The translations under genes were made by a program, and so were the position numbers. A stretch of DNA of 48,119 nucleotides, from IMG/VR virus record IMGVR_UViG_643348551_000006, positions 1 through 48,119 of that record; one strand, written 5' to 3'. Source of the stretch: a virus. Its lineage: Duplodnaviria > Heunggongvirae > Uroviricota > Caudoviricetes. Positions 1-48,119 of the stretch are shown here, piece after piece (position 1 is the first letter of the stretch; the number at the start of each line of letters is the position of its first letter). The notes beneath the pieces are model-generated. The model made no database searches and was not told the origin of the DNA. It was given only the letters and a program-made list of their open reading frames with translations.

Positions 1-1284
1 TTACAGACTTCTGGAAGGTTGCGCAGCTCTTACAACACGCGGTTGATCTTCCGCGGCGTCTTCCAGCGCACTTAAATCACGGTCTTTCACTTCTGGCATT
101 TTCAGCGCAGAGATTAAACCAATCACTGAATATGCCATGATCATAATGGCGATCGGATACCAGGATTCCGTCATGGTGCAGAAAATACCCGCCAGGATAG
201 GACCAAAACCGGAAGCGATAAGACCACCAATTTCTTTAGAAATAGCCATCCGGGTAAAGCGGTTTTTACAGCCGAACATTTCTGCCATGGTAATGTTTTC
301 CAGAGCAAATAATCCCAGCACCGCACAGTTATGAATCACAATCAGTGCAACCATAATGGTGCTCGGGGCATAGCTTTTATCTACGATGATAGAAAGCATT
401 GGCCATGCCAGCACAATCGCGGAGGTATTCATAATAATATACGGGATCCGGCGACCAATTTTATCGGATAACCAACCAAGGAACGGAATGGTCATAAAGC
501 CGAGAATCGAACTGATCATCAATGCATCTGTTGGAATTGCTTTGTTAAACAATAACGTCTGCACTAAATAGCCTGCAAGGAAAGTCTGAATTAAACCTGA
601 GTTACCCGCCTGACCAAAACGCAGCCCTGTTGCCAGCCAGAAGGATTTGCTCTGGAACATGCTACCAGCAGGTGCAGGTTTTGCTGTCGGTTGGTTGCTG
701 TCATTAACCTTCTCAAAGACCGGGCTTTCTTTCAGATTCATACGCAACCAGATAGCAAAGACCATCACGACAACGCTCGCCAGGAACGGTATACGCCATC
801 CCCACGCCAGCAGTTCCTCTTTACTGAGAATGAAGAACATAAAGGCCCAGATTGCCGTTGCGCTCAAGGTTCCGCAGTTAGTTCCCATAGCTACAAATGA
901 GGAGATAATTCCGCGCTTACCTTTTGGCGCATATTCCGCCAGCATCGTACCGGCACCGGAAATTTCCGCACCTGCACCCAACCCCTGAATAATACGCAGC
1001 GTCACCAGCAAGATGGGGGCAAAAACACCAATCTGTGCATAGGTCGGTAACACACCAATTAAGGTGGTACAGATCCCCATCATGGTGATGGTAATAAAGA
1101 GCACTTTTTTACGCCCTATTCTGTCGCCCATTTTGCCGAAAATAAATGCTCCGACAATACGCGCCACATAACCTGCACCGTAGGTTCCCATTGCCAAAAT
1201 TAACGCCATTGCCGTTGATGATTCAGGAAAAAATATTTCATGAAACACTAACGCTGCGCCGAGCGAATATAACTGGAAATCCAT
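1..1284 (-). CDS. ydfJ: MFS-superfamily transporter (metabolite:H+ symporter type), complete 427 aa; host gene flanking the prophage
   Basis: 427-aa ORF with many hydrophobic segments and the MFS loop motif GKMGDRIGRKK. Resembles E. coli YdfJ/ShiA/KgtP-type transporters; the ydfJ symbol is tentative and leans on the known Qin-prophage neighbourhood. Confidence 0.8.
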   Translation of the reverse strand: MDFQLYSLGAALVFHEIFFPESSTAMALILAMGTYGAGYVARIVGAFIFGKMGDRIGRKKVLFITITMMGICTTLIGVLPTYAQIGVFAPILLVTLRIIQGLGAGAEISGAGTMLAEYAPKGKRGIISSFVAMGTNCGTLSATAIWAFMFFILSKEELLAWGWRIPFLASVVVMVFAIWLRMNLKESPVFEKVNDSNQPTAKPAPAGSMFQSKSFWLATGLRFGQAGNSGLIQTFLAGYLVQTLLFNKAIPTDALMISSILGFMTIPFLGWLSDKIGRRIPYIIMNTSAIVLAWPMLSIIVDKSYAPSTIMVALIVIHNCAVLGLFALENITMAEMFGCKNRFTRMAISKEIGGLIASGFGPILAGIFCTMTESWYPIAIMIMAYSVIGLISALKMPEVKDRDLSALEDAAEDQPRVVRAAQPSRSL

Positions 1285-1555
1285 AATTCATAGATGTTTT
1301 TTACCATCCTGTGGATTTTTTGACGTTTTCTAAGTTTTTTCAGGTAGTTGTATTTTTTCTAAAAACCCATGATCTCGATTTTGCTGTTTATCTGAGGCCT
1401 TTTTATGTCCCATATATGCCCCAAAGGTGCTCCATGCAAAATATCTGGCGTAGTCTTCTTTCTTGCCAGTAGTTTTAGAGCTTTCACAATCCAGTCTCCT
1501 CCGCTAAAATTGATCACGGAAGACCTTCATATTAGAACTTGCTATACTCAAAAGC

Positions 1556-1625
1556 TAAAAGCCCGACTGTTGACGCAGCCGGGCTTTCATTTTTCAGATA
1601 CAAAAAAACCGCTCATGGCGGCTTA
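1556..1625. terminator. Back-to-back hairpins with flanking T/A runs between tfa and the host transporter gene (bidirectional terminator candidate)
   Basis: Stem AGCCCG...CGGGCT followed by TTCATTTTT on the plus strand; stem CCGC..GCGG followed by a T-run on the minus strand immediately after the tfa stop. Confidence 0.4.
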
Positions 1626-1629
1626 TTCA

Positions 1630-2202
1630 TTACTCAACGTCAAGCGCTCGAATTGAAACCAAATCATCCAGGCCGCTCAACCTCTCTTTCATCTCCCGCT
1701 GGCGACGATAAATTTCGTCGTTGCGATCGACCTGCGCCTGCGCCATTGCTGCAGCCAGTTCTTCCAGTTCCGGCATCGACAGTTTCACCTGTTGATTATC
1801 GGCGTCACCCCACGTCAGAGCGGTTCGTGCTGTATCGAATTTCGCAGCCATTACCACCGGATAAAGACGGGCCAGCGAATCAGGGCCAGCATTCCAGGTG
1901 TGGTCGTTCCATTCGAACGTGAACGGCTTCGCCTCCTGCTCTGTACGCCACGCTTCGATTTCCCGCTTTTTGGCATCTTTCGCTACGGTGATAAGTTCAG
2001 GTGTTATGGTGAACGGGGCGATTTCACCCCATTTGCCACTCTGCAGTTCCTCCCAGATTTGCTGGCCTGTCGTTTCAGTGTCTTCTTGTGTGGCTGTATA
2101 GGGAATGGGGGCCTCCATCCCTTCAAATAAAACCTCACAGTCAATTGCGCCACTTTCAAGATAGCGGGCATTTCCTATTTTTTTTATTTCCATAAAATTC
2201 AC
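1630..2202 (-). CDS. tfa: Tail fibre assembly (chaperone) protein
   Basis: 190-aa ORF immediately downstream of the Stf-like gene with almost no gap, the canonical stf-tfa arrangement; composition typical of prophage Tfa chaperones. Confidence 0.75.
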   Translation of the reverse strand: MNFMEIKKIGNARYLESGAIDCEVLFEGMEAPIPYTATQEDTETTGQQIWEELQSGKWGEIAPFTITPELITVAKDAKKREIEAWRTEQEAKPFTFEWNDHTWNAGPDSLARLYPVVMAAKFDTARTALTWGDADNQQVKLSMPELEELAAAMAQAQVDRNDEIYRRQREMKERLSGLDDLVSIRALDVE

Positions 2203-3975
2203 CTAATAAACCCGGATAAATAGACCAATCATGATGCCATCAGAACCCGCACTCCCCAGCCGTGAGCCCGACAACGCCCGGTATGTCCCCGAAAACGCAC
2301 CGCCTGCATACACAGAAATATCGCTGGTTTGTTGAATCGCGGGGTAGTCTGTTATCCCGACACACTTAAACTCAATAATCATAAGACGTGAGCCGGGATA
2401 CAGGTCACCACGATTTATCTGACGATTTGAATCTGAGCTGTAAGTTCCCTTGTACCCCGCCAGTACAAGACTGCCAATACCGTATCCGTCATATGTCGTT
2501 CCGGGGGTAATCCCGGACAGCGTAGCGACAACGGACGACGGCGTGTATTTCAGGGATTCCCACTCCATCAGTTTGCCAGTGGGCGAGTACCAATTCACAT
2601 GAACGCCACCATTAACACCGTAGAAAATAATATTTTTAGGTTGTTTTTCTGCTTCACCACTGGTATCGGCACTCGTCCAGATGACGTCCACAACACCAAT
2701 AAATAGTTCCCCCTCTATTACGACCCCGTTTTCCGGCCTCGTACTCACGGCATAACGTCCGGGGAGAGCGTTTTTTGCCCACGAGAGGAACATTGACCCT
2801 GACTGAAAATACACTCTGTCTTTGACAGTAAATATTTTCCCGAATCCGGACATGCCGGGGACAGCAAGACGACCGTCTGTGCAGTCGTAAATATCTGCCT
2901 GTGGTTCCATCGTGGCCGCGCTTTTTAGCCCCAGATTATCACGTGACTCCTGTTGTGCTTGTTCACCTGCTGCCGCAATCTCTGACAGATTACCGGACGT
3001 TTTCAGGGTGTTCGCCAGCAGGACATCAATGTCGTTTTTTGCCTGCTCAGCTGCGCGGGCATAACCTGCGGCTACCCGTGCGCTCTGTTCAGATGAGGCC
3101 GCGCTTTCCCCCGCACTTTTCACATCTTCCGCAGTGGCCTTTCTGTCACAGGCTGTGGCCGTTGCATCCTGTCTGGCGTTCTCCGCAAAGCGCTCAGCAT
3201 CATCACGTGCTGCTGCGGTTGCCGTCACATCCTGTGCGGTCTGCAGTGTGTTTCCTGCAACATTATCGGCGTGACTTTTCGCGTTTTGCGCACTTCGGGC
3301 TGCATTATCAGCGTGACTTTTTGCGCTCTGTTCGCTTCGGGCAGCGTTATCCGCATTGTTTTTTGATTCCTCTGCGCTGGATGCAGAATCATCTGCTGCC
3401 TGTTGAGCCTGCTTTACTGCATCTGTAACACTCTGCACACCCTGTTGCATCTGTCCAGCATTCTGCTCAACTTCTGCAGCCAGATGTTCAACGTGTTGTT
3501 TATCTTCGGCAACCGCGGTGGCGTTCAGCTGTACGTTATCCGCCAGCGTCTGACAGTCTTCCTTTATCTTCTGCGCATCAGCGACATGTTGCCCGGCCTG
3601 TTGTTCGCTTTCCGCTGCGGATTCGGCGCTCTGCTGCGCCTGTGCCACCATTCTCTCAAAGCGTTTCACCACGTCGGGTTTGAGGTCGCCTTCATCGGGA
3701 GCGGTCAGAAAGTCGTTCAGCGTGCCGGGCTTTGCGTCATCGTATACAGCAATGTCGCCAACACAGTACTCGTCGCGCCAGCCCTGTTTCAGATACACGC
3801 GATATTTTCCGGTCCGGGCCTCAAACGAATACTCCCCGTTATTTCCGGTCACCACATCAGCTTCAGTGCGCATCACCACTTCTGATGTGTTCACCCGGGA
3901 TTTCAGAATAATGTGGCATCCGGACATGGGGATGCCTGCGCCATCAGTCAGCGCACCATAAATTAAAACGGACAT
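2203..3975 (-). CDS. stf: Side tail fibre protein (Stf-like); start placed at internal Met MSVLIYGALTDG
   Basis: N-terminus MSVLIYGALTDGAG...GTLNDFL shared with the upstream fibre and with lambda Stf; repeated ADNAARSxQxAKSH units; C-terminal receptor-binding region of the kind that needs Tfa. Confidence 0.85.
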   Translation of the reverse strand: MSVLIYGALTDGAGIPMSGCHIILKSRVNTSEVVMRTEADVVTGNNGEYSFEARTGKYRVYLKQGWRDEYCVGDIAVYDDAKPGTLNDFLTAPDEGDLKPDVVKRFERMVAQAQQSAESAAESEQQAGQHVADAQKIKEDCQTLADNVQLNATAVAEDKQHVEHLAAEVEQNAGQMQQGVQSVTDAVKQAQQAADDSASSAEESKNNADNAARSEQSAKSHADNAARSAQNAKSHADNVAGNTLQTAQDVTATAAARDDAERFAENARQDATATACDRKATAEDVKSAGESAASSEQSARVAAGYARAAEQAKNDIDVLLANTLKTSGNLSEIAAAGEQAQQESRDNLGLKSAATMEPQADIYDCTDGRLAVPGMSGFGKIFTVKDRVYFQSGSMFLSWAKNALPGRYAVSTRPENGVVIEGELFIGVVDVIWTSADTSGEAEKQPKNIIFYGVNGGVHVNWYSPTGKLMEWESLKYTPSSVVATLSGITPGTTYDGYGIGSLVLAGYKGTYSSDSNRQINRGDLYPGSRLMIIEFKCVGITDYPAIQQTSDISVYAGGAFSGTYRALSGSRLGSAGSDGIMIGLFIRVY

Positions 3976-4254
3976 ATTTTTCTCGCGATAAATTAAATCA
4001 GGAAGATGCTTCCGGAAGCGCAGGTCATTCAATATCCGGCGCGGTCGATGTATCAACACGGTTCAGCAACACCCGATACTTCTTCCGGACTGAAAGCAAT
4101 GATGCCTGTTCCTGTGTTGCATTTACATCTCACCTTTTCACCCGCGATTAACCAACAGCCAGACTTAACAGACATGCTACAACCGGCATCGCAAAATCCA
4201 TAAGGCTTCTAACACCCCATACGCACGGATCAAAACCACCCTGCCACGGCATAT

Positions 4255-4428
4255 TCATACGCTTGCCATGCCCGAACGTTTCAAGCCAGCGTTCTTCTGC
4301 CAGGGGGCACTCACAACGAAGAACGTACAACCGACTATCGCACCGTAAACCCAGCTTCCGGTAAAAAGACCAACCAGTATCTGCGCAGCCACATCACAAA
4401 GCACATGAAGGAAAAGTGTTATATCCAT
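4255..4428 (-). CDS. Small hydrophobic ORF (57 aa) between the two fibre genes; may continue by frameshift into the 4148..4330 frame
   Basis: ATG directly after the fibre stop, preceded by AAGGGGGGG; translation MDITLFLHVLCDVAAQILVGLFTGSWVYGAIVGCTFFVV... The overlapping 60-aa track ORF in another frame suggests a frameshifted or decayed gene. Confidence 0.25.
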   Translation of the reverse strand: MDITLFLHVLCDVAAQILVGLFTGSWVYGAIVGCTFFVVSAPWQKNAGLKRSGMASV

Positions 4429-4438
4429 TATCCCCCCC

Positions 4439-7267
4439 TTATCCGATATCGCTTCGGGAAGTTGATAACAACTTTAATTCTGACTCAAGTTCATCAACTC
4501 TTTTTGTCAGTTTCTGAATATGGTGAATAAGCGGAACAACCAGACGATCATACATCACACCTTCAGCAACCATCCCATTATCAGACGCTATACCTGGATC
4601 ATCTTTGTCTGTAAGAGGACGCCAGTGAACATATTGCGGTGCTATCTCTCCGACTTCTTCTGCAATAAGGCCATAATGTCCCCAGTCCTTTCTGTCCCTT
4701 TCACAAGTCGAGCGATACCATACAGGACGAAGTTTCAACAGCTCATCCGCGTACTTGTCCTCTAAAGACTCGATATCCGTCTTGTATCGACGGGATGAAG
4801 TCGAACGAAAAACCATGTTGTAGCCAGCAATCGGACTTACGAACATGTTAGGACTATCGGTTGTTGTCTGAATGTCGAATATTTGCAAACAATAACAAGT
4901 TAACGTCTGGAAGTTTGCATCTAACGAGCCAGCTTCAAGTCTTGACGATGTGAGAAAATTCCTGTTTAAATTGTTAATCTCCGATATGCTGTAAGTTCCT
5001 ATCTCAAGTGGTGTCGGCAGGTTTTTAGTGTTGTACTGCCTGCGCCAGCCTGGCGAATAACCATCCCCATTGTAAACGTAAATAAATTCGGCGTTTACTT
5101 TTGCACCGGAAACGCTGGTAGTCGTTGCGGTGGTGATCCTGATTGTGTAGTTAGTCATGCCAAAGCTGGTTATTTCAATCAGTGCGCCAGCAAGCGGAAT
5201 AGTGCCGCATTTTGTTTCGCTATCCGGTATTGAGGCGTTATTAGCATAAGCCCACGAACAGCGAGCAATCCATGTACGCTGATTGAATGCGCCGTTATTT
5301 TGCAGCAGTGTAATAAATGACGATGTGGATAACGATTGTCCTGAATCGCCAGTATTCAGCCATGCCTGAGACGAAGCAGCAGCGCCGATGTTACCAGGCG
5401 TTAGAGTTATATCTTTCGTGCCGTCAAAAGCCACATTGTTAATGCTTCTCGCTGTCTGCAATTTGGTGGCGGTTGCCGCGTTCCCCTTCAGTGCCCCGGT
5501 GATCCCGCCAGTAACAGACAACGGACCTGAAATAGTCCCTCCAGTTGTTGGCAGTGCTCCAATATCTGATGGTGTAGGTTTCTGATGTGAGCTAAACATC
5601 GTATAAACAACACCATCGGTAACGCCGGAAGGCTTACTCGCTGAATATGCTGGCGAGGTATAAACAGAAACTGACGCATTTGCAGTGCAATCCCAATGGA
5701 TATTTACACTCGTCGCATAATTGCCAATCTCAACGTAAATATCATATGTATCGCCGGATGTGTTGATCCAGGCGAAATTTGTTAATCCTGCGCCTGTTCT
5801 TTTCCACAAAGCTCCAGTAATCCCTTTGGGATTTCCATTGCCTGCTCGCAAAACCAGTTCTGAAATGCCTGCCTGCTGTGGGGAGCCGACGTTGTAACCA
5901 GCGCCACCAATCAATGTGATGTAAACGATGGAACTCGCTTGTGGCATGGTAACCGTAGCCAGTTTGAACCACCCTGCCCCGCCAGAGAAAGACATCGTTA
6001 CTGAATTGAAAGTGCCAATATCTTTCGGCGTTAATGTTATATCCGCTGTCAGTGCTTTCCCGTTAACTTTTCGGTTAGATGGTACCCTGCCATTCGCATT
6101 GTCATTCGCTGCTTTAACTGCCTTCGGTGTCGCGGCAAGCGTTTCAGATGTACTGTTGGTTGCACTACTGAGCTGAACGATCCCCTTTTTCGTCGTGCTC
6201 GCATCCTCAAGCCCCACGGCGGATGCAATATCCTCCGCCCGTTTTGCTGCTGTCTCGGCGCGCGTTGCTGCAGATTCCGCCTTACTTTTGCTCTGAGCTG
6301 CCGCTGTCGCACTGCCAGCAGCCTCTGTCGCCTTCGTGGATGCCGTCGTGGCACTTCCCTTCGCTGCTGACGCCTGTTTAGTTGCCTCATCTTTTGAAGC
6401 AGACGCCGATGAGGCCGATGACGCCGCCGAACTGGCGGACGATGCGGCAGCCGTTTTTGAGGATTCTGCGCTGGTTTCCGACGCTTTCGCGTTCGTTTCG
6501 GATGTCTTCGCTGCGGAAGCTGACCTCGCTGCTGCGCTGGCCTGTTCAGTGGCTTCGCCAGCCTTCGTTGTGGCTGTTGAAGCGGACGAGGCAGCGCTTT
6601 CTGCCGATTTTCCGGCGGCGGTGGCACTGGCTGAGGCCTGCCCGGCACTTGTTGACGCGGCACCGGCACTGGTGGCAGCCGCGCTTTTTGAAGACTCTGC
6701 AGCGGCAGCACTTTTTGATGCTTCAGTGGCCTTTGTTGATGCCGTTCCTGCGCTGGAAGATGCTGACTGAGCAGATGATGCAGCCTGTCCGGCTGACGTG
6801 CTGGCGGCACGTGCTGAGCCTGCAGCATCGGTTGCATGAGTTGCCGCCTCGCTGGCTGATGCACTGGCATCACTGGCTGACTTCTTCGCGGCTGCCGTGT
6901 TCTGTGCCACTGCGGACGCGTTACGCGCCACCTCTTCCACCATCAGTTCAAAACGGCGCAGTGCCTCCGGACGGGCATCATCCTCCGTCATGGCACCGAG
7001 AAAATCATTCAGCGTACCGGGTCGGGAATCTTCATGCACGGTGATGGTCCCGGCATGTGACGGCGGGAATCCCACCACCAACAGAATAACGCTGTACTGA
7101 CCGTACTCAACGTCCATGCTGTAACGCCCGGCTTCATCCGGATTTTCTGAGGCCACTGTGTTCACCACCACCGTGGTGCTGTTACGTTTTGCTTTCAGCT
7201 GGATTGTGCAGTTCTGTATCGGTTTACCTGCACCGTCTTTCAGTACACCTGAAATCTTTACTGCCAT
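4439..7267 (-). CDS. Second side tail fibre protein with Ala/Ser-rich repetitive shaft and C-terminal self-cleaving intramolecular chaperone (peptidase S74-like) domain; start at MAVKISGVLKDG
   Basis: N-terminal Stf-type anchor (MAVKISGVLKDGAG...GTLNDFLGAMTEDD); long low-complexity A/S/T region; C-terminus ...RRYKTDIESLEDKYADELLKLRPVWYR...GLIAEEV...VVPLIHHIQKL typical of endosialidase-type chaperone domains. Confidence 0.85.
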   Translation of the reverse strand: MAVKISGVLKDGAGKPIQNCTIQLKAKRNSTTVVVNTVASENPDEAGRYSMDVEYGQYSVILLVVGFPPSHAGTITVHEDSRPGTLNDFLGAMTEDDARPEALRRFELMVEEVARNASAVAQNTAAAKKSASDASASASEAATHATDAAGSARAASTSAGQAASSAQSASSSAGTASTKATEASKSAAAAESSKSAAATSAGAASTSAGQASASATAAGKSAESAASSASTATTKAGEATEQASAAARSASAAKTSETNAKASETSAESSKTAAASSASSAASSASSASASKDEATKQASAAKGSATTASTKATEAAGSATAAAQSKSKAESAATRAETAAKRAEDIASAVGLEDASTTKKGIVQLSSATNSTSETLAATPKAVKAANDNANGRVPSNRKVNGKALTADITLTPKDIGTFNSVTMSFSGGAGWFKLATVTMPQASSIVYITLIGGAGYNVGSPQQAGISELVLRAGNGNPKGITGALWKRTGAGLTNFAWINTSGDTYDIYVEIGNYATSVNIHWDCTANASVSVYTSPAYSASKPSGVTDGVVYTMFSSHQKPTPSDIGALPTTGGTISGPLSVTGGITGALKGNAATATKLQTARSINNVAFDGTKDITLTPGNIGAAASSQAWLNTGDSGQSLSTSSFITLLQNNGAFNQRTWIARCSWAYANNASIPDSETKCGTIPLAGALIEITSFGMTNYTIRITTATTTSVSGAKVNAEFIYVYNGDGYSPGWRRQYNTKNLPTPLEIGTYSISEINNLNRNFLTSSRLEAGSLDANFQTLTCYCLQIFDIQTTTDSPNMFVSPIAGYNMVFRSTSSRRYKTDIESLEDKYADELLKLRPVWYRSTCERDRKDWGHYGLIAEEVGEIAPQYVHWRPLTDKDDPGIASDNGMVAEGVMYDRLVVPLIHHIQKLTKRVDELESELKLLSTSRSDIG

Positions 7268-7331
7268 ATTCACCCCACAAAAAAGCCCGCCAGAATCTGC
7301 GGGCTGCCATAACACTGTGTTACCTGGCTAA

Positions 7332-7931
7332 TCAGAATTTATAACCGACACCCACGATGAAACCGTCAGTACGCCAGTCGCCACTGCCGGAACCTTCATA
7401 AGCAATATCAATGGCCACGGATTCTGTCGGGTTAAACTGCACGCCAGCTCCCCACGCCAGAGACGTGTTGCTGTGGCGACCGTCATCACTTCCGGTCAGC
7501 ACATCGTGCGTTTTCCCCTTGTTGTCAGTTACGCGGAGATAATCCCCGGAGAAAGTCGACACACGGCTGTAAGCCATACCCGCCATCGCATACGCGCTGA
7601 ACCATTCATTCACGCGCACAGACGGCCCCGCCATCACGCTGAACCAGCGGTTACGCACGGAATCCTCATGCCAGCGGGTATCGCTGTAATGCGTTTTTTG
7701 CTCATCTTCAGCGTTGGCATAACTGAATGACGTAATCAGCCCCAGCGTGTCCGTAAACTCATAACGGTATTTCACGTTAATGCCCTTCAGGTCATCGCTG
7801 CCTGGCATATCAGTATGGGTCTGAAGATACCCGGCGCTTAGTGTGGACTGATGCTCTGCTGCAATCGCTGGCGTACCAGCGGCGACCAGCCAGACTACTG
7901 CAGACAGAATAACAGCACATAATTTACGCAT
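7332..7931 (-). CDS. lom: Outer-membrane protein Lom (Ail/Lom family), with signal peptide
   Basis: 199 aa; signal peptide MRKLCAVILSAVVWLVAAGTPAIA; beta-barrel ending GVGYKF; sits between J and the fibre genes as in lambda. Confidence 0.9.
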   Translation of the reverse strand: MRKLCAVILSAVVWLVAAGTPAIAAEHQSTLSAGYLQTHTDMPGSDDLKGINVKYRYEFTDTLGLITSFSYANAEDEQKTHYSDTRWHEDSVRNRWFSVMAGPSVRVNEWFSAYAMAGMAYSRVSTFSGDYLRVTDNKGKTHDVLTGSDDGRHSNTSLAWGAGVQFNPTESVAIDIAYEGSGSGDWRTDGFIVGVGYKF

Positions 7932-7998
7932 AATTACCTCTCGCTTTTCTGCAATAAAAAAGGCGCCATTTCTGGCGCCCGTATTTGGGTTATAAAAT

Positions 7999-10900
7999 TC
8001 AACTGATACTGATGCCTGCAGTGGCTTTCTTCATCACCACAACCAGCAAATCGCTGATACTTGCTGTGGGATACCAGTTATTTACCAGCCATGCTGACAC
8101 CGAAAACTCCAGTGTCATGTGACCGTGACCGGCAGGCATATCAATAACACCACTGTAAATCAGCGTATTATCCAGCGCGGTACGGTTATAAATTTCAGCA
8201 CCGTTTTTCCGTACTATCAGGCGGCATGACGAATAAATATCGTTATTCTCCCGCTCATGTTTAGCGCCGCTGAATGCCACCGCCGGAATAACAATCTGCC
8301 GGTCAAACGGCTGATCGTCATAAACCCTGACGGTGATGGTCCCTGATGGCCACCGTTCCGGTGCACGGGAGTCCCGGGGGAAAGCTTTGCCCACTGTTTT
8401 AACGAGATCGCCTTCAATCTGGTTGGCGGACAGTTTTCCCAGAACCCGACAGTTCTCGTTAATCGTGACGTTGTTGAGCGTCCCGGAGTTCGCATTCACG
8501 TTACCGCTGATATCGGCATTTTTCGCCGTCAGCCGCCCGTCCGGTGTCAGGGAAAATACCGGAGGATTACCGCCGCTGGTAATGGTGGGAGCCGTCAGGC
8601 GTTTCAGGAACACTTCGTTCATGAATATCTGATCGCCCTGCCCAACAAACATCGGCTTTGTGTTGCCATTCGCAGGATTAATCATCGCAATCCTGTCTGC
8701 CGCCAGCAGCACCTGACTCTGCATGCCGTCAGGGGTGTTCTCAATACCGGCACCAATACCCGCGATATAAAGGCGTCCGTCCTGCATCTGCTGCAGCTTC
8801 ACAGCCCACATGCTGTTCAGGTTATTATTTGTATCAACCTGAATCTTCTGTATCTGCTGAATTGCCGCACTCTGGTCTTCCAGTTTCTTATTGACGGTCT
8901 GCGTGATTTCATTGCTGACATCCGTAATGGACGTCCTGATTTCAGCCAGGTCAGGCGCAAGCTGACCGTTATCAATCTGCGTCCACAGCTCCTGAGCCAG
9001 ATGGGTTTTCCCTATCTCGCCTTTGAAAAAATCCAGATAACCGGATGCATCATCACTCGGCTGACCAACAGCCTCCACGAATGCCGATTTGCCAACGGTG
9101 TTCACACTGCGGATATAAAAGTAATAATCATGGCCCGGTTTGATATTGAGACTGGCGGCTATCCAGTACAGCGCCGTGCCAAGATAGCGTGCTGTGGTTT
9201 CAACCTGCCTGATATCGGTAATCCGCTTTTCCGAGAACCAGAACTCAAACTGTACCGTCGGGTCATAAACGGCAAGATGCGGCGTGGCGGTTATCTGAAA
9301 ATAGCCCGGCGTCAGCTCAATCCGCGACGGTGCTGCCGGTGCGGCAATCCGGAACGATACCGACGCCGGATCGCCCTGCTGCCCCCGGGCATTTACCGCC
9401 CGGACTGTCAGCCTGTAGTTCCCCAGCGCCAGTTGCGTGAAGCGGTATGTGGTTTCCGTCGTCCGGGCCGTGCTGACCAGCCGCTCACTGCTGTCATCCG
9501 CTGTTACGGTCAGGCGAAGCAGGAAGCTCACGCCCTTCACCACCTTCGGCGTGTCCCAGCGGGCCAGCACCTGGTATTCCCCGCTGTCTGCGGTGACTTC
9601 TGCGGTCAGGTGCTGCACCGCTGGCGGCGTGACACCATTTACCGTGCCGCTCTGGTCGCCGTCAAAGTGCGCCCCGTTATCCACGATGGCCTCTTTTTCC
9701 GGTACATGCTGCACGGCGGTGATGGCATACGTGCCGTCGTCGTTCTCACGGATACTCACGCAGCGGAACAGGCGCTGGCGCAGCGTCGGCAGCTTCAGCC
9801 CCCACACGCTGTATCCGGCAACGCCGTCAGGAACACGGCTCACTTTTACCTTCACGCCGTCGGTGACGGACTGGACCTCCACGCTGACCGGATTGCCACT
9901 TCCGTCAACCAGGCTTATCAGCGTGGTGCCGGAGGATGGCAGCGTGATTTCACGGTCGAGCGTCAGCGTCCGGGTCTGGCTGTTCACCGCCAGCACGCGC
10001 CCACCGGTGCTGATACCCGCATAGTCATCATCACAGATTTCAATGACATCGCCCGGCACATGGCGAAGCCCTTCTGCGCCCACGCTGAAGTCCACGGTCT
10101 GCGTTTCCAGCAGCTCTGTTTTAATCAGCCACAGCCCGGCGCGGTGTGCCTGCCCCCGGCTGGTACAGCCAAAAGCATCCATCTTCGTGACATTACGACC
10201 GTAACGGGCAATGGCCTGCGTATCCTCCACAAGCTCTGTCGCCGTCTCCCAGCCGTTGTTCGGGTCAATCCAGTTCACCTCAACGGCATTATGGCGGTCT
10301 TTCAGGGCGCTAAAGCTGTAGCGGAACGGCGCGCCATCATCCGGCATCACCACATTACTGCGGTTATAGGTCCACACCTTATCCGACGGTCGGTCCTGCA
10401 CGAACGTCAGCGTCTGCCCGTTCCATACCGGCATACAGCGCATCGCCGAGCAGAAATCACTGAGCACATCCCACGCCTTACGCTGTGTGGTCAGCCAGGC
10501 ATTACAGGTGATGCGCGGCTCCGTGCCGCCAAAGCCGTCCGGCACTGACTGGTCGCAATGCTGGCCGATGACATACAGCGCCCATTTATCCACATCCGCC
10601 GCACCAAGACGTTTCCCCATGCCGTAGCGCGGATGGGTCAGCATATCCCACAGACACCAGGCCATGTTGTTGCTGTATGCTGGCTTAAACGTTCCGTCCC
10701 AGATACCGCTGTATTGCCGCGTCTGCGGGTTATAGTTCGACGGCACCTGCAGAATGCGCCCGCGCAGATGATAATTACGGCTCACCTGCTGGCTGCCGAA
10801 CTGCTCCGAATCCACCTGCACGCCGACCAGTGCCGTGTTCGGGTAGCACTGTTTCACATCGATGATTTCGGTGTATGACGACCAGAGCGTTTTGTTCTGC

Positions 10901-11478
10901 AGCTGGTCTGTGGTGCTGTCCGGCGTCATCCTGCGCATCCGTATATTGAACGGGCGCGGCGGCAGGTTACCCACCACCACCGAGGCCAGATACTGCGAGG
11001 TGGTTTTGCCCTTAATGGTGATGTCTTTTTCCGTCACCCAGCCACCATTACGCTGGATCTGAACCAGCAGGCGGACTTCCGACGGATTCCGGTCCCCCTT
11101 TGAGGTGGTTTCCACCAGTGCCTGCACACCGAAGGTAAAGCGCAGTCGGTCGATGTTTGCCGACGTGATGGTGCGGGTGATCGGCGTGTCGTATTTCACT
11201 TCCGTACCCAGCACCGTCTCGGAGCCGGAGGATTCAAAGCCCTCCGGCGGTGTCTGCTCCTGCTCACCGGCCCGGAACACCACCGTGACGCCGGATATAT
11301 TGGTATTCCCCTCACTGTCCAGCACCGGCGTACTGTTCAGCAGCACGCTTTTTAATCCATCCACCGGACCTTCAACCGGCCCTTCGCTGATGGCATCGAT
11401 CACACTCAGCAGCTGCGTGGACTTCAGGTTGTCCTTCGCTTCGCGCGGGGTATGCCCCTTACTGCCGCCTTTACCCAT
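7999..11478 (-). CDS. J: Tail tip / host specificity protein J
   Basis: 1159 aa, N-terminus [34 protein letters not shown] matches lambda gpJ nearly residue for residue; C-terminal receptor-binding part diverges. Confidence 0.95.
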
Positions 11479-11538
11479 TCGTCATGCTCCATAAACGATA
11501 AAACCGCCCGGAGGCGGTTTCACATAAAACATTTTGCA

Positions 11539-12210
11539 TCAGCGACCAATCACCACAACCTGACCACCGTCCCCTTCGTCTGCCGTGCTGATCTCCTGAG
11601 AAACCACGCGTGACCCCACGCGCATTTCCCCGTACAGAACAGGCAGAACATTGCCCTGGGCAACCATGTTATCCAGTGAGGAGAAATAGGTGTTCTGCTT
11701 ACCGTTATCCGTTGTCTGTGTACGGGGAGTTCTGGCTTTCGGTGCCAGCATCTGCGCCACACCACCGAGCACCATACTGGCACCGAGAGAAAACAGGATG
11801 CCGGTCATACCACCGGCCCCAATGGCTGCCCCCCATGCTGCAAGGGTGGCTCCGGCAGTAAAGAATGATCCGGCAATGGCGGCAGCTCCCAGGACAATCT
11901 GGAATACGCCACCTGACTTGGCCCCGGCGACTCTGGGAACAATATGAATCACAGCGCCATCAGGCAGAGTCTCATGTAACTGCGCCGTTAACCCGGACGT
12001 GCTGACGTCCCGCCCGGCAATCCGTACCTGATACCAGCCGTCGCACAGTTTCTGACGAAACGCCGGGAGCTGTGTGGCCAGTGCCCGGATGGCTTCAGCC
12101 CCCGTTTTCACACGAAGGTCGATGCGGCGGCCAAATCGTTGTAAATCCCCGTAAAGGCAGATGCGCGCCATGCCCGGTGACGCCAGAGGGAGTGTGTGCG
12201 TCGCTGCCAT
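11539..12210 (-). CDS. I: Tail assembly protein I
   Basis: 223 aa MAATHTLPLASPGMARICLYGDLQRFGRRIDL..., same length and sequence as lambda gpI. Confidence 0.9.
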   Translation of the reverse strand: MAATHTLPLASPGMARICLYGDLQRFGRRIDLRVKTGAEAIRALATQLPAFRQKLCDGWYQVRIAGRDVSTSGLTAQLHETLPDGAVIHIVPRVAGAKSGGVFQIVLGAAAIAGSFFTAGATLAAWGAAIGAGGMTGILFSLGASMVLGGVAQMLAPKARTPRTQTTDNGKQNTYFSSLDNMVAQGNVLPVLYGEMRVGSRVVSQEISTADEGDGGQVVVIGR

Positions 12211-12851
12211 TTGTCGGTATACCTCTCTCGTTTGCTCAGTTGTTCAGGAATATGGTGCAGCAGCTCGCCGTCACCGCAGTAAATAGCGGCATGATTCGGC
12301 ACCGATGAACCAAAGCAGCACAGCAGCACATCGCCCGGCTGCGCCTCTGTCAGTGCGACACGGTAAAAACCAGTCGCCTCCATATTGTCAAGATAGAGAT
12401 TCTGACCGTTACGCCACCAGTCATCCTCACGATAAAAGTCCGGCATCTCAATCCCCGCCAGATGATAAGCATCCCGGAACAGTGTGTAACAGTCCGTCAC
12501 ACCGTGCTCAAAGCGCCGCCCGGTGAGATGCGGCACACAGCGGAACTTATGAATCGTCCCCCGGCAGACCAGCCACCACGGCAAATCACTCTGCACTTGC
12601 AGCCGCCGGTCGGCCTCACTCAGCCAGGGCAGACCACCGGGGTGGCTGTGGACCAGCGCCACAATCTCACCCTGCATTTCTGCCTGCAGCCAGTCTTCCG
12701 GCGACATACGGAAATACGCCTCCGGCTCACCGGAGATATTCACGCAGGGAAAATATCTTTCCCCCTCCGGCGTGCTTACCACGAAGCCGCACGACTCCGC
12801 TGGCGCACATCGCCGGGCGTGCGCCAGAATCGCTGATTCTGTCTGTGTCAT
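12108..12851 (-). CDS. K: Tail assembly protein K (NlpC/P60 and JAB/MPN-like domains); 3' end overlaps I
   Basis: MTQTESAILAHARRCAPAESCGFVV...HSHPGG (JAB-type metal site) ... C-terminal NlpC/P60-like region; lambda gpK homologue. Coordinates as in the ORF track; true stop or overlap with I not verified. Confidence 0.8.
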   Translation of the reverse strand: MTQTESAILAHARRCAPAESCGFVVSTPEGERYFPCVNISGEPEAYFRMSPEDWLQAEMQGEIVALVHSHPGGLPWLSEADRRLQVQSDLPWWLVCRGTIHKFRCVPHLTGRRFEHGVTDCYTLFRDAYHLAGIEMPDFYREDDWWRNGQNLYLDNMEATGFYRVALTEAQPGDVLLCCFGSSVPNHAAIYCGDGELLHHIPEQLSKRERYTDKWQRRTHSLWRHRAWRASAFTGIYNDLAAASTFV

Positions 12852-12856
12852 GGGAT

Positions 12857-13555
12857 TTACTGCGAAAGTTTGTTAATGGAAAGGAAGCCGCCAAAGTTGC
12901 CGACGTTATTGCGAAACTTACAGCCGCTCAGGCATTTGCTGCATTTATCCTTCGTGATATCGGACGTCGGCTGGTCATATTCATCCGCGACTGCCGGACC
13001 GTGATAACCGCACTCATCGCCGCGATAGGTCCAGGTGCAGGTGTTGGCCAGCATGATACGTCCCGGAAAAACAGCGCCGTCCGTTTCCGTCGGCGTGGAC
13101 AGTACAAAGGAGGCACTCACCGCGCTCAGTTCGCTGCACTGCTCAATGCGCCAGCGGCTGATCACCTCCTGCTCCGGATCGGCATAACTGTTTCCGTTGA
13201 CGAAGTTCACCGCATCCAGAAAACGGGCGTAAACCTTACGCCGGACCACCGTTCCGCCGACCAGACTCTGCATATCTTCCGCCATCCCGGTGACCATACC
13301 GTACAGGTTAGAAACCGTCAGCGTGGGGCGCGTACTGGTGCCTTTGCCATTCAGTTCAAAACCGCTCCCCTGAATGGGATACGGCTGATACTGTCGCCCC
13401 TGCCAGGTGACCGGCTCACCTTTTTCGTTCTGCTCATTACAGAAAAAATAACGTTCTCCACCGACCTCTGTCAGGTCGATTTCCCAGAGCACCACGCTGG
13501 CCGACTGCTCCGCACGGGTGCATTCATTCAGTGTTTCCTGCCGGATATCCTGCAT
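12857..13555 (-). CDS. L: Minor tail protein L
   Basis: 232 aa MQDIRQETLNECTRAEQSASVVLWEIDLTEVGGERYFFCNEQNEKGEPVTWQG..., lambda gpL homologue with Cys cluster. Confidence 0.9.
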   Translation of the reverse strand: MQDIRQETLNECTRAEQSASVVLWEIDLTEVGGERYFFCNEQNEKGEPVTWQGRQYQPYPIQGSGFELNGKGTSTRPTLTVSNLYGMVTGMAEDMQSLVGGTVVRRKVYARFLDAVNFVNGNSYADPEQEVISRWRIEQCSELSAVSASFVLSTPTETDGAVFPGRIMLANTCTWTYRGDECGYHGPAVADEYDQPTSDITKDKCSKCLSGCKFRNNVGNFGGFLSINKLSQ

Positions 13556-13884
13556 CAGTTCACCACCTGTTCAAACTCTGCGCTGAACTCAACACGCAAC
13601 ATACTGACCCGCGACGACCATTTTGCGCAGGTCACCTTTATCTGCCGCCACTCATAAGGCGGCGTCCACAGAAAGGATTTCCAGCCCCCGTGCTCTTCCA
13701 GAAACGACTCCAGTACCGTGGCCTCCTCACGGGGGACAGAAAGCGTCACGCTGTACGTTTTCAGGTTGGCATTCAGCCCGGCAGGCGCTCGCTGAGAATA
13801 GCCATCACCAAAGCGCACCTTTCTTACAGAAGGGACCGAAGCCACATCCATACCGGGTTTCACTTTCCAGCGGAAGGTCTTCAT
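13555..13884 (-). CDS. M: Minor tail protein M
   Basis: 109 aa MKTFRWKVKPGMDVASVPSVRKVRFGDGYSQRAP..., lambda gpM homologue; start overlaps the H stop. Confidence 0.9.
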   Translation of the reverse strand: MKTFRWKVKPGMDVASVPSVRKVRFGDGYSQRAPAGLNANLKTYSVTLSVPREEATVLESFLEEHGGWKSFLWTPPYEWRQIKVTCAKWSSRVSMLRVEFSAEFEQVVN

Positions 13885-16442
13885 CGTCCACCTCCGGAGA
13901 ACAGGCCACCATCACGCATCTGTGTCTGAATTTCATCACGGGCACCCTTGCGGGCCATGTCATACACCGCCTTCAGAGCAGCCGGACCTATCTGCCCGTT
14001 CGTGCCGTCGTTGTTAATCACCACATGGTTATTCTGCTCAAACGTCCCGGACGCCTGCGACCGGCTGTCTGCCATGCTGCCCGGTGTACCGACATAACCG
14101 CCGGTGGCATAGCCGCGCATCAGCCGGTAAAGATTCCCCACGCCAATCCGGCTGGTTGCCTCCTTCGTGAAGACAAACTCACCACGGTGAACAATCCCCG
14201 CTGGCTCATATTTGCCGCCGGTTCCCGTAAATCCTCCGGTTGCAAAATGGAATTTCGCCGCAGCGGCCTGAATGGCTGTACCGCCTGACGCGGATGCGCC
14301 GCCACCAACAGCCCCGCCAATGGCGCTGCCGATACTCCCGACAATCCCCACCATTGCCTGCTTAAGCAGAATTTCTGTCATCATGGACAGCACGGAACGG
14401 GTGAAGCTGCGCCAGTTCTGCTCACTGCCGGTCAGCATCGCCGCCATATTCTGTGCAATACCATCAAAGGTCTGCGTGGCTGCACTTTTTACCTGCGACA
14501 TACTGTCCGTGGCGCTCTCTTCCCACTCACTCCAGCCGGACTTCAGGCCTGCCATCCAGTTCCCGCGAAGCTGGTCTTCAGCCGCCCAGGTCTTTTTCTG
14601 CTCTGACATGACGTTATTCAGCGCCAGCGGATTATCGCCATACTGTTCCTTCAGGCGCTGTTCCGTGGCTTCCCGTTCTGCCTGCCGGTCAGTCAACCCC
14701 CGGCTTTTCGCATCAATGGCGGCCCGTTTTGCCCGTTGCTGCTGTGCGAATTTATCCGCCTGCTGCGCCAGCGCGTTCAGGCGCTCCTGATACGTAACCT
14801 TGTCGCCAAGTGCAGCCAGCTGGCGTTTGTACTCCAGCGTCTCATCTTTATGCGCCAGCAGGGATTTCTCCTGTGCAGACAGCTGGCGACGTTGCGCCGC
14901 CTCCTCCAGTACCGCGAACTGACTCTCCGCCTTCCACAAATCCCGGCGCTGCTGGCTGATTTTCTCATTTGCTCCGGCATGCTTCTCCAGCGTCCGGAGT
15001 TCTGCCTGAAGCGTCAGCAGGGCAGCATGAGCACTGTCTTCCTGACGATCGCCCGCAGACACCTTCACGCCGGACTGTTTCGGCTTTTTCAGCGTCGCTT
15101 CATAATCCTTTTTCGCCGCCGCCATCAGCGTGTTGTAATCCGCCTGCAGGATTTTCCCGTCTTTCAGTGCCTTGTTCAGTTCTTCCTGACGGGCGGTATA
15201 TTTCTCCAGCGGCGTCTGCAGCCGTTCGTAAGCCTTCTGCGCCTCTTCGGTATATTTCAGCTGTGACGCTTCAGTATCGCTCTGCTGCTGCGCATTTTTG
15301 TCCTGTTGAGTCTGCTGCTCAGCCTTCTTTCGGGCGGCTTCAAGCGCAAGACGGGCCTTTTCACGATCATCCCAGTAACGCGCCCGCGCTTCATCGTTAA
15401 CAAAATAATCATCCTTGCGCAGATTCCAGATGTCGTCTGCTTTCTTAAACGCAGCCTCTGCCTTAATCAGCATCTCCTGAGCGGTATCAGGACGACCAAT
15501 ATCCAGCACCGCATCCCACATGGATTTGAATGCCCGTGCTGTCCTGTCTGCCCAGGTTTCCAGCGTGCCCATGTTCTCTTTCAGGCGTCGGGTCTGGTCA
15601 TCAAACCCTTTCGTTGCGGCCTCGTTCGCCGCCTGCAATGCCCCGGCTTCATCTCCGGAACGCTGCAACTGAGCAACATACGCAATCTGCTCCGCCGTCA
15701 CGTTATGGAACTGACGTGCCATCGCTGTCAGTCCCGACGTCGGGTCTGTGGTCAGCTTCCCGAAGGCTTCAGCGACCTTGTCCACCTCCACGCCGGATGC
15801 AGAGGAGAAACGCGCCACACTCTGGCTGATCGCCTCAAACTGCTCACCACCACGCACACCGGCATTCACCAGCGCCGTCAGTGACTCGCTGGTCTGGTTA
15901 AACGTCAGCCCTGCCGCCTGCCCGGCTCTGGACAGGACCAGCATACGATCTGCCGTCAGTCCCGCCTGATTGCCGGAAAGGACCAGCGTTTTGTTGAAAT
16001 CGGACAGGGTTGAGTTGCCCTGATACCAGGCATACGCCAGCGCACCGGTCGCCACCGCCAGCGAGGTGGCCCCCACCATCGGCAGGGTGATCGCACCGGC
16101 AAGCCCCCTGAACATGGGGATCATCCCGCCGAAGGAGTCCTTAACCTGACCCCCCTGTTGCAGCAGGATCAGCCACGGGCTTTGCCCGCCTGCAAGCTGC
16201 GTGGCCACGTCGGTGAACTGTGCAGGCAGCATACGCATGGCGGCTTTATACTGTCCGACGGAAATCCCCGCTTTCTGTGCAGCCAGCGCCTGCCGGTTCA
16301 TTGACTGTTCAACGACTGCCGCTGTTTTTTTCGCATCACTTTCCGTACCGGAAAAATGACGCCTGACTCTGGCCATCTGCTCGTCAAATCTGGCCGCATC
16401 CAGACTCAAATCAACGACCAGATCGCCTACCGGTTCAGCCAT
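13881..16442 (-). CDS. H: Tail tape-measure protein H
   Basis: 853 aa, same length as lambda gpH; MAEPVGDLVVDLSLDAARFDEQMARVRRHF... Confidence 0.9.
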   Translation of the reverse strand: MAEPVGDLVVDLSLDAARFDEQMARVRRHFSGTESDAKKTAAVVEQSMNRQALAAQKAGISVGQYKAAMRMLPAQFTDVATQLAGGQSPWLILLQQGGQVKDSFGGMIPMFRGLAGAITLPMVGATSLAVATGALAYAWYQGNSTLSDFNKTLVLSGNQAGLTADRMLVLSRAGQAAGLTFNQTSESLTALVNAGVRGGEQFEAISQSVARFSSASGVEVDKVAEAFGKLTTDPTSGLTAMARQFHNVTAEQIAYVAQLQRSGDEAGALQAANEAATKGFDDQTRRLKENMGTLETWADRTARAFKSMWDAVLDIGRPDTAQEMLIKAEAAFKKADDIWNLRKDDYFVNDEARARYWDDREKARLALEAARKKAEQQTQQDKNAQQQSDTEASQLKYTEEAQKAYERLQTPLEKYTARQEELNKALKDGKILQADYNTLMAAAKKDYEATLKKPKQSGVKVSAGDRQEDSAHAALLTLQAELRTLEKHAGANEKISQQRRDLWKAESQFAVLEEAAQRRQLSAQEKSLLAHKDETLEYKRQLAALGDKVTYQERLNALAQQADKFAQQQRAKRAAIDAKSRGLTDRQAEREATEQRLKEQYGDNPLALNNVMSEQKKTWAAEDQLRGNWMAGLKSGWSEWEESATDSMSQVKSAATQTFDGIAQNMAAMLTGSEQNWRSFTRSVLSMMTEILLKQAMVGIVGSIGSAIGGAVGGGASASGGTAIQAAAAKFHFATGGFTGTGGKYEPAGIVHRGEFVFTKEATSRIGVGNLYRLMRGYATGGYVGTPGSMADSRSQASGTFEQNNHVVINNDGTNGQIGPAALKAVYDMARKGARDEIQTQMRDGGLFSGGGR

Positions 16443-16875
16443 ACCGGACTCCTCCTGCGATCCCTTCTGATACTGTCATCAGCATTACGTCATCCTCCGT
16501 CATGTCCGCCACATCCGGGGAAGCGGGGATAACTTCATTCCCGTCCGGGCCAAAGCGGACGCCTCCGGCAAGCCCTGCCGCTTTCTGCATCAGCACATCA
16601 TCTTCAGGCTCTTCGTCAGCCTCGCGCCGGTTCAGCAGACTGAAATCCAGCGGATGCATATCCGGATCGCTGAAAAACAGGCTGAGTACGGTGTACGTCA
16701 GCCCGGAAAAGTGCATATCCAGCAGAACATCATGAAAATAATGGGTACTGTAAAAGCGGTGCCAGTCGGCATACTCCGTGGATGACATCCCGGCAAGCAT
16801 GGCGCGCCAGTCGGGTCGCCCCATCTCACGCGCCAGTTTCAGGGCAAAACTCAGCTCACCGTCGAACACTTTCCC
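16435..16875 (-). CDS. T: T segment of the G-T tail assembly chaperone, reached by -1 programmed frameshift from G
   Basis: ORF in the -1 frame begins exactly at the GGGAAAG slippery heptamer near the end of G; translation matches the lambda gpT part of gpGT. Confidence 0.8.
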   Translation of the reverse strand, partial: GKVFDGELSFALKLAREMGRPDWRAMLAGMSSTEYADWHRFYSTHYFHDVLLDMHFSGLTYTVLSLFFSDPDMHPLDFSLLNRREADEEPEDDVLMQKAAGLAGGVRFGPDGNEVIPASPDVADMTEDDVMLMTVSEGIAGGVRYG

Positions 16876-17273
16876 ACAGAAACAGGCTCTGCTGGCCCGG
16901 CGTCATCTGCCTGTTCAGGTGCATCATTCACAACAAACTCAGACATACCGGACAGACGCATTACCACATTTTCAGCCTGAGCAATTGCCTCTGTGGGCCA
17001 GGTGGTAAGCACTTCCTGCTCAATTTGTTTAACGGCTTCATTCATGGACGGCATCTTTGTCTTCTGCGGATGGCTATGCCACAGGGACATCGCCACCAGA
17101 AAAGCACCGGTTCTGACGAGATCTTCCACGCTCACCTGTCGATTGAGACTGGATCCCGCCTGTTCTGCCTGTCGTTTCAGCAGGGCGAGATGCTCAATAC
17201 GCTGCAGGGCTGACAGTTCAGAAAGCGTGACGCTCACACCGTTATATTCAAATGATTCGGTTTTCAGGAACAT
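16851..17273 (-). CDS. G: Tail assembly chaperone G
   Basis: 140 aa MFLKTESFEYNGVSVTLSELSALQRIEHLALLKRQ..., lambda gpG homologue. Confidence 0.9.
   Translation of the reverse strand: MFLKTESFEYNGVSVTLSELSALQRIEHLALLKRQAEQAGSSLNRQVSVEDLVRTGAFLVAMSLWHSHPQKTKMPSMNEAVKQIEQEVLTTWPTEAIAQAENVVMRLSGMSEFVVNDAPEQADDAGPAEPVSVGKCSTVS
16869..16875 (-). promoter_or_regulatory. Programmed -1 ribosomal frameshift slippery site G GGA AAG (G to G-T)
   Basis: Minus strand reads tctgtGGGAAAGtgttc about 6 codons before the G stop; identical heptamer and position to the lambda G/T recoding site. Confidence 0.8.
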
Positions 17274-17288
17274 CGCTGACTCTCCGGA

Positions 17289-18029
17289 TTAACTGTCGGT
17301 GACGGTGATTTCTGCAACCACAGCAAGTTCACCATTACCGGATACAACCGGAATGTTGACCTTGCCTGCAGCAACACCTTTCACGGTGATGGTCATACCA
17401 CTGACCGACACGGTGGCTTTTGTTTTATCCGCAGACACCGCACGGAAGCTCTTGTCGGTTGCGCCCTCCGGCTGGAATGCCACGGTCAGCGTGGTGCTCT
17501 GCCCTTTCACCACCGAAGTGCTGGCAGGCGTCACGGTCATGCCGGTTGCCGCTGTTACCGTGCTGCGATCTTCTGCCATCGACGGACGTCCCACGTTGGT
17601 GACTTTCACCGTGCGGGTGATCACTTCCTTCGCCGTCACCGCCTTACCGATACTGCTGACCCAGCCGCGGAACACATCGACCGTGCCGTTCGGGAAGCGG
17701 ATTTTATAGGCACGGGTATCCCCTTCATTAAACCACGCCAGCAGCGCCTGCTGCCCCTGCTCTCCGGGCATCCACGCCAGCGTGAAGCTGGTATCTCCGG
17801 CAGATTTCTGCCCCTGCCCGGTCGCAGTCCAGTCTGCATCTTCATCATCGAGATAGCTGTCGTCATAGGACTCAGCGGTCAGTTCGCCGGGCGTCAGGTC
17901 TTTAACTTTTGCCAGACGCGACCAGTCAACGTCTGAAAGCGGATTCGCATAAGGGTCACCGCTCCCCTTATAAACCCACAGGGTGGTCCCGGCACCTTTC
18001 ACCGGCATTACAGGATTTGGTACAGGCAT
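17289..18029 (-). CDS. V: Major tail tube protein V with C-terminal Ig-like domain; start at MPVPNPV
   Basis: [33 protein letters not shown]... matches lambda gpV; 246 aa from this Met. Confidence 0.9.
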
Positions 18030-18036
18030 AGCGTCC

Positions 18037-18432
18037 TCACATTTCATAGGTAATGACATAAGTCAGATCGGCTGAACTCCACAGGCCCGCATCATCGTCG
18101 CGCCGGTAGTCATAGCCACTGGCCACCATACTGGTGATCAAATCTGACAGTGCCGGGACATCGCTCATCACCGGATAAATCCGGGACTCCATCCACGAAT
18201 CCAGCTCTGAATCCGGCACCTGAGCAGGCAGGAAAACTTCAATATGCAGCTCCGCCTGCCAGGTATCACTGTCCAGCTCTTCGCCCGTGTATTCAGCGCC
18301 GGTGAGATAAACGGCAATTGCCGGAAAATCCGCCTCATCAAAAACAGCGGGGCGACCATCAAAAAGCGTCGCCCCGGTGTCATGCTTCTCCAGTGCATCC
18401 AGTACGGCTGCACGGAGTTCAGTATGTTTCAT
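18037..18432 (-). CDS. U: Tail tube terminator protein U
   Basis: 131 aa [45 protein letters not shown]..., lambda gpU homologue. Confidence 0.9.
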
Positions 18433-19007
18433 CGCTTTATTACCATTCTCAGTTGATGCTGCAGCGCATAGCCCAGCTCTTTCGGAAGACGTTCACGCCG
18501 TATCCGTTCAATATTCTGTTTAAACGCCGTGGTAAGCGGCACCGCCATCGGGATTTTCACCACATCAATGGGGTAACGGTTTTTCCCGGCCACACGCTGC
18601 ATGACATGCCACCGGCCATTTTTCAGTTGCTGAATAAACGCGCCGGGAATACGACGGTTTCCCACCACAAGCACGCTGCCGCCACCTTTCAGGGATGAAC
18701 GCTGCCCCTTTTTACGACGCCTGCGTCGGGACAGGACAACCCGCGCGTTACCCAGCTTGATTACGGGCAAATCCCCCCGGTTAACCCTGATTCTGGCCTG
18801 CGGATTTTTAACCGTGGCCCTTTTCAGCCTGGCCCTTTCCTTTACCAGTTTCCGGCGTACCCTTGTCTCACGGGCAACCTGTGACGCAGACTGCGATATC
18901 GCGGATGAAGCAACGCGGTTAATGGCCATTGCTGACGCACCGGGCACCACCGTTTTGCTGATACGGCTGAGGTTTTCAACGGCCTGCTCAAGACCTTTTA
19001 TGGCCAT
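18429..19007 (-). CDS. Z: Tail completion protein Z
   Basis: 192 aa MAIKGLEQAVENLSRISKTVVPGA..., lambda gpZ homologue. Confidence 0.9.
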   Translation of the reverse strand: MAIKGLEQAVENLSRISKTVVPGASAMAINRVASSAISQSASQVARETRVRRKLVKERARLKRATVKNPQARIRVNRGDLPVIKLGNARVVLSRRRRRKKGQRSSLKGGGSVLVVGNRRIPGAFIQQLKNGRWHVMQRVAGKNRYPIDVVKIPMAVPLTTAFKQNIERIRRERLPKELGYALQHQLRMVIKR

Positions 19008-19018
19008 ACATCCCCCTT

Positions 19019-19372
19019 TCAGCGGCGACGGTTAACGGCAGGCGGTACGCCCCGCCCAAGCCAGAGATGACAGCTTCCGCCATCATCCGGCGAAATCCGG
19101 TCTATCCAGAAGTTTTCCTCACCGATGGTCAGCGTGTCGCCGCGCCGCAGCTGCCGCACCTCATCAGTCCGGACAAACAGGGACGGGCTGGAGCCTTCAA
19201 CGCGTACGCCCTGTCCGGCATAGCTGATATTTTCAGGGTCATCAAAAACACCACATATCACAACACCGGACTGCTCACCGGATGTAATGATGGCTGACGT
19301 TCCCATGTACCCGCGTATCGTTTCATCGGCGCGGGCAATGGCAGCATCGAACAGGTTATCGAAATCAGCCAC
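19019..19372 (-). CDS. FII: Head-tail connector protein FII
   Basis: 117 aa MADFDNLFDAAIARADETIRGYMGTSA..., lambda gpFII homologue. Confidence 0.9.
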   Translation of the reverse strand: MADFDNLFDAAIARADETIRGYMGTSAIITSGEQSGVVICGVFDDPENISYAGQGVRVEGSSPSLFVRTDEVRQLRRGDTLTIGEENFWIDRISPDDGGSCHLWLGRGVPPAVNRRR

Positions 19373-19383
19373 AGCGTCTCCCG

Positions 19384-19785
19384 TTATTGCATTCTGGCCA
19401 GGCCGCGCTCTGTCATTTCAGCTGCCACACCGGCAGAGACACGGAACGCCGTTCCCGGCAGCACAAATGCCACAGGTTCATCCCGCATGGCGTGGAGTGC
19501 ATCGGTATGCAGCGTCACCAGTGCCACGACCGTGACCAGCTCAGCCGCATCCTGAATCACGGTATCCGGCTGCGCTGATACCACCTCATTTTCATGTCCG
19601 GTCAGCGCATTTTCCGGGCTGAGAGGTGTGTCCTGACCAGCAATGTCATCCGTATCATCAAGCTCTTCTTCCAGTTCGGCCACTCGCTGCGCAATATCTG
19701 CTGCGCTTCCCGACATATCCGGTTCCCGACCCAGAATCCGGGACAGTTCACCAAGTCGTTTCAGATTTTGTTCTTTCGTTGCCAT
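19384..19785 (-). CDS. FI: DNA packaging / head completion protein FI; start at MATKEQNLKRL
   Basis: C-terminal ...DTPLSPENALTGHENEVVSAQPDTVIQDAAELVTVVALVTLHTDALHAMRDEPVAFVLPGTAFRVSAGVAAEMTERGLARMQ matches lambda gpFI. Confidence 0.85.
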   Translation of the reverse strand: MATKEQNLKRLGELSRILGREPDMSGSAADIAQRVAELEEELDDTDDIAGQDTPLSPENALTGHENEVVSAQPDTVIQDAAELVTVVALVTLHTDALHAMRDEPVAFVLPGTAFRVSAGVAAEMTERGLARMQ

Positions 19786-19835
19786 ATCAGTTCCCTGCGA
19801 AAACAACACGGGGGCATTTCACCCCCGCTCACGGA

Positions 19836-20864
19836 TTATTTCACCTGTACCACCACAAACTCATCAGGATCCGGCAGTACCATCAACGGCGCGGACTGCG
19901 TCATAGTGAATTCACGGGCAGGGTCACCCACCGTCATCCAGTGTTTCGGATAACGGGAAGAGGACACCACACCTTCAGACAATGCCTGCGCATCCTGAAT
20001 TGCGCCGTAGCAACGAATCCCATCTGCAGCAGTATTCCCCAGGACCAGCGTGCCGTCTGGCAGATAACGTTTTTCGGTACCATCCTCTGCCACATAAGAC
20101 GTTTTTGCCACCACAATGGCCAGATCGCCGTAATACCCTTTGAAGGACACCACTGCGCCCAGATCTTTCACTGCCGTTTCGAGTTGTGAATTTGAACCGC
20201 GACGGGTATCCAGTTTTTCGCGGAACAGCTTAAAGCCATTCAACAGACGCCAGGCCTTGCCATCCATAATGGCAATATTCACCAGGCCACTGGCCTGATC
20301 GCAGTACATGTCAATATCATGTGTCGGGTCAAACGTATCGCGGTTCTGATTTGACCACTCACTCCCACCTGCCTGTGTAATATTGTTTTTCGTTGATCTG
20401 CCGAAATCGACCTCAATTTTCTCGAACTGCTCCCCTTCCATGGTGTACTTGCCATACAGCACGGCATTCACCGCCTGCATCTCTTCCACCTGGACAATGG
20501 CGTGTTCTTCCTGTTTGAGATTATCGGTGATGATACGCAGACGACGGTAAGCCGGATCGTTCAGTTGAGCTGGATCTTCACCGGGAAGACGCTCCACCGC
20601 CTGCTGGTAATTAAATTCGTGTTTCGGCTTGACGTAACCCGGACGCAGTACGCGGGTTTCACCGCCACGGTGACGCAGAACCCTGCCCTCAACAACAGGA
20701 GAAACATAGGCTGCCACCGGCGTTTTGCCGGTAATTTTATCCAGCATCACTTCTTCTGTATGGAAATTGATCGTGCGACGAAAAAAAAGCTCCAGAAACA
20801 GAGCACGAAATTTCACTTTTTGCTCGGTATAACCAAGCAACTGGCGGGTTGTAAACAATCCCAT
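19836..20864 (-). CDS. E: Major capsid protein E
   Basis: 342 aa; ...LFLELFFRR...PGYVKPKHE...NITQAGGSEWS...TGDPAREFTMTQSAPLMVLPDPDEFVVVQVK, lambda gpE homologue. Confidence 0.95.
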   Translation of the reverse strand: MGLFTTRQLLGYTEQKVKFRALFLELFFRRTINFHTEEVMLDKITGKTPVAAYVSPVVEGRVLRHRGGETRVLRPGYVKPKHEFNYQQAVERLPGEDPAQLNDPAYRRLRIITDNLKQEEHAIVQVEEMQAVNAVLYGKYTMEGEQFEKIEVDFGRSTKNNITQAGGSEWSNQNRDTFDPTHDIDMYCDQASGLVNIAIMDGKAWRLLNGFKLFREKLDTRRGSNSQLETAVKDLGAVVSFKGYYGDLAIVVAKTSYVAEDGTEKRYLPDGTLVLGNTAADGIRCYGAIQDAQALSEGVVSSSRYPKHWMTVGDPAREFTMTQSAPLMVLPDPDEFVVVQVK

Positions 20865-20936
20865 AAATATGGTTCCTTTAATTCAGAAAAAACAAAAGCC
20901 GCAATGCGGCTCTGTAAAAGTGAAATAAAATATCGC

Positions 20937-21281
20937 TCAGGCGTGGCTGATCGCACTGCCCACAAATGCGTTTGCTTGTTTCACCGCATCCACCGAATCA
21001 GGCCAGAGCAGCGATTCGGTGGCAAACGTACCGCTTTTGTAGTAAGTCAGCACAGGCTCGGTCCCGGCAAGCGCCAGTGCCAGCACACCCACAGCCGTTC
21101 CGGCTTTCTGACCATCCCAGACCACCAGTTTTCCGGTGGCGTCATCCAGCATCAGCGGCGTCAGTGCAGGTGTGGCAGACGTGATACCACTTTTACCCAC
21201 AGCTGTATGCACCGGGTCATTGCCAGCGAAAATGCGCGCACCTGTGCGCTGTTCAGTAACGGTTTTCATCATCAGTTTCAC
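20937..21281 (-). CDS. D: Head decoration protein D
   Basis: 114 aa with ...PVHTAVGKSGITSATPALTPLMLDDATGKLVVWDG...YYKSGTF..., lambda gpD homologue; exact start Met ambiguous. Confidence 0.85.
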   Translation of the reverse strand: MKLMMKTVTEQRTGARIFAGNDPVHTAVGKSGITSATPALTPLMLDDATGKLVVWDGQKAGTAVGVLALALAGTEPVLTYYKSGTFATESLLWPDSVDAVKQANAFVGSAISHA

Positions 21282-21295
21282 CTCTGTAATTTTGC

Positions 21296-22795
21296 TCAGT
21301 TACCAGGCATCGCATGCAGTGCTGTCACTTCAGCATCATCCCCGACAGCACCACCTCCGACAGCTTTCGGCGAATACATCCCCATAAAACGTTCAAACGC
21401 CCGTGCTGTGGCATCTGAAACTGGCGCAGCCTTATCCGGTGCTGCGGCCAGTATGTCGCGGGCAGCCTTCGCCGTCATGCCGGGAAAAGCGGCCAGTTTT
21501 TCAGCCTGTGCCTCAGCCCCTTTTGCCTCATCCAGGGCCATGATCTGATCACGGAGTGAAGATCCGGCATCCGCCTGCGGTGAAGCAGCCAGAATCGGGC
21601 GGGCTTTTTCCACGGTCATATCCGGCATCGCAGCCAGCGTTGCCGCCAGCTGTTCACGACCTTTCGCCTCTTCACACGCCATAATGCGATCGGCCTCACT
21701 CTGTACAGACTCAGCAGATTGTTGTGGTGCAGCCACGGCCAGAATCGCCCGCGCCTGTTCAACGCTCACCCCCTGTTGTCCTGCCAGCATCGTGGCAAGC
21801 TGTTCACGTCCCTTCGCTTCCTGACACGTCAGGATCCCCATCACTCGCTGGTTCTCCTGCGCAGCGGCTTCCATTGCAGTTAATTGCGGCATAGTGCCTC
21901 CTGTATCGTGTGTGTTCAGCGCCGCATCCATCACTGTGATGGCATCTGACGCATTGATTAATTCATCCGCCAGTCCGATATCTATTCCGGCCTGACCGTC
22001 ATAAACGGCGGCTTCAGTACTCATCACCGCCTCAGAACTCATGCCTGTATAAAGCGCCACCTTGTCAACAAACATCTGGCGTGCTTCATCAATACGTCGT
22101 TGAAAATCCGCACACACACCTGCCGGCAATGCCTGAATGCAGTTGCCGTCAACCTTGTGCTTACCAGAGTAAATCAGCGTGATATCCACCCCTTCCTGTG
22201 CCAGTTGTTTCTCGTAACTGGTATGCGCCATCATCACACCAATCGAACCAATTTTTGCCGTTTGTGTGACCAGACGACGCGTACAGGCCGCCGCCAGTAA
22301 CATAGCTGCAGAACAGGCCATCTCATTGCACAACGCCCAGACTGGTTTTTTCTCCCGGAGGCGGTAAATCATGTCGGCACAGTCAAACGCCCCGGCAGCC
22401 TGCCCTCCGGGACTGTCAATGTCCAGCAGTACCCCCCGGACCGAGGGATCCACCATTGCCTGCTGAAGGCAGGCGACAATGCCGTCATAGCCAGTCATTC
22501 CGGAAAACGGCCGCATTCCACCCAGCCGATGAACCAGCGTGCCTGTCACCGGCAGAATGGCAATGCCGTTCACTACGCGGTAAACACGGGCCGATCGTTT
22601 ACCTCCGGCCATGTACTCATCCGTTTCAGCCAGCATCTCAGGGGCATCAAGGTGTACCTGTTGCTGAGGTACCGAAAGGCTTGTTGCGCCCATCTCACGC
22701 CCCAGTGCACAAAAGAAAACCCGCGCATAGGCGGGTTCCAGAAGAAGCGGTGCATTGAATGCTGCAGCAATAATGTGTGAAAGATTACGTCTCAT
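21296..22795 (-). CDS. C: Head maturation protease C (ClpP/S49-type) with C-terminal scaffold (Nu3-like) region carrying three tandem repeats of about 47 aa
   Basis: N-terminal ...GIAILPVTGTLVHRLGG...DSPGGQAAGAFD... S49 protease features as in lambda gpC; C-terminal repeats xEEAKGREQLAxxLAxxPxMTVEKARxILA x3. A Nu3-like scaffold is probably made from an internal in-frame start. Confidence 0.85.
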   Translation of the reverse strand: MRRNLSHIIAAAFNAPLLLEPAYARVFFCALGREMGATSLSVPQQQVHLDAPEMLAETDEYMAGGKRSARVYRVVNGIAILPVTGTLVHRLGGMRPFSGMTGYDGIVACLQQAMVDPSVRGVLLDIDSPGGQAAGAFDCADMIYRLREKKPVWALCNEMACSAAMLLAAACTRRLVTQTAKIGSIGVMMAHTSYEKQLAQEGVDITLIYSGKHKVDGNCIQALPAGVCADFQRRIDEARQMFVDKVALYTGMSSEAVMSTEAAVYDGQAGIDIGLADELINASDAITVMDAALNTHDTGGTMPQLTAMEAAAQENQRVMGILTCQEAKGREQLATMLAGQQGVSVEQARAILAVAAPQQSAESVQSEADRIMACEEAKGREQLAATLAAMPDMTVEKARPILAASPQADAGSSLRDQIMALDEAKGAEAQAEKLAAFPGMTAKAARDILAAAPDKAAPVSDATARAFERFMGMYSPKAVGGGAVGDDAEVTALHAMPGN

Positions 22796-24377
22796 GTGGT
22801 GTTGCCTCCTCTTCCGGCCTGCGGCTATCCGCTATCTGCTGCTGATACGTCTGTGCTATCCACACCGGACGGGAGAGCCCGGCTTTTTCCCGCTCTGTGG
22901 ATTCCCTGACCTGCTGGCGGAAAATGTCCTGATAATCTTCCCCCATCAGTGCCAGCTCTTTCTCATACGTACTCAGTCCGGCCTCAATGCGCATCACTGA
23001 TTCCTGGACTTCCTTGAGCCCGTCAATGGCCATTCTTCCGGAGCCAATCCACTCTGCCCGTGACCAGGCTGAACGCGCCTGATAAAAATCAAAACGTGCC
23101 CGTGGCGGACGAATAATCCCCCGAAGAAGCGCCTCTTCCAGCCAGCAGGAAAACATCTGCGTAGCCAGCCGGGACGCAATAAATTTTCGTCGTCCCATAA
23201 AATAGCGCCACGACTCATTGGCTGAGGCACGGGCACTTGAGTAACTGACCTTCGAGTAATCACGGGAAAGCTGTTCGTAGGAAACGCCCAGACCGGCGGC
23301 GATATATCGCAGCAGCGCCTGTTCAAGTGCCGAAAATCCATTGTCTGAATCCTGCGCCGTCTGCAGGTTCAGCGCATCACCGGGGAAAAGGTGCGGAATT
23401 TTAACACCGCCCAGCGTCACGTTATTCATGTCATACCAGCGGGTAAACTTCTCCAGAATATTAATGAGCGGATTATCCTGCTGACCTTCCGGTGCACCCG
23501 CGATATATTCAAATGCCTTTTCGGTATCAAGTTCACTTTCGATCGTGGCAGCATACATCGCCTTCACAATGGCCGACTGAAGCTGTGTGGCCTGCAGGGA
23601 ATCGAGCATCTTCAGACGCTCCATGACGCTGTAGAACTGATTAGCTCCACGGGTCTGCCCGTCCTCTACCGGTTCAAAGATATGCAACATGGCCGGACGC
23701 CCGGTGGGAAGTTCACGGGGGATCCGCTCCCAGCGCCCACTACCAGAGAACGGAAAATCATCTTCACAGACATGATAGGCCTGTGCCCTGCCGCACCGGT
23801 CCATTTCCACCCCGGCCCGCAGAAAGCGGTTTCCCATACCATGCCCTGGTGTGTCCACCCGTTTCGGACTCACGGCTTTAAAACGCGTACGAAATAACTG
23901 TGTACTTTCCGCATCCCAGACCGGCTGCACAAAGATTTCGCCGTTAAAGGCATGCACTCCCACACCTTCACGAATAAACTCCGTAAACGTGCGTTTACCT
24001 TCAGCGTCGATTTCGCCAAACATCCCTTCCGCATATTCCGACCAGGCTGTCTCCACCTCATCGACAAAGTTCTTTGCCGAACTCTCCCGCATCCCCAGCC
24101 AGCGCCAGTTGGGACGATAGCTGATAAGAAACATGTGCCCGACTATGTGATCCTTATGCAGTGCCACCGCATTGGCCGCAATGCCGTTATTGCGTACCAG
24201 ATCATCGGCACGGGCATTACCCAGACGCAACGCGGGTAGCAGGGCTGCATCTGCACTCTGAGCCGGTGGCAACCATTCCGCCATTTGCCCACCAAATCCT
24301 GCACCACCACCGCTGTAGCTGAGACTCTCACGAAGCGGAGCGCCATTCACATCAATCAGGACAGGCGCACGTTTCAT
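22785..24377 (-). CDS. B: Portal protein B; start at MKRAPVLIDVNG
   Basis: MKRAPVLIDVNGAPLRESLSYSGGGAGFGGQMAEWLPPAQSADAALLPALRLGNARADDLVRNNGIAANA... near-identical to lambda gpB. Confidence 0.95.
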   Translation of the reverse strand: MKRAPVLIDVNGAPLRESLSYSGGGAGFGGQMAEWLPPAQSADAALLPALRLGNARADDLVRNNGIAANAVALHKDHIVGHMFLISYRPNWRWLGMRESSAKNFVDEVETAWSEYAEGMFGEIDAEGKRTFTEFIREGVGVHAFNGEIFVQPVWDAESTQLFRTRFKAVSPKRVDTPGHGMGNRFLRAGVEMDRCGRAQAYHVCEDDFPFSGSGRWERIPRELPTGRPAMLHIFEPVEDGQTRGANQFYSVMERLKMLDSLQATQLQSAIVKAMYAATIESELDTEKAFEYIAGAPEGQQDNPLINILEKFTRWYDMNNVTLGGVKIPHLFPGDALNLQTAQDSDNGFSALEQALLRYIAAGLGVSYEQLSRDYSKVSYSSARASANESWRYFMGRRKFIASRLATQMFSCWLEEALLRGIIRPPRARFDFYQARSAWSRAEWIGSGRMAIDGLKEVQESVMRIEAGLSTYEKELALMGEDYQDIFRQQVRESTEREKAGLSRPVWIAQTYQQQIADSRRPEEEATPHET

Positions 24378-24580
24378 AACCTCACTCCCAGCGGACGACG
24401 ACGGCGGCAAGTTGTGCCGAGTACGGCCTCCGCATCATTGATCGCACGGTTAAGTTCATCCAGAGAAGCTGCCGTATATTCAATTCTTCGACCATCTTTC
24501 TGTACCGACACCACCCGTTTACCGGTTAATAAATCAAGGCGTGCCTGACGCAGTGCCTTCAGTTCATCAATAGTTACCAT
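24374..24580 (-). CDS. W: Head-tail joining protein W
   Basis: 68 aa MVTIDELKALRQARLDLLTGKRVVSVQKDGRRIEYTAASLDELNRAINDAE..., same length as lambda gpW. Confidence 0.9.
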   Translation of the reverse strand: MVTIDELKALRQARLDLLTGKRVVSVQKDGRRIEYTAASLDELNRAINDAEAVLGTTCRRRRPLGVRL

Positions 24581-26495
24581 TCACTCCTCCGGACAGTTTT
24601 GCTGCCAGTTCTTCAAGGGTTGGCCGGACAGTTTCCTTCTCCCGGGATTTTGCCAGTACAGCCAGATCAAGCTGCCAGCGTTGCACGGACACACGTAATG
24701 CCGCGTAGGCATACACCAGGCAGTCCAGCGCTTCGTTACGCCGCTTTTTGTTATCCCACAGCAGACGCATCTTCCCTTTTTCCCACTTCTCCACGAGCTC
24801 TTCCGCCACCAGTTGCTGCGCCTCTGTCTGCGAAAAAATCTCCGGATCATCAGGAAAACGGATGGCATACGACGTGGCTTCATCCGCAGGCGTGGGAGCG
24901 GACTTCATACGGGCATAGAGAATTTCTTTTGCGGTGTCCGTCCCCACCTCACACAGATAAACACCCCGCTGATTGCGAGTTTTCGGCATGGTGATCACTG
25001 GCTTGCCATAGACAGAAGCGCCTTTTACCGGCAACACCCGAAAAACACCGTGTTTTTTTGATCTCCGATAAACTATTTCACCATCGATCCCCCCGATGTC
25101 CCAGCAGACACGGGAAATGGACATTTCGGTACCATCTGCATGGCAGTATTTTTTGTTGATCGCCGCATCCACACGTAACAGCGTCTCTTCCTCATCAGGA
25201 CGCCCCATAATGATGATTTTATCCACCAGAAAGGCTTCCTCTCCCGGAGCCCATCCCCAGACATACATCTCAAAACGGTTTCGCTGAGAGTCAATGCCCG
25301 CCGTCAGATAAACCACCCGAAAAGGCACCGCAGCCGTGTAACGCACAACCTTATCCATCAGTGCCTGGTAATCGAGTTTTTCACCCACAGCCTCTTCGTA
25401 GGTCTCTCCCAGCGTGGTGTTAATAAATGTCTTGACGCCGTTCGGATCTTTCAGCGCATCCAGCCAGTCGTAGACAATCTGCACCCAGGTGGTGAACGGG
25501 CTATAGGCCGTCCAGATGTGGTACGTGATGGAGCGCGGTGGCGGCATCTCCTCATCACTGGCACTGAAAAATGCCAGACCGTCACGCGTCCACATCCCGG
25601 TATTGTCACAAATCCAGCGTCCGTCGATCTGGTCAAGTTCCGACTGCCGGATCACACAGCCATTATGTTCACACAGGTAATACACCGTTTCCGGTTTACC
25701 CTTCTCCCATTTCAGGCCAAACGGCGTCGCATCATCACCAAACTTCAGATACTGGATCTCCCCGCAATGAGGGCAAGGAACATAAAACCGCATGAAATGC
25801 GCAGATTCATTCGCGGCTTTCTCAATCTGACAGGAGCCTTTAATTTTTGGCGTTGAACCGCGTATGGACTTAGGCCATACCGAGCCTTCAATACGTTTAT
25901 CACCAAGCAGCGTCGGCGAACCTTCTTTTTCCACATCCGGTTCAAACGAGGAGAGTTCGTCATAGCAGACCACATCCACAGATTTTTCACGGTAATTTTT
26001 GGCAGCAGCTCCCCCCAGGCACCAGAACCCCACACCGGAGGAAAAACGCTTCAGGGTGAGCGTGTTGTCACGATGTTTTCTGCCCAGCCACGGAGACAAC
26101 GCTTTAAGGCAGGGGACATCCCGCAATGTTGCTTCCACATGCGCTTTCATAAAATCTTCAGCGGCAGAATCAGTAGGCTGGAAAAGCAGGCTGTTACGGG
26201 ATTTATGCTCTATAAAATACCCGACCACACCCAGCAACATTTTGGTGTAGCCCACGCGCGCCGATTTAATCAGATTAATGGTACGGATCTGGTCGTTACC
26301 CATGCTATTCATGATAGCGACCTGAAATGGCAGGGTTTTCCATTCCCCCTCACCATATGACGATTCTTTAGGCAGGTAATAATTTTGATCTGCCCATTCA
26401 ACTGCCGTTACTGGCAATGCCCTTACCAGCGGCTGCAACGCAGTTCTGACAGCCCGGGCCATATTATTCAGTTGTTGTCTGGATATACTCATCAA
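24567..26495 (-). CDS. A: Terminase large subunit A
   Basis: 642 aa; ...AVEWADQNYYLPKESSYGEGEWKTLPFQ...GDKRIEGSVWPKSIRGSTPK...TAYSPFTTWVQIV..., lambda gpA homologue. Confidence 0.95.
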   Translation of the reverse strand: MMSISRQQLNNMARAVRTALQPLVRALPVTAVEWADQNYYLPKESSYGEGEWKTLPFQVAIMNSMGNDQIRTINLIKSARVGYTKMLLGVVGYFIEHKSRNSLLFQPTDSAAEDFMKAHVEATLRDVPCLKALSPWLGRKHRDNTLTLKRFSSGVGFWCLGGAAAKNYREKSVDVVCYDELSSFEPDVEKEGSPTLLGDKRIEGSVWPKSIRGSTPKIKGSCQIEKAANESAHFMRFYVPCPHCGEIQYLKFGDDATPFGLKWEKGKPETVYYLCEHNGCVIRQSELDQIDGRWICDNTGMWTRDGLAFFSASDEEMPPPRSITYHIWTAYSPFTTWVQIVYDWLDALKDPNGVKTFINTTLGETYEEAVGEKLDYQALMDKVVRYTAAVPFRVVYLTAGIDSQRNRFEMYVWGWAPGEEAFLVDKIIIMGRPDEEETLLRVDAAINKKYCHADGTEMSISRVCWDIGGIDGEIVYRRSKKHGVFRVLPVKGASVYGKPVITMPKTRNQRGVYLCEVGTDTAKEILYARMKSAPTPADEATSYAIRFPDDPEIFSQTEAQQLVAEELVEKWEKGKMRLLWDNKKRRNEALDCLVYAYAALRVSVQRWQLDLAVLAKSREKETVRPTLEELAAKLSGGVNGNY

Positions 26496-26970
26496 GTAAC
26501 TCCGGTAATTTATCCCCTGCCCGTGCGCACTGATTTGCTCCCTTTGCGATAAGGGTTTTCAGATGATCAATGTGACGCGGAGTTAAATCAGGGAACTGTC
26601 GTTGCATGGATAAAGGAATGGAATCAAGCGTACTGGACAATGCCATCGCCAGCTTACTGAGAGCAAAAACACAGAACTCTGAATCAACAAGTTTTCCTTC
26701 TGTTACCTGATTTTTAAGTTTTTGCGCTACGGTCTGTTCTTCAGTCAGTTCAGCTCTGGCGCGGAGCAATCTTTCCTCCAGATCACTCTCGTCATCACGT
26801 GTTTTCTGATTTTGTTGTCGCCTTTCGCGATCTATCTCCAGTACGGTTTTAACGTCATAAAAAACTTCCCTCCCCCGACGCTCAACAGGAGGAACGCCCC
26901 ATTTATCAAATGCCTGAACGGATATACCGATAGAGGAGGCCATATCGCTTTTATTCAATAAAAAGGCCAT
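26464..26970 (-). CDS. Nu1: Terminase small subunit Nu1 (winged-HTH N-terminus); start inferred at MAFLLNK (alternative 26988)
   Basis: C-terminal ...SEFCVFALSKLAMALSSTLDSIPLSMQRQFPDLTPRHIDHLK... aligns with lambda Nu1; about 200 nt downstream of cos as in lambda. The track ORF starts further upstream at 27075. Confidence 0.85.
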   Translation of the reverse strand: MAFLLNKSDMASSIGISVQAFDKWGVPPVERRGREVFYDVKTVLEIDRERRQQNQKTRDDESDLEERLLRARAELTEEQTVAQKLKNQVTEGKLVDSEFCVFALSKLAMALSSTLDSIPLSMQRQFPDLTPRHIDHLKTLIAKGANQCARAGDKLPELLDEYIQTTTE

Positions 26971-27159
26971 CTCCTCTCCATAAGTCATCGATAAAAAGCG
27001 ATACAACAACCATGCGTTTTTGCAAAAACGTTTGATCTTGTTGATGTTTTTTACATTAACGACATCAAAAAACACCGTCAGGTTGTTGTATTTATTTGAT
27101 TTTTATCTTACTTATCAATGAGATATAGCAAACAATTAAACAACACCCCCCCCTCAAAA

Positions 27160-27205
27160 AATTTCATAAATAGCGAAAACCCGCGCGCCTGCCGCCCCGT
27201 GGAAG
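27160..27205 (-). other. cos site (cosN and flanks) homologous to lambda cos
   Basis: Minus strand reads ACGGGGCGGCAGGCGCGCGGGTTTTCGCTATTTATGAAA, against lambda ACGGGGCGGCGACCTCGCGGGTTTTCGCTATTTATGAAAA. The 12-nt cohesive-end equivalent is GGGCGGCAGGCG, about 27186..27197. Confidence 0.8.
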
Positions 27206-27614
27206 GCCTCCCCACCGGAAGGACCCACACAAATGAGAGCGTTTATCATTAACATTTGCAGATAAGATGACGTACATCATTGAAACGCCATTCAGCCATA
27301 TACCGGCAGCATTCGTAGTTGCACTCCGTAACTCTGCGACTAAGGTTAAAAACATGGCCCTCTTTTGCCACCGGCAAATCTTCAATGGATTTCCCCTGCC
27401 GGTTTTTTATTTTCGTCGATGCATAACATTGCATTTACATCAATAGCGGCTATTGTCATTAGTATGTTGCATCAATGCATGGGTGGTATTGGCGGTCTTC
27501 GCCGGCCGCTTCTGTGTAGCTGCTCCCTGTGACCGGTTTTTTATTTCTCACATTACAGCAACCCCTTAGAGTGAAGGGCTGCTGTAATGCCTGTTACTCA
27601 GTAACTACCGCACC

Positions 27615-27923
27615 TTACGGTAATTTCATGAAGGCAAATACCGGACAGCCCGGATGACGAGCATCTTCTGTTGCTTCCAGCATTGACTCACCAAACCACT
27701 CCGTCGTGGCGCGACCGTCAGCTGCTTTGTAGTGGATCAAGTACTGGTTTTCGCCATCCGCATACTGCGCACGGGCTTTAACCTCACCCCATTCATCACT
27801 GATGCGCATCTCCACCAGTTGAGACAACTCAAACTTAAACGGAGCAGCATCAGCACCAATTACAATCGGTTTGTTTTCTGTTTTTCCATCATCGTCTCCT
27901 GATATCGAAGCCCGTCGCCGCAC
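27615..27923 (-). CDS. Hypothetical soluble protein (102 aa) between the lysis cassette and cos
   Basis: ORF-track ORF in the late-operon orientation; no motif recognised by eye; start uncertain. Confidence 0.4.
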   Translation of the reverse strand: MRRRASISGDDDGKTENKPIVIGADAAPFKFELSQLVEMRISDEWGEVKARAQYADGENQYLIHYKAADGRATTEWFGESMLEATEDARHPGCPVFAFMKLP

Positions 27924-28063
27924 CGGGCACTGATCAACATTTGAGTATTCGCGGCGACAGAAAGAATTTATTTTATTGAATAGCCACTAACACAGAATTT
28001 CATGCTTTCCGGACGCTGGCGCGCCCTTCATTTTTCAGCAAAATATTCCGCTATTACAGATGA

Positions 28064-28246
28064 TCAGTTCTGCAGACACTGCCGAACGCCATCGATAAGC
28101 TGGCAGACCTGAGAAGCCGTATCGAAAAGCTGGCGCGCCTTATCCAGGCTGACGCATCCCACCAATAAAAAAGGCACCAGTATCGCTACCAGTGCCCATT
28201 TCGCCGCCGTTCGCGGCATTCTGTGTGTCCAGTGTTTTCTGCTCAT
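28064..28246 (-). CDS. Small lipoprotein (lipobox LLVGC) overlapping the endolysin 3' end; possible o-spanin-like or lysis accessory protein
   Basis: MSRKHWTHRMPRTAAKWALVAILVPFLLVGC followed by a ~30-aa mature part with 2 Cys; position matches Rz/Rz1 but no i-spanin partner is evident. Confidence 0.45.
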   Translation of the reverse strand: MSRKHWTHRMPRTAAKWALVAILVPFLLVGCVSLDKARQLFDTASQVCQLIDGVRQCLQN

Positions 28247-28260
28247 AACACACCTGGTTA

Positions 28261-28647
28261 TCAGCGTTTCAACTGAAAGTGAGGCCCGTCTTTCAGTGTT
28301 TTCCAGTCCCCACCCCATTCGATGGCAGTTCCCAGCTCTGCGGCAGCCTGCTTAAATGCCTGCGCGATTTTCTCGTACAGAGGCCAGTCCCATGACACCT
28401 GGCTGCCAATGTAGGCCACAACATCCACCGCATCACCTGTAAGGTGGCGGCTGTTCATGGTCTGGCTTTTCCCTGCCGCTACCAGCTGTTTCTGGCGATA
28501 CTTACTGCGCAGACCTTCCGTGATACCAAAATCAACCTCCGTCAGCTCCAGCGCACGGCGAACGACAGCAACCAGCTGTGGTTTGACGCCCTCCAGATTT
28601 TTTTCACTGCGACGGCTGAATCTGAATTTACCCGGCATCATATTCAC
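28261..28647 (-). CDS. Endolysin, peptidase M15-type (L-alanyl-D-glutamate / D-Ala-D-Ala peptidase fold)
   Basis: 128 aa with zinc-ligand motifs SRHLTGDAVD ... DGPHFQL characteristic of M15 peptidases; lies downstream of holin-like genes. Confidence 0.85.
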   Translation of the reverse strand: MNMMPGKFRFSRRSEKNLEGVKPQLVAVVRRALELTEVDFGITEGLRSKYRQKQLVAAGKSQTMNSRHLTGDAVDVVAYIGSQVSWDWPLYEKIAQAFKQAAAELGTAIEWGGDWKTLKDGPHFQLKR

Positions 28648-28919
28648 CTCAACAATGGAAAGATTTTTGTGACGTTCCCGCGTGCGCGTATCACCAGCAC
28701 GCAGAACAGCAGGTTAAAAAACACTTCCAGCCAGCCCGTTGCTAACGGGCGACCACACAGATAGCTGAGGGGCGCAAAGGCATACAGCAGCATCAGCAGC
28801 CAGGCCAGCCATGACATCAGCGGTTTGTGTCTGGAGTCACGACGACGATAAAAAAAGAGCGTCAGCACGATAACCGTGCATAACGCCACATTCAGTAATC
28901 CGGGAAGGTTACTTAACAT
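28644..28919 (-). CDS. Small membrane protein (91 aa, 2-3 TM) between holin and endolysin; possible second holin or antiholin
   Basis: Strongly hydrophobic segments (LLNVALCTVIVLTLFF, WLAWLLMLLYAFAPL, FFNLLFCVLVI); start overlaps the preceding gene's stop. Confidence 0.45.
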   Translation of the reverse strand: MLSNLPGLLNVALCTVIVLTLFFYRRRDSRHKPLMSWLAWLLMLLYAFAPLSYLCGRPLATGWLEVFFNLLFCVLVIRARGNVTKIFPLLR

Positions 28920-29301
28920 TGCCGCCTCCTCCGCCCCGCAGGCGCGAGAACAGGCCGGACACCAGTGATGCGATATCCTGCTGGTGGATGAACGACAGAA
29001 TCTTCACCGACACCACCGCCACCAGCACCGCACACAGTGCATCCGCAGATGTACCGTCATAACCTGTTTTTGATGCAATCCAGGCTGACAGTACACGCGC
29101 CCCCAGTACACCAACAATGAACGACACCAGAAAATGTGCCGCCACACGCCAGGCTGAAATCTTCTGCGGCATCGTTGCCACAAACAACGCCCCGGCGAAC
29201 GCACCAAACACAATCCCGAAATCCGTTCCGGTAAACAGCCCGAATACCGTCGCCCCGCCGAGCGCCGCAGCCGTGCCGGAACCGGATAAGGGTTCAGACA
29301 T
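28909..29301 (-). CDS. Holin-like membrane protein; start at MSEPLSGSG
   Basis: About 130 aa with 3-4 TM segments (GGATVFGLFTGTDFGIVFGAFAGALFVA...) and charged Gly-rich C-terminus; AGGAG RBS 8 nt upstream; first gene of the lysis cassette. Confidence 0.6.
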   Translation of the reverse strand: MSEPLSGSGTAAALGGATVFGLFTGTDFGIVFGAFAGALFVATMPQKISAWRVAAHFLVSFIVGVLGARVLSAWIASKTGYDGTSADALCAVLVAVVSVKILSFIHQQDIASLVSGLFSRLRGGGGGNVK

Positions 29302-29316
29302 ACTTTTTCTCCTGTA

Positions 29317-29341
29317 AATAAAAAAGGGCCACCAACGGCCC
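29317..29341 (-). terminator. Rho-independent terminator immediately upstream of the holin RBS
   Basis: Minus strand GGGCCGTTGGTGGCCC then TTTTTTATTT, then AGGAG and the holin ATG. Confidence 0.5.
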
Positions 29342-29388
29342 ATAAAAACACCCCATCAAAGGCACCCGCAGATGCCTTTTGTGTGGTG

Positions 29389-29541
29389 TTATTCAGATTT
29401 ACGCAGTAAAGGCCGGAGCACGACCAGCGCCATCGCCACCAGCACACCATCTGCCAGCACCGACATCAGCCGTCCGGTGAAATCCACCACCACTACCAGA
29501 AACAGCAGGATGGCAGCCAGCACAAGGCGCGCACTTTTCAC
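29389..29541 (-). CDS. Small hydrophobic ORF (~50 aa, GTG start overlapping the TerB-like stop as GTGA)
   Basis: Hand translation VKSARLVLAAILLFLVVVVDFTGRLMSVLADGVLVAMALVVLRPLLRKSE; below the ORF-track size cutoff; overlap suggests translational coupling. Confidence 0.25.
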   Translation of the reverse strand: MKSARLVLAAILLFLVVVVDFTGRLMSVLADGVLVAMALVVLRPLLRKSE

Positions 29542-29963
29542 AGGTACTGCTCCAGCGGCAACTGCAACGCCTGTGCAATTTTCTTGAGCTGCACTTCTTC
29601 ATCAGGACCGATGCCGTCCTGGTCAGCAATATCCAGACACAGACACAGCACGTTAACTGCATCATCAGTACCGGCAACATCAGCCAGCTGACGAAGGGCT
29701 TCGGCATTGGCAGAACGCGGTGACGCTTCATAACGGGCGCGGATATTTGCACTCATTTGTGCAATCTCACCCGAGAACGGCGCAAAGGCAGGAAGTGCTG
29801 CAATGGTTTTCTCCAGCACAGCGATTTCTTTCGCATCACAGGTGCCGTCGGCGAATGCTATGGAATACGCACCCCAGACGGTCGCCTCCACTGCATCGCG
29901 GTTCTCCATCTTCTTCACTTCGGTAATGGCCTTGCGGGTTTTCTTTTTGAAAATACCAAACAT
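29538..29963 (-). CDS. TerB-like (tellurite-resistance TerB family) protein
   Basis: 141 aa; ...AYSIAFADGTCDAKEIAVLEKTIAALP...NVLCLCLDIADQDGIGPDEEVQLKKIAQALQLP resembles TerB-domain proteins. Assignment by eye, moderate. Confidence 0.6.
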   Translation of the reverse strand: MFGIFKKKTRKAITEVKKMENRDAVEATVWGAYSIAFADGTCDAKEIAVLEKTIAALPAFAPFSGEIAQMSANIRARYEASPRSANAEALRQLADVAGTDDAVNVLCLCLDIADQDGIGPDEEVQLKKIAQALQLPLEQYL

Positions 29964-30221
29964 CGTGACTTTTCCTTTTAGTGGGTGAGCCTGCGCCCGG
30001 GGGTGACCAGCCCACAGAGAAAGTCACACTGACCATCCCGTAAGCTCACCCCTGAAAGGCTCTGTGGTTTTTGATGTGCGCCGGGCGTGGCGCAAAGAAA
30101 TGAAATAAGACTTACCTGAAATTAAGGTTAATCTGAGGATTTAAACCATTTTTAAAGCTTAGTAATATCAACTCGTCTCCTGAAGGAGACAGATACTTAT
30201 GATTCTTCATGGACTTTGTCC

Positions 30222-30255
30222 CGCGGCGTTAATCCGACGGCCGCGCTTTTTTTGC
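30222..30255 (+). terminator. Plus-strand rho-independent terminator in the Q-lysis intergenic region
   Basis: CGCGGC-(12 nt loop)-GCCGCG followed by CTTTTTTT; preceded by hairpin GTCTCC-TGAA-GGAGAC and a candidate promoter TTTAAA-17-TAATAT. Confidence 0.4.
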
Positions 30256-30339
30256 GCCATATTCATCGCTAACTTACATGGCATTGCCACACGGGCATTA
30301 TCAGTGTCCGTGTTTCTTTTTTTAGGATTCAGAATAAAA

Positions 30340-30365
30340 AAAACCGCCCGGTGGAGGCGGTAAAG
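30340..30365 (-). terminator. Rho-independent terminator (minus strand) downstream of the tRNA-like element
   Basis: Minus strand CCGCCTCCACCGGGCGG followed by TTTTTTTT. Confidence 0.5.
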
Positions 30366-30628
30366 GATGTATTTCCAGGTTTTGCTTAATATATGAATAA
30401 TCTCAATGTCATGGTGTTATTTACAACACCAGAATGATGCATCACCGACCCTGCCAGGAAATATAAAATCTCCGCCGAAAATGCACCATTCTGCTGCCGT
30501 AAAAAAATCAGCACTGCGGCTACACCCGACCCCAAATCATAGCCAGAGAACAGAATGTTTTTAACAATCTACCCCCACGTAATAAAAAAATACGTCAGTG
30601 CCGTCACTATAAGGCGTATTTCAAATGT

Positions 30629-30704
<76 letters not shown>

Positions 30705-30835
30705 TTTTATTGCCACATCCGTAACAACAGTCGACAGGAATAATATACATTCAGAATCAGCCGCCTTAGCTAATTGTGCAACCATCTGCTCTTTGCAAGT
30801 GCACTTAACGTCCTGCGCCACTTTTCAGGCATAAA

Positions 30836-30900
30836 AAAACCCGCTCAGTGGCGGGATCTTTTGATAAAAACGACAAAGGCACCATTAAGGTGCCTTTTAC
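30836..30900 (-). terminator. Tandem terminator hairpins (minus strand)
   Basis: GGCACC-TTAAT-GGTGCC then TTTGTCGTTTTT, then CCCGCCACTGAGCGGG then TTTTTTT. The second hairpin is a near-identical copy of the terminator at 31553..31585. Confidence 0.5.
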
Positions 30901-30974
30901 ACAGGGGCAGCAGGCTTGTCATCACCTCATCGCTACTCCTGGCTTCCTGTTCGGAAGTCTCACAAGTCCCATCA

Positions 30975-31010
30975 GGGTACAGCGACAGTATCAGCCAACA
31001 CACTATGTGT
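30975..31010 (-). promoter_or_regulatory. Sigma70-like promoter candidate (TTGACA - 17 nt - GATACT) about 110 nt upstream of the tandem terminators
   Basis: Perfect -35 hexamer and 4/6 -10 on the minus strand; function unverified. Confidence 0.35.
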
Positions 31011-31014
31011 GTCA

Positions 31015-31050
31015 ATATAAATTCATATCGAATTCGATAATCGTTTTCGA
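31015..31050. repeat. Cluster of nested perfect palindromes (TATCGAATTCGATA / TCGATAATCG-TTTT-CGATTATCGA / TATCGATA) just downstream of the MazF-like stop
   Basis: Read directly from the sequence; candidate operator or hairpin. Confidence 0.6.
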
Positions 31051-31452
31051 TTATCGATACAGATAAGCCATCCCTATCCCGTGCAATACCGCCCGTTTAA
31101 TATTCTCAAACTCATCTTCCGCAATCATAGGAACAATATAATTTCGTCCCTCCCAGGTTCTGGTTTTTATGCGATCCAGTCGGCTCAATGAAACCGTCAT
31201 CAACATGTCACATTTTACCCAGCAAGTAATATGCTCATTACCAGGTATGGGGTTTTCTGATAACTCATGATGGCAATCTCTGCGAGGGAGCGGTTCAGTA
31301 GTGCTTATTGGTACCACTGTTACCAATTGATTGTTGTGCCTGTTTCTGGACACGACCACCACTGGCCTGATCTTGACTATTTCCGGAACAACCATTCCCC
31401 GAAAATCACACATTAAAACAGAACGAACAGACGGCTGATACTTTAATACCAT
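31051..31452 (-). CDS. MazF/PemK-family endoribonuclease-like protein (toxin homologue) with no adjacent antitoxin gene; start at MVLKYQPS
   Basis: MVLKYQPSVRSVLMCDFRG...KIRPVVVVS...LVTVVPISTT...CWVKCDMLMTVSLSRLD aligns with MazF (MVSRYVPDMGDLIWVDFDP...HRPAVVLS...) and Kid/PemK (TRPVLIVT...LPVVVPVTSG...VVRCDQPRTID). The track ORF extends 26 codons further upstream. Confidence 0.7.
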   Translation of the reverse strand: MVLKYQPSVRSVLMCDFRGMVVPEIVKIRPVVVVSRNRHNNQLVTVVPISTTEPLPRRDCHHELSENPIPGNEHITCWVKCDMLMTVSLSRLDRIKTRTWEGRNYIVPMIAEDEFENIKRAVLHGIGMAYLYR

Positions 31453-31552
31453 AAATCTCTTTGCCTGATAATGACGACTTGTGAACTCCACTACAAACAA
31501 AATGATTCTGCTGAACAGGCAGTTTCGCACTATACATTATAACCTGTTAAGC

Positions 31553-31585
31553 CAACAAAAAAACCCGCTCGGCGGCGGGATTTGC
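31553..31585 (-). terminator. tR'-like rho-independent terminator about 65 nt downstream of the putative Q stop
   Basis: Minus strand CCCGCCGCCGAGCGGG followed by TTTTTTTG. Confidence 0.5.
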
Positions 31586-31632
31586 TTACTTTGCCATCGA
31601 GTACAAAATCGGCAAAATATCAGATTTGCACG

Positions 31633-31661
31633 AAATATATGCCTTTTAATCTACTTTTGCA
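31633..31661 (-). promoter_or_regulatory. PR'-like late promoter candidate overlapping the 3' end of the putative Q gene (TTGCAA - 17 nt - TATATT)
   Basis: Good sigma70 hexamers with 17-nt spacer; with the terminator it would give a ~70-nt leader RNA, analogous to lambda PR'-6S-tR'. Confidence 0.4.
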
Positions 31662-32341
31662 ACACTTTGCTTTGAAAATGCCGTCTTTTGTTCTGAACGT
31701 GTTCTCATCACAAACAATAAAGCCTCACTATCCAGCCGGTGGAAAATGTGTTTCATTGCAACCCAGTGACCAGTAAATGTTTTGGACCAGTTTTTAGTTG
31801 TCACTCCCGCCAGTAATGCCAGTTCCTGATATTCATAAGTTTCACGCCCAGCTAGCTCACTCTTCACATCCTGTGCCGCCAGCCAGATTAATTTTTTCAG
31901 GCGCTCCCGTGTTTTCTCCGCAATTTTTCTGGTACCAGATTGCGCGTTAAATTCATTCCACGCCCACTGTGTTATCGCAATCTGGTGTTCCCAGCAAATG
32001 CTGCCGCTGTAACACCACAGCAACCAGGCTTTATGGTGTTCTTCAAGAGACAGAACCGCCCGTCGCCATGATGATGTCGAAAACTCAACCTGACTTACCA
32101 GAGGAATTGACGTCTTCTTTGCCAGCGATTGTTTCCCCGGGATTGGTGGATTATCCAGCGTGATCATTTTTCCGGTCACTTCATCGCGGTACCGGATTTT
32201 TTTACGCCTGTAACGCCCGGTATCAAACATGGCATTCTCCTGCCAGGCTTCAAGCTGACCTTTTGTTGCTCCACTCAAATCGGCGGTGGCGATAATGAGC
32301 TGTTCACGCACAAACTGTAAATACTGGTTATTCATGCGCAC
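31646..32341 (-). CDS. Putative late-gene antiterminator Q (assigned by position between rusA and the PR'/tR'-like elements)
   Basis: 231 aa; no motif recognised by eye. Call rests on the conserved lambdoid order rusA - Q - PR' - lysis. Confidence 0.45.
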   Translation of the reverse strand: MRMNNQYLQFVREQLIIATADLSGATKGQLEAWQENAMFDTGRYRRKKIRYRDEVTGKMITLDNPPIPGKQSLAKKTSIPLVSQVEFSTSSWRRAVLSLEEHHKAWLLWCYSGSICWEHQIAITQWAWNEFNAQSGTRKIAEKTRERLKKLIWLAAQDVKSELAGRETYEYQELALLAGVTTKNWSKTFTGHWVAMKHIFHRLDSEALLFVMRTRSEQKTAFSKQSVAKVD

Positions 32342-32697
32342 TCCAGCCCTGTGATTTTTATCCCCAACCGACCACCAGGAACGACCTGACCGCGCACAAT
32401 ATTGATTTCATCAAACTGCTCGTCGTCGATAAGCAACCCCGCATGTGTCAGTGCATCCAGTGGTGCTTTCAGGATATTGTCCAGGTCACGACGGCGCTTA
32501 TCCGGCGGCTCTGCAGTAATTTTTATTGCCAGCCTTCCGGACAGGTTTAATTTCAGCCGCTGCTGGCGAACAATTAGCGCCACATCACGGCGATAACGCT
32601 TTCCGGCTTCCGAGATGAAATACGTATTGCCATGACGTCGCCAGTAGGTATTCACCGTTGGCGGGTAAGGCAAAACAAATTCTATGCGTTCGGTCAT
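32332..32697 (-). CDS. rusA: Holliday-junction resolvase RusA
   Basis: 121 aa MTERIEFVLPYPPTVNTYWRRHGN...PDKRRRDLDNILKAPLDALTHAGLLIDDEQ matches RusA (...PWPPSNNRYY...[20 protein letters not shown]...). Confidence 0.9.
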   Translation of the reverse strand: MTERIEFVLPYPPTVNTYWRRHGNTYFISEAGKRYRRDVALIVRQQRLKLNLSGRLAIKITAEPPDKRRRDLDNILKAPLDALTHAGLLIDDEQFDEINIVRGQVVPGGRLGIKITGLECA

Positions 32698-33882
32698 TCA
32701 TGCTTTCCACTTCAGGACACCCGAATTTCTCGCGTGCATTAAAAAACGAATCAGCAACAACAGCTGGCTGCCGTGTTTTTCTTCAAAATCTTTTACCCCG
32801 GCGTGCAGTTCGTTATGACATTTACGGCACAGCGGAATAACAAACAAATCATCAGCCTTTGTTCCCATCCCTCCCAGTCCATGACCAATGATGTGATGCG
32901 GATCATCTGCCTGATTACCGCACGTCATGCATTTCTGCGTTTTTACCCAATGCGTGTATACAGGCATCTCTTCCCGTTGTGGTTTCTGGCGCTGGAGATA
33001 CTGAGCCGGTGACTCCGGATCAACGGCAATGCTGACCACCGTCTTTTCCTGTGGCAGGCTCTGTTGCTGGTGGACGTGAGGCGGTAGCACAATATTTTTT
33101 GTGCGCTGCTTCAGTATGCTGGTGGCTGTCTGCTCTCCCGGTACGATGTCGCTTTCGCGGTACAAGGAGCGGATTTTTTCCACACGTAACCCCAGAGAAC
33201 GACGTAATACTGCCTCCGGTAGCGCGTCCGCCACCTGATTGCAGACCGCCCACCAGGATAATTCAGCCAGCGATAATTCCCGCTCCTGCGTGCCATTCAT
33301 TGCATGGCGTATGACGTCAGTCATCCATGCTGACAGGTTTTGATGAGCAAGTTGCCCGAGTGATTCGGAGGTCTGGTCACGCAGCTGGTTGTCGCAGTGC
33401 CAGCACAACACCATCGCGCCGGTACCATAACGATGTATGACGGTTTCGCTGTGATGGTAGTCACCATGAGGCCACTGGCAGGATTTAACATGACGCAGGA
33501 GCCAGTCAGACAGTGCACCAGCGCCGCCGGCAGCACGAATCACCCGCTCATCGCTGAAAAATGGCAGTAATGATTTATCCTCCGCCAGCGGCTGGCGAAC
33601 GGCAGGAACAACTCCGGATGGCAGACCTCGCATGCTTTTGGGTTCCGGCTCCACCAGCACTCGAGGGTTATGAAATACCTGCATGGATTCACGGCCCGGC
33701 TTTAGCACCACCAGCCCAAGTTCCGGTACCAGAACAGGTCGAAGCAATACCCGCACGTTACCTCCAGATCCGTTGCTGGAATGTGCGGGACGGACGCGGT
33801 GGGCGTTCAGAGTAAGGCAGTCTGACTGAGATGATCCAGTGTCGGAAGTCGAGGCTGAGGTCTTTCTGAAACTCGTAACCAC
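32698..33882 (-). CDS. nin-region protein; C-terminal ~90 aa carries a DUF1364/YbcO-like Cys/His motif; N-terminal extent and true start uncertain
   Basis: C-terminus ...CMTCGNQADDPHHIIGHGLGGMGTKADDLFVIPLCRKCHNELH resembles the YbcO-type protein found next to rusA in DLP12. The 394-aa ORF overlaps the upstream ORF by ~125 nt, so the real start is probably internal (about 33684 or 33633) or two genes are fused. Confidence 0.5.
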   Translation of the reverse strand: MVTSFRKTSASTSDTGSSQSDCLTLNAHRVRPAHSSNGSGGNVRVLLRPVLVPELGLVVLKPGRESMQVFHNPRVLVEPEPKSMRGLPSGVVPAVRQPLAEDKSLLPFFSDERVIRAAGGAGALSDWLLRHVKSCQWPHGDYHHSETVIHRYGTGAMVLCWHCDNQLRDQTSESLGQLAHQNLSAWMTDVIRHAMNGTQERELSLAELSWWAVCNQVADALPEAVLRRSLGLRVEKIRSLYRESDIVPGEQTATSILKQRTKNIVLPPHVHQQQSLPQEKTVVSIAVDPESPAQYLQRQKPQREEMPVYTHWVKTQKCMTCGNQADDPHHIIGHGLGGMGTKADDLFVIPLCRKCHNELHAGVKDFEEKHGSQLLLLIRFLMHARNSGVLKWKA

Positions 33883-34030
33883 GTCTGCGGTAGTTCTGAA
33901 TCAGCCATTCGGCCTGTTCTTCAGTGCATGGATCATGCTGGAACCAGTCAGATTTGAATGCATGAGAACGCCGCCCGTGCCTGCTGGCAAGGTCGGTATC
34001 AGAATTGTGATGTTTGGTATTGTGCGCCAT
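33758..34030 (-). CDS. Hypothetical protein (~90 aa from MAHNTKHH)
   Basis: ORF-track ORF in operon orientation; no recognisable motif. Confidence 0.3.
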   Translation of the reverse strand: MAHNTKHHNSDTDLASRHGRRSHAFKSDWFQHDPCTEEQAEWLIQNYRRRGYEFQKDLSLDFRHWIISVRLPYSERPPRPSRTFQQRIWR

Positions 34031-34196
34031 CGGTTTTCTCTGCTGGCGCAGCAGGTGCCAGTTGTTCAGGCTGGCCTGTGGATTGTAAACCAGAATACGT
34101 AAAACAAAAATCCCGCCGAAGCGGGTTAAGCGCGGGTGCGTTGAGGATGCCGACACATCAGAGGTGGCGGGAGATTACTCTCCCGCCTGGTCACTC

Positions 34197-34352
34197 TTAC
34201 TTCTCAGATTCGTAGTCTACGAAGACAGCAACCTCCGTCTGGCCGGTTCGGATTCGTACCTCGCAGAGGTCTTTCCTCGTTACCAGTGCCGTCACTATGA
34301 CGGTTAAACAGATGACGATCAGGGCGATTAACATCGCCTTTTGCTGCTTCAT
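34197..34352 (-). CDS. hokD: Hok/Gef-family type I toxin (51 aa)
   Basis: MKQQKAMLIALIVICLTVIVTALVTRKDLCEVRIRTGQTEVAVF..., near-identical to E. coli HokD/HokC; in-frame upstream extension to 34409 resembles a mok-type leader. Confidence 0.8.
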   Translation of the reverse strand: MKQQKAMLIALIVICLTVIVTALVTRKDLCEVRIRTGQTEVAVFVDYESEK

Positions 34353-34480
34353 AGCCTGCTTCTCCTTGCCTTTCGGCACGTAAGAGGCTAACCTGATGTT
34401 GTCATGCATAGGGAGCCTCAGATTAATGTTAAGCGTCTTGCAGGACGCGTAATGTTAACTGGGGCTTTTCTCTATCTGCC
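34353..34480 (-). promoter_or_regulatory. hok leader region (expected mok start, Sok antisense RNA target, fold-back structure)
   Basis: Inverted repeat TCTATCTGCC...GGCAGATAGCC in the 5' leader. By analogy with hok/sok loci; Sok promoter not pinpointed. Confidence 0.35.
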
Positions 34481-34641
34481 TTTTGGTGTTCATGCCTGAG
34501 GCAGATAGCCTCAAGCACCCGCAGCAATTCTACTTAACTCTCCTTTTCCCGCAAACCGTTTTTATCCCCAGCGGCAAATCGAATACACCACCAGCGCCAC
34601 CGCCATCGCAATTCCTACCGTTGTGAATGCTTCAGGCCAGG

Positions 34642-35229
34642 TCATTGATTCACCTCCCGCGGTGGTTCCGGTAGCGGCATCCAGTGAGTTGCCTGCTCAA
34701 TACCATTACCCGGCTTAATCGTTGCATCTCCTCGCCGGAATGTGCTTCCGGTATAGCGTGCGGAGCATATTAGCGGTTCAACCAGAGAGCTATCGAAATT
34801 CACCGAAATAAGCACGTTCTGGTTCTTTTCCGGCATTCGCTCACTACAGCTTATCCAGCCATCCGTAGTTACCGGAGGGGTGCCCGATAACGCGGTCTGC
34901 TCCAGTGATGCTTTTACAAACCACGCGGCCTGAACTATTACGTCATGAATCCAGCGCAAATCAGCCTCGCGATCTTTCTTTTTCATCTTTTCGCCACTTA
35001 AAGCCTGGCTTATGTGGCTGCGAACCAGGTTTTCATGTAATTCCTTCGCATCCTCAATGGTGAAACCACCAGGCAGGCAAGCCGGAGTTACCGGAGAGTT
35101 GCCAGCCTTACGCATGGCCATTTCCACAATTCCAACCATATCTCCTGGTGGAATTTTACAAAGTTGCCCAATACATTTCTGCTGCCTGGCATATTCGAGA
35201 ATGTGCTCCAGTTTGGTTCGATTAATCAT
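34642..35229 (-). CDS. DUF551-domain phage protein
   Basis: C-terminal ...WISCSERMPEKNQNVLISVNF...ATHWMPLPEPP typical of DUF551 prophage proteins. Confidence 0.55.
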   Translation of the reverse strand: MINRTKLEHILEYARQQKCIGQLCKIPPGDMVGIVEMAMRKAGNSPVTPACLPGGFTIEDAKELHENLVRSHISQALSGEKMKKKDREADLRWIHDVIVQAAWFVKASLEQTALSGTPPVTTDGWISCSERMPEKNQNVLISVNFDSSLVEPLICSARYTGSTFRRGDATIKPGNGIEQATHWMPLPEPPREVNQ

Positions 35230-35642
35230 TATTTATCTCCCTTAAGCATGGCGGCGCGGCAGGCGTTCCAACCATCAGCATATGTTTCAGTTACACCGTC
35301 GAGATGGCAGGTAAGCAAATCCATTTCATCAGGCACTACCATCGCTGGCGGCGCTGCGTAAAGCGGTGTTATTTCTGCCCGAAAATCACCGACTTTATGC
35401 AGTCGCACCCACCGTTCGGCTTCTGCTTTGTCAGAATACATAGCGGTGAACGTATTATATTCATGGTCAATTTGCGTGAAGGTTGCCTTCCACGCCACCG
35501 GTTCTACTTCCAGCGATGCCAGCGCGATACGAAACACATTAGCAAGCAGGCTGTCTGAAGATTGGTTATCGTGCGCCGCGTCGCTCAGGAAACCAGTGAT
35601 GAATGATTTAATCTCCGCGTTTTCTCTGGTAATAGTGGTCAT
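35229..35642 (-). CDS. Hypothetical nin-region protein (137 aa)
   Basis: ORF in operon orientation, abutting neighbours without gaps. Confidence 0.5.
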   Translation of the reverse strand: MTTITRENAEIKSFITGFLSDAAHDNQSSDSLLANVFRIALASLEVEPVAWKATFTQIDHEYNTFTAMYSDKAEAERWVRLHKVGDFRAEITPLYAAPPAMVVPDEMDLLTCHLDGVTETYADGWNACRAAMLKGDK

Positions 35643-35653
35643 ATCACTCTCCT

Positions 35654-36025
35654 TTAGTACGCAAGTGATTTTTCCAGCGGTTTTGCTCTCCTGCGCTCTT
35701 CCCCAAGCGCATAACGTGCTTCTACCGGGTCTTTGTCTTCATATTCATAATTGACGCTTTTAACCATCGCTACACAGCACTCATTGCAGCATCTATAGGA
35801 CATAAGCTCGCCGTCAAATTTCCATGTTGTGCTGCGGTGTACTTCACCCTTTGAAATTTTTCCGGCGCATATGTGGCATGTATATTCACCGCGAGAGGTA
35901 ACGATTTTATTCGATAACTCAATATCGAATGGCGCACCAAAATCACCTTCAAAAAGATAAAAATCCAGAGCGTCTCCTAAATCTTGTTTACTGTATCTCC
36001 GCTGCTCATGGGTAGTAATAGTCAT
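35654..36025 (-). CDS. Hypothetical Cys-rich (zinc-finger-like) protein; start inferred at MTITTHEQ
   Basis: CHIC...CCNECC motif; internal ATG sits 1 nt after the upstream gene's stop. Confidence 0.45.
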   Translation of the reverse strand: MTITTHEQRRYSKQDLGDALDFYLFEGDFGAPFDIELSNKIVTSRGEYTCHICAGKISKGEVHRSTTWKFDGELMSYRCCNECCVAMVKSVNYEYEDKDPVEARYALGEERRRAKPLEKSLAY

Positions 36026-36026
36026 A

Positions 36027-36245
36027 TCAGTTTTCCTTATACGGATTAATTTTATTGTGCAGTGTATTGAACGACGCCCATACCACGTCGTTATACAATT
36101 CAATAACGGGCTCAATTATTTTCCCGATAAACCAGACCAGTAATAGCGGGGATATCGGTATCATCAACACGATAAACAGAATGAGAAACAGAAATTCTGT
36201 CGCTCTACTTTTTCGCGGATATTCTTTTCTGAATAATGTAGTCAT
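36027..36245 (-). CDS. Small membrane protein (72 aa)
   Basis: Hydrophobic core FLFLILFIVLMIPISPLLLVWFIGKII. Confidence 0.4.
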   Translation of the reverse strand: MTTLFRKEYPRKSRATEFLFLILFIVLMIPISPLLLVWFIGKIIEPVIELYNDVVWASFNTLHNKINPYKEN

Positions 36246-36277
36246 TTCTTACCGCCCTTTCGGGCGGCCTCCTGACA

Positions 36278-36490
36278 TTAATCGTTGTAATAACTCATAG
36301 CTTCATTTGCAGCATCAACTGGATCAACATCCCACCAGCAATAATTTGGCTCGACTCCTTCAGGTGTCCACGGTTCTAATTCATTTTTTGCCGCATTCTC
36401 GTCGCCAGTAATTTTAAAAATCTGCTCAGAAAATTTCCTCACCCACTCGTTATATTTTTCCGTATTAATGGTTTTCTGTGTATTTAACAT
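36278..36490 (-). CDS. Hypothetical protein (70 aa)
   Basis: ORF-track ORF in operon orientation. Confidence 0.4.
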   Translation of the reverse strand: MLNTQKTINTEKYNEWVRKFSEQIFKITGDENAAKNELEPWTPEGVEPNYCWWDVDPVDAANEAMSYYND

Positions 36491-36540
36491 AGATATACCT
36501 CCAGTTAAGGATTTGATTTTATTTACAGTGCTAAATTTAT

Positions 36541-36898
36541 TTATTCAGTTCTGGATTTTGTCGCCCTGCGTATCCGCGCTTTCGCGTTACGCTCAATCTG
36601 AATTAACTTTTCTATATTTTTCCGCCTTTCCTGCTCCTCCTGGCGCAATAGCCTTACATCATCTGCCAGTCTGGTTTCTCTTTTCGCTACTGAGAGCATC
36701 CAGTCAAACGGCTCCACAACTGCACCGCAGATTTTACAGCGGACCTGACGCTCTTTTTCGTCAACCCGGACAGAAGCGTGATGGCAATATGGTCTTTCCG
36801 ATGGCTCATAAAGAAAATTAACCTGATTACGTGGGTCATCCTCTTTTACCGGAAATAAAACAATATTACTTAACTCATCTTCTGGTTTTATTTCCACG
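36541..36898 (-). CDS. Hypothetical zinc-ribbon protein; start inferred at GTG preceded by AAGGAG
   Basis: CHH...CKIC motif; minus strand AAAGGAGAGTGAcGTGGAAATAAAA gives a strong SD before a GTG placed 2 nt after the Ead-like stop. The track ORF extends to 36978. Confidence 0.4.
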
Positions 36899-37456
36899 TC
36901 ACTCTCCTTTGATGCGAACGCCAGCGACGCGTGGCACATTAACTTCCACAATGCGCACAGTTGGTTTGTACATCTCAATTGCTGTCAGCCAGTCAGCGCC
37001 GGTCATGCGCTTTTCTGCATCGCCATTAGTCCACTTAACCGGTACACCAATAGCCTTCATCGCGATTTCTATTTCCCCGGCAATGGCGCTTTTTCCGCAA
37101 CCAGTAAAACCAGATACAACGACAAGAACTTCGCCTTTGGCTGGTTTTATTTCCCGTGCTTCCAGTTCTGCAATGCGCTTTTTTGCTGCCTCCAGTTCAT
37201 CCAGTAATGCCAGCACGGTAGCCGGGCTAGCCTCTGCTATGAATTCTGCGTTTGCATAAGCCTGAGCATCTGTTTCAACCAGGCAGTTAACGTGACATTC
37301 TGCAATCACGCCACCGGGTTCTCCTTTCCATTTTTGACAAACAAAAACCCCTGTTAAATTGCCGTGCTGGTTAACAGATGTATGCCCTACGATGTAGTTT
37401 CCTTTAGTTGCTTTCTCTGCCTTTTCACGCAGCGCCTGAAAGTTAATTTCGCTCAC
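36899..37456 (-). CDS. Ead/Ea22-like protein with a Walker A (P-loop) motif
   Basis: N-terminus MSEINFQALREKAEKATKGNY... typical of Ead/Ea22-like prophage proteins; internal VVSGFTGCGKSAIAG matches GxxxxGK[ST]. Confidence 0.55.
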   Translation of the reverse strand: MSEINFQALREKAEKATKGNYIVGHTSVNQHGNLTGVFVCQKWKGEPGGVIAECHVNCLVETDAQAYANAEFIAEASPATVLALLDELEAAKKRIAELEAREIKPAKGEVLVVVSGFTGCGKSAIAGEIEIAMKAIGVPVKWTNGDAEKRMTGADWLTAIEMYKPTVRIVEVNVPRVAGVRIKGE

Positions 37457-37730
37457 TGGTTGCTGCCTCCTGTCGGAACATCACGATCATCAGGCCATCT
37501 TTTGTTGCTACCCTGGCTGTTGTACCAGGCTCTATGCTGCTAAGGTCAAATGCATCGCAGAACTCATCTAACACTTTCTGGCGTCTCTCCTGTTTGCGGC
37601 GCTTTTCCCACTGCCTCAGAAAAACAGAGGTCACCCACTTCCCCGCGCTGAACATGATGTAAAACCAACCAAGCAGGGCCAACCCCGTGTTGAGGGCTGT
37701 ATCAATCGTTATTGTTGTGTCGATATTCAC
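37443..37730 (-). CDS. Small membrane protein (95 aa)
   Basis: TM segment LALLGWFYIMFSAGKWVTSVF followed by a basic stretch. Confidence 0.4.
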   Translation of the reverse strand: MNIDTTITIDTALNTGLALLGWFYIMFSAGKWVTSVFLRQWEKRRKQERRQKVLDEFCDAFDLSSIEPGTTARVATKDGLMIVMFRQEAATSERN

Positions 37731-38023
37731 TGTGTCTTCTCCTGGAAAATAACCGCATGCCCCAGTTTCTCCGCCAGTGCCAATTCTGCCTTAGCACCTG
37801 CTGACCGCTGCCAGCCTTTCAGCATGTAAATCGCATCCACACAACGAATCATTGCCATGCAAATATCCATGTAGTGTGGCTGTGTCAGCCCGTCCGGAAG
37901 TACTGCCGGGTTTAAGACTGTATGCCCTTCCCGTTTCAGTTCCTCTTCCGCCTTGTGGAACGCCTCACGGTTGAAATTTTTATACCCGGTCATTGGACCG
38001 GCGATATAGACTCTCACCCTCAC
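37727..38023 (-). CDS. DUF4406-family protein (nucleoside 2-deoxyribosyltransferase-like fold)
   Basis: MRVRVYIAGPMTGYKNFNREAFHKAEEELKREGHTVLNPAV... matches the DUF4406 N-terminal signature YIAGPMTG. Confidence 0.6.
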   Translation of the reverse strand: MRVRVYIAGPMTGYKNFNREAFHKAEEELKREGHTVLNPAVLPDGLTQPHYMDICMAMIRCVDAIYMLKGWQRSAGAKAELALAEKLGHAVIFQEKTQ

Positions 38024-38442
38024 GCCATCACCTCCTGAAAATTACCCTGATAAAACGCCAACACTCGCTGCATAACCTCACTCTTCCGGCACTCGCGACA
38101 GATTATGTTCAGGTGCCTGTCGTAGCGGCGTATTTCTCCGTCTGGTAACGACCAGATAAAGTCCGGATCAACTACAGATGTTTTCTTCAGCTTTGCTCTC
38201 GAGAGTTTTTTGCGGGCGTTTTGCCAGTCCTTACGAGCCTGTTCTGACGGGAATAACCCATAGCCAGAGTTGTATACATCCCCACTGGCAACCAGCTCTC
38301 TGGCCAGAACGTTCATCAGATATCTTGTTGCCCCAGTTTTAGTTTCCAGTTGTCTTAACGTCTCGCGCCCACTCTGGCGTACAAGTTCAACAACCTGCCC
38401 TTTAATTTTTTCCCGCTCTTCTTGTGTAAATACTTTTGCCAC
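38020..38442 (-). CDS. Hypothetical protein (140 aa), possibly DNA-binding
   Basis: ORF between the replication protein gene and DUF4406; no firm motif. Confidence 0.4.
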   Translation of the reverse strand: MAKVFTQEEREKIKGQVVELVRQSGRETLRQLETKTGATRYLMNVLARELVASGDVYNSGYGLFPSEQARKDWQNARKKLSRAKLKKTSVVDPDFIWSLPDGEIRRYDRHLNIICRECRKSEVMQRVLAFYQGNFQEVMA

Positions 38443-38482
38443 AAGCCCTCCTGAAAATTACCTCATGACCAGAAATTAACAC

Positions 38483-39703
38483 TTACCCCCTGAACCCCGG
38501 CGGAATTTCGGTGTCCGGTTCAGAAATATGATTCACACAACGCTGGTTGTTCGTGCCGCTTACCGGGAGCAACCAGGGGTTTTCAAAATTCCGGTCCGGT
38601 CCAAAAAACGTCGTCGCTCGCTGAACAAATTCCGTTCCCGTTTTCCCGGTAGCTGCCAGGTATCTTGCGTAACGCCTCACGCCATCCAGCATGGCCTCTG
38701 GTGGCACCCCCTCACGTAATCTGGCCTTCCAGGCACTGAAAGCGGATTTCTTCGGGTTTGCCCCGGCACGCAACGGGTACTCCCGCCAGACCTGTTCGAA
38801 CACATCCGGATAATCCACTCGTCCCACAGACAGCCCGGTGTTTTCCGGGACTACCCGATCGGCTTCCCGCTGAATGGCGGAATCGGCTTCAGGCTGCTGC
38901 AGTTGGTGTGATTGCTCCGGCCTTGGGGTCATCACCTGCTGCACAGCGCCCGAATCGGCTTTCAGCGCATACGCTGAATCGGCTTCCGGTGTCGTGCCTG
39001 CTGGCTGACCAGGATTGACGGTCTGAACATCCCCTGCCTGGTTCGTGGTGTTTTTTTCGCCATGAACCATAGTGTTTTTGTCCTGTTCCTGTTCTTTCTC
39101 CTGCTCCTGTTCTTGGCTTCGAAGCCCCTTAAAAGCCCCTTCGAAGCCCCTTACCGAATTTCGGCTATTATTCCGCCTCACATCCAGATGGAAATCCGTT
39201 TTATATCTGTCGTAAAACGCTGACAGAAAAGCGTTTTCAGGTAATGATGCATACTCATTCCTGACACCTGCACAACGGTTATCGCCAGGCTTCAACGTTT
39301 TCCCAACCTGCCAGGCTGCCATTTCATGGACCCAGACCATCTCGGCATCATGGTCATAGCTACAAAAACCAGCTTCAACAGCCCTTTTAAGCCCCTTTGA
39401 AGCCCCTTCCAGACCAAGCCCGGTTTCATGAGCAAGGTATAAAACTGGCAGGTAATACAAACCCAGCATATTTGCGTGAGGGGATGTCATCAGGTAAAAA
39501 GCAACAACTTGCGCTTCTGCACCCGCCTTTCTAAGTTCTCTCCCCGTTTCTCCCAGCCAGAATCGCGGAGAAACTTTTGCGTAATCACGCATGGCTACCT
39601 CATCTGGTGCCGAACCTTCCTCCGGATATAATCTGTGGTTCCCAATCGACAGAACCAGAGGAGGTTCGACATGTATTTTTTGAAAAGCCTTTATCAGGCT
39701 CAT
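38483..39703 (-). CDS. Putative phage replication initiation protein (YdaU/DUF1376-like)
   Basis: 406 aa; N-terminal ...SPRFWLGETGRELRKAGAEAQVVAFYLMTSP...; Gln/Glu-rich linker; C-terminal conserved segment ...YPDVFEQVWREYPLR...; sits downstream of Cro/YdaT-like genes. Moderate, by eye. Confidence 0.5.
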   Translation of the reverse strand: MSLIKAFQKIHVEPPLVLSIGNHRLYPEEGSAPDEVAMRDYAKVSPRFWLGETGRELRKAGAEAQVVAFYLMTSPHANMLGLYYLPVLYLAHETGLGLEGASKGLKRAVEAGFCSYDHDAEMVWVHEMAAWQVGKTLKPGDNRCAGVRNEYASLPENAFLSAFYDRYKTDFHLDVRRNNSRNSVRGFEGAFKGLRSQEQEQEKEQEQDKNTMVHGEKNTTNQAGDVQTVNPGQPAGTTPEADSAYALKADSGAVQQVMTPRPEQSHQLQQPEADSAIQREADRVVPENTGLSVGRVDYPDVFEQVWREYPLRAGANPKKSAFSAWKARLREGVPPEAMLDGVRRYARYLAATGKTGTEFVQRATTFFGPDRNFENPWLLPVSGTNNQRCVNHISEPDTEIPPGFRG

Positions 39704-39809
39704 GTATTAAATGTTGCAGCAACAAACCGCTGGTGTAACAGCCCCGAAATGCTCCCGGATTACAGAGCCTGGCTGCGCGCCGAAACATACCTTCGTCTCG
39801 ACATATTGA

Positions 39810-40319
39810 TTAGCGAACTTCAAAAAGAGACTGCATCCATTCATAACCTTCAGGGTATCGACGCTGTTCGCATTCTGGTATCGCGCCATAGTGCTCTCTC
39901 AATAATTGAAGTGCGTCATCTCTCTTTTTCTGAACTGATTTTCTTGCTTCAACCAGCTCTGGAATCAGCGAATATCCCACCGGAAGTGATCCAATACCCA
40001 CCTCATGTTGACGAGCAGTTACAAGATGTGCCATACAACCAGCGTGCTGGATTGACTCCCTGCTCAGAGGCTGAATGGGATCACTCTCTGCTGAAGAAAT
40101 ACCAAGATTTGTATAATCCTCAATAAGCCCGGCACACGCTTCTGCATCAGCCAGCTTTATTCTGGTTTCCTTGCGCTGTTCTCTGGCTGACAAACGCCAG
40201 AGCAGCGCATTAGCTTTATGTATCAACCACTCTGCCAGCTCCACATCAGATAAACCGCCACGCCAGATGTGCGGACTGTTTTCGTAAACGCTCAGTGTCA
40301 ATTTTTTGTCATTACTCAT
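39810..40319 (-). CDS. Hypothetical early-region protein (169 aa from MSNDKKLTL)
   Basis: ORF-track ORF trimmed to the first Met that does not overlap the upstream gene. Confidence 0.4.
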   Translation of the reverse strand: MSNDKKLTLSVYENSPHIWRGGLSDVELAEWLIHKANALLWRLSAREQRKETRIKLADAEACAGLIEDYTNLGISSAESDPIQPLSRESIQHAGCMAHLVTARQHEVGIGSLPVGYSLIPELVEARKSVQKKRDDALQLLREHYGAIPECEQRRYPEGYEWMQSLFEVR

Positions 40320-40332
40320 ATTTATTACCCAA

Positions 40333-40758
40333 TTAATGCACAGCCAGAGTGTTTCCTGCCGGGCCACCACGATTCATCTGATTGAAACCAGCGATCGCCA
40401 CTGCGACAAAATCATCAGCGTCTCTCACCAGTCGTTCCCGCGTCTCCACCAGCTCCCGAAACCAGGCTGAACTGTGGCTGCGCATTCGGGCCACCAGCAG
40501 AGGAGGCATTGCTTTTTCGATCGCTGGTAACAACGCCTGAATTTTTTCAACTGCATCAGGGGTGTCTTTCTCCACCCAGCGGAAAATTTTCTGAGTATTG
40601 CGAGCCAGGGCTTCCGGATGGCTGTCGTCATACAGTTCCGGGAACGTCATTCCCAGCTCGAAATACGCTTTGGTAATTTTCGCAGCCGGTACTTTTTCGC
40701 CGTCCGGATGCGCCCAGGCATTCATCGCCATGCGGATATGTTCATGTTTGATTTTCAT
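40333..40758 (-). CDS. YdaT-family protein (CII-position early regulator)
   Basis: N-terminus MKIKHEHI... and overall similarity to Rac prophage YdaT; immediately downstream of the Cro-like gene. Confidence 0.6.
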   Translation of the reverse strand: MKIKHEHIRMAMNAWAHPDGEKVPAAKITKAYFELGMTFPELYDDSHPEALARNTQKIFRWVEKDTPDAVEKIQALLPAIEKAMPPLLVARMRSHSSAWFRELVETRERLVRDADDFVAVAIAGFNQMNRGGPAGNTLAVH

Positions 40759-40982
40759 GAATCACTCTTCCTTTTGTCCCGGGTGGTATCCTTCTTTTTG
40801 TAAAGCTCTGGGTTCAAAGATAATTTTCCCTTGGAGTATGCAGCAGCTTCCGCAGCTCTCCCTTTCGGAACTATTTCACCGGGGCGCTTACGCCACATGT
40901 AAATAGCTTCGCGGGTTATCCCATAAAAATCAGCGACCCTCTGAACAGAGCCAAAAAACTGAACAAGTTCATCAACTCGCAT
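40755..40982 (-). CDS. Cro/YdaS-like HTH DNA-binding protein
   Basis: 75 aa with HTH (VADFYGITREAIYMWRKR); divergent from the CI gene across an operator-bearing intergenic region. Confidence 0.65.
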   Translation of the reverse strand: MRVDELVQFFGSVQRVADFYGITREAIYMWRKRPGEIVPKGRAAEAAAYSKGKLSLNPELYKKKDTTRDKRKSDS

Positions 40983-41078
40983 TTCACTCTCCTAAAATCT
41001 AAGTATTTTTAGATTACAAAATAATTTTTTTTTGGTCAATGCAATCTAAAATAATTTATATTCAACTCGCGGGAGAAA
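40983..41078. promoter_or_regulatory. Immunity-region operator/promoter interval between divergent cro-like and cI-like genes
   Basis: AT-rich 96 bp with palindrome ATCTAA-gtattt-TTAGAT and a related half-repeat aatctaaaataatttata. Confidence 0.55.
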
Positions 41079-41726
41079 ATGATGGAAAGCCTTGGCATCA
41101 GGCTTAAGAAACTCAGAAAAGATAAGGGACTCACCCAAGTAGAACTGGGTAAGCTTTCAGGCGTGACTGGGGTTACTATAGGGTACTGGGAGAAAGATCT
41201 AAACGAACCCGGCAGCAAAGCTCTAAGTAAGTTAGCCCAGGCATTAGGAACTACTGAGTCCTATCTCCTGTATGGAGTATCGTCTCCTGAACTATCTTTT
41301 GTGCAGAGCAATCCAGGCACCAAGATCCCCTACTTTTCGTGGGGTGACGCGATTTCTTTCCTAATCTTAGAAGGAGAGAAAACAATGGGAAATGTCGATA
41401 GGATCACCACATTCTTTGATGTAGTGGAAGGTGATTTTGCCGTTTCAATGCCTGATGACACTATGCATAACCCCTCAGGGTCACCAAGTATCCCGGTTGG
41501 TGCCACTGTGATCCTAAGACCAGGAGAGAGTTATAAAAATGGCAGTATCGTCGCTGTAATAGTTCCAGATCCACTTACAAATGAACCGTCTATGACTATA
41601 AAAAAATTAGTTATTGATGGAAAACTTGTGTATTTAAGCCCTCTCAATCCGCGCTATCAATCATCCTTGCTTACGCCAGAGTGTAAAATTGTTGCCGTAG
41701 CAAAAGGTGTGCAGTTCAACCTATAA
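41079..41726 (+). CDS. cI: CI-type prophage repressor (N-terminal HTH, C-terminal S24 LexA-like autopeptidase domain)
   Basis: HTH LTQVELGKLSGVTGVTIGYWE; C-terminal S24-like region ...KLVIDGKLVYLSPLNP.... Not DicA-like, which lacks the peptidase domain. Confidence 0.85.
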   Translation: MMESLGIRLKKLRKDKGLTQVELGKLSGVTGVTIGYWEKDLNEPGSKALSKLAQALGTTESYLLYGVSSPELSFVQSNPGTKIPYFSWGDAISFLILEGEKTMGNVDRITTFFDVVEGDFAVSMPDDTMHNPSGSPSIPVGATVILRPGESYKNGSIVAVIVPDPLTNEPSMTIKKLVIDGKLVYLSPLNPRYQSSLLTPECKIVAVAKGVQFNL

Positions 41727-41789
41727 CCCTGCCATGTCCTTGAACTTAAGGTCGGTTATGCCGACCTTTTTTTTAAATTAATTTAGATT

Positions 41790-41830
41790 CCCCTTGACTA
41801 TAAAACTAAATACTTTTAGATTTATTGCAT
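41790..41830 (+). promoter_or_regulatory. Candidate PL-like promoter with operator copy upstream of ydfA
   Basis: ccccTTGACTataaaaCTAAAtacttTTAGATttattg: -35 TTGACT overlapping a copy of the intergenic operator palindrome. Confidence 0.45.
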
Positions 41831-42003
41831 ACCAACCCACCCCGCCCCACAGAATGCAGGGCAATACTTCGAGTTACCAGGCAGTGGTCAGGGGTTAAGT
41901 AGCCAGCCCGAGGCGTAAGAACATGACGGCAGGGTTCAACTTTAATAACTATGCAGCAGGTTTTTGTTCCGCTACCCCGGCGTTAAGGGGAAATGAGGTC
42001 AGC

Positions 42004-42159
42004 ATGGATACTATCAATCTTGGCAACAACGAATCTCTGGTGTACGGCGTGTTTCCCAACCAGGACGGCACATTCACCGCGATGACGTATACCAAAAGCA
42101 AAACGTTTAAAACCGAATCTGGCGCGCATCGCTGGCTGGAAAGAAATTCAGGTGAGTGA
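42004..42159 (+). CDS. ydfA: YdfA-like small protein (51 aa)
   Basis: MDTINLGNNESLVYGVFPNQDGTFTAMTYTKSKTFKTESGAHRWLERNSGE; matches Qin YdfA in length and sequence as recalled. Confidence 0.7.
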   Translation: MDTINLGNNESLVYGVFPNQDGTFTAMTYTKSKTFKTESGAHRWLERNSGE

Positions 42160-42160
42160 T

Positions 42161-42289
42161 ATGGATTTCGACGCAATCATGGAAAAGGCTTACGAAGAAT
42201 ACTTCGAAGGCCTTGCCGAAGGCGAAGAAGCTCTCAGCTTCAGTGAGTTTAAACAGGCGCTTTCCAGTTCGGCAAAATCTAACGGCTGA
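42161..42289 (+). CDS. ydfB: YdfB-like small protein (42 aa)
   Basis: Hand translation MDFDAIMEKAYEEYFEGLAEGEEALSFSEFKQALSSSAKSNG starting 2 nt after the ydfA stop; spacing and size match Qin ydfB. Confidence 0.6.
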   Translation: MDFDAIMEKAYEEYFEGLAEGEEALSFSEFKQALSSSAKSNG

Positions 42290-42318
42290 TAAGCGAAACA
42301 GCACCGCGAGGAATCAGT

Positions 42319-42537
42319 ATGCAGAAACCAGAGCCCGTCATCATCGCTCCAGGTTATACCGATGACGAAATTTACGAATGGATGATCAAGAAAGTTAAGG
42401 CGGCGCAGGATCTGAAATGGGCCTGTGACTCCAGAGAACTGCAGGTCAAAAACCTGTCAGAACTGGATAAGGAAATTGCCAGTCTTACAGAGGCGACATC
42501 ATTGAACGTAGCCAAAGTGGCTGTACACCTGCGTTAA
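42319..42537 (+). CDS. ydfC: YdfC-like protein (72 aa)
   Basis: MQKPEPVIIAPGYTDDEIYEWMIKKVKAAQDLKWACDSRELQVKNLSELDKEIASLTEATSLNVAKVAVHLR. Confidence 0.7.
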   Translation: MQKPEPVIIAPGYTDDEIYEWMIKKVKAAQDLKWACDSRELQVKNLSELDKEIASLTEATSLNVAKVAVHLR

Positions 42538-42556
42538 TATCAAGCCAACGAGATTA

Positions 42557-42760
42557 ATGATGGAAGAGACAGAACTTAAACACATTATCGCCTTACTTTT
42601 GGAAGACGCAAAACGTCTACAGCAACTGGAACCAAATGCAGGCACAGAGGCCCGCATTTGGATTGCCATGAAATCACTCAAATGTGAAAGCAGTGATTAT
42701 TTCAAAACAACAATTAAAACTACTCAACTTTCGGGAGAGCTACTGAAGAAATTGCCATAA
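42557..42760 (+). CDS. Hypothetical ORF (67 aa) in the dicB operon leader
   Basis: ORF-track ORF; overlaps a convergent minus-strand ORF; coding status uncertain. Confidence 0.3.
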   Translation: MMEETELKHIIALLLEDAKRLQQLEPNAGTEARIWIAMKSLKCESSDYFKTTIKTTQLSGELLKKLP

Positions 42761-42998
42761 GAGCATGGTCTTTCTCTTGTTCTGCAAGATGCGCATTAAT
42801 ACCTGGTATGGTTTTTTCAAATTTATCTATCTGTTGAATAACAACTTCGCGGTATACGTTTGTTTTTGTACCACCAAGCGCAGCCGTTAATGCAGAAAGC
42901 ATATTTAGTATCATATCAGTGCGATATGAAAGAATCCTGATAGCTTCATCTTGTTTTTCAATAATAGATTGCAGGGCCTCAATTTGCTTTTTATCCAT
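42720..42998 (-). CDS. Hypothetical antisense ORF (92 aa from MDKKQIEAL) inside the dicB operon leader
   Basis: Coiled-coil-like composition; opposite orientation to the surrounding operon; coding status uncertain. Confidence 0.25.
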   Translation of the reverse strand: MDKKQIEALQSIIEKQDEAIRILSYRTDMILNMLSALTAALGGTKTNVYREVVIQQIDKFEKTIPGINAHLAEQEKDHALMAISSVALPKVE

Positions 42999-43318
42999 TT
43001 CACCCTCCTGAGGGTTGGTAATTAAGGAGTTCTCCACGGGTGAGGTGGAGTGCGTGCGCCGGACACGGGTGAGCATCCGGCACTGACAGTTTACTGAAAG
43101 GATATGTCCCTGAAAGTCAGGGCATAACGCGAAAGCGCACGGCGAAATTGGTCTCTCTGTACGGTGTCGTTAAATTTAGTTCGACCGTGCGCTTCCGGTT
43201 GTGGCACTCCGCGAAATGGCGCGGAGGTAAGTATGGCGGGGTTATTCCTTCCCCGTTGAGGACACCGGGTTGTCAGGTTGACCATACGCTTAAGTGACAA
43301 CCCCGCTGCAACAACCCA

Positions 43319-43375
43319 TGTTGATTACCTTTTGGCGGCATCAGTTTCATTGCTGGCTGATGTCCGCCCTTTTTA
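43319..43375 (+). ncRNA. dicF: DicF-like small RNA (cell-division/ftsZ-regulating sRNA family)
   Basis: TTTGGCGGCATCAGTTT...GCTGATGTCCGCCC then TTTTT: the GGCGG-(C/T)ATCAGTTT core and intrinsic terminator resemble E. coli DicF (from memory); located upstream of dicB as in Qin. Confidence 0.5.
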
Positions 43376-43377
43376 AA

Positions 43378-43541
43378 GTGAATTTTGTGATGCGGTGAAT
43401 GCGGCTCAGCGCACGCGGAACAGTTAAAAAGGCCAGTTGACTTCCGTATTGGTTCTTATGGGTGGGTTCTCTGTATCCGGCGTTAATTGTTAACTGGTTA
43501 ACGTCACCTGGAGGCACCAGGCACCGCATCACAAAATTCAT
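43378..43541 (+). repeat. Perfect 19-20 bp inverted repeat (GTGAATTTTGTGATGCGGTG ... CACCGCATCACAAAATTCA) spanning ~125 nt just upstream of dicB
   Basis: Read directly from the sequence; arms at 43378..43397 and 43523..43541. Candidate long RNA stem (RNase III-type processing site) in the dicB operon transcript. Confidence 0.6.
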
Positions 43542-43557
43542 TGTTGAGGACGCGATA

Positions 43558-43746
43558 ATGGAAACGTTATTACCAAACGTCAATACGTCTGAAGGTTGTT
43601 TTGAAATTGGTGTCATAATCAGTAACCCTGTATTTACTGAAGATGCCATTAATAAGAGAAAACACGAACGGGAGCTATTAAATCAAATATGCATTGTTTC
43701 AATGCTGGCCCGTTTACGCCTGATGCAAAAAGGACGCTGCCAATGA
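43558..43746 (+). CDS. dicB: Cell division inhibitor DicB
   Basis: METLLPNVNTSEGCFEIGVIISNPVFTEDAINKRKHERELLNQICIVSMLARLRLMQKGRCQ, 62 aa, near-identical to E. coli DicB. Confidence 0.85.
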   Translation: METLLPNVNTSEGCFEIGVIISNPVFTEDAINKRKHERELLNQICIVSMLARLRLMQKGRCQ

Positions 43747-43946
43747 ATACAGCATTTGCACTCGTTCTGACAGTTTTTCTTAATACAGGCGAACCAGTCG
43801 ATCTTGTTATTGGTATACATGACTCAATGAAAGAATGCATGGCTGCCGCAGCGGAACAGAAAATTCCCGGCAACTGTTATCCGGTTGATAAAGTTATTCG
43901 CATGGACAATAACGAAATCCCGGCAGGACTTAAAACAGCACCGTAA
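43743..43946 (+). CDS. ydfD: YdfD-like protein
   Basis: MNTAFALVLTVFLNTGEPVDLVIGIHDSMKECMAAAAEQKIPGNCYPVDKVIRMDNNEIPAGL...; start overlaps the dicB stop (ATGA). Confidence 0.8.
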   Translation: MNTAFALVLTVFLNTGEPVDLVIGIHDSMKECMAAAAEQKIPGNCYPVDKVIRMDNNEIPAGLKTAP

Positions 43947-44023
43947 TTAATATCCGGTTTCATTTTTATATGCCAGCAATGGCAGGGATTTGTTCACCCT
44001 AAAAATAGTTACGAGGTTTATCA

Positions 44024-46483
44024 ATGAGCGCTGATAAAGAAGAAATTGCACTATATTACGAAGCCAAAAATGACAAAGTCAGAAAACGCCTTGGGATTAA
44101 AGGCGGTTTTTACTGGCGCACAGCAAAAAAATTATCGATTGCAATATCACGCGGTGTTGTCGCAATGGACGATGCCGGATTTGACGAAGAGGATTTTAAA
44201 AAACCTGTTCGCGTCCATTTACCCGTTGTGAATGACCTTCCTCCGGAAGGCGTGTTTGATACCGAATTCTGCAACCGATACGAAAAAGGCGGGGAAGATG
44301 GTATCACAATGGTACTTATCGCGCCCTCTGTTCAGGACAAACCAGCCAGCACTGACAATACCAACGTCAACGGTGAAGACATGACTGAGATTGAGGAGAA
44401 TATGCTCCTGCCAGTTTCAGGTCAGATTCTGCCTGTTCGATGGCTGGCGCAACACAACAGCGAAAAACCGATCACGCACGTTTCGCAGGACGAACTGCGC
44501 GCATTACATAACGCACAGGATGAAAAACTTCCCGCCGTTACCGCGCTGGCCATCTCAAATAAAGCAGCGCAACTCGAACCACTGGAAATTCGCGATCTCC
44601 ACAAACTGGTACGCGACACTGACAAAGTTTTCCCTAATCCTGGTAATTCAGACCTGGGACTGATGACCGCTTTTTTCGAAGCATACCTGGGCGCTGACTA
44701 CACCGATCGCGGTCTGCTTACAAAAGAGTGGATGAAAGGAAATCGTGTTTCACGCATCACCCGCACGGCTTCCGGTGCTAATGCCGGTGGAGGGAACAAA
44801 ACCGATCGCAATCCGAATTTAGTACACACCTTTGATACGCTGGATGTGGAGATTGCAGCGGCCACACTTCCGATGGATTTTAATATTTATGAAATTCCGG
44901 GCAGCGTTTATCGTCGCGCAAAAGAAGTCGTCCGGAAGAAAGAAAGTCCGTTCAAAGAATGGTCCGCAGCACTTCGCGCAATCCCGGGTATCCTGGATTA
45001 TTCCCGCGCCGCTATTTTTGCACTTATCCGGAGCGCACACCCTGAGTTTTATCATTACCCGGGACGCCTTCAGGGGTATATCAACGCCTATTTAACGGAG
45101 ACTGATCACGAGAACCCTACCGAGGAAACTCTCGCTGCTGCACGACATACACCGGAAAAAGATATCCTGGAAGAAGTTAACCGCGAACTGGCTGCTGAAC
45201 GCGAAACAGAAGAAGAAAAAAATAATGAGGAAAAATCACAACCGTCTGACGCAATGGCAGATGAACAGGCAACGGCTGAAACAATGGAGCCGGATACAAC
45301 TGAACATCGCCAGGACACGCAATCGCTGGATACTCAGGCGCAGATAGATCCGGTTAATCAGGTAAAAGTTACCGCTGACGAAGTAAACAAAATTATGCAG
45401 GCAGCCAATATCAACCAGCCTGATGCCGACAAAATACTGGCAGTCCATCGCGGTGAGTTCGTTGATGGCATTAGCGACCCGAATGATCCGAAATGGGTGA
45501 AGGGGATTGAAACCCGCGATTCTGTAAACCAGAACCAGCAAGAATCGGAACAGAACGACCAGAAAGCGGAACAAAACAGCCAAAATGCGTTACAAAACGA
45601 GCCAGAAACGAAACAACCTGAGCCAGTAGCGCAACAGGAAGCGGAAAAAGTCTGCACCGCCTGCGGTCAGACCAGCGGCGGCAACTGCCCAGATTGTGGT
45701 GCGGTGATGGGCGACGCAACGTATCAGGAAACCTTTAATGAAGAAAATCTGGATGAATCTCAGGAAAAAGATCCGGAGGAAATGGAAGGCGCTGAACATC
45801 CACACAAGGAGAATGCTGGCAGCTATCAGGACCACGCCAGCGATAGCGAAACTGGCGAGACGGCAGATCCCTTAATTGCGGTGAACGGTCATCACGTTAT
45901 CACATCCACCAGCAGAGTGTGGTACCACCTGATGATCGACCTTGAAACGATGGGTAAAAAAAGTAATGCCCCCATCGTGGTTATTGGTGCTGTGTTCTTC
46001 GATCCGCAGACCGGGGAAATCGGGCCAACATTTTATATCGTTATCAGCCTGGTTGACGCTATGGACACGGGTGCTGTTCCTGATGGTTCCACCATCGAAT
46101 GGTGGCTTGCTCAGTCCAGCGAAGCCAGATCTGCAATTTTAGTTGATCAGGTAAAACTGGTTGACGCTCTTATTCAATTTCGGGAATTCATCAATGAGTA
46201 CTCGGATGAAAAATTCGTTCAGGTATGGGGCAATGGTGCAACTTTCGACAACACTATTTTACGAACCTCGTACGAACGCCTGAACATCCCCTGCCCGTGG
46301 CGTTACTACAACGATCGCGATGTACGTACAATCGTTGAACTGGGAAAAACTATCGGCTTCGATGCCAGAACAGTTATTCCATTTGAAGGCATGCGCCACA
46401 ATGCGCTGGATGATGCCCGTCACCAGGCAAAATACGTTACAGCTACGATACAAAAACTGATCCCGAGTCAGGCTGATTTTTAA
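44024..46483 (+). CDS. Large early-left protein (819 aa, YdfE-like N-terminus): unknown N-terminal domain, acidic linker, CxxC...CxxC zinc ribbon, C-terminal DEDDh (DnaQ-like) 3'-5' exonuclease domain
   Basis: C-terminal motifs MIDLETMG (Exo I), GNGATFDNTIL (Exo II), HNALDDARHQAKY (Exo III); zinc ribbon CTACGQTSGGNCPDCG; occupies the exo/recE position of lambdoid phages. Confidence 0.7.
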   Translation: MSADKEEIALYYEAKNDKVRKRLGIKGGFYWRTAKKLSIAISRGVVAMDDAGFDEEDFKKPVRVHLPVVNDLPPEGVFDTEFCNRYEKGGEDGITMVLIAPSVQDKPASTDNTNVNGEDMTEIEENMLLPVSGQILPVRWLAQHNSEKPITHVSQDELRALHNAQDEKLPAVTALAISNKAAQLEPLEIRDLHKLVRDTDKVFPNPGNSDLGLMTAFFEAYLGADYTDRGLLTKEWMKGNRVSRITRTASGANAGGGNKTDRNPNLVHTFDTLDVEIAAATLPMDFNIYEIPGSVYRRAKEVVRKKESPFKEWSAALRAIPGILDYSRAAIFALIRSAHPEFYHYPGRLQGYINAYLTETDHENPTEETLAAARHTPEKDILEEVNRELAAERETEEEKNNEEKSQPSDAMADEQATAETMEPDTTEHRQDTQSLDTQAQIDPVNQVKVTADEVNKIMQAANINQPDADKILAVHRGEFVDGISDPNDPKWVKGIETRDSVNQNQQESEQNDQKAEQNSQNALQNEPETKQPEPVAQQEAEKVCTACGQTSGGNCPDCGAVMGDATYQETFNEENLDESQEKDPEEMEGAEHPHKENAGSYQDHASDSETGETADPLIAVNGHHVITSTSRVWYHLMIDLETMGKKSNAPIVVIGAVFFDPQTGEIGPTFYIVISLVDAMDTGAVPDGSTIEWWLAQSSEARSAILVDQVKLVDALIQFREFINEYSDEKFVQVWGNGATFDNTILRTSYERLNIPCPWRYYNDRDVRTIVELGKTIGFDARTVIPFEGMRHNALDDARHQAKYVTATIQKLIPSQADF

Positions 46484-46552
46484 TGTTCAACCATCGCCGG
46501 TTGTGACTGGTATTCTGCAACCGGCGCTCATCTGAAGTAAGAGATAAAAGCG

Positions 46553-46804
46553 ATGAGCGAAGTAATCATGATTGTCTCTCCCGGTAAATGGGTATCCGAA
46601 GAACAGCTAATTGCGCTGAAAGGAATAAAAAAGGGAACGCTAAAAAAAGCCAGGGAAAAATCGTTTATGGAAGGAAGGGAATATAAGCATGTAGCCCATG
46701 ACGGTATGCCATGGGATAACAGCCCATGCTTTTACAACCTGGAAGAAATTGATCGCTGGATTGAACGTCAGGCATCAGCAAGACCAAGACGTCATCTTAC
46801 TTGA
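46553..46804 (+). CDS. xis: Excisionase-like protein (Xis)
   Basis: 83 aa immediately upstream of int; ...GKWVSEEQLIALKGIKKGTLKKAREKSFMEGREYKHV...YNLEEIDRWIERQ resembles Rac/Qin-type excisionases. Confidence 0.6.
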   Translation: MSEVIMIVSPGKWVSEEQLIALKGIKKGTLKKAREKSFMEGREYKHVAHDGMPWDNSPCFYNLEEIDRWIERQASARPRRHLT

Positions 46805-46838
46805 CTAAAAACAATACTAACCAATGAGAGAAGCTAAA

Positions 46839-48119
46839 ATGAAATATCCGACAGGCGTGGAAAACCATGGAGGGAAATTACGTATCTGGTTTGTTTATAA
46901 AGGTGTAAGAGTCAGGGAAAATCTGGGGGTTCCTGACACGACAAAAAACAGGCGCATTGCAGGTGAGCTGCGCGCCTCTGTTTGTTATGCAATAAAAACC
47001 GGCGTTTTCGACTATGCAAAACAGTTTCCCTCCTCACACAATCTGGAAAAATTTGGTGAGGCCCGACAAGATTTAACCATAAAGGAACTGGCTGAAAAAT
47101 TTCTGGCACTGAAAGAAACGGAAGTCGCAAAAACGTCACTCAACACGTACCGTGCCGTCATCAAAAATATTCTGAGCATAATCGGTGAAAAAAATCTTGC
47201 CTCGTCGATTAATAAAGAAAAATTGCTGGCGGTACGTAAAGAGTTACTTACTGGTTACCAGATCCCCAAAAGTAATTATATTGTTACGCAACCGGGGAGA
47301 TCGGCTGTCACCGTAAATAATTACATGACAAATCTTTACGCCGTGTTCCAGTTTGGTGTTGATAACGGTTACCTGGCAGATAATCCGTTTAAGGGGATCT
47401 CGCCATTAAAGGAATCAAGAACCATTCCTGATCCTCTTTCACGGGAGGAATTTATCCGTCTTATCGACGCCTGCAGAAATCAGCAGGCCAAAAATTTATG
47501 GTGTGTTTCTGTTTATACAGGCATTCGCCCTGGTGAACTGTGTGCGCTTGGGTGGGAGGACATAGATCTGAAAAATGGAACAATGATGATCAGGAGAAAT
47601 TTAGCAAAAGATCGTTTTACGGTACCGAAAACACAGGCTGGTACCAATCGGGTAATTTACCTTATCAAGCCTGCAATCGACGCTCTCAGGAGTCAGATGA
47701 CACTAACGAGGCTGAGCAAAGAACATATTATTGACGTTCACCTCAGAGAGTTCGGCAGAACAGAAAAACAAAAATGCACCTTTGTTTTTCAACCTGAAGT
47801 GTCAGCGAGAGTAAAAAATTATGGTGACCATTTTACCGTTGACTCAATAAGGCAGATGTGGGACGCAGCGATAAAACGTGCCGGACTCCGCCACCGCAAA
47901 TCATATCAGTCGAGACATACTTATGCCTGCTGGTCGCTGACAGCCGGTGCCAACCCGGCATTCATAGCAAACCAGATGGGACATGCAGATGCGCAAATGG
48001 TGTTTCAGGTATACGGGAAATGGATGTCTGAAAACAATAATGCACAGGTAGCCCTGCTAAATACACAGCTAAGCGAGTTTGCCCCAACCATGCCCCAAAA
48101 CGAGGTGGCGCAAAATTAA
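46839..48119 (+). CDS. int: Tyrosine-recombinase integrase; start at MKYPTGVENHGG (track ORF begins 46824); stop is the last codon of the window
   Basis: N-terminal arm-binding-type domain (KLRIWFVYKGVRVRENLG), catalytic region ...R...HxxR...Y with ...SRHTYACWSL...; full length. Confidence 0.85.
   Translation: MKYPTGVENHGGKLRIWFVYKGVRVRENLGVPDTTKNRRIAGELRASVCYAIKTGVFDYAKQFPSSHNLEKFGEARQDLTIKELAEKFLALKETEVAKTSLNTYRAVIKNILSIIGEKNLASSINKEKLLAVRKELLTGYQIPKSNYIVTQPGRSAVTVNNYMTNLYAVFQFGVDNGYLADNPFKGISPLKESRTIPDPLSREEFIRLIDACRNQQAKNLWCVSVYTGIRPGELCALGWEDIDLKNGTMMIRRNLAKDRFTVPKTQAGTNRVIYLIKPAIDALRSQMTLTRLSKEHIIDVHLREFGRTEKQKCTFVFQPEVSARVKNYGDHFTVDSIRQMWDAAIKRAGLRHRKSYQSRHTYACWSLTAGANPAFIANQMGHADAQMVFQVYGKWMSENNNAQVALLNTQLSEFAPTMPQNEVAQN

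Follow-up and report, generated by a model that had tools for sequence, protein, structure and literature searches.

A lambdoid prophage junction in the 5′ end of ydfJ and the truncated transporter gene beside it

Introduction

The left end of the DNA studied here, a 48,119-nucleotide stretch of viral sequence (hereafter the window), raises the question of where precisely the prophage gives way to the host chromosome, and of what its insertion has done to the host gene at that border. On the minus strand a transporter reading frame occupies positions 1..1284, and the last phage gene on this side, also on the minus strand, is a tail-fibre-assembly-like (tfa-like) gene at 1630..2202, which sits behind a tail-fibre gene and encodes a 190-aa DUF4376 protein (Pfam DUF4376 E = 8.5e-17; RefSeq). 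The initial annotation of this DNA, made from the window alone, had the phage genes end with tfa at 1630, as we find, but it also took the transporter to be intact, the attachment site to lie somewhere in the roughly 350 bp between the two genes (1285–1630) and the prophage to be inserted next to the transporter. We arrive at a different reading. The element is very probably a Qin/mEp460-type lambdoid prophage whose λ-style site-specific recombination with the chromosome took place in the 5′ end of ydfJ, and the reading frame left beside it is a truncated gene that happens to look complete.

Position of the junction within ydfJ

A megablast search against 5,426 complete E. coli genomes identified the left reading frame as ydfJ. 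Positions 1–2300 of the window are 99.6% identical to strain GPEC79-13-647, in which only host genes (ydfI, ydfZ, rspR, ydfG) are found to the left of ydfJ, and the left side of the window is indeed the prophage end that it had been taken for. In the prophage-free strain PM4-5 the site is empty: the gene order is ydfI–ydfJ–rspB–rspA, and ydfJ, which is 1,368 nt long (455 aa), adjoins rspB. Comparison with such a prophage-free locus, already proposed in the initial annotation, confirmed the host–prophage junction and at the same time contradicted the reading of the transporter gene as intact.

The att sequence was derived by comparing the window with this empty site, with the int-side junctions of two strains and with the attP of three free phages. 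It follows the 18- or 19-bp pattern CTGGAAATCCATAA(A)TTCA and lies at 1273–1290, astride the left border of the interval to which it had been assigned. The attB version has 19 bp (CTGGAAATCCATAAATTCA) and falls at about codons 27–32 of ydfJ, the attP version has 18 bp (CTTGAAATCCATAATTCA), and the 18-bp copy in the window, which marks the tail-fibre-side junction (attR in the λ convention), is the hybrid CTGGAAATCCATAATTCA. In length, which is what was compared, this att is in line with the ‘18- or 19-bp att sequence’ that the S7 legend of Nakamura et al. (2021; PMC8112680) gives for ydfJ prophages on the basis of attP PCR and comparison with empty ydfJ.

Within the att sequence, an 11-bp segment at 1276..1286, GAAATCCATAA, is the same in the alignment of attB, attP and both junctions, and strand exchange must therefore fall inside it. 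The window follows attB through 1286 and is unrelated to it from 1287 onward, save for a TTCA shifted by 1 bp; identity with the phage attP starts at 1276, identity with the host stops at 1286, and the int-side junction follows attB starting at the base equivalent to 1276. The attB of PM4-5 is reproduced by joining the left flank of the window, the core and the right flank of GPEC79-13-647, with a single SNP in about 200 bp. Of the interval that had been read as the junction zone, only 1285–1286 belong to the crossover segment and 1287–1630 is phage DNA. The prophage boundary is better drawn at 1276–1286 than at 1630 or across a span of ~350 bp.

The other end of the window carries the recombination genes, both on the plus strand: an excisionase of DUF1233 type (46553..46804; Pfam PF06806, E = 1.6e-31) and a 431-aa tyrosine integrase with an N-terminal arm-DNA-binding domain (46824..48119; Pfam Arm-DNA-bind_2 7.2e-24, Phage_integrase 8.5e-18), the gene sharing 94% identity with int in the free phages mEp460 and PhiR42_1. 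The initial annotation was right that the integrase runs to the last base of the window, its stop codon ending at 48119, and that the right att with the partner repeat lies outside. The one exact match to GAAATCCATAA in the window is at 1276–1286 and the one match to the 19-mer pattern at 1273–1291, and no second att copy was found there when 3 mismatches were allowed to the 19-mer and 1 mismatch to the 11-mer; two one-mismatch matches were at chance level. With a single core copy inside it, the window alone does not allow the repeat to be checked.

None of the ten records listed for the window in the complete E. coli collection matched it identically over its full length, so the int-side junction was read from two relatives, GPEC79-13-647 and EC21Z-048, whose prophage ends are near-identical to those of the window, the prophages themselves not being identical. 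The GPEC79 prophage is about 1.8 kb shorter, and EC21Z-048 carries a different int allele. In both strains the int stop is followed by 37 bp and then by GAAATCCATAAATTCAAGCG…, which leads into ydfJ codons 28→1 and rspB. Specifically, the sequence after the 37-bp spacer reads GAAATCCATAAATTCAAGCGCAG…, the opposite strand of which gives ydfJ codons 28→1 (MTIEKHERSTKDLVKAAVSGWLGTALEF), the upstream region and rspB. The segment GAAATCCATAA at 1276–1286 recurs here in the same orientation, forming a direct repeat. The 28 ydfJ codons missing from the window, including the start codon, are found beyond the integrase in these two strains, adjoining rspB; the prophage sits inside ydfJ, not next to it. 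For the window itself, the partner junction would be expected 37 bp past the integrase stop as …CTCTTGAAATCCATAAATTCAAGCGCAG, followed by ydfJ codons 28–1 and rspB, and the predicted order past 48119 is TTTATTAATTATCAAATAGTTACTACTCATGACTCTT-GAAATCCATAA-ATTCAAGCGCAGTGCCCAGCC…, then, on the minus strand, ydfJ codons 28→1, the ydfJ promoter and rspB.

The empty site agrees with both junctions and with the attP of the free phages. The attP core CTTGAAATCCATAATTCA and attB CTGGAAATCCATAAATTCA recombined within the 11 shared bases GAAATCCATAA to give the junction at 1273–1290. Integration split ydfJ: codons 29–455 remain as 1..1284 of the window, and codons 1–28 with the promoter now lie, judging by the two relatives, beyond int by rspB. 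Int and Xis could presumably excise the prophage again and so restore ydfJ.

The phage att arm and its history

The tail-fibre-side arm of the phage attP occupies 1287..1425 of the window; it is AT-rich (33% GC), with four T6 tracts at 1297, 1316, 1335 and 1353. Its assignment comes from free phages. An attP reconstructed from the 3′ end of int, the 37-bp spacer, the core and the window from 1287 onward is matched by BLAST as a single piece in mEp460_ev081, PhiR42_1, HannyBb and Tritos, at about 90% over 587 bp; the junctions of the first three were aligned, and Tritos enters as a BLAST match over the same span. In the free phages int, the 37-bp spacer, CTTGAAATCCATAATTCA and the arm are contiguous up to the equivalent of 1425, and thus 1287–1425 is the phage's own att arm. 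The same arm is common to the K-12 prophage Qin and an EDL933 prophage, and adjoins ydfJ′, as we call the truncated gene, in 3,158 genomes. When 1287–1700 was compared with a phage database, the matches covered the arm only and all ended at about 1426, and 1427–1630 had zero matches in that database.

The two sides of this module differ in their relatives. The arm is about 81% identical to mEp460 against 94% for int, and positions 1100–1423 of the window are 96% identical to EDL933 (a figure that includes about 185 bp of host DNA). Given an arm nearer to EDL933 than to mEp460, the int–att module may itself be recombinant. The same disparity could be taken further, with the arm at 1287–1425 being a relic of an older Qin/EDL933-like ydfJ prophage that was gained either through homologous recombination or through a tandem integration with subsequent deletion. 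Such an origin would also fit the sharp mosaic break at 1426, the occurrence of the neighbouring tfa module in a prophage at ompW in strain E9, and the tandem prophage clusters and inter-prophage recombination at ydfJ that are documented in PMC8112680. We nevertheless consider it unlikely, as the window holds no second att copy, int remnant or duplicated arm, the two arms are what one int–att module of the free-phage kind would have, and mosaic breaks are normal in lambdoid phages and call for no special history. A relic arm would alter the history of the junction, which would then stem from an earlier integration than the rest of the prophage, and not its nature.

Candidate integrase- and IHF-binding sites

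Integration by the phage's own integrase at this site would call on binding sites in both arms, and the arm at 1287–1425 ends in a 10-mer, ATGCCCCAAA (1416..1425, plus strand), that repeat statistics and conservation mark as a candidate arm-type integrase-binding site. The 10-mer occurs just twice in the 48-kb window (1416–1425 and 48090–48099), compared with 0.19 copies expected, and a third copy of TGCCCCAA is located at 48080–48087, 11 bp upstream of the 10-mer copy at 48090–48099; the window has no further copies. The last 40 bp of the integrase gene contain two tandem copies of TGCCCCAA (48080–48087 and 48091–48098) and represent the int-side att arm, which continues for 37 bp beyond the window. 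All three motif positions are kept in the free phages. Two of the copies are within the int coding sequence, and because the int-side 10-mer is located there its conservation may reflect coding constraint. It is plausible that the arm-binding domain of the integrase contacts the ATGCCCCAAA/TGCCCCAA motifs. On the int side, 28 bp from the core, an IHF consensus (TATCAAATAGTTA) is present in the reconstruction and in three free phages, where 0.04 would be expected by chance, and IHF may bend the DNA at this site.

A search of the reconstructed attP for 9-mer repeats also returned TTTCAGGTA (−154/+62) and the inverted pair ATGGGACAT/ATGTCCCAT (−181/+129). A rough estimate puts the chance number of exact 9-mer pairs in 435 bp at about 0.4 for each kind, and so no meaning was attached to these.

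The spacer and terminators beside the tfa-like gene

Between the att arm and the tfa-like gene, genome and phage searches define a rare mosaic spacer (1426..1629) without a credible gene. It is nearly whole in just three of the 5,426 genomes; in strain E9, 1441–1640 travels with the DUF4376 gene in the ompW prophage. One piece of it, 1458–1529, recurs as intergenic DNA of unrelated prophages and is uninformative on the junction. Related prophages carry variable cargo after the arm, namely a DinI-like gene and NleG effectors in EDL933 and ynfT–ydfK–pinQ in K-12 and mEp460, in place of which the window has these roughly 200 bp. The DinI-like cargo gene of related prophages starts at the ATG of 1416–1425, and here an 18-codon remnant of it is left (1416–1472). 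A terminator scan further revealed two tandem intrinsic-terminator-like hairpins on the minus strand (1556..1624), downstream of the tfa-like gene: the first runs 1624→1606 and is followed by a T7 run, and the second runs 1589→1556 with a 14-bp stem. The minus-strand RNA fold of 1545–1630 has an energy of −36.5 kcal/mol (z = −5.06).

Might this segment (1426–1630) instead encode a functional small RNA or small protein? A σ70-like promoter match on the plus strand (1483–1510, 10/12) has a hairpin with a T-run downstream of it (1558–1598), and when 1150–1750 was compared with Rfam under a permissive E-value, ctRNA_pGA1 scored 26.6 bits (against a gathering score of 45) and sar 21 bits. However, every Rfam score in that scan was far under the gathering score, the plus-strand fold is unremarkable (z = −1.46), the two open reading frames of the interval that were compared with Pfam, 1359–1517 (minus strand) and 1405–1656 (plus strand), have no matches, and the hairpins are well accounted for as minus-strand terminators of the tfa-like gene. 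Together with the rarity of the segment among the genomes, this makes a functional product most improbable. The sub-threshold antisense-RNA-like Rfam matches were rejected as evidence of an RNA gene, being driven by the terminator hairpin.

Truncation of ydfJ and its annotation

With spacer and terminators on the phage side of the junction, what remains is the host gene. The ydfJ′ reading frame (427 codons) has clear MFS/MHS transporter signatures in Pfam and NCBIfam profiles. The frame is real, but position 1284, where the initial annotation had the gene end, is not its true start. The encoded protein corresponds, with one mismatch, to residues 29–455 of the 455-aa YdfJ of PM4-5, and the apparent ATG at 1282–1284 (CAT on the plus strand) is the internal Met29 codon of ydfJ, inside the att core. 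By this comparison and the list of open reading frames, positions 1..1284 hold an MHS-family MFS transporter gene without its first 28 codons and promoter. What an intact YdfJ would have, residues 1–28 with the start of TM1 and the …LEF-MDFQLY motif in a 455-aa protein, and the native promoter upstream, is absent here, and the phage DNA has an in-frame TGA two codons upstream of the apparent start. The RefSeq annotation of ydfJ reads ‘incomplete; missing N-terminus’ in GPEC79-13-647, in K-12 (the Qin carrier) and in EDL933. The NCBIfam profiles of paralogues (ShiA, ProP, TcuC) do not begin to align with the window protein until profile positions 22–40, as expected of an N-terminally truncated protein. 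Because the Met29 codon is in the att core, which by chance holds this in-frame ATG, integration leaves a 427-aa reading frame that seems complete but is not.

Intergenic insertion beside an intact transporter, with att somewhere within 1285–1630, can thus be dismissed as having next to no probability: a 427-aa frame that begins with ATG, has clear MFS domains and is present with the same 427 codons in K-12 speaks for it, but the empty-site comparison already refutes it, and the RefSeq flag, the late start of the paralogue profile matches, the missing 28 codons on the other side of the prophage, the contiguity of 1287–1425 with int in free phages and a published description of the same truncation all stand against it.

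A promoter scan found no minus-strand match in 1150–1750, and this absence and the two terminators suggest that ydfJ′ is silent; the terminators would insulate it from transcription. We see only a very small chance that signals in the phage arm drive expression of ydfJ′ as a functional 427-aa transporter variant, or that 1426–1630 is a small regulatory RNA. Either of these, if true, would give the junction a host-facing function, so that it would be more than a passive scar, and, as the att core supplies the ATG at the junction, every phage using the ydfJ site would create the same reading frame. The main value of the present result is in the annotation: ydfJ should here be called a prophage-disrupted pseudogene. 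More generally, a reading made from a single window can take a gene-disrupting integration for an intergenic one.

Comparison with known systems

Probed with a 250-bp spanning sequence, attB is uninterrupted in 2,009 of 5,372 matching genomes (37%) and split in the rest (about 63%), which, in line with the literature, places ydfJ among the most frequently used lambdoid integration sites of E. coli. The junction described here is an ordinary tail-fibre-side prophage end at a well-described hotspot and of a kind that is already known: integration into the 5′ end of ydfJ with the loss of 28 codons has been published (PMC6379469), as has, in the S7 legend of PMC8112680, the 18/19-bp att. Biologically, the element adds a further case to an E. 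coli integration hotspot that is very commonly occupied, and it opens no new question.

The prophage Qin of K-12 has the same target, the same break point, the same 1,284-nt ydfJ′ remnant and the same junction, CTGGAAATCCATAATTCA. Its location in ydfJ, with 28 N-terminal codons and the promoter lost, was described previously (PMC6379469). Its ~140-bp arm is homologous to that of the window (positions 1100–1425 match at 91.8%, host DNA included), and it shares the int-proximal gene set of dicB, a ydfD-like gene, an exonuclease, xis and int. Qin, however, is a decayed remnant with ynfT–ydfK–pinQ after the arm, whereas the window element extends from tail fibre genes to xis–int over about 47 kb, and no cargo separates its arm from the tfa-like gene.

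The PPydfJ prophages of STEC and EPEC (O157:H7, O26:H11 and others), as characterized in PMC8112680, are likewise lambda-like elements in ydfJ with an 18/19-bp att, and the same source records an attP amplicon for the ydfJ prophage of strain 11368. The junction of the EDL933 prophage is that of the window and its arm is closely similar, the core-plus-TTCA being identical in the window, K-12 and EDL933. Phages of the EDL933 type carry a DinI-like gene and NleG-type effector loci after the arm; in contrast, the window has no effector genes from the arm to the tfa-like gene.

Among free phages, mEp460, PhiR42_1, HannyBb and Tritos have int, a 37-bp spacer with the IHF consensus, CTTGAAATCCATAATTCA and an arm of ~140 bp in one contiguous stretch, with the same parts as the prophage studied here; the int identity of 94% refers to mEp460 and PhiR42_1, and the IHF consensus was compared in three of the free phages. 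Beyond the arm these phages have ydfK-like and invertase genes, where the window has its 200-bp spacer.

The attachment site of the window phage is, finally, organized much as that of λ, whose attP has arm-type sites distally on the long arm and in tandem on the int-side arm. Common to both are a short core shared by phage and host, an AT-rich long arm on the tail/b-region side with a shorter arm abutting int, an integrase with a separate arm-binding domain, an excisionase upstream of int and an IHF consensus that flanks the core towards int. In position and length, the arm at 1287–1425 is the equivalent of the λ P arm, and the candidate arm sites, known here from sequence, are likewise placed with one distal on the long arm and a tandem pair on the int-side arm. 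The two phages differ in core sequence, in target and in the family of the arm-binding domain, which is PF12167 in the window phage and another family in the λ integrase. They differ too in what integration does to the host: λ inserts between gal and bio, where no gene is interrupted, whereas the window phage disrupts ydfJ.

Module exchange at the tail-fibre end

The DUF4376 tfa-like gene (1630–2202, minus strand) and the 200 bp downstream of it, together window 1441–2202, are 97.5% identical to L010 2501–3285, a locus of strain E9 in which the prophage bearing this module is integrated at ompW, and the tail-fibre module has therefore been swapped between prophages at different integration sites. 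A 72-bp piece of the mosaic spacer (window 1458–1529) has counterparts of approximately 90% identity in about 20 E. coli genomes, inside an unrelated, baseplate-encoding prophage. In that prophage the counterpart is intergenic and separates a baseplate gene from two inserted genes, one for a hypothetical protein and the other for a ‘type I restriction endonuclease’. This piece may represent a moron boundary or linker sequence. Further into the prophage, the stretch between the two tail-fibre genes (window 4060–4440) corresponds to L001 7025–7429 in the near-identical strain GPEC79-13-647 (GPEC79). The annotation of that strain places here a partial pseudogene for tail-fibre assembly and a hypothetical gene with a frameshift, which suggests that the tail-fibre cassette is decayed or rearranged.

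Attachment arm, integrase alleles and ydfJ

Within the att arm on the tail-fibre side, four T6 tracts (starting at window 1297, 1316, 1335 and 1353, and spanning 1297–1358) are spaced at intervals of 18–19 bp, and three of the four are kept in the free phages. These tracts could be Xis sites, accessory-protein sites or intrinsically bent DNA.

At the opposite end, the terminal codons of int (window 48100–48119) vary among alleles, with divergence beginning directly after the tandem TGCCCCAA motifs. The integrases of the window and GPEC79 are 431 aa long and end in …NEVAQN or a close variant, those of mEp460 and of strain EC21Z-048 are 426 aa, and that of PhiR42_1 is 431 aa but has an mEp460-like C-terminus, …NEAMKN. 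The interrupted target gene retains an ATG start codon in the ydfJ 5′ fragments of both GPEC79 and EC21Z-048. As a side observation, the annotated start codon of uninterrupted ydfJ in strain PM4-5 (L003 2767–2769) is ATA, not ATG; the gene is nonetheless annotated in RefSeq as encoding a complete 455-aa protein.

Comparison with other ydfJ prophages

The int-proximal region (window 43000–46483) contains dicB, a ydfD-like gene (DUF1482) and an ORF of 819 aa (44024–46483). The middle of this ORF is long, acidic and of low complexity, and its C-terminal part is annotated in related genomes as a 3′–5′ exonuclease. The int end of K-12 Qin has the same set of genes. In EDL933-type ydfJ prophages, a DinI-like gene starts at the ATG within the candidate arm motif ATGCCCCAAA. 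On the plus strand of the window (1416–1472), this ATG opens a DinI-like remnant of only 18 codons (MPQRCSMQNIWRSLLSCQ, then a stop), and the window prophage therefore lacks the cargo/effector locus found after the arm in STEC prophages.

Follow-up and report, generated by a model that had tools for sequence, protein, structure and literature searches.

Downstream of the central fibre gene J and lom, a lambda-like prophage of Escherichia coli carries two tandem side fibre genes that constitute a rare, new variant of tail-fibre mosaicism. The locus is a rare fibre-gene mosaic in which the second fibre is an add-on cassette from contractile-tailed phages; it is not a proven two-fibre virus. The reading that we favour, to which we give about an even chance, is a mosaic double fibre module with fibre 1 as the working side fibre and fibre 2 as a recent passenger.

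The window, i.e. the whole stretch of 48,119 nucleotides that was analysed (IMG/VR record IMGVR_UViG_643348551_000006), is a complete prophage. Its head and tail genes are all full length in comparison with lambda, and it encodes an integrase, a cI-like repressor and Q. The gene order on the minus strand is J, lom, fibre 1, fibre 2, the DUF4376 gene and the truncated host gene ydfJ, with the following features:

11478..7999, minus strand: gpJ central tail fibre (1159-aa ORF; 83% identity to lambda J over its full length)
7931..7332, minus strand: lom, Ail/Lom outer-membrane protein (PF06316, E 7e-129)
7267..4439, minus strand: fibre 1, lambda-type side tail fibre with a predicted self-cleaving C-terminal chaperone domain (intact 942-aa ORF from ATG)
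7267..6866, minus strand: fibre 1 anchor, residues 1-134, lambda StfN collar-domain type (PF08400, E 4e-70)
6865..6218, minus strand: fibre 1 Ala/Ser/Thr-rich shaft, residues 135-350 (75% A+S+T)
5407..4997, minus strand: fibre 1 Mu S/S'- and P1 S-like domain, residues 621-757 (Mu fibre 8ju3, domain E 3e-30)
4798..4442, minus strand: fibre 1 Peptidase_S74 intramolecular chaperone domain, residues 824-942 (PF13884, 35.8 bits)
4428..4148, minus strand: small membrane-protein gene (phrog_1443 family), apparently frameshifted (C5 run near 4302)
4124..4020, minus strand: 3' remnant (105 bp) of a classical lambda-type tfa, whose reading ends in 11 residues (letters not shown) and then TGA
4033..3976, minus strand: recombination junction and phiP27-type intergenic leader of fibre 2 (crossover at conserved ...IEWP codons)
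3975..2203, minus strand: fibre 2, add-on-type PF08400-anchored fibre (intact 590-aa ORF)
3975..3574, minus strand: fibre 2 anchor, residues 1-134, contractile-tail add-on subtype (PF08400, E 3e-58)
2940..2206, minus strand: fibre 2 distal receptor-binding region, residues 346-590
2193..1630 (ATG start, 187 aa) or 2202..1630 (GTG start, 190 aa), minus strand: DUF4376 gene (PF14301), predicted separate chaperone of fibre 2
1624..1556, minus strand: two terminator-like hairpins closing the fibre operon (14-bp and 7-bp G+C-rich stems, each with a T-run)
1284..1, minus strand: host ydfJ, 5' end cut by the prophage at the Qin integration site (100% identity to E. coli ydfJ)

A terminator-like hairpin with a T-run behind it lies on either side of lom (7980-7961 and 7305-7284), and ydfJ is annotated as N-terminally truncated in the relatives. 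The interval between fibre 1 and fibre 2 contained no terminator-like site comparable to those after the DUF4376 gene. Because both cassettes share one terminator-free stretch of the late operon, both fibre proteins are probably made. A search of NCBIfam gave 0 matches among the four proteins.

Fibre 1 occupies the position of stf in Ur-lambda, after J and lom (Stf/Tfa, PDB 9E7M/9MGH; PMC12617516). Its anchor matched the Ur-lambda Stf chain 9e7m_Ta with an E-value of 7e-50 and 91% identity over 100 aa, and its residues 1-394 were 68% identical to lambda orf-401 in BLASTP. An AF2 model of the anchor gave 9e7m_Ta as the top Foldseek match (TM 0.73/0.80). The strands of the model (residues 2-8, 20-27, 35-41, 48-54, 56-64 and 70-77) and its helix (85-92) reproduce the Ur-lambda collar-domain fold, a six-strand sheet plus a helix. 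The shaft is homologous to the proximal coiled coil of lambda Stf. Further on, fibre 1 departs from lambda. Its Mu/P1-like domain shares 65% identity with the tail fibre of P1, and an S74 domain at the C-terminus takes the place of lambda's gp37-like tip; neither fibre 1 nor fibre 2 had a significant BLASTP match to lambda orf-314, the gp37-like distal half of Stf (best E 1.2).

The Peptidase_S74 match spans residues 824-880 of the 942 residues of fibre 1 and scored 35.8 bits against a gathering cut-off of 22. A motif SSRRYK begins at residue 824. Endosialidase has a Ser/Lys pair of the same spacing (S911/K916). The residues S824-S-R-R-Y-K829 align with S-D-E-R-H-K of the GA-1 gp12 appendage (3gud) and with the DT57C fibre 8hqz, and cleavage is predicted before Ser824 with Lys829 as partner. 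Fibre 1 thus resembles other S74 fibres (K1F endosialidase, T5 pb1, DT57C LtfA/B and GA-1 gp12) in its C-terminal S74 domain with Ser-x4-Lys at the predicted cleavage site, but differs from them in that the domain is fused to the proximal half of a lambda Stf. The related lambdoid phage PhiR55_1 encodes this tip and S74 module as a gene of its own (227 aa, 57% identity). The preliminary description of this region had proposed an Ala/Ser/Thr-rich shaft and a C-terminal S74 domain for the 942-aa protein, and both were recovered here.

The same description had reported two fibre genes after J and lom, and both ORFs are indeed uninterrupted. PGAP labels fibre 1 as partial or pseudo pieces in three relatives, which raised the candidate explanation that it is a pseudogene. 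We rejected this explanation, because the gene translates as an intact ORF in two of these genomes (L001 and L004) as well as being open in the window. Compared with L001 and L004, fibre 1 differs by 8-9 substitutions and one in-frame insertion of 7 codons only, and its pN/pS was 0.09-0.13 against three E. coli relatives. Of the three relatives that were translated, L002 was the sole one with a deletion in fibre 1 (305 bp at the 3' end). We regard the split by PGAP as an annotation artefact of a mosaic gene.

Fibre 2 has a different ancestry. Compared end to end, it was 57% identical to the fibre of a P2-like prophage (STEC313), and its residues 1-239 were 66% identical to phiP27 L56. The anchor was 86-87% identical to those of phiP27, Rac-SA53 and ETEC4090, and 75% identical to that of the P2-like STEC313. 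The phiP27 (L56/L57), Rac-SA53 (tail3/tail4) and P2-like cassettes share further traits with the cassette in the window: a DUF4376 gene (80-84% identity), a position behind the primary fibre and tfa at the right-hand prophage end, and the intergenic leader (87% DNA identity). In contrast, those phages have contractile tails with baseplates, whereas the cassette described here stands behind a lambda-type Stf in a phage with a lambda tail. The distal receptor-binding parts have also diverged (30-57% identity). A search of the fibre 2 tip against 5.8 billion proteins, used mainly to build an alignment, gave no match above 51% identity, and fibre 2 itself was not among the matches.

The DUF4376 gene begins 9 nt past the stop codon of fibre 2. 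PF14301 matched residues 74-177 of its product with 62 bits, against a cut-off of 25. The protein was 74-84% identical to the products of genes downstream of all fibre-2-type fibres, and this pairing of fibre and DUF4376 gene recurs in the loci for which downstream sequence is available. It gave no match to PF02413 (Caudo_TAP) and no BLASTP similarity to lambda Tfa, while phiP27 L55, the positive control, did match PF02413 (E 6.5e-22). Experiments have shown that the fibres of Alteromonas phage V22 (with gp27) and of the Campylobacter element CJIE1 require a DUF4376 protein as their chaperone. Fibre 2 is therefore probably folded by the DUF4376 protein, in analogy with these homologues. V22 gp27 and the helper of the CJIE1 H-fibre have the same C-terminal DUF4376 domain and are encoded directly after the fibre gene, but they show no close sequence kinship with the protein found here and their fibres have other N-terminal anchors. 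The earlier proposal that fibre 2 has a classical Stf C-terminus served by Tfa fails on both counts, since the tip lacks similarity to orf-314 and the helper belongs to PF14301/DUF4376 and not to PF02413. The broader proposal, that the two fibres use different folding aids, holds: an intramolecular S74 domain in fibre 1 and a separate downstream gene of chaperone type for fibre 2. Lambda, by comparison, has one stf with a Caudo_TAP Tfa, of which the 105-bp remnant is the counterpart here, and no second fibre with a 42%-identical anchor, another tip and a DUF4376 helper.

The two fibres had been described as sharing the same anchor. The family assignment stands: PF08400 spans profile positions 1-134 of 134 in both fibres, and the motifs M-x-V-x-I-x-G-x-L-x-DGAG and GTLNDFL occur in both. 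The sameness does not, because the fibre 2 anchor was only 42% identical to the anchors of lambda and fibre 1. Judged from their sequences, the two are different subtypes of anchor that keep different genomic company.

This difference extends to the predicted docking surface. In the 2025 structure of Ur-lambda, the Stf anchors form a closed collar of 12 subunits, which docks at the V/M junction through contacts that involve gpV E63, gpM K2, W6 and R80, and an anchor loop (PMC12617516). The prophage retains these gpV and gpM residues, and its gpM and gpV are identical to those of lambda at 109/109 (100%) and 240/246 (97.6%) positions, respectively. Since the gpV and gpM gripped by the Stf collar are thus 98-100% those of lambda, fibre 1 would mount as four trimers in a 12-subunit collar at the V/M junction. 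The predicted beta4-beta5 docking loop reads DVEYGQY in lambda and fibre 1 versus EARTGKY in fibre 2, which is identical to lambda at 2 of the 7 positions and has Arg in place of Glu and Lys in place of Gln. This comparison is based on AF2 secondary structure (pLDDT 75) and on the contacts as described in PMC12617516. To see whether the fibre 2 anchor has converged on lambda, the 14 positions at which it differs from phiP27 were inspected by eye; only 1 had the lambda residue.

The distribution of the fibre 2 anchor subtype follows the same division. Among 80 loci with this subtype in IMG/VR, 72 had a contractile-tail context, five had only tfa upstream and three were lambdoid; in all three, a lambda-type Stf came first. 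No lambdoid locus among those surveyed had the subtype as its sole Stf, and lambdoid prophages in which a DUF4376 cassette does provide the sole Stf had an anchor of another subtype or of lambda type. A scan of genome contigs found only 9 loci in two genomes, in which the anchor subtype again tracked the tail type. The locus L133 appeared to have two anchors; it was discarded as a rearranged region with a truncated fragment of 122 aa. A search of the literature yielded nothing relevant on PF08400 add-on fibres or on double Stf in lambdoid phages. In the survey, the combination of an anchored fibre with a DUF4376 gene is a common, widespread and undescribed extra at the end of contractile-tailed enterobacterial prophages.

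The point at which the cassette joined the lambda-type module could be mapped. The tfa remnant was 82% identical to the 3' end of lambda tfa at the DNA level and 78% identical to residues 156-191 of lambda Tfa in tblastn. From 4033 to 3850, the window was 87% identical to phiP27, covering the 3' end of L55, the intergenic region and the 5' end of L56. The lambda-type stretch (4124 to 4020) and the phiP27-type stretch (4033 to 3850) overlap at ATTGAATG(G/A)CC, the codons for IEWP. Among 5,426 complete E. coli genomes, only 3 contained this chimeric junction, and their copies of it were 100% identical. The mapped junction, together with the presence of the fibre 2 cassette in many unrelated prophages, supports the earlier suggestion of a swappable cassette. 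A crossover in the last codons of tfa provides a concrete case of fibre cassettes moving between phage types.

We propose that the double fibre module arose in two or more rounds of recombination. Fibre 1 would be the resident side tail fibre, with its anchor and proximal shaft from lambda Stf and a distal part composed of a Mu/P1-like domain and a tip of the kind seen in T1-like and PhiR55-like phages. This tip would fold with the help of the C-terminal S74 chaperone domain, which would then remove itself before Ser824. Fibre 2 and the DUF4376 gene would form a self-contained add-on cassette that entered a stf-tfa module of lambda type when a crossover took place in the conserved final codons of tfa. 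In a subsequent exchange, an S74-type tip and the small membrane-protein gene may have supplanted the old Stf tip and most of tfa. Because its anchor subtype is unmatched to the lambda collar site, we expect fibre 2 to be a passenger that is poorly mounted or unmounted; it would serve mainly as a source of sequence for fibre swapping rather than as a stable second set. Should fibre 2 prove to be unmounted, fibre mosaicism would have produced this locus as an ordinary by-product. Several observations sit uneasily with a passenger. All four genomes of the lineage, in which the block occupies one of two chromosomal sites (ydfJ or uspF), have kept fibre 2 and its helper intact. Two of the three pN/pS values of fibre 2 were low and the comparison with strain A30 gave 0.77, but these values rest on counts of only 1-6 changes, too few to be informative. 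Furthermore, lambdoid phages have gained cassettes of this type on three or more occasions, with two anchor subtypes as the source, which could mean that they are useful on lambda-type tails. The anchor clade of fibre 2 is also conserved (74-91%) over several contractile-tail lineages, in which sheath and baseplate genes diverge far more. This hints at permissive docking that might tolerate a lambda tail.

Side fibres set the adsorption speed and strain range of lambda-like phages, and engineered lambda particles with swapped Stf tips are in use for delivery to gut E. coli. The prophage is a natural test of what happens when a second, divergent anchor is co-expressed in one cell: exclusion, mixing or a second collar. 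We consider mixing, one form of the dual-fibre virion that the preliminary description had suggested, unlikely. Trimers of both fibres would then compete or mix in the 12-subunit collar on gpV/gpM, giving the virion two specificities and a broader host range. The common PF08400 fold family, with its invariant core residues and LNDFL helix, is compatible with a shared site, and fibre 2 does match lambda StfN (9e7m_Ta), by sequence only, with an E-value of 1.8e-14. Both cassettes are complete and lie in a single transcription unit, the arrangement has been kept in four genomes at two integration sites, and lambdoid phages took up such cassettes repeatedly. There is also a precedent in the T5-like siphophages DT57C and DT571/2, which encode two lateral-fibre proteins of different specificity, LtfA and LtfB, in tandem genes. 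In DT57C, however, LtfB is attached as a branch of LtfA, and the fibre is anchored through a separate collar protein, whereas each fibre described here has its own tail-anchor domain. The fibre 2 anchor argues against such branching from fibre 1, and the two fibres would therefore compete or dock separately. Mixing at one site is disfavoured by the 42% identity of the anchors and by the predicted docking loop, which is unconserved and charge-reversed. The survey adds that the fibre 2 anchor subtype is never the sole Stf in the lambdoid loci, that the second gene is split in the lambdoid lineage of L090 and L101, and that the junction is confined to 3 of the 5,426 genomes.

Separate docking is less probable still. 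Fibre 2 would then form its collar elsewhere on the virion, e.g. at the neck like the collar spike of Vibrio phage XM1, and the particles would bear fibres at two levels with two receptor specificities. XM1 gp40 (PDB 7KJK) shares the N-terminal fold (TM 0.68 against the model of fibre 1) and is likewise a trimeric fibre ringing a tubular part of the virion, but it is a distant relative (19% identity) that forms six trimers at a myovirus neck. The two solved relatives of the anchor fold therefore differ in their site, the V/M junction for Ur-lambda Stf and the neck for XM1 gp40, and XM1 gp40 was matched by sequence by fibre 2 (residues 1-194, E 2.5e-6) and not by fibre 1. A second site would explain how the cassette hops between contractile and non-contractile phages, and would suit its standing as an extra that always follows the primary fibre and tfa in phages already equipped with baseplate fibres. 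Yet fibre 2 is nearer in sequence to lambda StfN than to XM1 gp40, the neck proteins found in lambda have no sequence relationship to those of the donor myoviruses, and the anchor subtypes follow tail lineage, which favours lineage-specific partners. We consider it equally improbable, on present evidence, that a PF08400 fibre and its DUF4376 chaperone make up a portable accessory cassette that is independent of tail type, forms its own collar and moves via recombination at the 3' end of tfa.

That one of the fibre genes is dead, or belongs to the remnant of a neighbouring prophage, is very improbable and has largely been refuted: the PGAP labels, the cassette's position at the extreme prophage edge adjoining a host gene and the two damaged neighbours (the small membrane-protein gene and tfa) invite this reading, but fibre 1 is open in the window, L001 and L004 with a pN/pS of about 0.1, the two-fibre block occurs at both ydfJ and uspF and therefore travels with the phage, and the junction lies within tfa and not at an att site. 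The two chromosomal sites and the junction inside tfa are the reasons for which we rejected an origin of the block from an adjacent prophage.

The preliminary description lacked two features that lie between the fibre genes, namely the tfa 3' remnant (4020-4124) and the small membrane-protein gene with its apparent frameshift (4148-4428). The two ORFs of the latter match positions 1-39 and 41-89 of one 97-position profile. Relatives have a C6 run and an intact ORF of 93 aa, and its product is 74% identical to a 97-aa protein of PhiR55_1.

The window coincides almost exactly with a single lambda-like E. coli prophage, inserted at the Qin site in ydfJ. The ydfJ fragment that flanks it (1-1284) was 100% identical to E. 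coli ydfJ, and an integrase gene, a RecE-like gene, a cI-like repressor and Q were all found. Near-full-length counterparts were found for all lambda head and tail proteins, Nu1 through J, with 85-100% identity from FII to I (G 85%, the rest at least 96%). The tail-fibre region is encoded on the minus strand in the following order, listed together with the integrase:

7999-11478, minus strand: J
7332-7931, minus strand: lom
4439-7267, minus strand: fibre 1, the first side tail fibre (942 aa)
4148-4428, minus strand: small gene, split by a frameshift
4020-4124, minus strand: tfa remnant
2203-3975, minus strand: fibre 2, the second fibre (590 aa)
1630-2193, minus strand: DUF4376 gene
46824-48119: integrase

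Both fibre ORFs were uninterrupted, and the anchor family PF08400 was detected at residues 1-134 of each (E 4e-70 in fibre 1, 3e-58 in fibre 2). Fibre 1 has the Ala/Ser/Thr-rich shaft ascribed to it in the preliminary description (Ala+Ser+Thr = 75% over residues 135-350). It also has the expected Peptidase_S74 domain, which scored above the gathering score at residues 824-880 and contains the expected pair (Ser824/Lys829). In the three closest E. coli genomes (L001, L002, L004), RefSeq/PGAP annotates fibre 1 as separate partial or pseudo genes (8773-9969 and 7141-8649 in L001, with equivalents in the others). On translation, the ORF was intact in two of these relatives (942-949 aa), which differ from the window by 8-9 substitutions and by seven codons inserted in frame at one site; in the third, 305 bp are missing from the extreme 3' end. 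The split annotation looks like an artefact of a mosaic gene. Since both window ORFs and fibre 1 of two relatives are intact, the observation of two tandem fibre genes is confirmed. The pN/pS of fibre 1 against the relatives was 0.09-0.13 (21-31 synonymous changes); fibre 2 had too few changes for such a judgement. Terminator-like hairpins were found on either side of lom and after the DUF4376 gene, and none of comparable strength between fibre 1 and fibre 2. The lom gene showed 93% DNA identity to two relatives (pS 0.15) and the adjoining fibre genes 98-100%; this far greater divergence suggests that lom was exchanged separately by recombination.

The proposal that both fibres share the same anchor holds at the level of PF08400, but the anchors are of different subtypes. 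Over the first 100 residues, fibre 1 was 91% identical to lambda Stf, whereas fibre 2 was only 42% identical to lambda Stf or fibre 1. The fibre 2 anchor was 86-87% identical to those of phiP27 L56, Rac-SA53 tail3 and an ETEC prophage, and 75% identical to that of a P2-like prophage. In the Ur-lambda structure, the collar at the gpV/gpM junction consists of twelve StfN domains (the N-terminal collar domain of Stf) in four trimers, whose beta4-beta5 loop contacts V E63 and M K2, W6 and R80 (PMC12617516). The prophage gpM equals that of lambda, gpV is 97.6% identical, and all four contact residues are retained. An AF2 model of the fibre 1 anchor recovered the six-strand sheet and helix, with a predicted beta4-beta5 turn at residues 54-56; its best structural matches were 9e7m_Ta from Ur-lambda (TM 0.73/0.80) and the XM1 neck collar spike 7kjk (TM 0.68). 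The loop sequence is DVEYGQY in both lambda and fibre 1, and EARTGKY, with reversed charge, in fibre 2. Anchor identity, gpV/gpM conservation and the loop comparison together argue strongly that fibre 1 mounts on the V/M collar as lambda Stf does, and make docking of fibre 2 at that site doubtful. We give an even chance to fibre 2 being a recently acquired passenger, poorly mounted or unmounted. A collar shared by both fibres would agree with their common anchor family, but sits poorly with the altered loop and is rather unlikely; a separate docking level, as in XM1, is improbable.

Fibre 2 had been credited with a classical Stf C-terminus served by Tfa. Its sequence had no match in lambda orf-314, Stf's gp37-like half; its tip was 34-51% identical to E. 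coli fibres with a PF08400 or P2-H-type PF12571 N-terminus, and 34% identical to the phage Av-05 fibre. The downstream protein lacked similarity to lambda Tfa and belongs to PF14301/DUF4376, not Caudo_TAP, which was matched by phiP27 L55 as positive control. A separate chaperone for fibre 2 nevertheless seems probable, though of another family than claimed, because in Alteromonas phage V22 and Campylobacter CJIE1 prophages, DUF4376 proteins whose genes follow fibre genes have been shown by experiment to be required as fibre chaperones. The prophage carries a double cassette with two folding routes and a recombinational history.

That history is recorded at the tfa remnant. Window 4124->4020 matched the lambda tfa 3' end with 82% identity, and 4033->3850 was 87% identical to the phiP27 L55 3' end, the intergenic region and the L56 start. 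Both stretches include the conserved ATTGAATGGCC (...IEWP) codons, at which they overlap, and the remnant ends in TGA where lambda has Trp. Judged from these alignments, it marks a crossover with a cassette of the phiP27 type, after which the remaining tfa was deleted. The chimeric junction occurred, 100% identical, in only 3 of 5,426 complete E. coli genomes (two in ydfJ, one beside uspF), the same three that have the whole two-fibre arrangement.

phiP27 and Rac-SA53 end in a primary fibre and tfa, then a PF08400 fibre and a gene of 187-188 aa, adjoining attR. This add-on cassette was likewise present in one P2-like and one Rac-like E. coli prophage. Scanning IMG/VR with the fibre 2 anchor yielded 80 loci (74-91% identity), preceded by baseplate, sheath or P2-H-type fibre genes in 72, by only tfa in five, and by a lambda-type Stf in three, which were lambdoid. 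Among fibre-2-type ORFs uncut by a contig end, 59 of 68 were at least 421 aa long. Where a lambdoid prophage had a DUF4376 cassette as its only Stf, the anchor was of a third subtype or lambda type. The Ur-lambda-like contig L088 has a 776-aa Stf ORF, intact tfa and then an add-on fibre with a P2-like-subtype anchor, which is the predicted intermediate; the lineage of L090 and L101 carries a split add-on gene. Hence, as the window junction, L088 and this lineage indicate, lambdoid phages acquired add-on cassettes at least three times. In the converse scan, none of the best 80 lambda-type anchor loci had an intact second anchor. In viral contig L133 (5969-6337 and 9373-12462), where fragments of J and lom are duplicated, a third-subtype anchor truncated to 122 aa lies upstream of a complete lambda-type Stf; we rejected this as a true double fibre and regard it as a rearranged tail-fibre region. 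The add-on cassette is common in enterobacterial prophages with contractile tails, where it sits at the right end (72 of 80 loci, L022-L101; also L005, L006, L018, L019), with fibres of 421 to 1047 aa, and we found no paper describing it or its anchor's docking place on contractile tails. Tail-fibre mosaicism is already known, as are S74 tips, DUF4376 helpers and phages carrying two fibre proteins; what is new is to find them in this combination on a lambda tail, together with the broader add-on cassette pattern.

Fibre 1 is itself mosaic in its matches. Residues 1-394 were 68% identical to lambda Stf, and residues 621-757 resembled Mu S/S' and P1 S. Residues 757-942 matched T1-like phage fibre tips annotated 'chaperone of endosialidase' and, with 57% identity, a separate 227-aa gene of lambdoid phage PhiR55_1 (L182, 8218-8901). 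In PhiR55_1 this S74-bearing tip is its own gene downstream of stf, whereas its homologue in the window forms part of fibre 1, so the module occurs in split and fused forms. The small gene behind fibre 1 encodes a membrane protein of the phrog_1443 family (93-97 aa, 2-3 hydrophobic segments). Its frameshift near 4302 reflects one base lost in a C run (C5 in the window, C6 in two relatives with an intact 93-aa ORF). Because a 97-aa homologue (74% identity) follows the S74-bearing gene in PhiR55_1, the small gene seems to travel with the tip. Long overlapping ORFs occur on both strands within the Ala/Ser/Thr-rich part of fibre 1 (5742-7044), for example at 6049-6873 (274 aa) and 6382-7044 (220 aa). 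Their simplest explanation is the repetitive, GC-rich codon usage there, which would give rise to them incidentally; orf206b, an overlapping ORF inside lambda stf, is a case of the same kind.

Follow-up and report, generated by a model that had tools for sequence, protein, structure and literature searches.

How does a phage cross the outer membrane of its host when its lysis cassette holds a lone lipoprotein gene and no recognizable Rz-type i-spanin? No spanin can be identified in about 13–15% of the phages that infect Gram-negative hosts (PMC6139136; bioRxiv 10.1101/515445), and Kongari et al. noted 31 genomes with a lipoprotein gene and no linked i-spanin (PMC6139136). The question is raised here by positions 28064-29301, minus strand, of the 48,119-nucleotide stretch of viral DNA that we analyzed (the window). 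This region is the lysis cassette of a phiP27-like lambdoid Escherichia coli prophage. A near-identical relative (99.9% identity) is a prophage of E. coli EC21Z-048, and a tRNA scan of the whole window found none. A complete lysis cassette that is co-transcribed with the late genes is the best explanation of the region. The initial annotation had listed a holin, a membrane protein, an M15 endolysin, and a lipoprotein; we located all four ORFs on the minus strand, confirmed their coordinates, and matched each of them to a family.

28909..29301, minus strand: holin-family protein 1 (Phage_holin_8), 130 aa, about four hydrophobic segments (PF16931, phrog_198)
28644..28919, minus strand: holin-family protein 2 (Phage_holin_3_7), 91 aa, three hydrophobic segments or TMDs (PF05449, phrog_217)
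28261..28638, minus strand: endolysin, zinc peptidase M15_4, 125 aa (PF13539, phrog_465, motifs)
28247..28260, minus strand: spacer TAACCAGGTGTGTT, 14 nt, with an AGG(TG) Shine-Dalgarno-like element (sequence, junction alignment)
28064..28246, minus strand: prolipoprotein gene, 60 codons plus stop, candidate outer-membrane lysis protein (phrog_7528, pN/pS, lipobox)
28157-28246, minus strand: signal peptide, codons 1-30
28154-28156, minus strand: predicted lipidated Cys31
28067-28153, minus strand: mature helix, codons 32-60
28172..28197, minus strand: intrinsic-terminator-like hairpin and T-run, within the signal-peptide coding part of the lipoprotein gene

By sequence, the first two genes both encode holin-family proteins, which are putatively hole-forming. 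Each protein is small, has multiple TMDs, and is encoded upstream of the endolysin, and no periplasmic domain was found in any of the holins that we checked by hydrophobic-segment analysis. The 130-aa protein matches Phage_holin_8 (E = 8.9e-24, 84.4 bits; gathering cut-off 26.4) and the phrog_198 holins (E = 4e-42). Its longest ORF is 28909-29343; because the Pfam match begins only at residue 15 of this ORF, the start is likely at 29301, and PGAP places the start identically in the EC21Z-048 prophage. A terminator-like hairpin (29341..29326) lies upstream of this start. The 91-aa protein, whose gene overlaps that of holin 1 by 11 nt, had been described as merely an extra membrane protein. This is inaccurate, as it belongs to a second recognized holin family (Phage_holin_3_7, E = 6e-22, 77.9 bits; cut-off 25.4) and also matches the phrog_217 holins (E = 1.5e-38). 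The endolysin was rightly called an M15-type zinc peptidase: it matches Peptidase_M15_4 (E = 1.6e-12, 48.2 bits; cut-off 25) and phrog_465 endolysins (E = 3.2e-75), and its translation carries SRHLTGDAVD and DGPH, which correspond to the SxHxxGxAxD and DxxH motifs. Its ORF has an alternative start at 28647 (28261-28638/28647), and the protein has neither a signal sequence nor a SAR sequence.

The fourth gene is real, because its frame is under purifying selection and the other two frames are not: among 56 unique coding sequences, pN/pS is 0.20 in the lipoprotein frame (0.16 for the mature part) versus 1.2 and 2.0 in the others. The gene was originally thought to overlap the 3' end of the endolysin gene, but the 84-aa overlapping ORF is merely the longest possible one. 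We place the start at 28246, 14 nt past the endolysin stop codon, because Met1 of the 60-aa form is invariant and the later Met10 is variable (M, T, V, or I). No promoter of its own was predicted for the gene. The hairpin at 28172..28197 (-16.1 kcal/mol, z = -4.2) is kept in nearly all of the 56 unique homologous coding sequences and is lost wherever the peptide ALVAILVPF is not conserved.

The 60-aa precursor consists of MSRKHWTHRMPRTAAKWALVAILVPFLLVG followed by CVSLDKARQLFDTASQVCQLIDGVRQCLQN, with the predicted cleavage site at LLVG/C. The features first reported for it (a lipobox LLVGC and a mature part of about 30 aa with two cysteines) held up. By our own reading, the precursor passes the PROSITE PS51257 lipoprotein rule: it has K or R within the first seven residues, an uncharged h-region, L-V-G-C, and Cys31. 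Position +2 is Val in the window and V, A, T, S, G, or E in the homologues, and never Asp, so by this rule the lipobox is of the kind expected of an o-spanin. The mature part is 30 aa long, and its two other cysteines (C48 and C57), like C31 and the lipobox, are invariant across the family in alignments drawn from 158 clusters at 90% identity and 21 representatives at 50% identity. The cysteines and the helix pattern are kept across Escherichia, Salmonella, Citrobacter, Cronobacter, Yersinia, and Lelliottia. Most members also share a long, basic n-region (M.R.HWTHR.PR), which is lost in the distant proteins P0130, P0137, and P0138. AlphaFold2 models a single helix over residues 12-59 (mean pLDDT 71). 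The mature helix is predicted to be all-helical, with a hydrophobic moment of 0.55 (over 18 residues), a net charge of 0, no proline, and L34, A37, F41, A44, C48, I51, R55, and L58 at the a/d positions. The precursor has a single hydrophobic segment, that of the signal peptide (residues 18-34), and lacks a C-terminal TMD.

The lipoprotein matches phrog_7528 (E = 9.5e-37), and there was no match for it in Pfam (E up to 1), in NCBIfam, or among the PADLOC defence models, and nothing meaningful in a sequence search of the PDB. A profile search of 1.84 billion representatives returned just 21 proteins, and the clear relatives among them are short lipoproteins of 44-71 aa. By these sequence searches, the mature helix appears to lie outside every known family; in particular, the mature domain had no Pfam match at E up to 1 to PF06085 (Rz1), PF23793 (LysC), or Lysis_col. 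The signal peptide, as judged from alignment, is homologous to those of LysC-type o-spanins: the N-terminal 35 columns align with LysC-type precursors at an hhalign probability of 96.7% (E = 4.6e-10; BLASTP E = 3e-9). We considered whether deletion of the proline-rich linker from LysC could have left its C-terminal "SLDLNVSLLSALAQC" part as the mature helix, and rejected this; the corresponding alignment is the top one in hhalign and is not significant (E = 0.37).

An o-spanin should have a cognate i-spanin that is embedded, overlapping, or nearby, and we found none in the window. The initial annotation had seen no Rz-type i-spanin and had named 27923..28320 as the place where an embedded or overlapping frame should be sought. 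When we translated the three frames of the gene strand over 27600-28660, which covers that interval, we found no TMD-bearing ORF, and thus no Rz-type ORF that overlaps the lipoprotein gene. The pN/pS values of the off-frames (above) are also against an embedded or overlapping Rz. A tblastn search of the 48-kb window with three types of Rz (lambda-like, SfII/DUF2570-like, and the P88 DUF2570 protein) gave no match, and a scan of the whole window for ORFs with a single N-terminal TMD and a charged tail gave no credible candidate. In the rest of the window, the candidates for a type II inner-membrane protein were just the signal peptide of a Lom/Ail-like outer-membrane protein, a tail-region protein, and random ORFs. 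We likewise found no i-spanin in the Yersinia, Mu-like, and Lelliottia relatives or in other loci, including two with lambda-S-type holins (L177 and L015). These searches bear out the view that the cassette has no recognizable Rz.

A partner has been proposed for one member of the family. Kongari et al. list a "separated two-component spanin" in phiP27, with an o-spanin at 20706..20861 (30 periplasmic residues, 25 of them predicted to be helical) and an i-spanin at 20348..20542; the pair is the shortest in their survey (PMC6139136). The phiP27 o-spanin is the orthologue of the window's lipoprotein (90% identical). The proposed i-spanin (L001 3313..3507) is a 64-aa ORF with a TTG start; opposite it, on the other strand, is a 90-aa ORF that is conserved in another locus (L044), where the identity is 46%. 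Among the sampled loci, the proposed i-spanin occurs only in phiP27 and phiP27-identical loci, and the window, like nearly all of the sampled relatives, lacks the whole segment. We rejected it as a candidate: from these sequence features, it is very probably spurious, and the family is therefore better described as a lone lipoprotein. Out-of-frame ORFs are annotated over the lipoprotein gene as L32 in phiP27 and as WP_001138287.1 in strain E400634.

The lipoprotein gene is strongly linked to lysis cassettes. It follows the endolysin gene, the position expected of an o-spanin gene, in over 140 related loci on several phage backbones. In 80 IMG/VR loci that we found via the lipoprotein, it comes after holin8, holin3_7, and the endolysin in essentially all of those with enough upstream sequence. 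Conversely, 64 of the 69 loci that were found via holin3_7 and have at least 2 kb downstream contain the lipoprotein; both the lipoprotein and Rz/Rz1 are missing from about five of the 69 sister cassettes (L120, L128, and L175). Complete E. coli genomes carry the holin3_7 gene at 586 places and the lipoprotein gene at 489. The cassette had been called atypical, but it is so only in a relative sense, since 313 of 5,426 complete E. coli genomes (~6%) carry the lipoprotein gene. Stx2e, Stx2k, and LT-II-type toxin prophages also contain the gene, and a paper on the Stx2e holin does not mention it (PMC12571312).

The surroundings of the gene vary more than the gene does. The virion modules of the host phages differ (lambdoid Nu1-terminase, HNH/Terminase_4, or Mu-like portal), and the lipoprotein also occurs in a Mu-like phage. 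Some relatives swap the M15 endolysin for a GH108 plus PG_binding_3 endolysin, so that the lipoprotein may be paired with either type. A lambda-S-type holin accompanies it together with the M15 endolysin in L177 and with the GH108 endolysin in L015; subfamily 1 of the lipoprotein is seen with holin8 and holin3_7, and subfamily 2 with lambda-S-type holins. In L085 and L090, the holins are only ~31% identical, and the lipoprotein is still 90% identical. Across unrelated phage backbones, the distance from the endolysin gene to the lipoprotein gene runs from -4 nt (in the Yersinia loci, where it overlaps the GH108 endolysin) to +14 nt, which is in the range of translational coupling. About 45% of the relatives encode, after the endolysin and before the lipoprotein, a small single-TMD protein (phrog_4493/1115) that is absent from the window; in the one such junction that we read (L024), its stop is 1 nt before the lipoprotein start.

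The same slot can hold a spanin pair instead. In L162, L181, and L182, holin8, holin3_7, and M15 are followed 15 nt on by an Rz-type gene. The L162 cassette is 94-98% identical to the window's, and its Rz matches PF03245 (E = 3e-35), with an embedded Rz1 that matches PF06085 (E = 4e-20); the RefSeq annotation of the slot after M15 in L181 and L182 is a "lysis protein". The Rz gene starts with ATGAGCAGA, as does the lipoprotein gene (the first three codons). The spacers are similar, and the junction alignment shows that the spacer context and start codons are common to the lipoprotein gene and to the Rz of sister cassettes. The junction of holin8-holin3_7-M15 to Rz occurs in 17 complete E. coli genomes. 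The lipoprotein thus alternates with Rz/Rz1 at an identical slot, with Rz/Rz1 in a minority of near-identical cassettes. Along with the constant cassette linkage and the LysC-type signal peptide, this strengthens the idea that the lipoprotein sits where Rz/Rz1 would be expected. Slot-sharing could partly reflect mosaicism, because module boundaries in lambdoid phages often fall directly after the endolysin gene. Phage GER2 has the only copy that we found beside an intact S-R-Rz cassette; this copy is a pseudogene that lacks a start codon and has two in-frame stops, so we do not count GER2 as a counter-example in which the lipoprotein coexists with a full S-R-Rz cassette.

What might a lone lipoprotein do in this slot? 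The reading that we favor, at about even odds, is that it disrupts the outer membrane on its own, with no i-spanin from the phage. If it does, the cycle would end with permeabilization of the inner membrane by the two holin-family proteins; from the cytoplasm, the M15 zinc peptidase would then gain access to the murein and cleave it, and the fourth gene would supply the outer-membrane stage. The 60-aa precursor would be exported by Sec, lipidated, and cleaved at LLVG/C, and Lol would be expected to deliver it to the inner leaflet of the outer membrane because Val, not Asp, is at +2. There it would expose a neutral, amphipathic, heptad-patterned helix of 29 residues with two invariant cysteines. 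As the late genes are expressed it would build up, probably in the form of helical oligomers joined by disulfides, and would be harmless while the wall is intact and destabilize the outer membrane after the endolysin has removed the murein. By the direct route, the lipid-anchored amphipathic helix would itself disrupt the membrane; by the other, the protein would perturb the inner leaflet and activate OmpLA, as colicin lysis lipoproteins do. That a 30-residue lipid-anchored neutral amphipathic helix suffices to breach the outer membrane after murein loss, as a derivative of a LysC-type o-spanin that lost its partner, is a possibility that we put forward tentatively. In variants of this idea, the helix might likewise act through OmpLA, or the uncleaved precursor could act as the inner-membrane half.

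Several observations count against a stand-alone disruptor. Twenty-nine residues are too few to bridge the periplasm; in published work on lambda, an o-spanin alone (Rz1 without Rz) is reported to be inactive; and none of the Rz1, LysC, and Lysis_col models matches the mature domain. Because about five of the 69 sister cassettes hold neither the lipoprotein nor Rz/Rz1, an outer-membrane factor may be dispensable, or those prophages may be defective. Also, the small TMD protein of many relatives hints at a possible membrane partner, which is missing from the window. A true o-spanin whose inner-membrane partner has gone unrecognized (a host protein, a holin-family protein, or its own uncleaved precursor) seems unlikely to us. 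In the last case, the precursor (N-in, with one TMD and a 30-aa periplasmic helix) would pair with the mature form, and bridging and fusion would be spanin-like. The LysC-type signal peptide, the unusually long conserved basic n-region of most members, and the pairing of lipoprotein subfamilies with holin types would fit this, as would the heptad pattern, which suits helix-helix pairing, and the invariant periplasmic cysteines, which Rz/Rz1 also have (spanins require disulfide-linked homodimers). The small TMD protein often adjoins the lipoprotein gene in relatives, but it is missing from about half of the loci as well as from the window. The n-region motif is lost in P0130, P0137, and P0138, and two 30-residue helices cannot span an intact periplasm. 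As for the holins, none has a periplasmic domain, and 90%-identical lipoproteins occur with holins that are 31% identical and with either type of endolysin. Since the holins fall to 31% identity or change family while the lipoproteins are 58-90% identical, we consider holins unlikely as specific partners.

The phage could instead be functionally spanin-less, with the lipoprotein as a decayed or minimal remnant of LysB/LysC that gives a minor or conditional benefit and is dispensable for lysis. Lambda Rz/Rz1 mutants do lyse in the laboratory unless divalent cations stabilize the outer membrane, the slot is empty in some cassettes, and the likeness to LysC is limited to the signal peptide; by eye only, an upstream out-of-frame stretch resembles a degenerate LysB (Rz) C-terminus. 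Yet purifying selection on the mature domain (pN/pS of 0.16) is as strong as on the signal peptide, and the cysteines and helix pattern are conserved across six genera, from Escherichia to Lelliottia. The gene keeps its position and its coupling distances in unrelated backbones, and it is the lone copy beside an intact Rz that has decayed. We consider a remnant distinctly improbable. Least probable, and to our minds very doubtful, is a late outer-membrane lipoprotein that is no lysis effector and serves in lysis timing or, like T5 Llp and phi80 Cor, in receptor masking or superinfection exclusion. Llp and Cor are small, cysteine-containing phage outer-membrane lipoproteins that block receptors, and no functional annotation for the window's lipoprotein came from Pfam, NCBIfam, or PHROG. 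Against this, no PADLOC defence model matched, and the gene travels with the lysis cassette and not with tail or receptor-binding modules, while the virion modules differ widely. Nor would the gene be expressed in a lysogen, because it has no predicted promoter of its own and its distance from the endolysin gene is 14 nt (or -4 nt).

Of the ways in which spanin-less phages might cross the outer membrane, only one, the disruptin, has been demonstrated, and a lone lysis lipoprotein may be an unrecognized viral route. This family is a clean and abundant example in the best available genetic system, and natural "isogenic" cassettes with Rz/Rz1 in place of the lipoprotein exist. If the lipoprotein is active alone, it would be a minimal outer-membrane-breaching peptide and would bear on toxin release from STEC prophages, on engineered lysis, and on the design of endolysin adjuvants.

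Among known systems, the o-spanins (lambda Rz1, PF06085; P2/SfII-type LysC, PF23793) are, as is predicted for this lipoprotein, outer-membrane lipoproteins with periplasmic cysteines that are encoded last in the lysis cassette, and LysC-type precursors have an n-region, h-region, and lipobox homologous to those of the lipoprotein. But o-spanins have an i-spanin partner, whereas no embedded, overlapping, adjacent, or distant one was found in the window, and the 29 residues after the lipidated cysteine are predicted to be all-helical, are proline-free (lambda Rz1 is proline-rich), and match neither the Rz1 nor the LysC model. The unimolecular spanin gp11 of phage T1 is also a single lysis-cassette gene with an N-terminal lipoprotein signal to the outer membrane; it has in addition a C-terminal inner-membrane TMD and a membrane-bridging periplasmic domain, whereas the lipoprotein has the lipobox only, no second hydrophobic segment, and 30 residues. 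Colicin lysis proteins (BRPs; Lysis_col) are stand-alone lipoproteins of similar size, whose mature parts are about 30 residues long and whose lipobox reads LxGC (LLVGC in ColE1 Kil as well); they permeabilize the outer membrane unaided, and their signal peptides can be functional. They differ in being plasmid-borne in colicin operons, and their mature parts are not cysteine-containing helices; the lipoprotein belongs to holin-endolysin cassettes and matched no Pfam family at E up to 1. The disruptin gp28 of phage phiKT is a single small protein that takes the place of spanins in outer-membrane disruption in an E. coli phage, as the lipoprotein may do, and both form amphipathic helices, but gp28 is described as a cationic antimicrobial-like peptide, whereas the lipoprotein has a lipoprotein signal peptide and a net charge of 0 (bioRxiv 10.1101/515445 for gp28). 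If its helix is indeed sufficient, the lipoprotein would represent a distinct class of disruptor beside two-component spanins, unimolecular spanins, and the cationic disruptin.

The lysis cassette comprises four closely spaced genes on the minus strand, running from 29301 to 28064:

Start at 29301, minus strand: holin of 130 aa (Pfam Phage_holin_8, E = 8.9e-24; phrog_198, "holin").
Overlapping the first gene by 11 nt, minus strand: holin of 91 aa (Phage_holin_3_7, E = 6e-22; phrog_217, "holin").
Third gene, minus strand: endolysin of 125 aa (Peptidase_M15_4, E = 1.6e-12; phrog_465, "endolysin", E = 3e-75; motifs SRHLTGDAVD and DGPH).
28064-28246, minus strand: lipoprotein of 60 aa (full-length match to the 60-residue phrog_7528, "unknown function", E = 9.5e-37; no match in Pfam or NCBIfam).

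The initial annotation called the endolysin an M15-type zinc peptidase, and both the family match and the motifs agree with this. It also placed two membrane proteins before the endolysin. The holin-like protein of about 130 aa is as described (Phage_holin_8), but the 91-aa protein is not an "extra" one, as it matches Phage_holin_3_7. A prophage of E. coli EC21Z-048 matches this stretch at 99.9% identity, and identity is about 92% with Stx2e phage phiP27, Stx2k phage phiSTEC1575, and "Actinobacillus" phage pPE4.

Upstream of the cassette are a TerB/TciA-like gene and a DUF3927 gene, and downstream are a phrog_1935 gene and a Nu1-type small terminase gene. The TerB-family gene (78% DNA identity to tciA of P1) and the DUF3927 gene (50 aa, two transmembrane domains or TMDs) lie at 29389-29963 (minus strand) and adjoin the holins, with a terminator-like hairpin (29341..29326) between them and the holin start; relatives have stx2e, LT-II, or pertussis-like toxin genes in their place. 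The phrog_1935 gene (27615-27923, minus strand; soluble protein, 70-102 aa) is found 3' of the lipoprotein gene in about half of the related loci and is outside the conserved cassette. The segments 30340-30565 and 31051-32341 (minus strand) look like a late-control region, with a promoter-like site (30564..30536) and strong terminator-like hairpins (30361..30343 and 30897..30875) downstream of genes for a Q antiterminator (31646-32341) and a PemK/MazF-family toxin (31051-31395). We found no tRNA genes in the window; relatives carry Ile and Arg tRNAs in this region.

The lipoprotein gene was initially described as overlapping the 3' end of the endolysin gene. The longest ORF (84 aa) does so, but the real 60-aa gene begins 14 nt past the endolysin stop codon. 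Met1 of the 60-aa form is invariant among homologs (the later Met10 is M, T, V, or I) and PGAP annotates this form, so we place the gene at 28064-28246. An AGG(TG) motif precedes the start within the 14-nt gap. The precursor is MSRKHWTHRMPRTAAKW-ALVAILVPFLLVG/C-VSLDKARQLFDTASQVCQLIDGVRQCLQN, where the slash marks the predicted cleavage site; the claim of a cleavable lipobox holds under a PROSITE-style rule. The residue at +2 from the predicted lipidated cysteine is Val in the window and is not Asp in any homolog. Since a +2 residue other than Asp predicts outer-membrane targeting under the Lol-sorting rule, the outer membrane is the predicted destination. We infer this processing and sorting by applying sequence rules to the precursor. 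C31, C48, and C57 are invariant throughout the family.

We joined 56 unique coding sequences in a minimum spanning tree and counted the substitutions along it. In the lipoprotein frame, pN/pS was 0.20 for the whole gene (0.23 for the n-region, 0.17 for the h-region and lipobox, and 0.16 for the mature part), versus 1.2 and 2.0 in the other two frames. Thus, the gene is real and under purifying selection, and the overlapping frames encode nothing. In phiP27, a 51-aa out-of-frame ORF (L32; locus L001:3070-3225, minus strand) is annotated over the lipoprotein gene, which is itself unannotated, and WP_001138287.1 from E. coli E400634 (L005:2163-2318, minus strand) is the same kind of ORF, again with the lipoprotein unannotated. 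The selection analysis identifies the lipoprotein frame as the one that codes (pN/pS of 0.20 versus more than 1).

The part of the gene that encodes the signal peptide also contains an 11-bp hairpin followed by TTTTTATT, which resembles an intrinsic terminator (28172-28197, minus strand; -16.1 kcal/mol, z = -4.2 versus shuffles). It is kept in nearly all homologs, with changes mostly in the loop. Homologs that do not conserve the ALVAILVPF peptide have lost it, which makes selection on the RNA inseparable from selection on the protein.

As the initial annotation had it, there is no Rz-type i-spanin near the lipoprotein. In a three-frame translation of 27600-28660, the lipoprotein was the only ORF with a transmembrane segment; tblastn of the 48-kb window with lambda-type Rz, SfII-type (DUF2570) Rz, and the DUF2570 protein of P88 gave no match; and screening every ORF for one N-terminal TMD with a charged tail after it gave no credible candidate. 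Kongari et al. 2018 (PMC6139136) reported 31 genomes with a gene for some lipoprotein and no linked i-spanin.

For phiP27, the same survey described a "separated" two-component spanin, with both subunits in singleton families and the shortest periplasmic length of the survey (32 + 30 residues). Its o-spanin (20706..20861) is the ortholog of the window's lipoprotein. Its i-spanin (20348..20542) is a 64-aa ORF with a TTG start, runs antisense to a 90-aa ORF that another sampled locus (L044) conserves at 46% identity, and occurs, among the sampled loci, only in phiP27 and phiP27-identical loci (L001, L074, and L093). The segment that holds it is wholly missing from the window. We regard this i-spanin as very probably spurious.

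The lipoprotein family forms 158 clusters at 90% identity, from Escherichia, Salmonella, Citrobacter, Cronobacter, Yersinia, and Lelliottia, with two subfamilies by cysteine spacing (C-x8-C or C-x9-C). A profile search of 1.84 billion representatives returned just 21 proteins, and the clear relatives are short lipoproteins (44-71 aa). Among 5,426 complete E. coli genomes, 313 have the lipoprotein gene (489 places) and 347 have the holin3_7 gene (586 places). Of 80 IMG/VR loci retrieved with the lipoprotein, essentially all with enough upstream sequence have holin8, holin3_7, and endolysin genes directly upstream; conversely, 64 of 69 holin3_7-retrieved loci with at least 2 kb downstream have the lipoprotein. 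Since E. coli prophages that are close relatives make up many of the loci, these counts are not independent events. Independent support comes from roughly six distinct backbones and partner combinations. The lipoprotein's partners are freely variable. The endolysin may be M15_4 or GH108+PG_binding_3 (a 44-aa TMD protein, phrog_4906, is also encoded in some of the GH108 cassettes). In L085 and L090, the holin pair is only about 31% identical and the lipoprotein is still 90% identical; L177 and L015 have a lambda S family holin with an M15 or GH108 endolysin; and in Yersinia prophages and a Mu-like phage (GemA, Mor, Mu portal), there is a 4-nt overlap between the lipoprotein gene and the GH108 endolysin stop. 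All of these varied-partner loci lack an i-spanin.

A minority of otherwise near-identical cassettes have a canonical spanin in place of the lipoprotein. One such locus (L162) shares 94-98% identity with the window in its holins and endolysin. The gene that begins 15 nt past its M15 stop is a lambda-type Rz (PF03245, E = 3e-35), and Rz1 is embedded in it (PF06085, E = 4e-20). This M15-to-Rz junction is present in 17 complete E. coli genomes, two of which are annotated in RefSeq as holin, holin, M15, "lysis protein". The Rz and lipoprotein genes share their first three codons (ATGAGCAGA), with similar spacers before them. The two genes thus alternate in a single expression slot. About five cassettes have neither. 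In L120, L128, and L175 (about 4656-5700), a holin8-holin3_7-M15 cassette of this kind is followed directly by an opposite-strand Ais-like histidine-phosphatase gene and then the small terminase. The only lipoprotein copy that we found alongside an intact S-R-Rz cassette (in Stx phage GER2) has lost its start codon and has two stop codons. It lies about 750 bp downstream of that cassette (L007:2950-3180), apparently near a remnant of a small TMD gene.

About 45% of relatives encode a small protein with one TMD (phrog_4493/1115) between the endolysin and the lipoprotein; it is absent from the window. It is either MKGIE[VM]ETPASLDLTRAAAFAIRLVAVAVLIWAVRWW (37 aa; L024:5885-5998) or a 48-60-aa relative (phrog_4493/phrog_1115), and it also occurs in L053, L072, and L012. 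The single junction that we read (L024) has its stop codon 1 nt ahead of the lipoprotein's ATG; a terminator-like hairpin follows the endolysin stop there. We never saw this protein in sampled loci without the lipoprotein, and it is possibly an accessory partner.

From its N-terminus to the end of the lipobox, the precursor shows homology to o-spanin precursors of the LysC type, SfII Rz1 (PF23793) among them, with 53% identity over 36 residues by BLASTP (E = 3e-9) and 96.7% probability by profile-profile comparison (E = 4.6e-10). In contrast, the mature part has no detectable kinship to LysC: the best alignment, to the C-terminal SLDLNVSLLSALAQC segment of LysC, is not significant (E = 0.37). 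Because of this combination, the gene seems to have arisen from an o-spanin gene by losing the i-spanin and either acquiring a short helical mature part or retaining that alone.

These results fit a fourth lysis gene whose product would act on the outer membrane and need no inner-membrane partner from the phage. Alternatively, a spanin-like system might have an unrecognized partner, which could be a host protein, the lipoprotein's own precursor form, or, in relatives, the small TMD protein. A third reading, that the lipoprotein is a dispensable remnant, is disfavored by the selection data. A role outside of lysis, such as receptor masking, is disfavored because the gene is always linked to the lysis cassette and not to tail modules, has no separate predicted promoter, and matches no defense model.

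As for how an outer-membrane lysis protein of this kind might work, AlphaFold2 models residues 12-59 as a single helix, at a mean pLDDT of 71 (moderate confidence). The mature part has a net charge of 0, no proline, and a hydrophobic moment of 0.55 over 18 residues, with L34, A37, F41, A44, C48, I51, R55, and L58 at the a/d positions of a heptad register. We propose, with about an even chance of being right, that an amphipathic helix anchored in the outer membrane, probably as a disulfide-linked oligomer, would destabilize that membrane after the endolysin has cleared the murein, either directly or by activating OmpLA. OmpLA activation is a feature of colicin-release lipoproteins, and we suggest it for this lipoprotein by analogy.

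Follow-up and report, generated by a model that had tools for sequence, protein, structure and literature searches.

The closest described relative of the locus analysed here is the tciA-tciB-tciC gene set of phage P1 (NC_005856, gp074-076). The origin of these gene names was taken from the GenBank notes on P1, and the names were given by homology. CRISPRi experiments indicated that tciA, tciB and tciC are non-essential genes of P1 (PMC10695390), and the transcripts of all three change during lytic infection with P1vir (preprint 10.64898/2025.12.28.696737). A second reference system is TerB of the terZABCDE operons. According to reports cited in 10.1101/2022.05.11.491447 and PMC12054061, this protein associates with the membrane and forms a core complex with the membrane protein TerC. 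Resistance to phages and colicins has been reported for ter operons (PMC8123226; PMC12054061), and in Klebsiella, terC has a share in phage resistance (PMC12054061). TerB domains are also present in the Shango and Bunzi defence systems, for which a function in membrane surveillance has been proposed (10.1101/2022.05.11.491447). Finally, the sRNAs PasA and PasC of EPEC prophages are reported to lie near TerB genes and holins (PMC8550237).

The window, i.e. the whole stretch of 48,119 nucleotides analysed here (IMG/VR record IMGVR_UViG_643348551_000006), is a lambdoid E. coli prophage. It carries a tciA-tciB module in a cargo slot that is flanked by the gene for the late antiterminator Q and a tRNA remnant on one side and by the lysis genes on the other. 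From the sequence and the ORF list it can be seen that all parts lie on the minus strand in the order tciA, tciB, two 3' hairpins and then the holin gene. The module and its flanks comprise the following features:

29538-29963, minus strand: tciA, a 141-aa ORF with ATG start, predicted cytoplasmic TerB-fold protein
29389-29541, minus strand: tciB, a 50-aa ORF with GTG start, predicted two-helix inner-membrane peptide (DUF3927)
29550-29553, minus strand: tciB Shine-Dalgarno sequence GGAG within the 3' end of tciA, 8 nt 5' of the GTG (direct reading)
29971-29979, minus strand: tciA Shine-Dalgarno region AAAAGGAAA, with AAGGA 8-9 nt 5' of the ATG (direct reading)
29961-30073, minus strand: conserved tciA leader of about 112 nt, candidate structured cis-acting RNA that ends at the tciA ATG
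30078-30093, minus strand: hairpin GCGCC-ACGCCC-GGCGC at the 5' edge of the leader (alignment and RNAalifold), in lambdoid versions, absent in jumbo-phage versions
29342-29390, minus strand: first 3' hairpin, core AAAGGCATCTGCGGGTGCCTTT plus an extended stem, followed by UUUUUAU (fold)
29320-29341, minus strand: second intrinsic terminator GGGCC-GTTGGT-GGCCC plus TTTTTT (terminator scan and fold); the scan placed GGGCCGTTGGTGGCCC plus a T-run at 29341-29326

The initial annotation had described a 141-aa TerB-like ORF overlapping a GTG that opens a hydrophobic ORF of about 50 aa, and a terminator of the module's own before the holin ribosome-binding site. All of these elements were recovered, and the module ends in two tandem terminator-like hairpins. 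The tciA stop codon TGA (29540-29538) overlaps the tciB start codon GTG (29541-29539), the junction of four shared bases being GTGA. The two genes are evidently read from one mRNA, on which the start codon of tciB shares bases with the stop codon of tciA. Judged by its sequence, the pair is the tciA-tciB module first named in phage P1, which is already annotated and not new. The observation is a correct rediscovery of a pair that is covered by P1 tciA/tciB, by the Pfam families TerB and DUF3927, by PHROG 632 and 1470 and by RefSeq. A 100% identical copy is found in the E. coli chromosome EC21Z-048, where RefSeq names the products 'tellurite resistance TerB family protein' and 'DUF3927 family protein'. 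When complete E. coli genomes were searched, the module region was matched in 554 of 5,426 (about one in ten) and the whole module was present in 164.

P1 and the window share the gene order, the overlapping start and stop codons and the linkage to tRNA genes. In other respects, the two modules differ. P1 has tciC as third gene, which encodes a 35-aa single-helix peptide, whereas no tciC is present in the window, in which 47 nt of hairpin sequence separate tciB from the pre-holin terminator. In phages LMessi and CharmingMan, tciB is followed by small ORFs that bear no relation to TciC. The conserved leader that precedes tciA in the window is missing from P1, and the tciA-tciB junction of P1 reads TGATG instead of GTGA. 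In P1, the C1-controlled ban promoter lies upstream of the module, whereas the module of the window appears to be part of a Q-dependent late operon.

TciA of the window shares 85% identity with P1 TciA, and both proteins consist of 141 aa. It passes the Pfam TerB model PF05099 (28.7 bits vs. a cutoff of 24.4), the aligned part covering residues 11-57 only, but it matches PHROG 632 ('tellurite resistance') over its full length (E=4e-64). When a profile of 46 TciA family members was compared with the structure of Klebsiella pneumoniae TerB (PDB 2JXU), the alignment also extended over the full length (E=2.8e-27). The AlphaFold model of TciA is a six-helix protein (pLDDT 88.5). Two acidic ADG...E motifs are the most conserved positions of the family, and D39, G40, E46, A113, G117 and E122 are conserved in at least 90% of 76 homologues with identities down to 25%. 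TciA thus resembles TerB of the terZABCDE operons in full-length homology, similar size, all-helical structure and the two ADG...E motifs. Taken together, these data show that TciA is a soluble, all-helical TerB homologue and the TerB assignment is secure. It had been suggested that the protein be searched against the TerB and DjlA-N families, and only the first of these holds. NCBIfam yielded no significant match for TciA; the best one was a weak match to DjlA (E=0.05, 13 bits vs. a cutoff of 162), and membership in the DjlA family was rejected because this match is far under the cutoff. The N-terminal region of DjlA likewise pairs a membrane anchor with a TerB-like domain (a transmembrane helix followed by that domain), but in DjlA both are parts of one polypeptide fused to a J-domain, whereas TciA and TciB are separate proteins.

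The small ORF encodes MKSARLVLAAILLFLVVVVDFTGRLMSVLADGVLVAMALVVLRPLLRKSE, a strongly hydrophobic peptide (GRAVY 1.45) with basic termini. Its hydropathy profile has two peaks (residues ~6-19 and ~25-42), which are separated by a short DFTGR loop. This profile is in line with the two-helix peptide of the initial annotation and is consistent with an N-in/C-in hairpin with two predicted transmembrane helices. TciB matches the Pfam family DUF3927 (PF13064) with 54 bits vs. a cutoff of 25 over residues 4-48 of 50, and PHROG 1470 ('TciB-like') with an E-value of 6.7e-24. Its identity with P1 TciB is 49%. Among some 90 related loci, a TciB-like ORF directly follows tciA almost without exception. It is still there in a locus in which TciA is only 43% identical (L009), and a metagenomic relative with 41% TciA identity retains TciB with the DFT..SDG motifs.

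A short, very hydrophobic frame with a GTG start can arise by chance, and the 50-aa ORF might in principle be such an open frame in the 3' UTR of a TerB gene. The comparative data refute this explanation and we assign it a practically negligible probability. Besides the DUF3927 match, the peptides downstream of tciA keep 40-98% aa identity between loci while synonymous change is saturated, and the motifs DFT, S..L.DG and WP are conserved. The overlap is conserved as well: most loci have GTGA at the junction, P1 has TGATG and one further locus has TAATG. Pairwise dN/dS values of tciB are mostly 0.02-0.6 with saturated dS (1.12 in one close pair), and 29.5 synonymous vs. 8.5 non-synonymous differences were counted between loci L004 and L008. 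Since TciB follows TciA nearly everywhere, with a conserved junction and these dN/dS values, the small ORF is, on comparative grounds, a real gene that is translationally coupled to tciA. Since essentially all of the related loci have a TciB-like ORF directly after tciA and the junction is conserved, the arrangement of the two genes in the genomes compared is not a matter of chance. The initial annotation had named two findings that would speak against its proposal, namely a TciA-type protein of a well-characterized family with known function and a small ORF that is not conserved; the first applies only as far as TciA belongs to a well-known family, and the second does not apply.

The sequence of tciB is mosaic. 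In comparisons with the window (L020, L036, L039, L055, L087, L088), identity can extend over the first ~35 codons although the C-terminal third belongs to one of several different types, and this mosaicism implies that recombination breakpoints lie within tciB, a gene of 150 nt, or at its borders. TciB types do not follow TciA types but are freely recombined with them, which argues against a highly specific interface between the two proteins. A Logan assembly (P0055) contains a 196-aa protein of the P1 type in which TciA reads through into TciB and which carries both PF05099 and PF13064. This fusion is probably the product of a frameshift or an assembly error. Using it as a co-fold of TciA and TciB gave a poor single-sequence AF2 model (pLDDT 63.6), which was uninformative.

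The conserved leader upstream of tciA is a new observation. At the nucleotide level, about 88% identity is retained even where that of TciA has dropped to 43%, and identity in the Erwinia jumbo phages is 72-73%. The AAAGG of the tciA Shine-Dalgarno region is invariant across all leader alignments. The pattern CCTTTCNGGGG...GGCTCACCC was fitted by 204 leader copies. Downstream of them, 80 distinct ORFs with a length of 30 aa or more were collected, of which 78 matched the TciA HMM; the remaining ORFs after leader copies were truncated or frameshifted, and most of them had a TciA-like beginning. In the window, the covariance model of the leader identified a sole copy (136.9 bits). The leader is absent from the P1 and N4-like versions of the module, and an Rfam scan of positions 29961-30095 gave no match, either at the gathering threshold or with the limit relaxed to E<=10.

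RNAalifold modelled the leader as a long imperfect hairpin (GAGCC / UUCAGGGGUG ... CACCCCCGGG / GGCUC) with an additional apical hairpin, and UUCAGGGGUG/CACCCCCGGG forms a 10-bp helix in this model. On the first MAFFT alignment of 27 sequences, covariation was not above that of shuffles. With more divergent sequences and a covariance-model alignment, six pairs were changed on both sides and all five measures exceeded 500 of 500 shuffles, but such an alignment is fitted to the structure and is biased towards it. A crossing helix, CCACAGAG/CUCUGUGG, is replaced by CCGUAGAG/CUCUACGG in all five jumbo-phage sequences, which corresponds to two compensatory changes in one lineage, and this element is possibly a pseudoknot helix. 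An alternative fold that would sequester the Shine-Dalgarno sequence (CCUUU:AAAGG plus GGGUGAGC:GCUCACCC) consists of nearly invariant pairs, and covariation therefore neither supports nor excludes it. A leader peptide was rejected because the ATG in the leader of the window is not conserved in other leader types. Taken together, the comparative data make the leader a candidate cis-acting RNA that might serve translation control or as a processing site, with modest covariation support.

Two further observations concern individual leader copies. In four independent records (L098, which is phage Evi, L117, L169 and L268), the GGGG run of the 5' arm is expanded to 10-12 G. This expansion, which would break the proposed helix, could reflect slipped-strand variation or sequencing error. 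In PPompW_132418 (L226, 3501-4998), the leader breaks off after ~43 nt, at precisely the point where the IS110-family element ISEc20 begins. This leader remnant follows three tRNA genes, terminase genes come after ISEc20, and neither tciAB nor lysis genes are annotated between Q and the terminase in the stretch shown.

The wider context of the module is that of a lambdoid late region. On the minus strand, the order is Q, pR'/tR'-like sites, a MazF/PemK-like gene, a partial tRNA, terminators, the tciAB module, two holin genes, an M15 endolysin gene and packaging genes. The relevant features are:

31646-32341, minus strand: late antiterminator Q (Pfam Phage_antiter_Q, E=7e-95)
31662-31634, minus strand: pR'-like promoter TTGCAA-17-TATATT, overlapping the end of Q (promoter scan)
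31579-31564, minus strand: tR'-like terminator CCCGCCGCCGAGCGGG plus T-run, ~70 nt past the pR'-like promoter (terminator scan)
31051-31530, minus strand: MazF/PemK-like toxin gene (RefSeq annotation), between Q and the tRNA remnant with terminators on both sides
30640-30697: partial tRNA (Rfam 48.5 bits, model positions 8-63; none by ARAGORN)
28909-29301, minus strand: first holin, Phage_holin_8, ATG at 29301 with AGGAG 5' of it (Pfam and PHROG)
28644-28919, minus strand: second holin, Phage_holin_3_7, with an 11-nt overlap with the first holin (Pfam and PHROG)
28261-28647, minus strand: M15 peptidase endolysin (Pfam and PHROG)

The pR'/tR'-like stretch (31556-31662, minus strand) has weak, sub-threshold Rfam similarity to isrK and isrJ, and it probably gives rise to a short Q-utilization transcript. 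For the MazF/PemK-like gene, no obvious antitoxin ORF was noted, and PADLOC and NCBIfam matches were absent or weak. Elsewhere in the window (34347-34520, minus strand), a sok antitoxin RNA (Rfam RF01794, 118 bits) adjoins a gene that is annotated as hokD in the identical RefSeq prophage, which constitutes a hok/sok locus.

Five terminator-like sites were found between Q and the holin. On the minus strand between the terminator at 30361-30343 and tciA (30343-29964), a consensus scan detected no sigma-70 promoter with at least 9 of 12 matches; this was a simple consensus search, which a weak or non-sigma-70 promoter could escape. In most lambdoid relatives, a terminator directly abuts the leader. 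Because there is no detectable promoter of its own and several terminators lie upstream, we infer that tciAB is transcribed mainly by Q-antiterminated late transcription.

The tciAB pair was found in four unrelated kinds of enterobacterial phages, which are lambdoid phages, P1 and P1-like phage-plasmids, Erwinia jumbo phages and N4-like Schitoviridae. The lambdoid carriers come from Escherichia and Klebsiella (JLK-2012, LMessi, CharmingMan, Evi and Klebsiella phages). In P1, the pair is found among tRNA genes, behind the C1-controlled ban promoter; in the Erwinia jumbo phages it lies within a tRNA cluster, and in the N4-like phages FSL SP-058 and Pollock among early/replication genes. In all three of these kinds, it is far from the lysis genes. 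tRNA genes adjoin tciAB in P1 (L001), JLK-2012 (L092) and the Erwinia jumbo phages Asesino (L094) and pEa_SNUABM_6 (L099), and shared processing of one transcript is one possibility to explain this linkage. A record named 'Actinobacillus phage vB_Apl-pPE4' (PP818812.1) is 94% identical to the window over the module and the start of the holin. It looks like an E. coli lambdoid prophage and the stated Actinobacillus host is doubtful.

In the phiP27 stx2e cassette and in the LT-IIb prophage, the pre-holin terminator region is 86-90% identical to that of the window, but the cargo of both consists of toxin genes and not of a TerB gene. In phiP27, stx2e occupies the same slot between Q/tRNA genes and the same holin type. 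Here, a relic of tciB is still present (~3050-3190 of the phiP27 locus L002, corresponding to 29389-29483 of the window), which comprises the 3' two-thirds of the gene from the DFT codon onwards and is frameshifted by a 1-nt deletion. Both terminator hairpins are retained between stxB2e and the holin. The relic and the hairpins imply an ancestor with tciAB in which the stx cassette took the place of tciA and of the 5' part of tciB. The LT-IIb prophage (SerU-LTIIb), in which the toxin genes are downstream of the lysis genes, keeps only the hairpins 5' of the same holin type. The replacement in phiP27 and the remote position of the pair relative to the lysis genes of P1, N4-like and jumbo phages indicate that tciAB is a swappable, mobile cargo outside the canonical lysis cassette. 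These findings bear out the earlier proposal of a self-contained two-gene cargo.

The slot that stx2e fills in phiP27 is a classical moron slot, and the module is bracketed by terminators. With this location, tciAB could be a lysogenic-conversion gene pair that is expressed in the lysogen and confers tellurite or colicin resistance or superinfection exclusion. The P1 and PHROG names, which go back to the homology with TerB of ter operons, and the phage and colicin resistance reported for these operons would agree with such a function. However, no sigma-70-like promoter was found before tciA, and most loci have a terminator immediately 5' of the leader; strictly virulent phages of the N4-like and jumbo kinds carry this pair as well; and the P1 copy is downstream of the C1-controlled ban promoter. 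Moreover, neither the window nor the identical RefSeq prophage has terZ, terA, terC, terD or terE beside the module, so that tciAB, unlike the terZABCDE operon, is a phage-borne pair without other ter genes. We therefore consider lysogenic conversion unlikely. The strictly virulent carriers, the lack of a sigma-70 consensus, the terminator abutting the leader and the repressor-controlled promoter of P1 make it most likely that tciAB acts during lytic growth rather than as a lysogenic-conversion or lysis-cassette gene.

The 81-nt tciB 3' UTR folds at -34.2 kcal/mol (z = -4.95), and none of 200 shuffles was as stable. The first 3' hairpin accompanies tciB into other contexts (e.g. L004 and L008). 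The second terminator, which ends 18 nt before the holin ATG, is retained in phiP27 and SerU-LTIIb 5' of the same holin type. PasA and PasC were considered as candidates for these hairpins and rejected, since the published northern-blot probes (PMC8550237, Table S6) had no match in the window with up to three mismatches and since both sRNAs are transcribed antisense to their neighbours.

According to a lysis-related explanation, TciB would be a small holin, an antiholin or a holin modulator and TciA its regulator. TciB is indeed a small two-helix membrane peptide with charged ends, and the module lies directly upstream of two holin genes in the window and in many lambdoid relatives, where it would be co-transcribed with the late genes. 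TciB, however, matches no holin model in Pfam or PHROG, where its only matches are DUF3927 and PHROG 1470. The same holin type is present in phiP27 and SerU-LTIIb, both of which lack a functional tciAB, and P1 knock-downs plate normally (PMC10695390). The idea is further weakened because the conserved neighbour of tciA is tciB and not the lysis genes, from which the pair is remote in P1, N4-like and jumbo phages, and because two terminators separate the module from the holin. A function as lysis-timing accessory is quite improbable on these grounds. The initial annotation had considered lysis timing or exclusion, and both lose ground with the strictly virulent carriers, the lack of a detectable promoter of its own and the placement behind the P1 ban promoter.

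The reading that we favour, with moderate confidence, is that tciAB is a P1-type accessory module for a membrane-anchored TerB complex, which is transcribed late and serves as a lytic-phase factor for host physiology or membrane stress. Translational coupling would fix the ratio in which TciA and TciB are made. The short basic ends of TciB would both face the cytoplasm, and the peptide would tether or partner TciA at the inner membrane. The TciA-TciB pair would then be a minimal counterpart of the TerB-TerC pair, although TerB of ter operons partners the multi-pass TerC, whereas the proposed membrane partner of TciA is a 50-aa peptide. In the cell, such a complex may be a non-essential factor that buffers ion, metal or envelope stress or blunts a membrane-linked host response. 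We infer both the interaction and its physiological role, and membrane or ion stress is suggested by analogy.

Alternatively, the module may work as a counter-defence decoy, in which a phage TerB mimic held by TciB disturbs host systems with TerB domains (phage inhibition by ter operons, Shango, Bunzi). The spread over four unrelated phage types and the dispensability in a laboratory host form a typical anti-defence pattern, and both the proposed membrane surveyors Shango and Bunzi and the contribution of terC to phage resistance in Klebsiella would provide targets. This case is purely circumstantial, and TciA had no match at E<=1 among the PADLOC defence-protein models, which include the Shango and Bunzi proteins. 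We rate the decoy as improbable. A more far-reaching proposal, which we regard as very doubtful, joins the leader, tciA and tciB into a portable RNA-controlled unit. The leader, as translational switch or RNase processing site, would gate a membrane-anchored TerB mimic, with which lambdoid, P1-like, N4-like and jumbo phages would neutralize TerB-based surveillance (ter-operon inhibition, Shango, Bunzi) during lytic growth.

The hypotheses on the function of the pair are narrowed by three findings. The small peptide is a conserved and, by its junction, coupled partner of TciA, which was recovered in nearly all of the ~90 related loci; the pair most likely serves the lytic phase rather than lysogenic conversion; and a conserved leader that is absent from Rfam often accompanies tciAB. 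The module may thus offer a compact two-gene system for the study of TerB function.

What the first reader, a model, noticed from the sequence alone, without database searches (positions are those of the whole stretch)
30836..31050. Promoter - hairpins - tandem terminators unit and nested palindromes: a second PR'/tR'-like module or a small RNA gene
On the minus strand a consensus -35 (TTGACA) with 17-nt spacer and GATACT -10 is followed about 110 nt later by two consecutive terminator hairpins, and the transcript between contains a further hairpin (CTTCC-gaaca-GGAAG). Just upstream lie three nested perfect palindromes (TATCGAATTCGATA, TCGATAATCG-tttt-CGATTATCGA, TATCGATA). Together with the PR'-like promoter and tR'-like terminator at the putative Q gene's 3' end this makes two promoter-terminator units in series, consistent with a mosaic junction or an independent ~110-nt sRNA. 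The palindromes are candidate binding sites for a dimeric regulator.
Basis: seen in the sequence. Interest (0 to 1): 0.45.

Follow-up and report, generated by a model that had tools for sequence, protein, structure and literature searches.

The report
Small RNA partner of MazF-like toxin
The promoter-hairpins-terminator unit is a real, separately transcribed ~115-nt structured RNA gene that sits beside a MazF-like toxin gene in prophages and chromosomes of many bacteria and is probably that toxin's RNA antidote; I found no description of this pairing in the databases or papers I could search.

Summary
The unit is not a second late-promoter (PR'/tR') module. It is a member of a widespread structured small-RNA family that is absent from Rfam 15. 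A covariance model places the RNA at 30980..30866 (-) with 93 bits. It has four helices, an almost invariant loop GAUGACAA, and a tail UUUGUC. On 94 homologues, 97% of pair cells are standard pairs and 26 of 28 pairs show compensatory changes. The RNA lies beside a YifN-type MazF/PemK-like gene (here 31452..31051) in 74 of 80 species-level genome loci and in most viral loci. It is usually downstream of the gene and upstream in distant relatives. A sigma-70 promoter placed 6 nt before the RNA's first G is conserved across clades, with score >=8/12 in 64% of loci against 0.6% of controls. The toxin gene has no adjacent protein antitoxin. In E. coli genomes it never occurs without the RNA, whereas orphan RNAs do exist. 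The most likely function is an RNA antitoxin, type III-like and possibly also antisense. This is inferred, not shown. The nested palindromes are real but specific to one lineage. The second terminator is an add-on outside the conserved RNA.

The parts
31051..31452 (-). yifN-type MazF/PemK-like gene (133 aa plus stop), the protein partner of the cassette
   Evidence: Pfam PemK_toxin hit at 6.5e-14. Sources name the family 'YifN (PemK superfamily)'. The start at ATG 31452 is supported by the family alignment and by the homologue in L008. The AlphaFold model has pLDDT 91.6, and all top 50 PDB matches are MazF.
31466..31476 (-). CGUCAUUAUCA in the yifN 5' leader, partly complementary (with G.U pairs) to the RNA's P3 loop; a possible antisense target
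   Evidence: RNAduplex gives -12.1 kcal/mol with p = 0.14 in the window. The equivalent site UUGUCAUCACC in sister cassettes gives -18.7 to -20.8 kcal/mol with p ~0.003.
31026..31059 (.). Three nested perfect palindromes that overlap the yifN stop codon (31053-31051); specific to this lineage, function unknown
   Evidence: Confirmed. Variants, and absence from sister cassettes, are shown.
30987..31015 (-). Sigma-70 promoter of the small RNA: TTGACA, 17 nt, GATACT
   Evidence: Found. A promoter in the same register is present in 91% of 89 distinct homologous loci, against 15% of controls.
30866..30980 (-). Structured small RNA. P1 is 30977-30975 with 30970-30968. The single-stranded linker ACUUGUGAGA is 30967-30958. 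P2 is 30957-30953 with 30947-30943. P3 is 30941-30932 with 30911-30902, and its inner helix is 30926-30924 with 30915-30913. Loop GAUGACAA is 30923-30916. P4 (terminator A) is 30897-30889 with 30883-30875. The tail GUCGUUUUU is 30874-30866.
   Evidence: Covariance model R1 scores 93.4 bits, E ~1e-19. Covariation is shown. The fold z-score is -4.4.
30833..30855 (-). Second intrinsic terminator (CCCGC-cactga-GCGGG plus T7), outside the conserved RNA; probably insulates the downstream lysis genes from the strong sRNA promoter
   Evidence: Found. Sister enteric cassettes carry a sequence-unrelated second terminator at the same place.
31564..31662 (-). Context, not part of the cassette: the Q-proximal late promoter-like site (TTGCAA, 17 nt, TATATT) and its terminator (31579-31564)

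Best explanation
The unit is a small-RNA gene. A strong sigma-70 promoter (TTGACA-17-GATACT) starts transcription at about G30980. The ~115-nt transcript folds into four helices (P1 to P4). P4 plus the tail UUUGUCGUUUUU acts as its own terminator, and a second terminator follows.

The RNA and the upstream MazF-fold 'YifN' gene form a self-contained two-gene cassette. In this window the cassette is a moron, an accessory gene insert, between Q/tR' and the lysis genes of a lambdoid E. coli prophage.

Most likely the RNA is the antitoxin of the YifN endoribonuclease. It would be made in excess from its own promoter and is also carried at the 3' end of read-through yifN mRNA. It would neutralise the toxin by direct binding through its invariant single-stranded elements (type III-like).

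In several clades it may also act by pairing its invariant loop GAUGACAA with UUGUCAUC in the yifN 5' leader (type I-like).

Shown here: the RNA family, its structure, its promoter, and its linkage to yifN. Inferred: toxicity of YifN, neutralisation by the RNA, and the mode of neutralisation.
For: 1. Structure. On 94 homologues, 97.1% of pair cells are standard pairs, against 77.7% in shuffles and 36-55% with partners slid. Compensatory changes occur in 26 of 28 pairs. RNAalifold recovers the same 28 pairs.

2. Linkage. The RNA lies next to the yifN homologue in 74 of 80 genome loci at E <= 1e-3, and five of the other six show weak adjacent hits. It is also found in 73 of the 84 sources searched (80 viral loci, the window and 3 E. 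coli loci), down to about 40% protein identity.

3. Gene order. The order flips in distant relatives to promoter, RNA, terminator, 10-15 nt, SD, yifN. That is the layout of type III TA loci.

4. Own promoter. The RNA's promoter is conserved even where it must lie inside the yifN coding sequence. A score >=8/12 occurs in 64% of loci against 0.6% of controls.

5. No protein antitoxin. In Pseudomonas and Alteromonas the neighbouring genes are on the opposite strand. In the window only 110 nt separate tR' from the yifN start.

6. Asymmetry in 5426 E. coli genomes. The yifN gene is in 23 genomes, always with the RNA. The RNA is in 36 genomes, so orphan RNAs exist but orphan toxin genes were not seen.

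7. Toxin fold. YifN has a MazF fold. An invariant Arg29 and the S50-T-T52 motif align with the catalytic Arg29 and Thr52 region of E. coli MazF.

8. Loop and 5' leader complementarity. It is strong in the enteric, Neisseria and L141 lineages and in some Pseudomonas loci. There is also a U:A to C:G co-change between the enteric and Neisseria lineages.
Against: - No experiment shows that YifN is toxic or that the RNA neutralises it.
- The RNA has no tandem repeats, unlike every described type III antitoxin.
- The toxin is not a ToxN, CptN or TenpN family member.
- Loop and 5' leader complementarity is weak in the window itself (p = 0.14) and absent in many clades.
- The pair counts come from an alignment fitted to the covariance model.
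- Papers outside the searchable library may already describe the system.
Confidence: 0.55

Rival explanations
1. The RNA is purely an antisense (type I-like) regulator. It represses yifN translation, or destabilises its mRNA, by pairing the loop GAUGACAA with the 5' leader, and it does not bind the protein.
For: Perfect or near-perfect complementarity of 8-11 nt lies 25-29 nt upstream of the start codon in enteric cassettes, Neisseria and L141 (p ~0.003 each). The U:A to C:G co-change also fits.
Against: - The loop and other single-stranded stretches are almost invariant across phyla, which antisense pairing does not require.
- No complementarity is seen in Caulobacteraceae or most Pseudomonas loci, and it is weak in the window.
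- The site does not cover the SD or the start codon.
Confidence: 0.15
2. The RNA is not an antitoxin. It is a substrate, cofactor or sensor of YifN, forming a ribonucleoprotein with another role such as RNA processing or phage sensing and abortive infection.
For: Linkage is tight, the orientation is always the same, and the loops are invariant. The cassette sits in the moron region of prophages, where defence genes are common.
Against: The asymmetry between orphan RNAs and orphan toxin genes and the strong separate promoter both fit an antidote better. There is no PADLOC match.
Confidence: 0.12
3. The region is a passive 3' end of the yifN mRNA, that is, stabilising hairpins plus tandem terminators with no function in trans.
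For: The RNA follows the gene within 1-100 nt in most loci and ends in a terminator.
Against: - Its own promoter is conserved in register in 91% of loci.
- Unpaired nucleotides are conserved in sequence.
- The RNA lies upstream of the gene in distant relatives.
- Orphan copies are retained without the gene.
Confidence: 0.05
4. One reading: a second PR'/qut/tR'-like late-promoter module or a mosaic junction, with the palindromes acting as sites for a dimeric regulator or for Q.
For: - In PemK-less prophages (L004, L006) and in L003 the RNA body lies shortly after Q and tR'.
- The homology breakpoints fall at the -35 or at the transcription start.
- The palindromes are statistically unusual.
Against: - The same promoter and RNA occur in chromosomal loci without Q in many phyla.
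- The PemK-less loci lack the -35 and look like deletions between CAT microhomologies.
- The palindromes are absent from sister cassettes and vary within the lineage.
Confidence: 0.03

Closest known systems
Type III toxin-antitoxin systems (ToxIN, CptIN, TenpIN)
   Same: A protein endoribonuclease toxin is paired with a cis-encoded non-coding RNA and no protein antitoxin. In distant relatives the layout is promoter, RNA, intrinsic terminator, toxin gene. The cassette occurs in mobile elements. From my own knowledge, the ToxN fold is related to Kid/MazF.
   Different: The RNA is a single-copy, four-helix structured RNA of ~115 nt, not an array of tandem repeats. In most loci it lies downstream of the toxin gene and has its own promoter. 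The toxin belongs to the MazF/PemK superfamily, not to ToxN, CptN or TenpN. Binding of the RNA to the protein is untested.
Type I systems with enzyme toxins and trans-acting sRNA antitoxins (for example RalR/RalA, SymE/SymR; from my own knowledge)
   Same: An sRNA encoded next to a non-peptide toxin gene has short complementarity to the toxin mRNA. The cassette is carried on a prophage.
   Different: Here the complementarity is 8-11 nt in the 5' leader and occurs only in some clades. The RNA is on the same strand as the gene and does not overlap it. It has a conserved tertiary-looking architecture across phyla.
Type II MazEF / PemIK
   Same: The toxin has the same fold, and the catalytic Arg and Thr equivalents are conserved. 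NCBI annotates the gene as a 'type II PemK/MazF family toxin'.
   Different: There is no adjacent MazE/PemI-type gene. The gene is solo in every context examined. Sequence similarity to solved MazF structures is only marginal (E ~0.1).
Lambdoid PR' - 6S RNA - tR' late leader
   Same: A promoter is followed by a short terminated transcript, located between Q and the lysis genes.
   Different: The unit has a separate evolutionary identity and occurs without Q in non-phage loci. The window has its own Q-proximal unit at 31662-31564.
pemK RNA motif (Weinberg et al. 2017; in Rfam; recalled from memory)
   Same: It is a structured RNA associated with pemK-family genes.
   Different: From memory, that motif lies upstream of pemK genes in Firmicutes. 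No Rfam 15 family, including that one, matches this RNA in the window or in 8 divergent loci at E <= 1.

Membership tests
Type III toxin-antitoxin system | The antitoxin is an RNA built of tandem direct repeats that the toxin processes | tested here: not met
   Tandem Repeats Finder found no repeats in 30780-31600. The RNA is a single-copy four-helix structure.
Type III toxin-antitoxin system | The toxin is an endoribonuclease of the ToxN/CptN/TenpN families | tested here: not met
   The Pfam hit is PemK_toxin. All top 50 PDB fold matches are MazF. The fold class is endoribonuclease-like, but the family differs.
Type III toxin-antitoxin system | The RNA gene precedes the toxin gene and is separated from it by an intrinsic terminator | tested here: inconclusive
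   Not met in the window, where the RNA is downstream. Met in the distant relatives L157, L161, L164 and L167, with weak hits in L095, L098, L099, L103 and L105.
Type III toxin-antitoxin system | The RNA binds the toxin protein and inhibits it directly | not testable with these tools
   This needs toxicity and rescue assays, EMSA or co-purification, or a structure of the complex.
Type I toxin-antitoxin system | The antitoxin RNA base-pairs with the toxin mRNA | tested here: inconclusive
   Loop and 5' leader duplexes are significant in the enteric, Neisseria and L141 lineages and in some Pseudomonas loci (p ~0.003). They are weak in the window (p = 0.14) and absent in many clades.
Type I toxin-antitoxin system | The toxin is a small, usually hydrophobic peptide | tested here: not met
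   The toxin candidate is a 133-aa soluble MazF-fold protein.
Type II MazEF/PemIK | An adjacent, co-transcribed protein antitoxin gene | tested here: not met
   No co-oriented ORF adjoins the gene in the window or in Pseudomonas and Alteromonas contexts.
MazF/PemK toxin superfamily (protein partner) | MazF fold with the catalytic Arg and Thr equivalents | tested here: met
   PF02452 hit at 6.5e-14. The model has pLDDT 91.6 and TM 0.66-0.81 to MazF structures. R29 is invariant and S50-T-T52 is conserved.
Lambdoid PR'/qut/tR' late-promoter module | Lies immediately downstream of Q and is tied to Q-type phages | tested here: not met
   The unit is separated from Q by tR' and the yifN gene. Homologous promoter-plus-RNA units occur in chromosomal loci without Q.
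Any Rfam 15 family | A match to a curated covariance model | tested here: not met
   No hit covers the RNA body at E <= 1 in the window or in 8 divergent loci. The only hit in that region is a sub-threshold isrK-like match over the terminators (17.9 bits against a gathering score of 50).

The most novel reading that the evidence does not exclude
YifN plus this RNA is a previously unrecognised class of RNA-controlled toxin system, in which a MazF-fold nuclease is governed by a single-copy structured sRNA. The invariant loop GAUGACAA would act as a sensor or guide: it pairs with UUGU-containing sites in its own tail, in the toxin mRNA, and possibly in phage RNAs. The system would work as a prophage-borne abortive-infection switch. 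The promoter-less orphan RNA copies sit in the late leaders of rival lambdoid prophages (L003, L004, L006, L009 and others). They would be RNA decoys that disarm the system, analogous to the pseudo-ToxI of phage PhiTE.
Probability: 0.15. Interest if true: 0.9.

Novelty: new variant of a known kind. Interest (0 to 1): 0.78.

Why it matters
[quoted passage not shown] 2009, PMC2701414). If the proposal holds, it would have several consequences:
- One large solo clade (782 clusters at 50% identity at E <= 1e-10) would gain an RNA partner.
- RNA antitoxins would extend beyond repeat arrays and beyond ToxN-type toxins.
- A new, strongly covarying RNA family would be added to the catalogue.
- Genome annotation could be corrected, because these genes are now labelled type II toxins and are given a start codon that is too far downstream.
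- The hypothesis that temperate phages fight each other with RNA decoys would become directly testable.

Tried and rejected
- **Rfam:** scans of the window region and of 8 divergent loci found no family for this RNA.
- **Protein libraries:** PADLOC gave no hit. NCBIfam gave only a marginal MazF hit.
- **Literature:** seven searches on yifN, type III/MazF/RNA antitoxin, the pemK motif, solo toxins, and exact sequence strings found nothing describing the RNA.
- **Phage collection BLAST:** it matched only the tRNA-Gly piece and terminator B.
- **Small ORF inside the RNA (ATG ACA AGC CTG...):** rejected. The ATG lies in the conserved loop, and the downstream frame and length differ between lineages (25, 19 and 11 aa).
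- **Mini-ORF ATG-AGG-TGA after AGGAG:** rejected. The ATG is ATA in sister copies.
- **'PemK moron inserted into a resident late leader, creating a hybrid promoter' (my first reading):** rejected. Cassettes 65-80% identical carry the same gene, promoter and RNA order. The PemK-less loci are therefore better read as deletions.
- **Pseudoknot between the linker CUUGU and the loop ACAAG:** no covariation, and no better than the slid controls.
- **Loop-tail pairing:** 92% of cells pair, but there is too little variation to prove it.
- They were redone with alignment A5.

Full report
**1. Observation**

The window is an E. coli lambdoid prophage. A 321-nt segment spanning the finding (window 30780-31100) is 100% identical to strain EC21Z-048. 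The late genes lie on the minus strand in this order:
- DUF968 gene, RusA, and Q (PF06323; 32341-31646)
- a PemK/MazF-like gene
- the finding
- a tRNA remnant, a TerB-like gene, the holins, and an M15 endolysin

- Promoter TTGACA (31015-31010), 17 nt, GATACT (30992-30987). This is a 10/12 match and the best site in a 3-kb scan.
- Hairpin CTTCC-gaaca-GGAAG at 30957-30943.
- Terminator A at 30897-30875 and terminator B at 30855-30840 with its T7 run.
- Three nested palindromes at 31026-31059.

The predicted transcripts fold much better than shuffled sequences, with z = -4.4 and -4.6.

**2. Local comparison**

Thirty-seven E. coli genomes match the region. Twenty-three of them carry the 3' end of the PemK gene, the palindromes, the promoter and the transcript together. 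Homology ends about 28 nt after terminator B.

Other prophages carry only the transcript body:
- In S19-651-type prophages (L004, L006) the transcript body follows Q, PR' and tR'. The sequence reads ...cagcagaatcat|agagtgttgactGATACT..., so the PemK gene, the palindromes and the -35 are missing.
- In Z1323CEC0011 (L003) the body starts at the transcription start site. It sits behind a different Q gene and its small terminator, and an intact tRNA-Arg/Thr/Gly array follows.
- In strain A34 (L005) an 80%-identical copy with compensatory stem changes sits in yet another context.

I first read the window as a PemK moron inserted into a resident late leader. The next step overturned that reading.

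**3. The gene and the RNA travel together**

A 17-mer from the transcript found viral contigs in which a PemK-like gene of 75-76% protein identity is followed by:
- an unrelated spacer
- a TTGACT-17-AATACT promoter
- a homologous RNA with compensated stems
- a sequence-unrelated second terminator

These are shown.

The protein belongs to the family that sources call 'YifN (PemK superfamily)'. The family alignment places the true start at ATG 31452, giving 133 aa rather than the shorter PGAP call.

Protein-guided retrieval gave 80 species-level genome loci. They include Pseudomonas, Caulobacteraceae, Neisseria, Pasteurellaceae, Oxalobacteraceae, Cupriavidus and Geobacteraceae, plus MAGs assigned to Anaerolineales and Cytophagales. 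It also gave 80 viral loci at 36-99% identity. A simple regular expression already found the RNA beside the gene in 89 distinct sequences.

**4. The RNA family**

I built a covariance model (R1: 114 positions, 28 pairs) from 18 diverse sequences with a manually derived structure.
- It scores the window at 30980-30866 (-) with 93.4 bits, and this is the only hit in the window.
- It finds the RNA next to yifN in 74 of 80 genome loci at E <= 1e-3.
- It finds the RNA in 73 of the 84 sources searched (80 viral loci, the window and 3 E. coli loci) at E <= 1.
- With filters off, the remaining loci mostly show weak adjacent hits.

On the 94-sequence alignment:
- 97.1% of pair cells are standard pairs, against 77.7% in shuffles and 36-55% with partners slid.
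- 26 of 28 pairs show changes on both sides.
- The covariation score is 0.547, against 0.18 in shuffles and 0.06-0.10 with partners slid.

RNAalifold predicts the same 28 pairs. One caveat applies: the alignment was fitted to the model.

The architecture is as follows:
- P1, CCC-GAAA-GGG
- an invariant linker, RCUUGYRAGA
- P2, which is variable and branched in Pseudomonas
- P3, with an inner 3-bp helix closing the nearly invariant loop GAUGACAA
- the junction GUGAA
- P4, a GC-rich hairpin
- the invariant tail UUUGUC

The hairpin is P2, the first terminator is P4, and the second terminator lies outside the family.

No Rfam 15 family matches, either in the window or in 8 divergent loci.

**5. 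The promoter is real**

In 89 distinct loci, a -10-like hexamer (A at position 2, T at position 6) lies almost always 6 nt before the RNA's first G. This holds in 91% of loci against 15% of control positions. A combined -35/-10 score of at least 8/12 occurs in 64% of loci against 0.6% of controls. The spacer sequences differ between clades. Where the RNA starts 1-14 nt after the stop codon (Neisseria, Caulobacteraceae, Pasteurellaceae), the promoter lies inside the yifN coding sequence.

The RNA is therefore an independently transcribed gene. Because no terminator usually separates it from yifN, it is also the 3' end of yifN mRNA. The orphan copies (L003, L005, and the L004 type) have lost the promoter.

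**6. What it most likely does**

YifN has a MazF fold:
- Pfam PemK_toxin hit at 6.5e-14.
- The AlphaFold model has pLDDT 91.6, and all top 50 PDB matches are MazF with TM 0.66-0.81.
- An invariant Arg29 and a conserved S50-T-T52 motif align with the catalytic region of E. coli MazF.

YifN is distant from every solved MazF by sequence (E ~0.1) and is not in PADLOC. The gene is solo:
- In Pseudomonas and Alteromonas both neighbours are on the opposite strand.
- In the window only 110 nt separate tR' from the yifN start.

The family comprises 782 clusters at 50% identity at E <= 1e-10.

Four observations point to an RNA antitoxin:
- Linkage of the gene and the RNA is near-universal.
- A strong separate promoter drives the RNA.
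- The gene order flips in distant relatives to promoter, RNA, terminator, 10-15 nt, SD, yifN, which is the type III TA layout.
- In 5426 E. coli genomes the gene (23 genomes) never occurs without the RNA (36 genomes), whereas orphan RNAs do occur.

The near-invariance of the unpaired nucleotides across phyla argues for recognition by the conserved protein.

Separately, the loop is complementary to a site 25-29 nt upstream of the yifN start codon:
- In enteric cassettes the site is UUGUCAUCACC, with duplexes of -18.7 to -20.8 kcal/mol.
- In Neisseria the site is CUGUCAUCGUC, at -19.6 kcal/mol.
- In L141 the duplex is -15.4 kcal/mol.
- Each has p ~0.003, and there is a U:A to C:G co-change between the enteric and Neisseria lineages.
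- The complementarity is weak in the window (-12.1 kcal/mol, p = 0.14) and absent in many clades.

The loop is also complementary to the RNA's own tail. There, 92% of cells pair, but only five cells show compensatory changes. I therefore favour a type III-like protein-binding antitoxin with an optional antisense component. All of this is inference.

**7. Other features**

The nested palindromes are statistically unusual but are confined to the E. coli lineage. Within it they vary, with a 13-nt deletion in L013/L110 and a loop flip in L021/L107. Sister cassettes that keep the gene, promoter and RNA do not have them. They are not a defining part of the system. They may form an mRNA 3' hairpin or a local operator.

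A second strong terminator, unrelated in sequence between lineages, follows the RNA in the enteric prophage cassettes. This is consistent with insulating the lysis genes from a constitutive promoter whose own terminator has an interrupted U-tract.

**8. Comparison and novelty**

The closest known systems are the type III TA systems. Two of their defining features are not met here: a tandem-repeat RNA and a ToxN-type toxin. I therefore do not file this as a member. It works like those systems at most.
- Type I membership fails because the toxin is not a small peptide.
- Type II membership fails because there is no protein antitoxin.
- The PR'/tR' reading fails because the unit exists without Q.

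Literature searches, including exact sequence strings, found no description. The library lacks many subscription papers, so prior description cannot be excluded.

**Verdict**

The unit belongs to an apparently undescribed, widely distributed RNA family that partners solo MazF-like toxins.

Noticed in passing
window 30629-30704 (-): A chimeric pseudo-tRNA. The 5' half of tRNA-Arg(TCG) is fused, at the shared cagcctt (30676-30670), to the 3' half of tRNA-Gly(TCC). tRNA-Thr is deleted and the acceptor stem is broken. The intact Arg-Thr-Gly array is in L003 at 2774-3006. ARAGORN calls nothing here, and the Rfam tRNA model matches only model positions 8-63.
   Followed up: partly
window 31564-31662 (-): The Q-proximal late promoter-like site (TTGCAA-17-TATATT) and its terminator would give a ~65-nt leader RNA. 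It has weak, sub-threshold similarity to the Salmonella Gifsy sRNAs isrJ and isrK (21 and 19.5 bits).
   Followed up: no
window 31051-31452 (-); L001 3706-4050: RefSeq/PGAP annotates the PemK gene as 345 nt. The family alignment and MazF N-terminal homology support a start 57 nt further upstream (ATG 31452, 133 aa).
   Followed up: yes
L185 (E. coli K-12 MG1655) 3905-3956 (-), downstream of pseudogene yifN b3777: The K-12 yifN pseudogene keeps only a truncated remnant of the RNA: P1, the linker, and one terminator hairpin with a UUUUGCCAU tail (16 bits, E = 0.004). P3 and its loop are missing.
   Followed up: partly
L003 2498-2612; L004 2528-2641; L005 2490-2600; L006, L009, L018, L023: These are orphan, promoter-less copies of the RNA without yifN. 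Most sit in the late leaders of other lambdoid prophages. L005 also has a second partial P4-plus-tail copy about 180 nt upstream.
   Followed up: partly
L157 2353-2475, L161 2333-2485, L164 2377-2498, L167 2404-2502; weak hits in L095, L098, L099, L103, L105 at ~2880-2990: In distant YifN relatives the RNA, with its terminator, lies immediately upstream of the gene rather than downstream. Its loop sequence also differs (GAUUCCAA, GACACCAA or GAUGUCAA).
   Followed up: partly
L021/L107 and L013/L110 (homologues of window 31026-31059): The palindrome varies between strains. In one variant the 4-nt loop is flipped (AAAA to TTTT). In another, 13 nt are deleted between ATCGA repeats. Both suggest hairpin- or slippage-driven DNA instability.
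   Followed up: no
L002 4176-4373 (homologous to window ~30925-30730): Some RefSeq genomes annotate a 65-aa 'hypothetical protein' across the RNA and its terminators. It is probably a spurious ORF call over a non-coding RNA.
   Followed up: no
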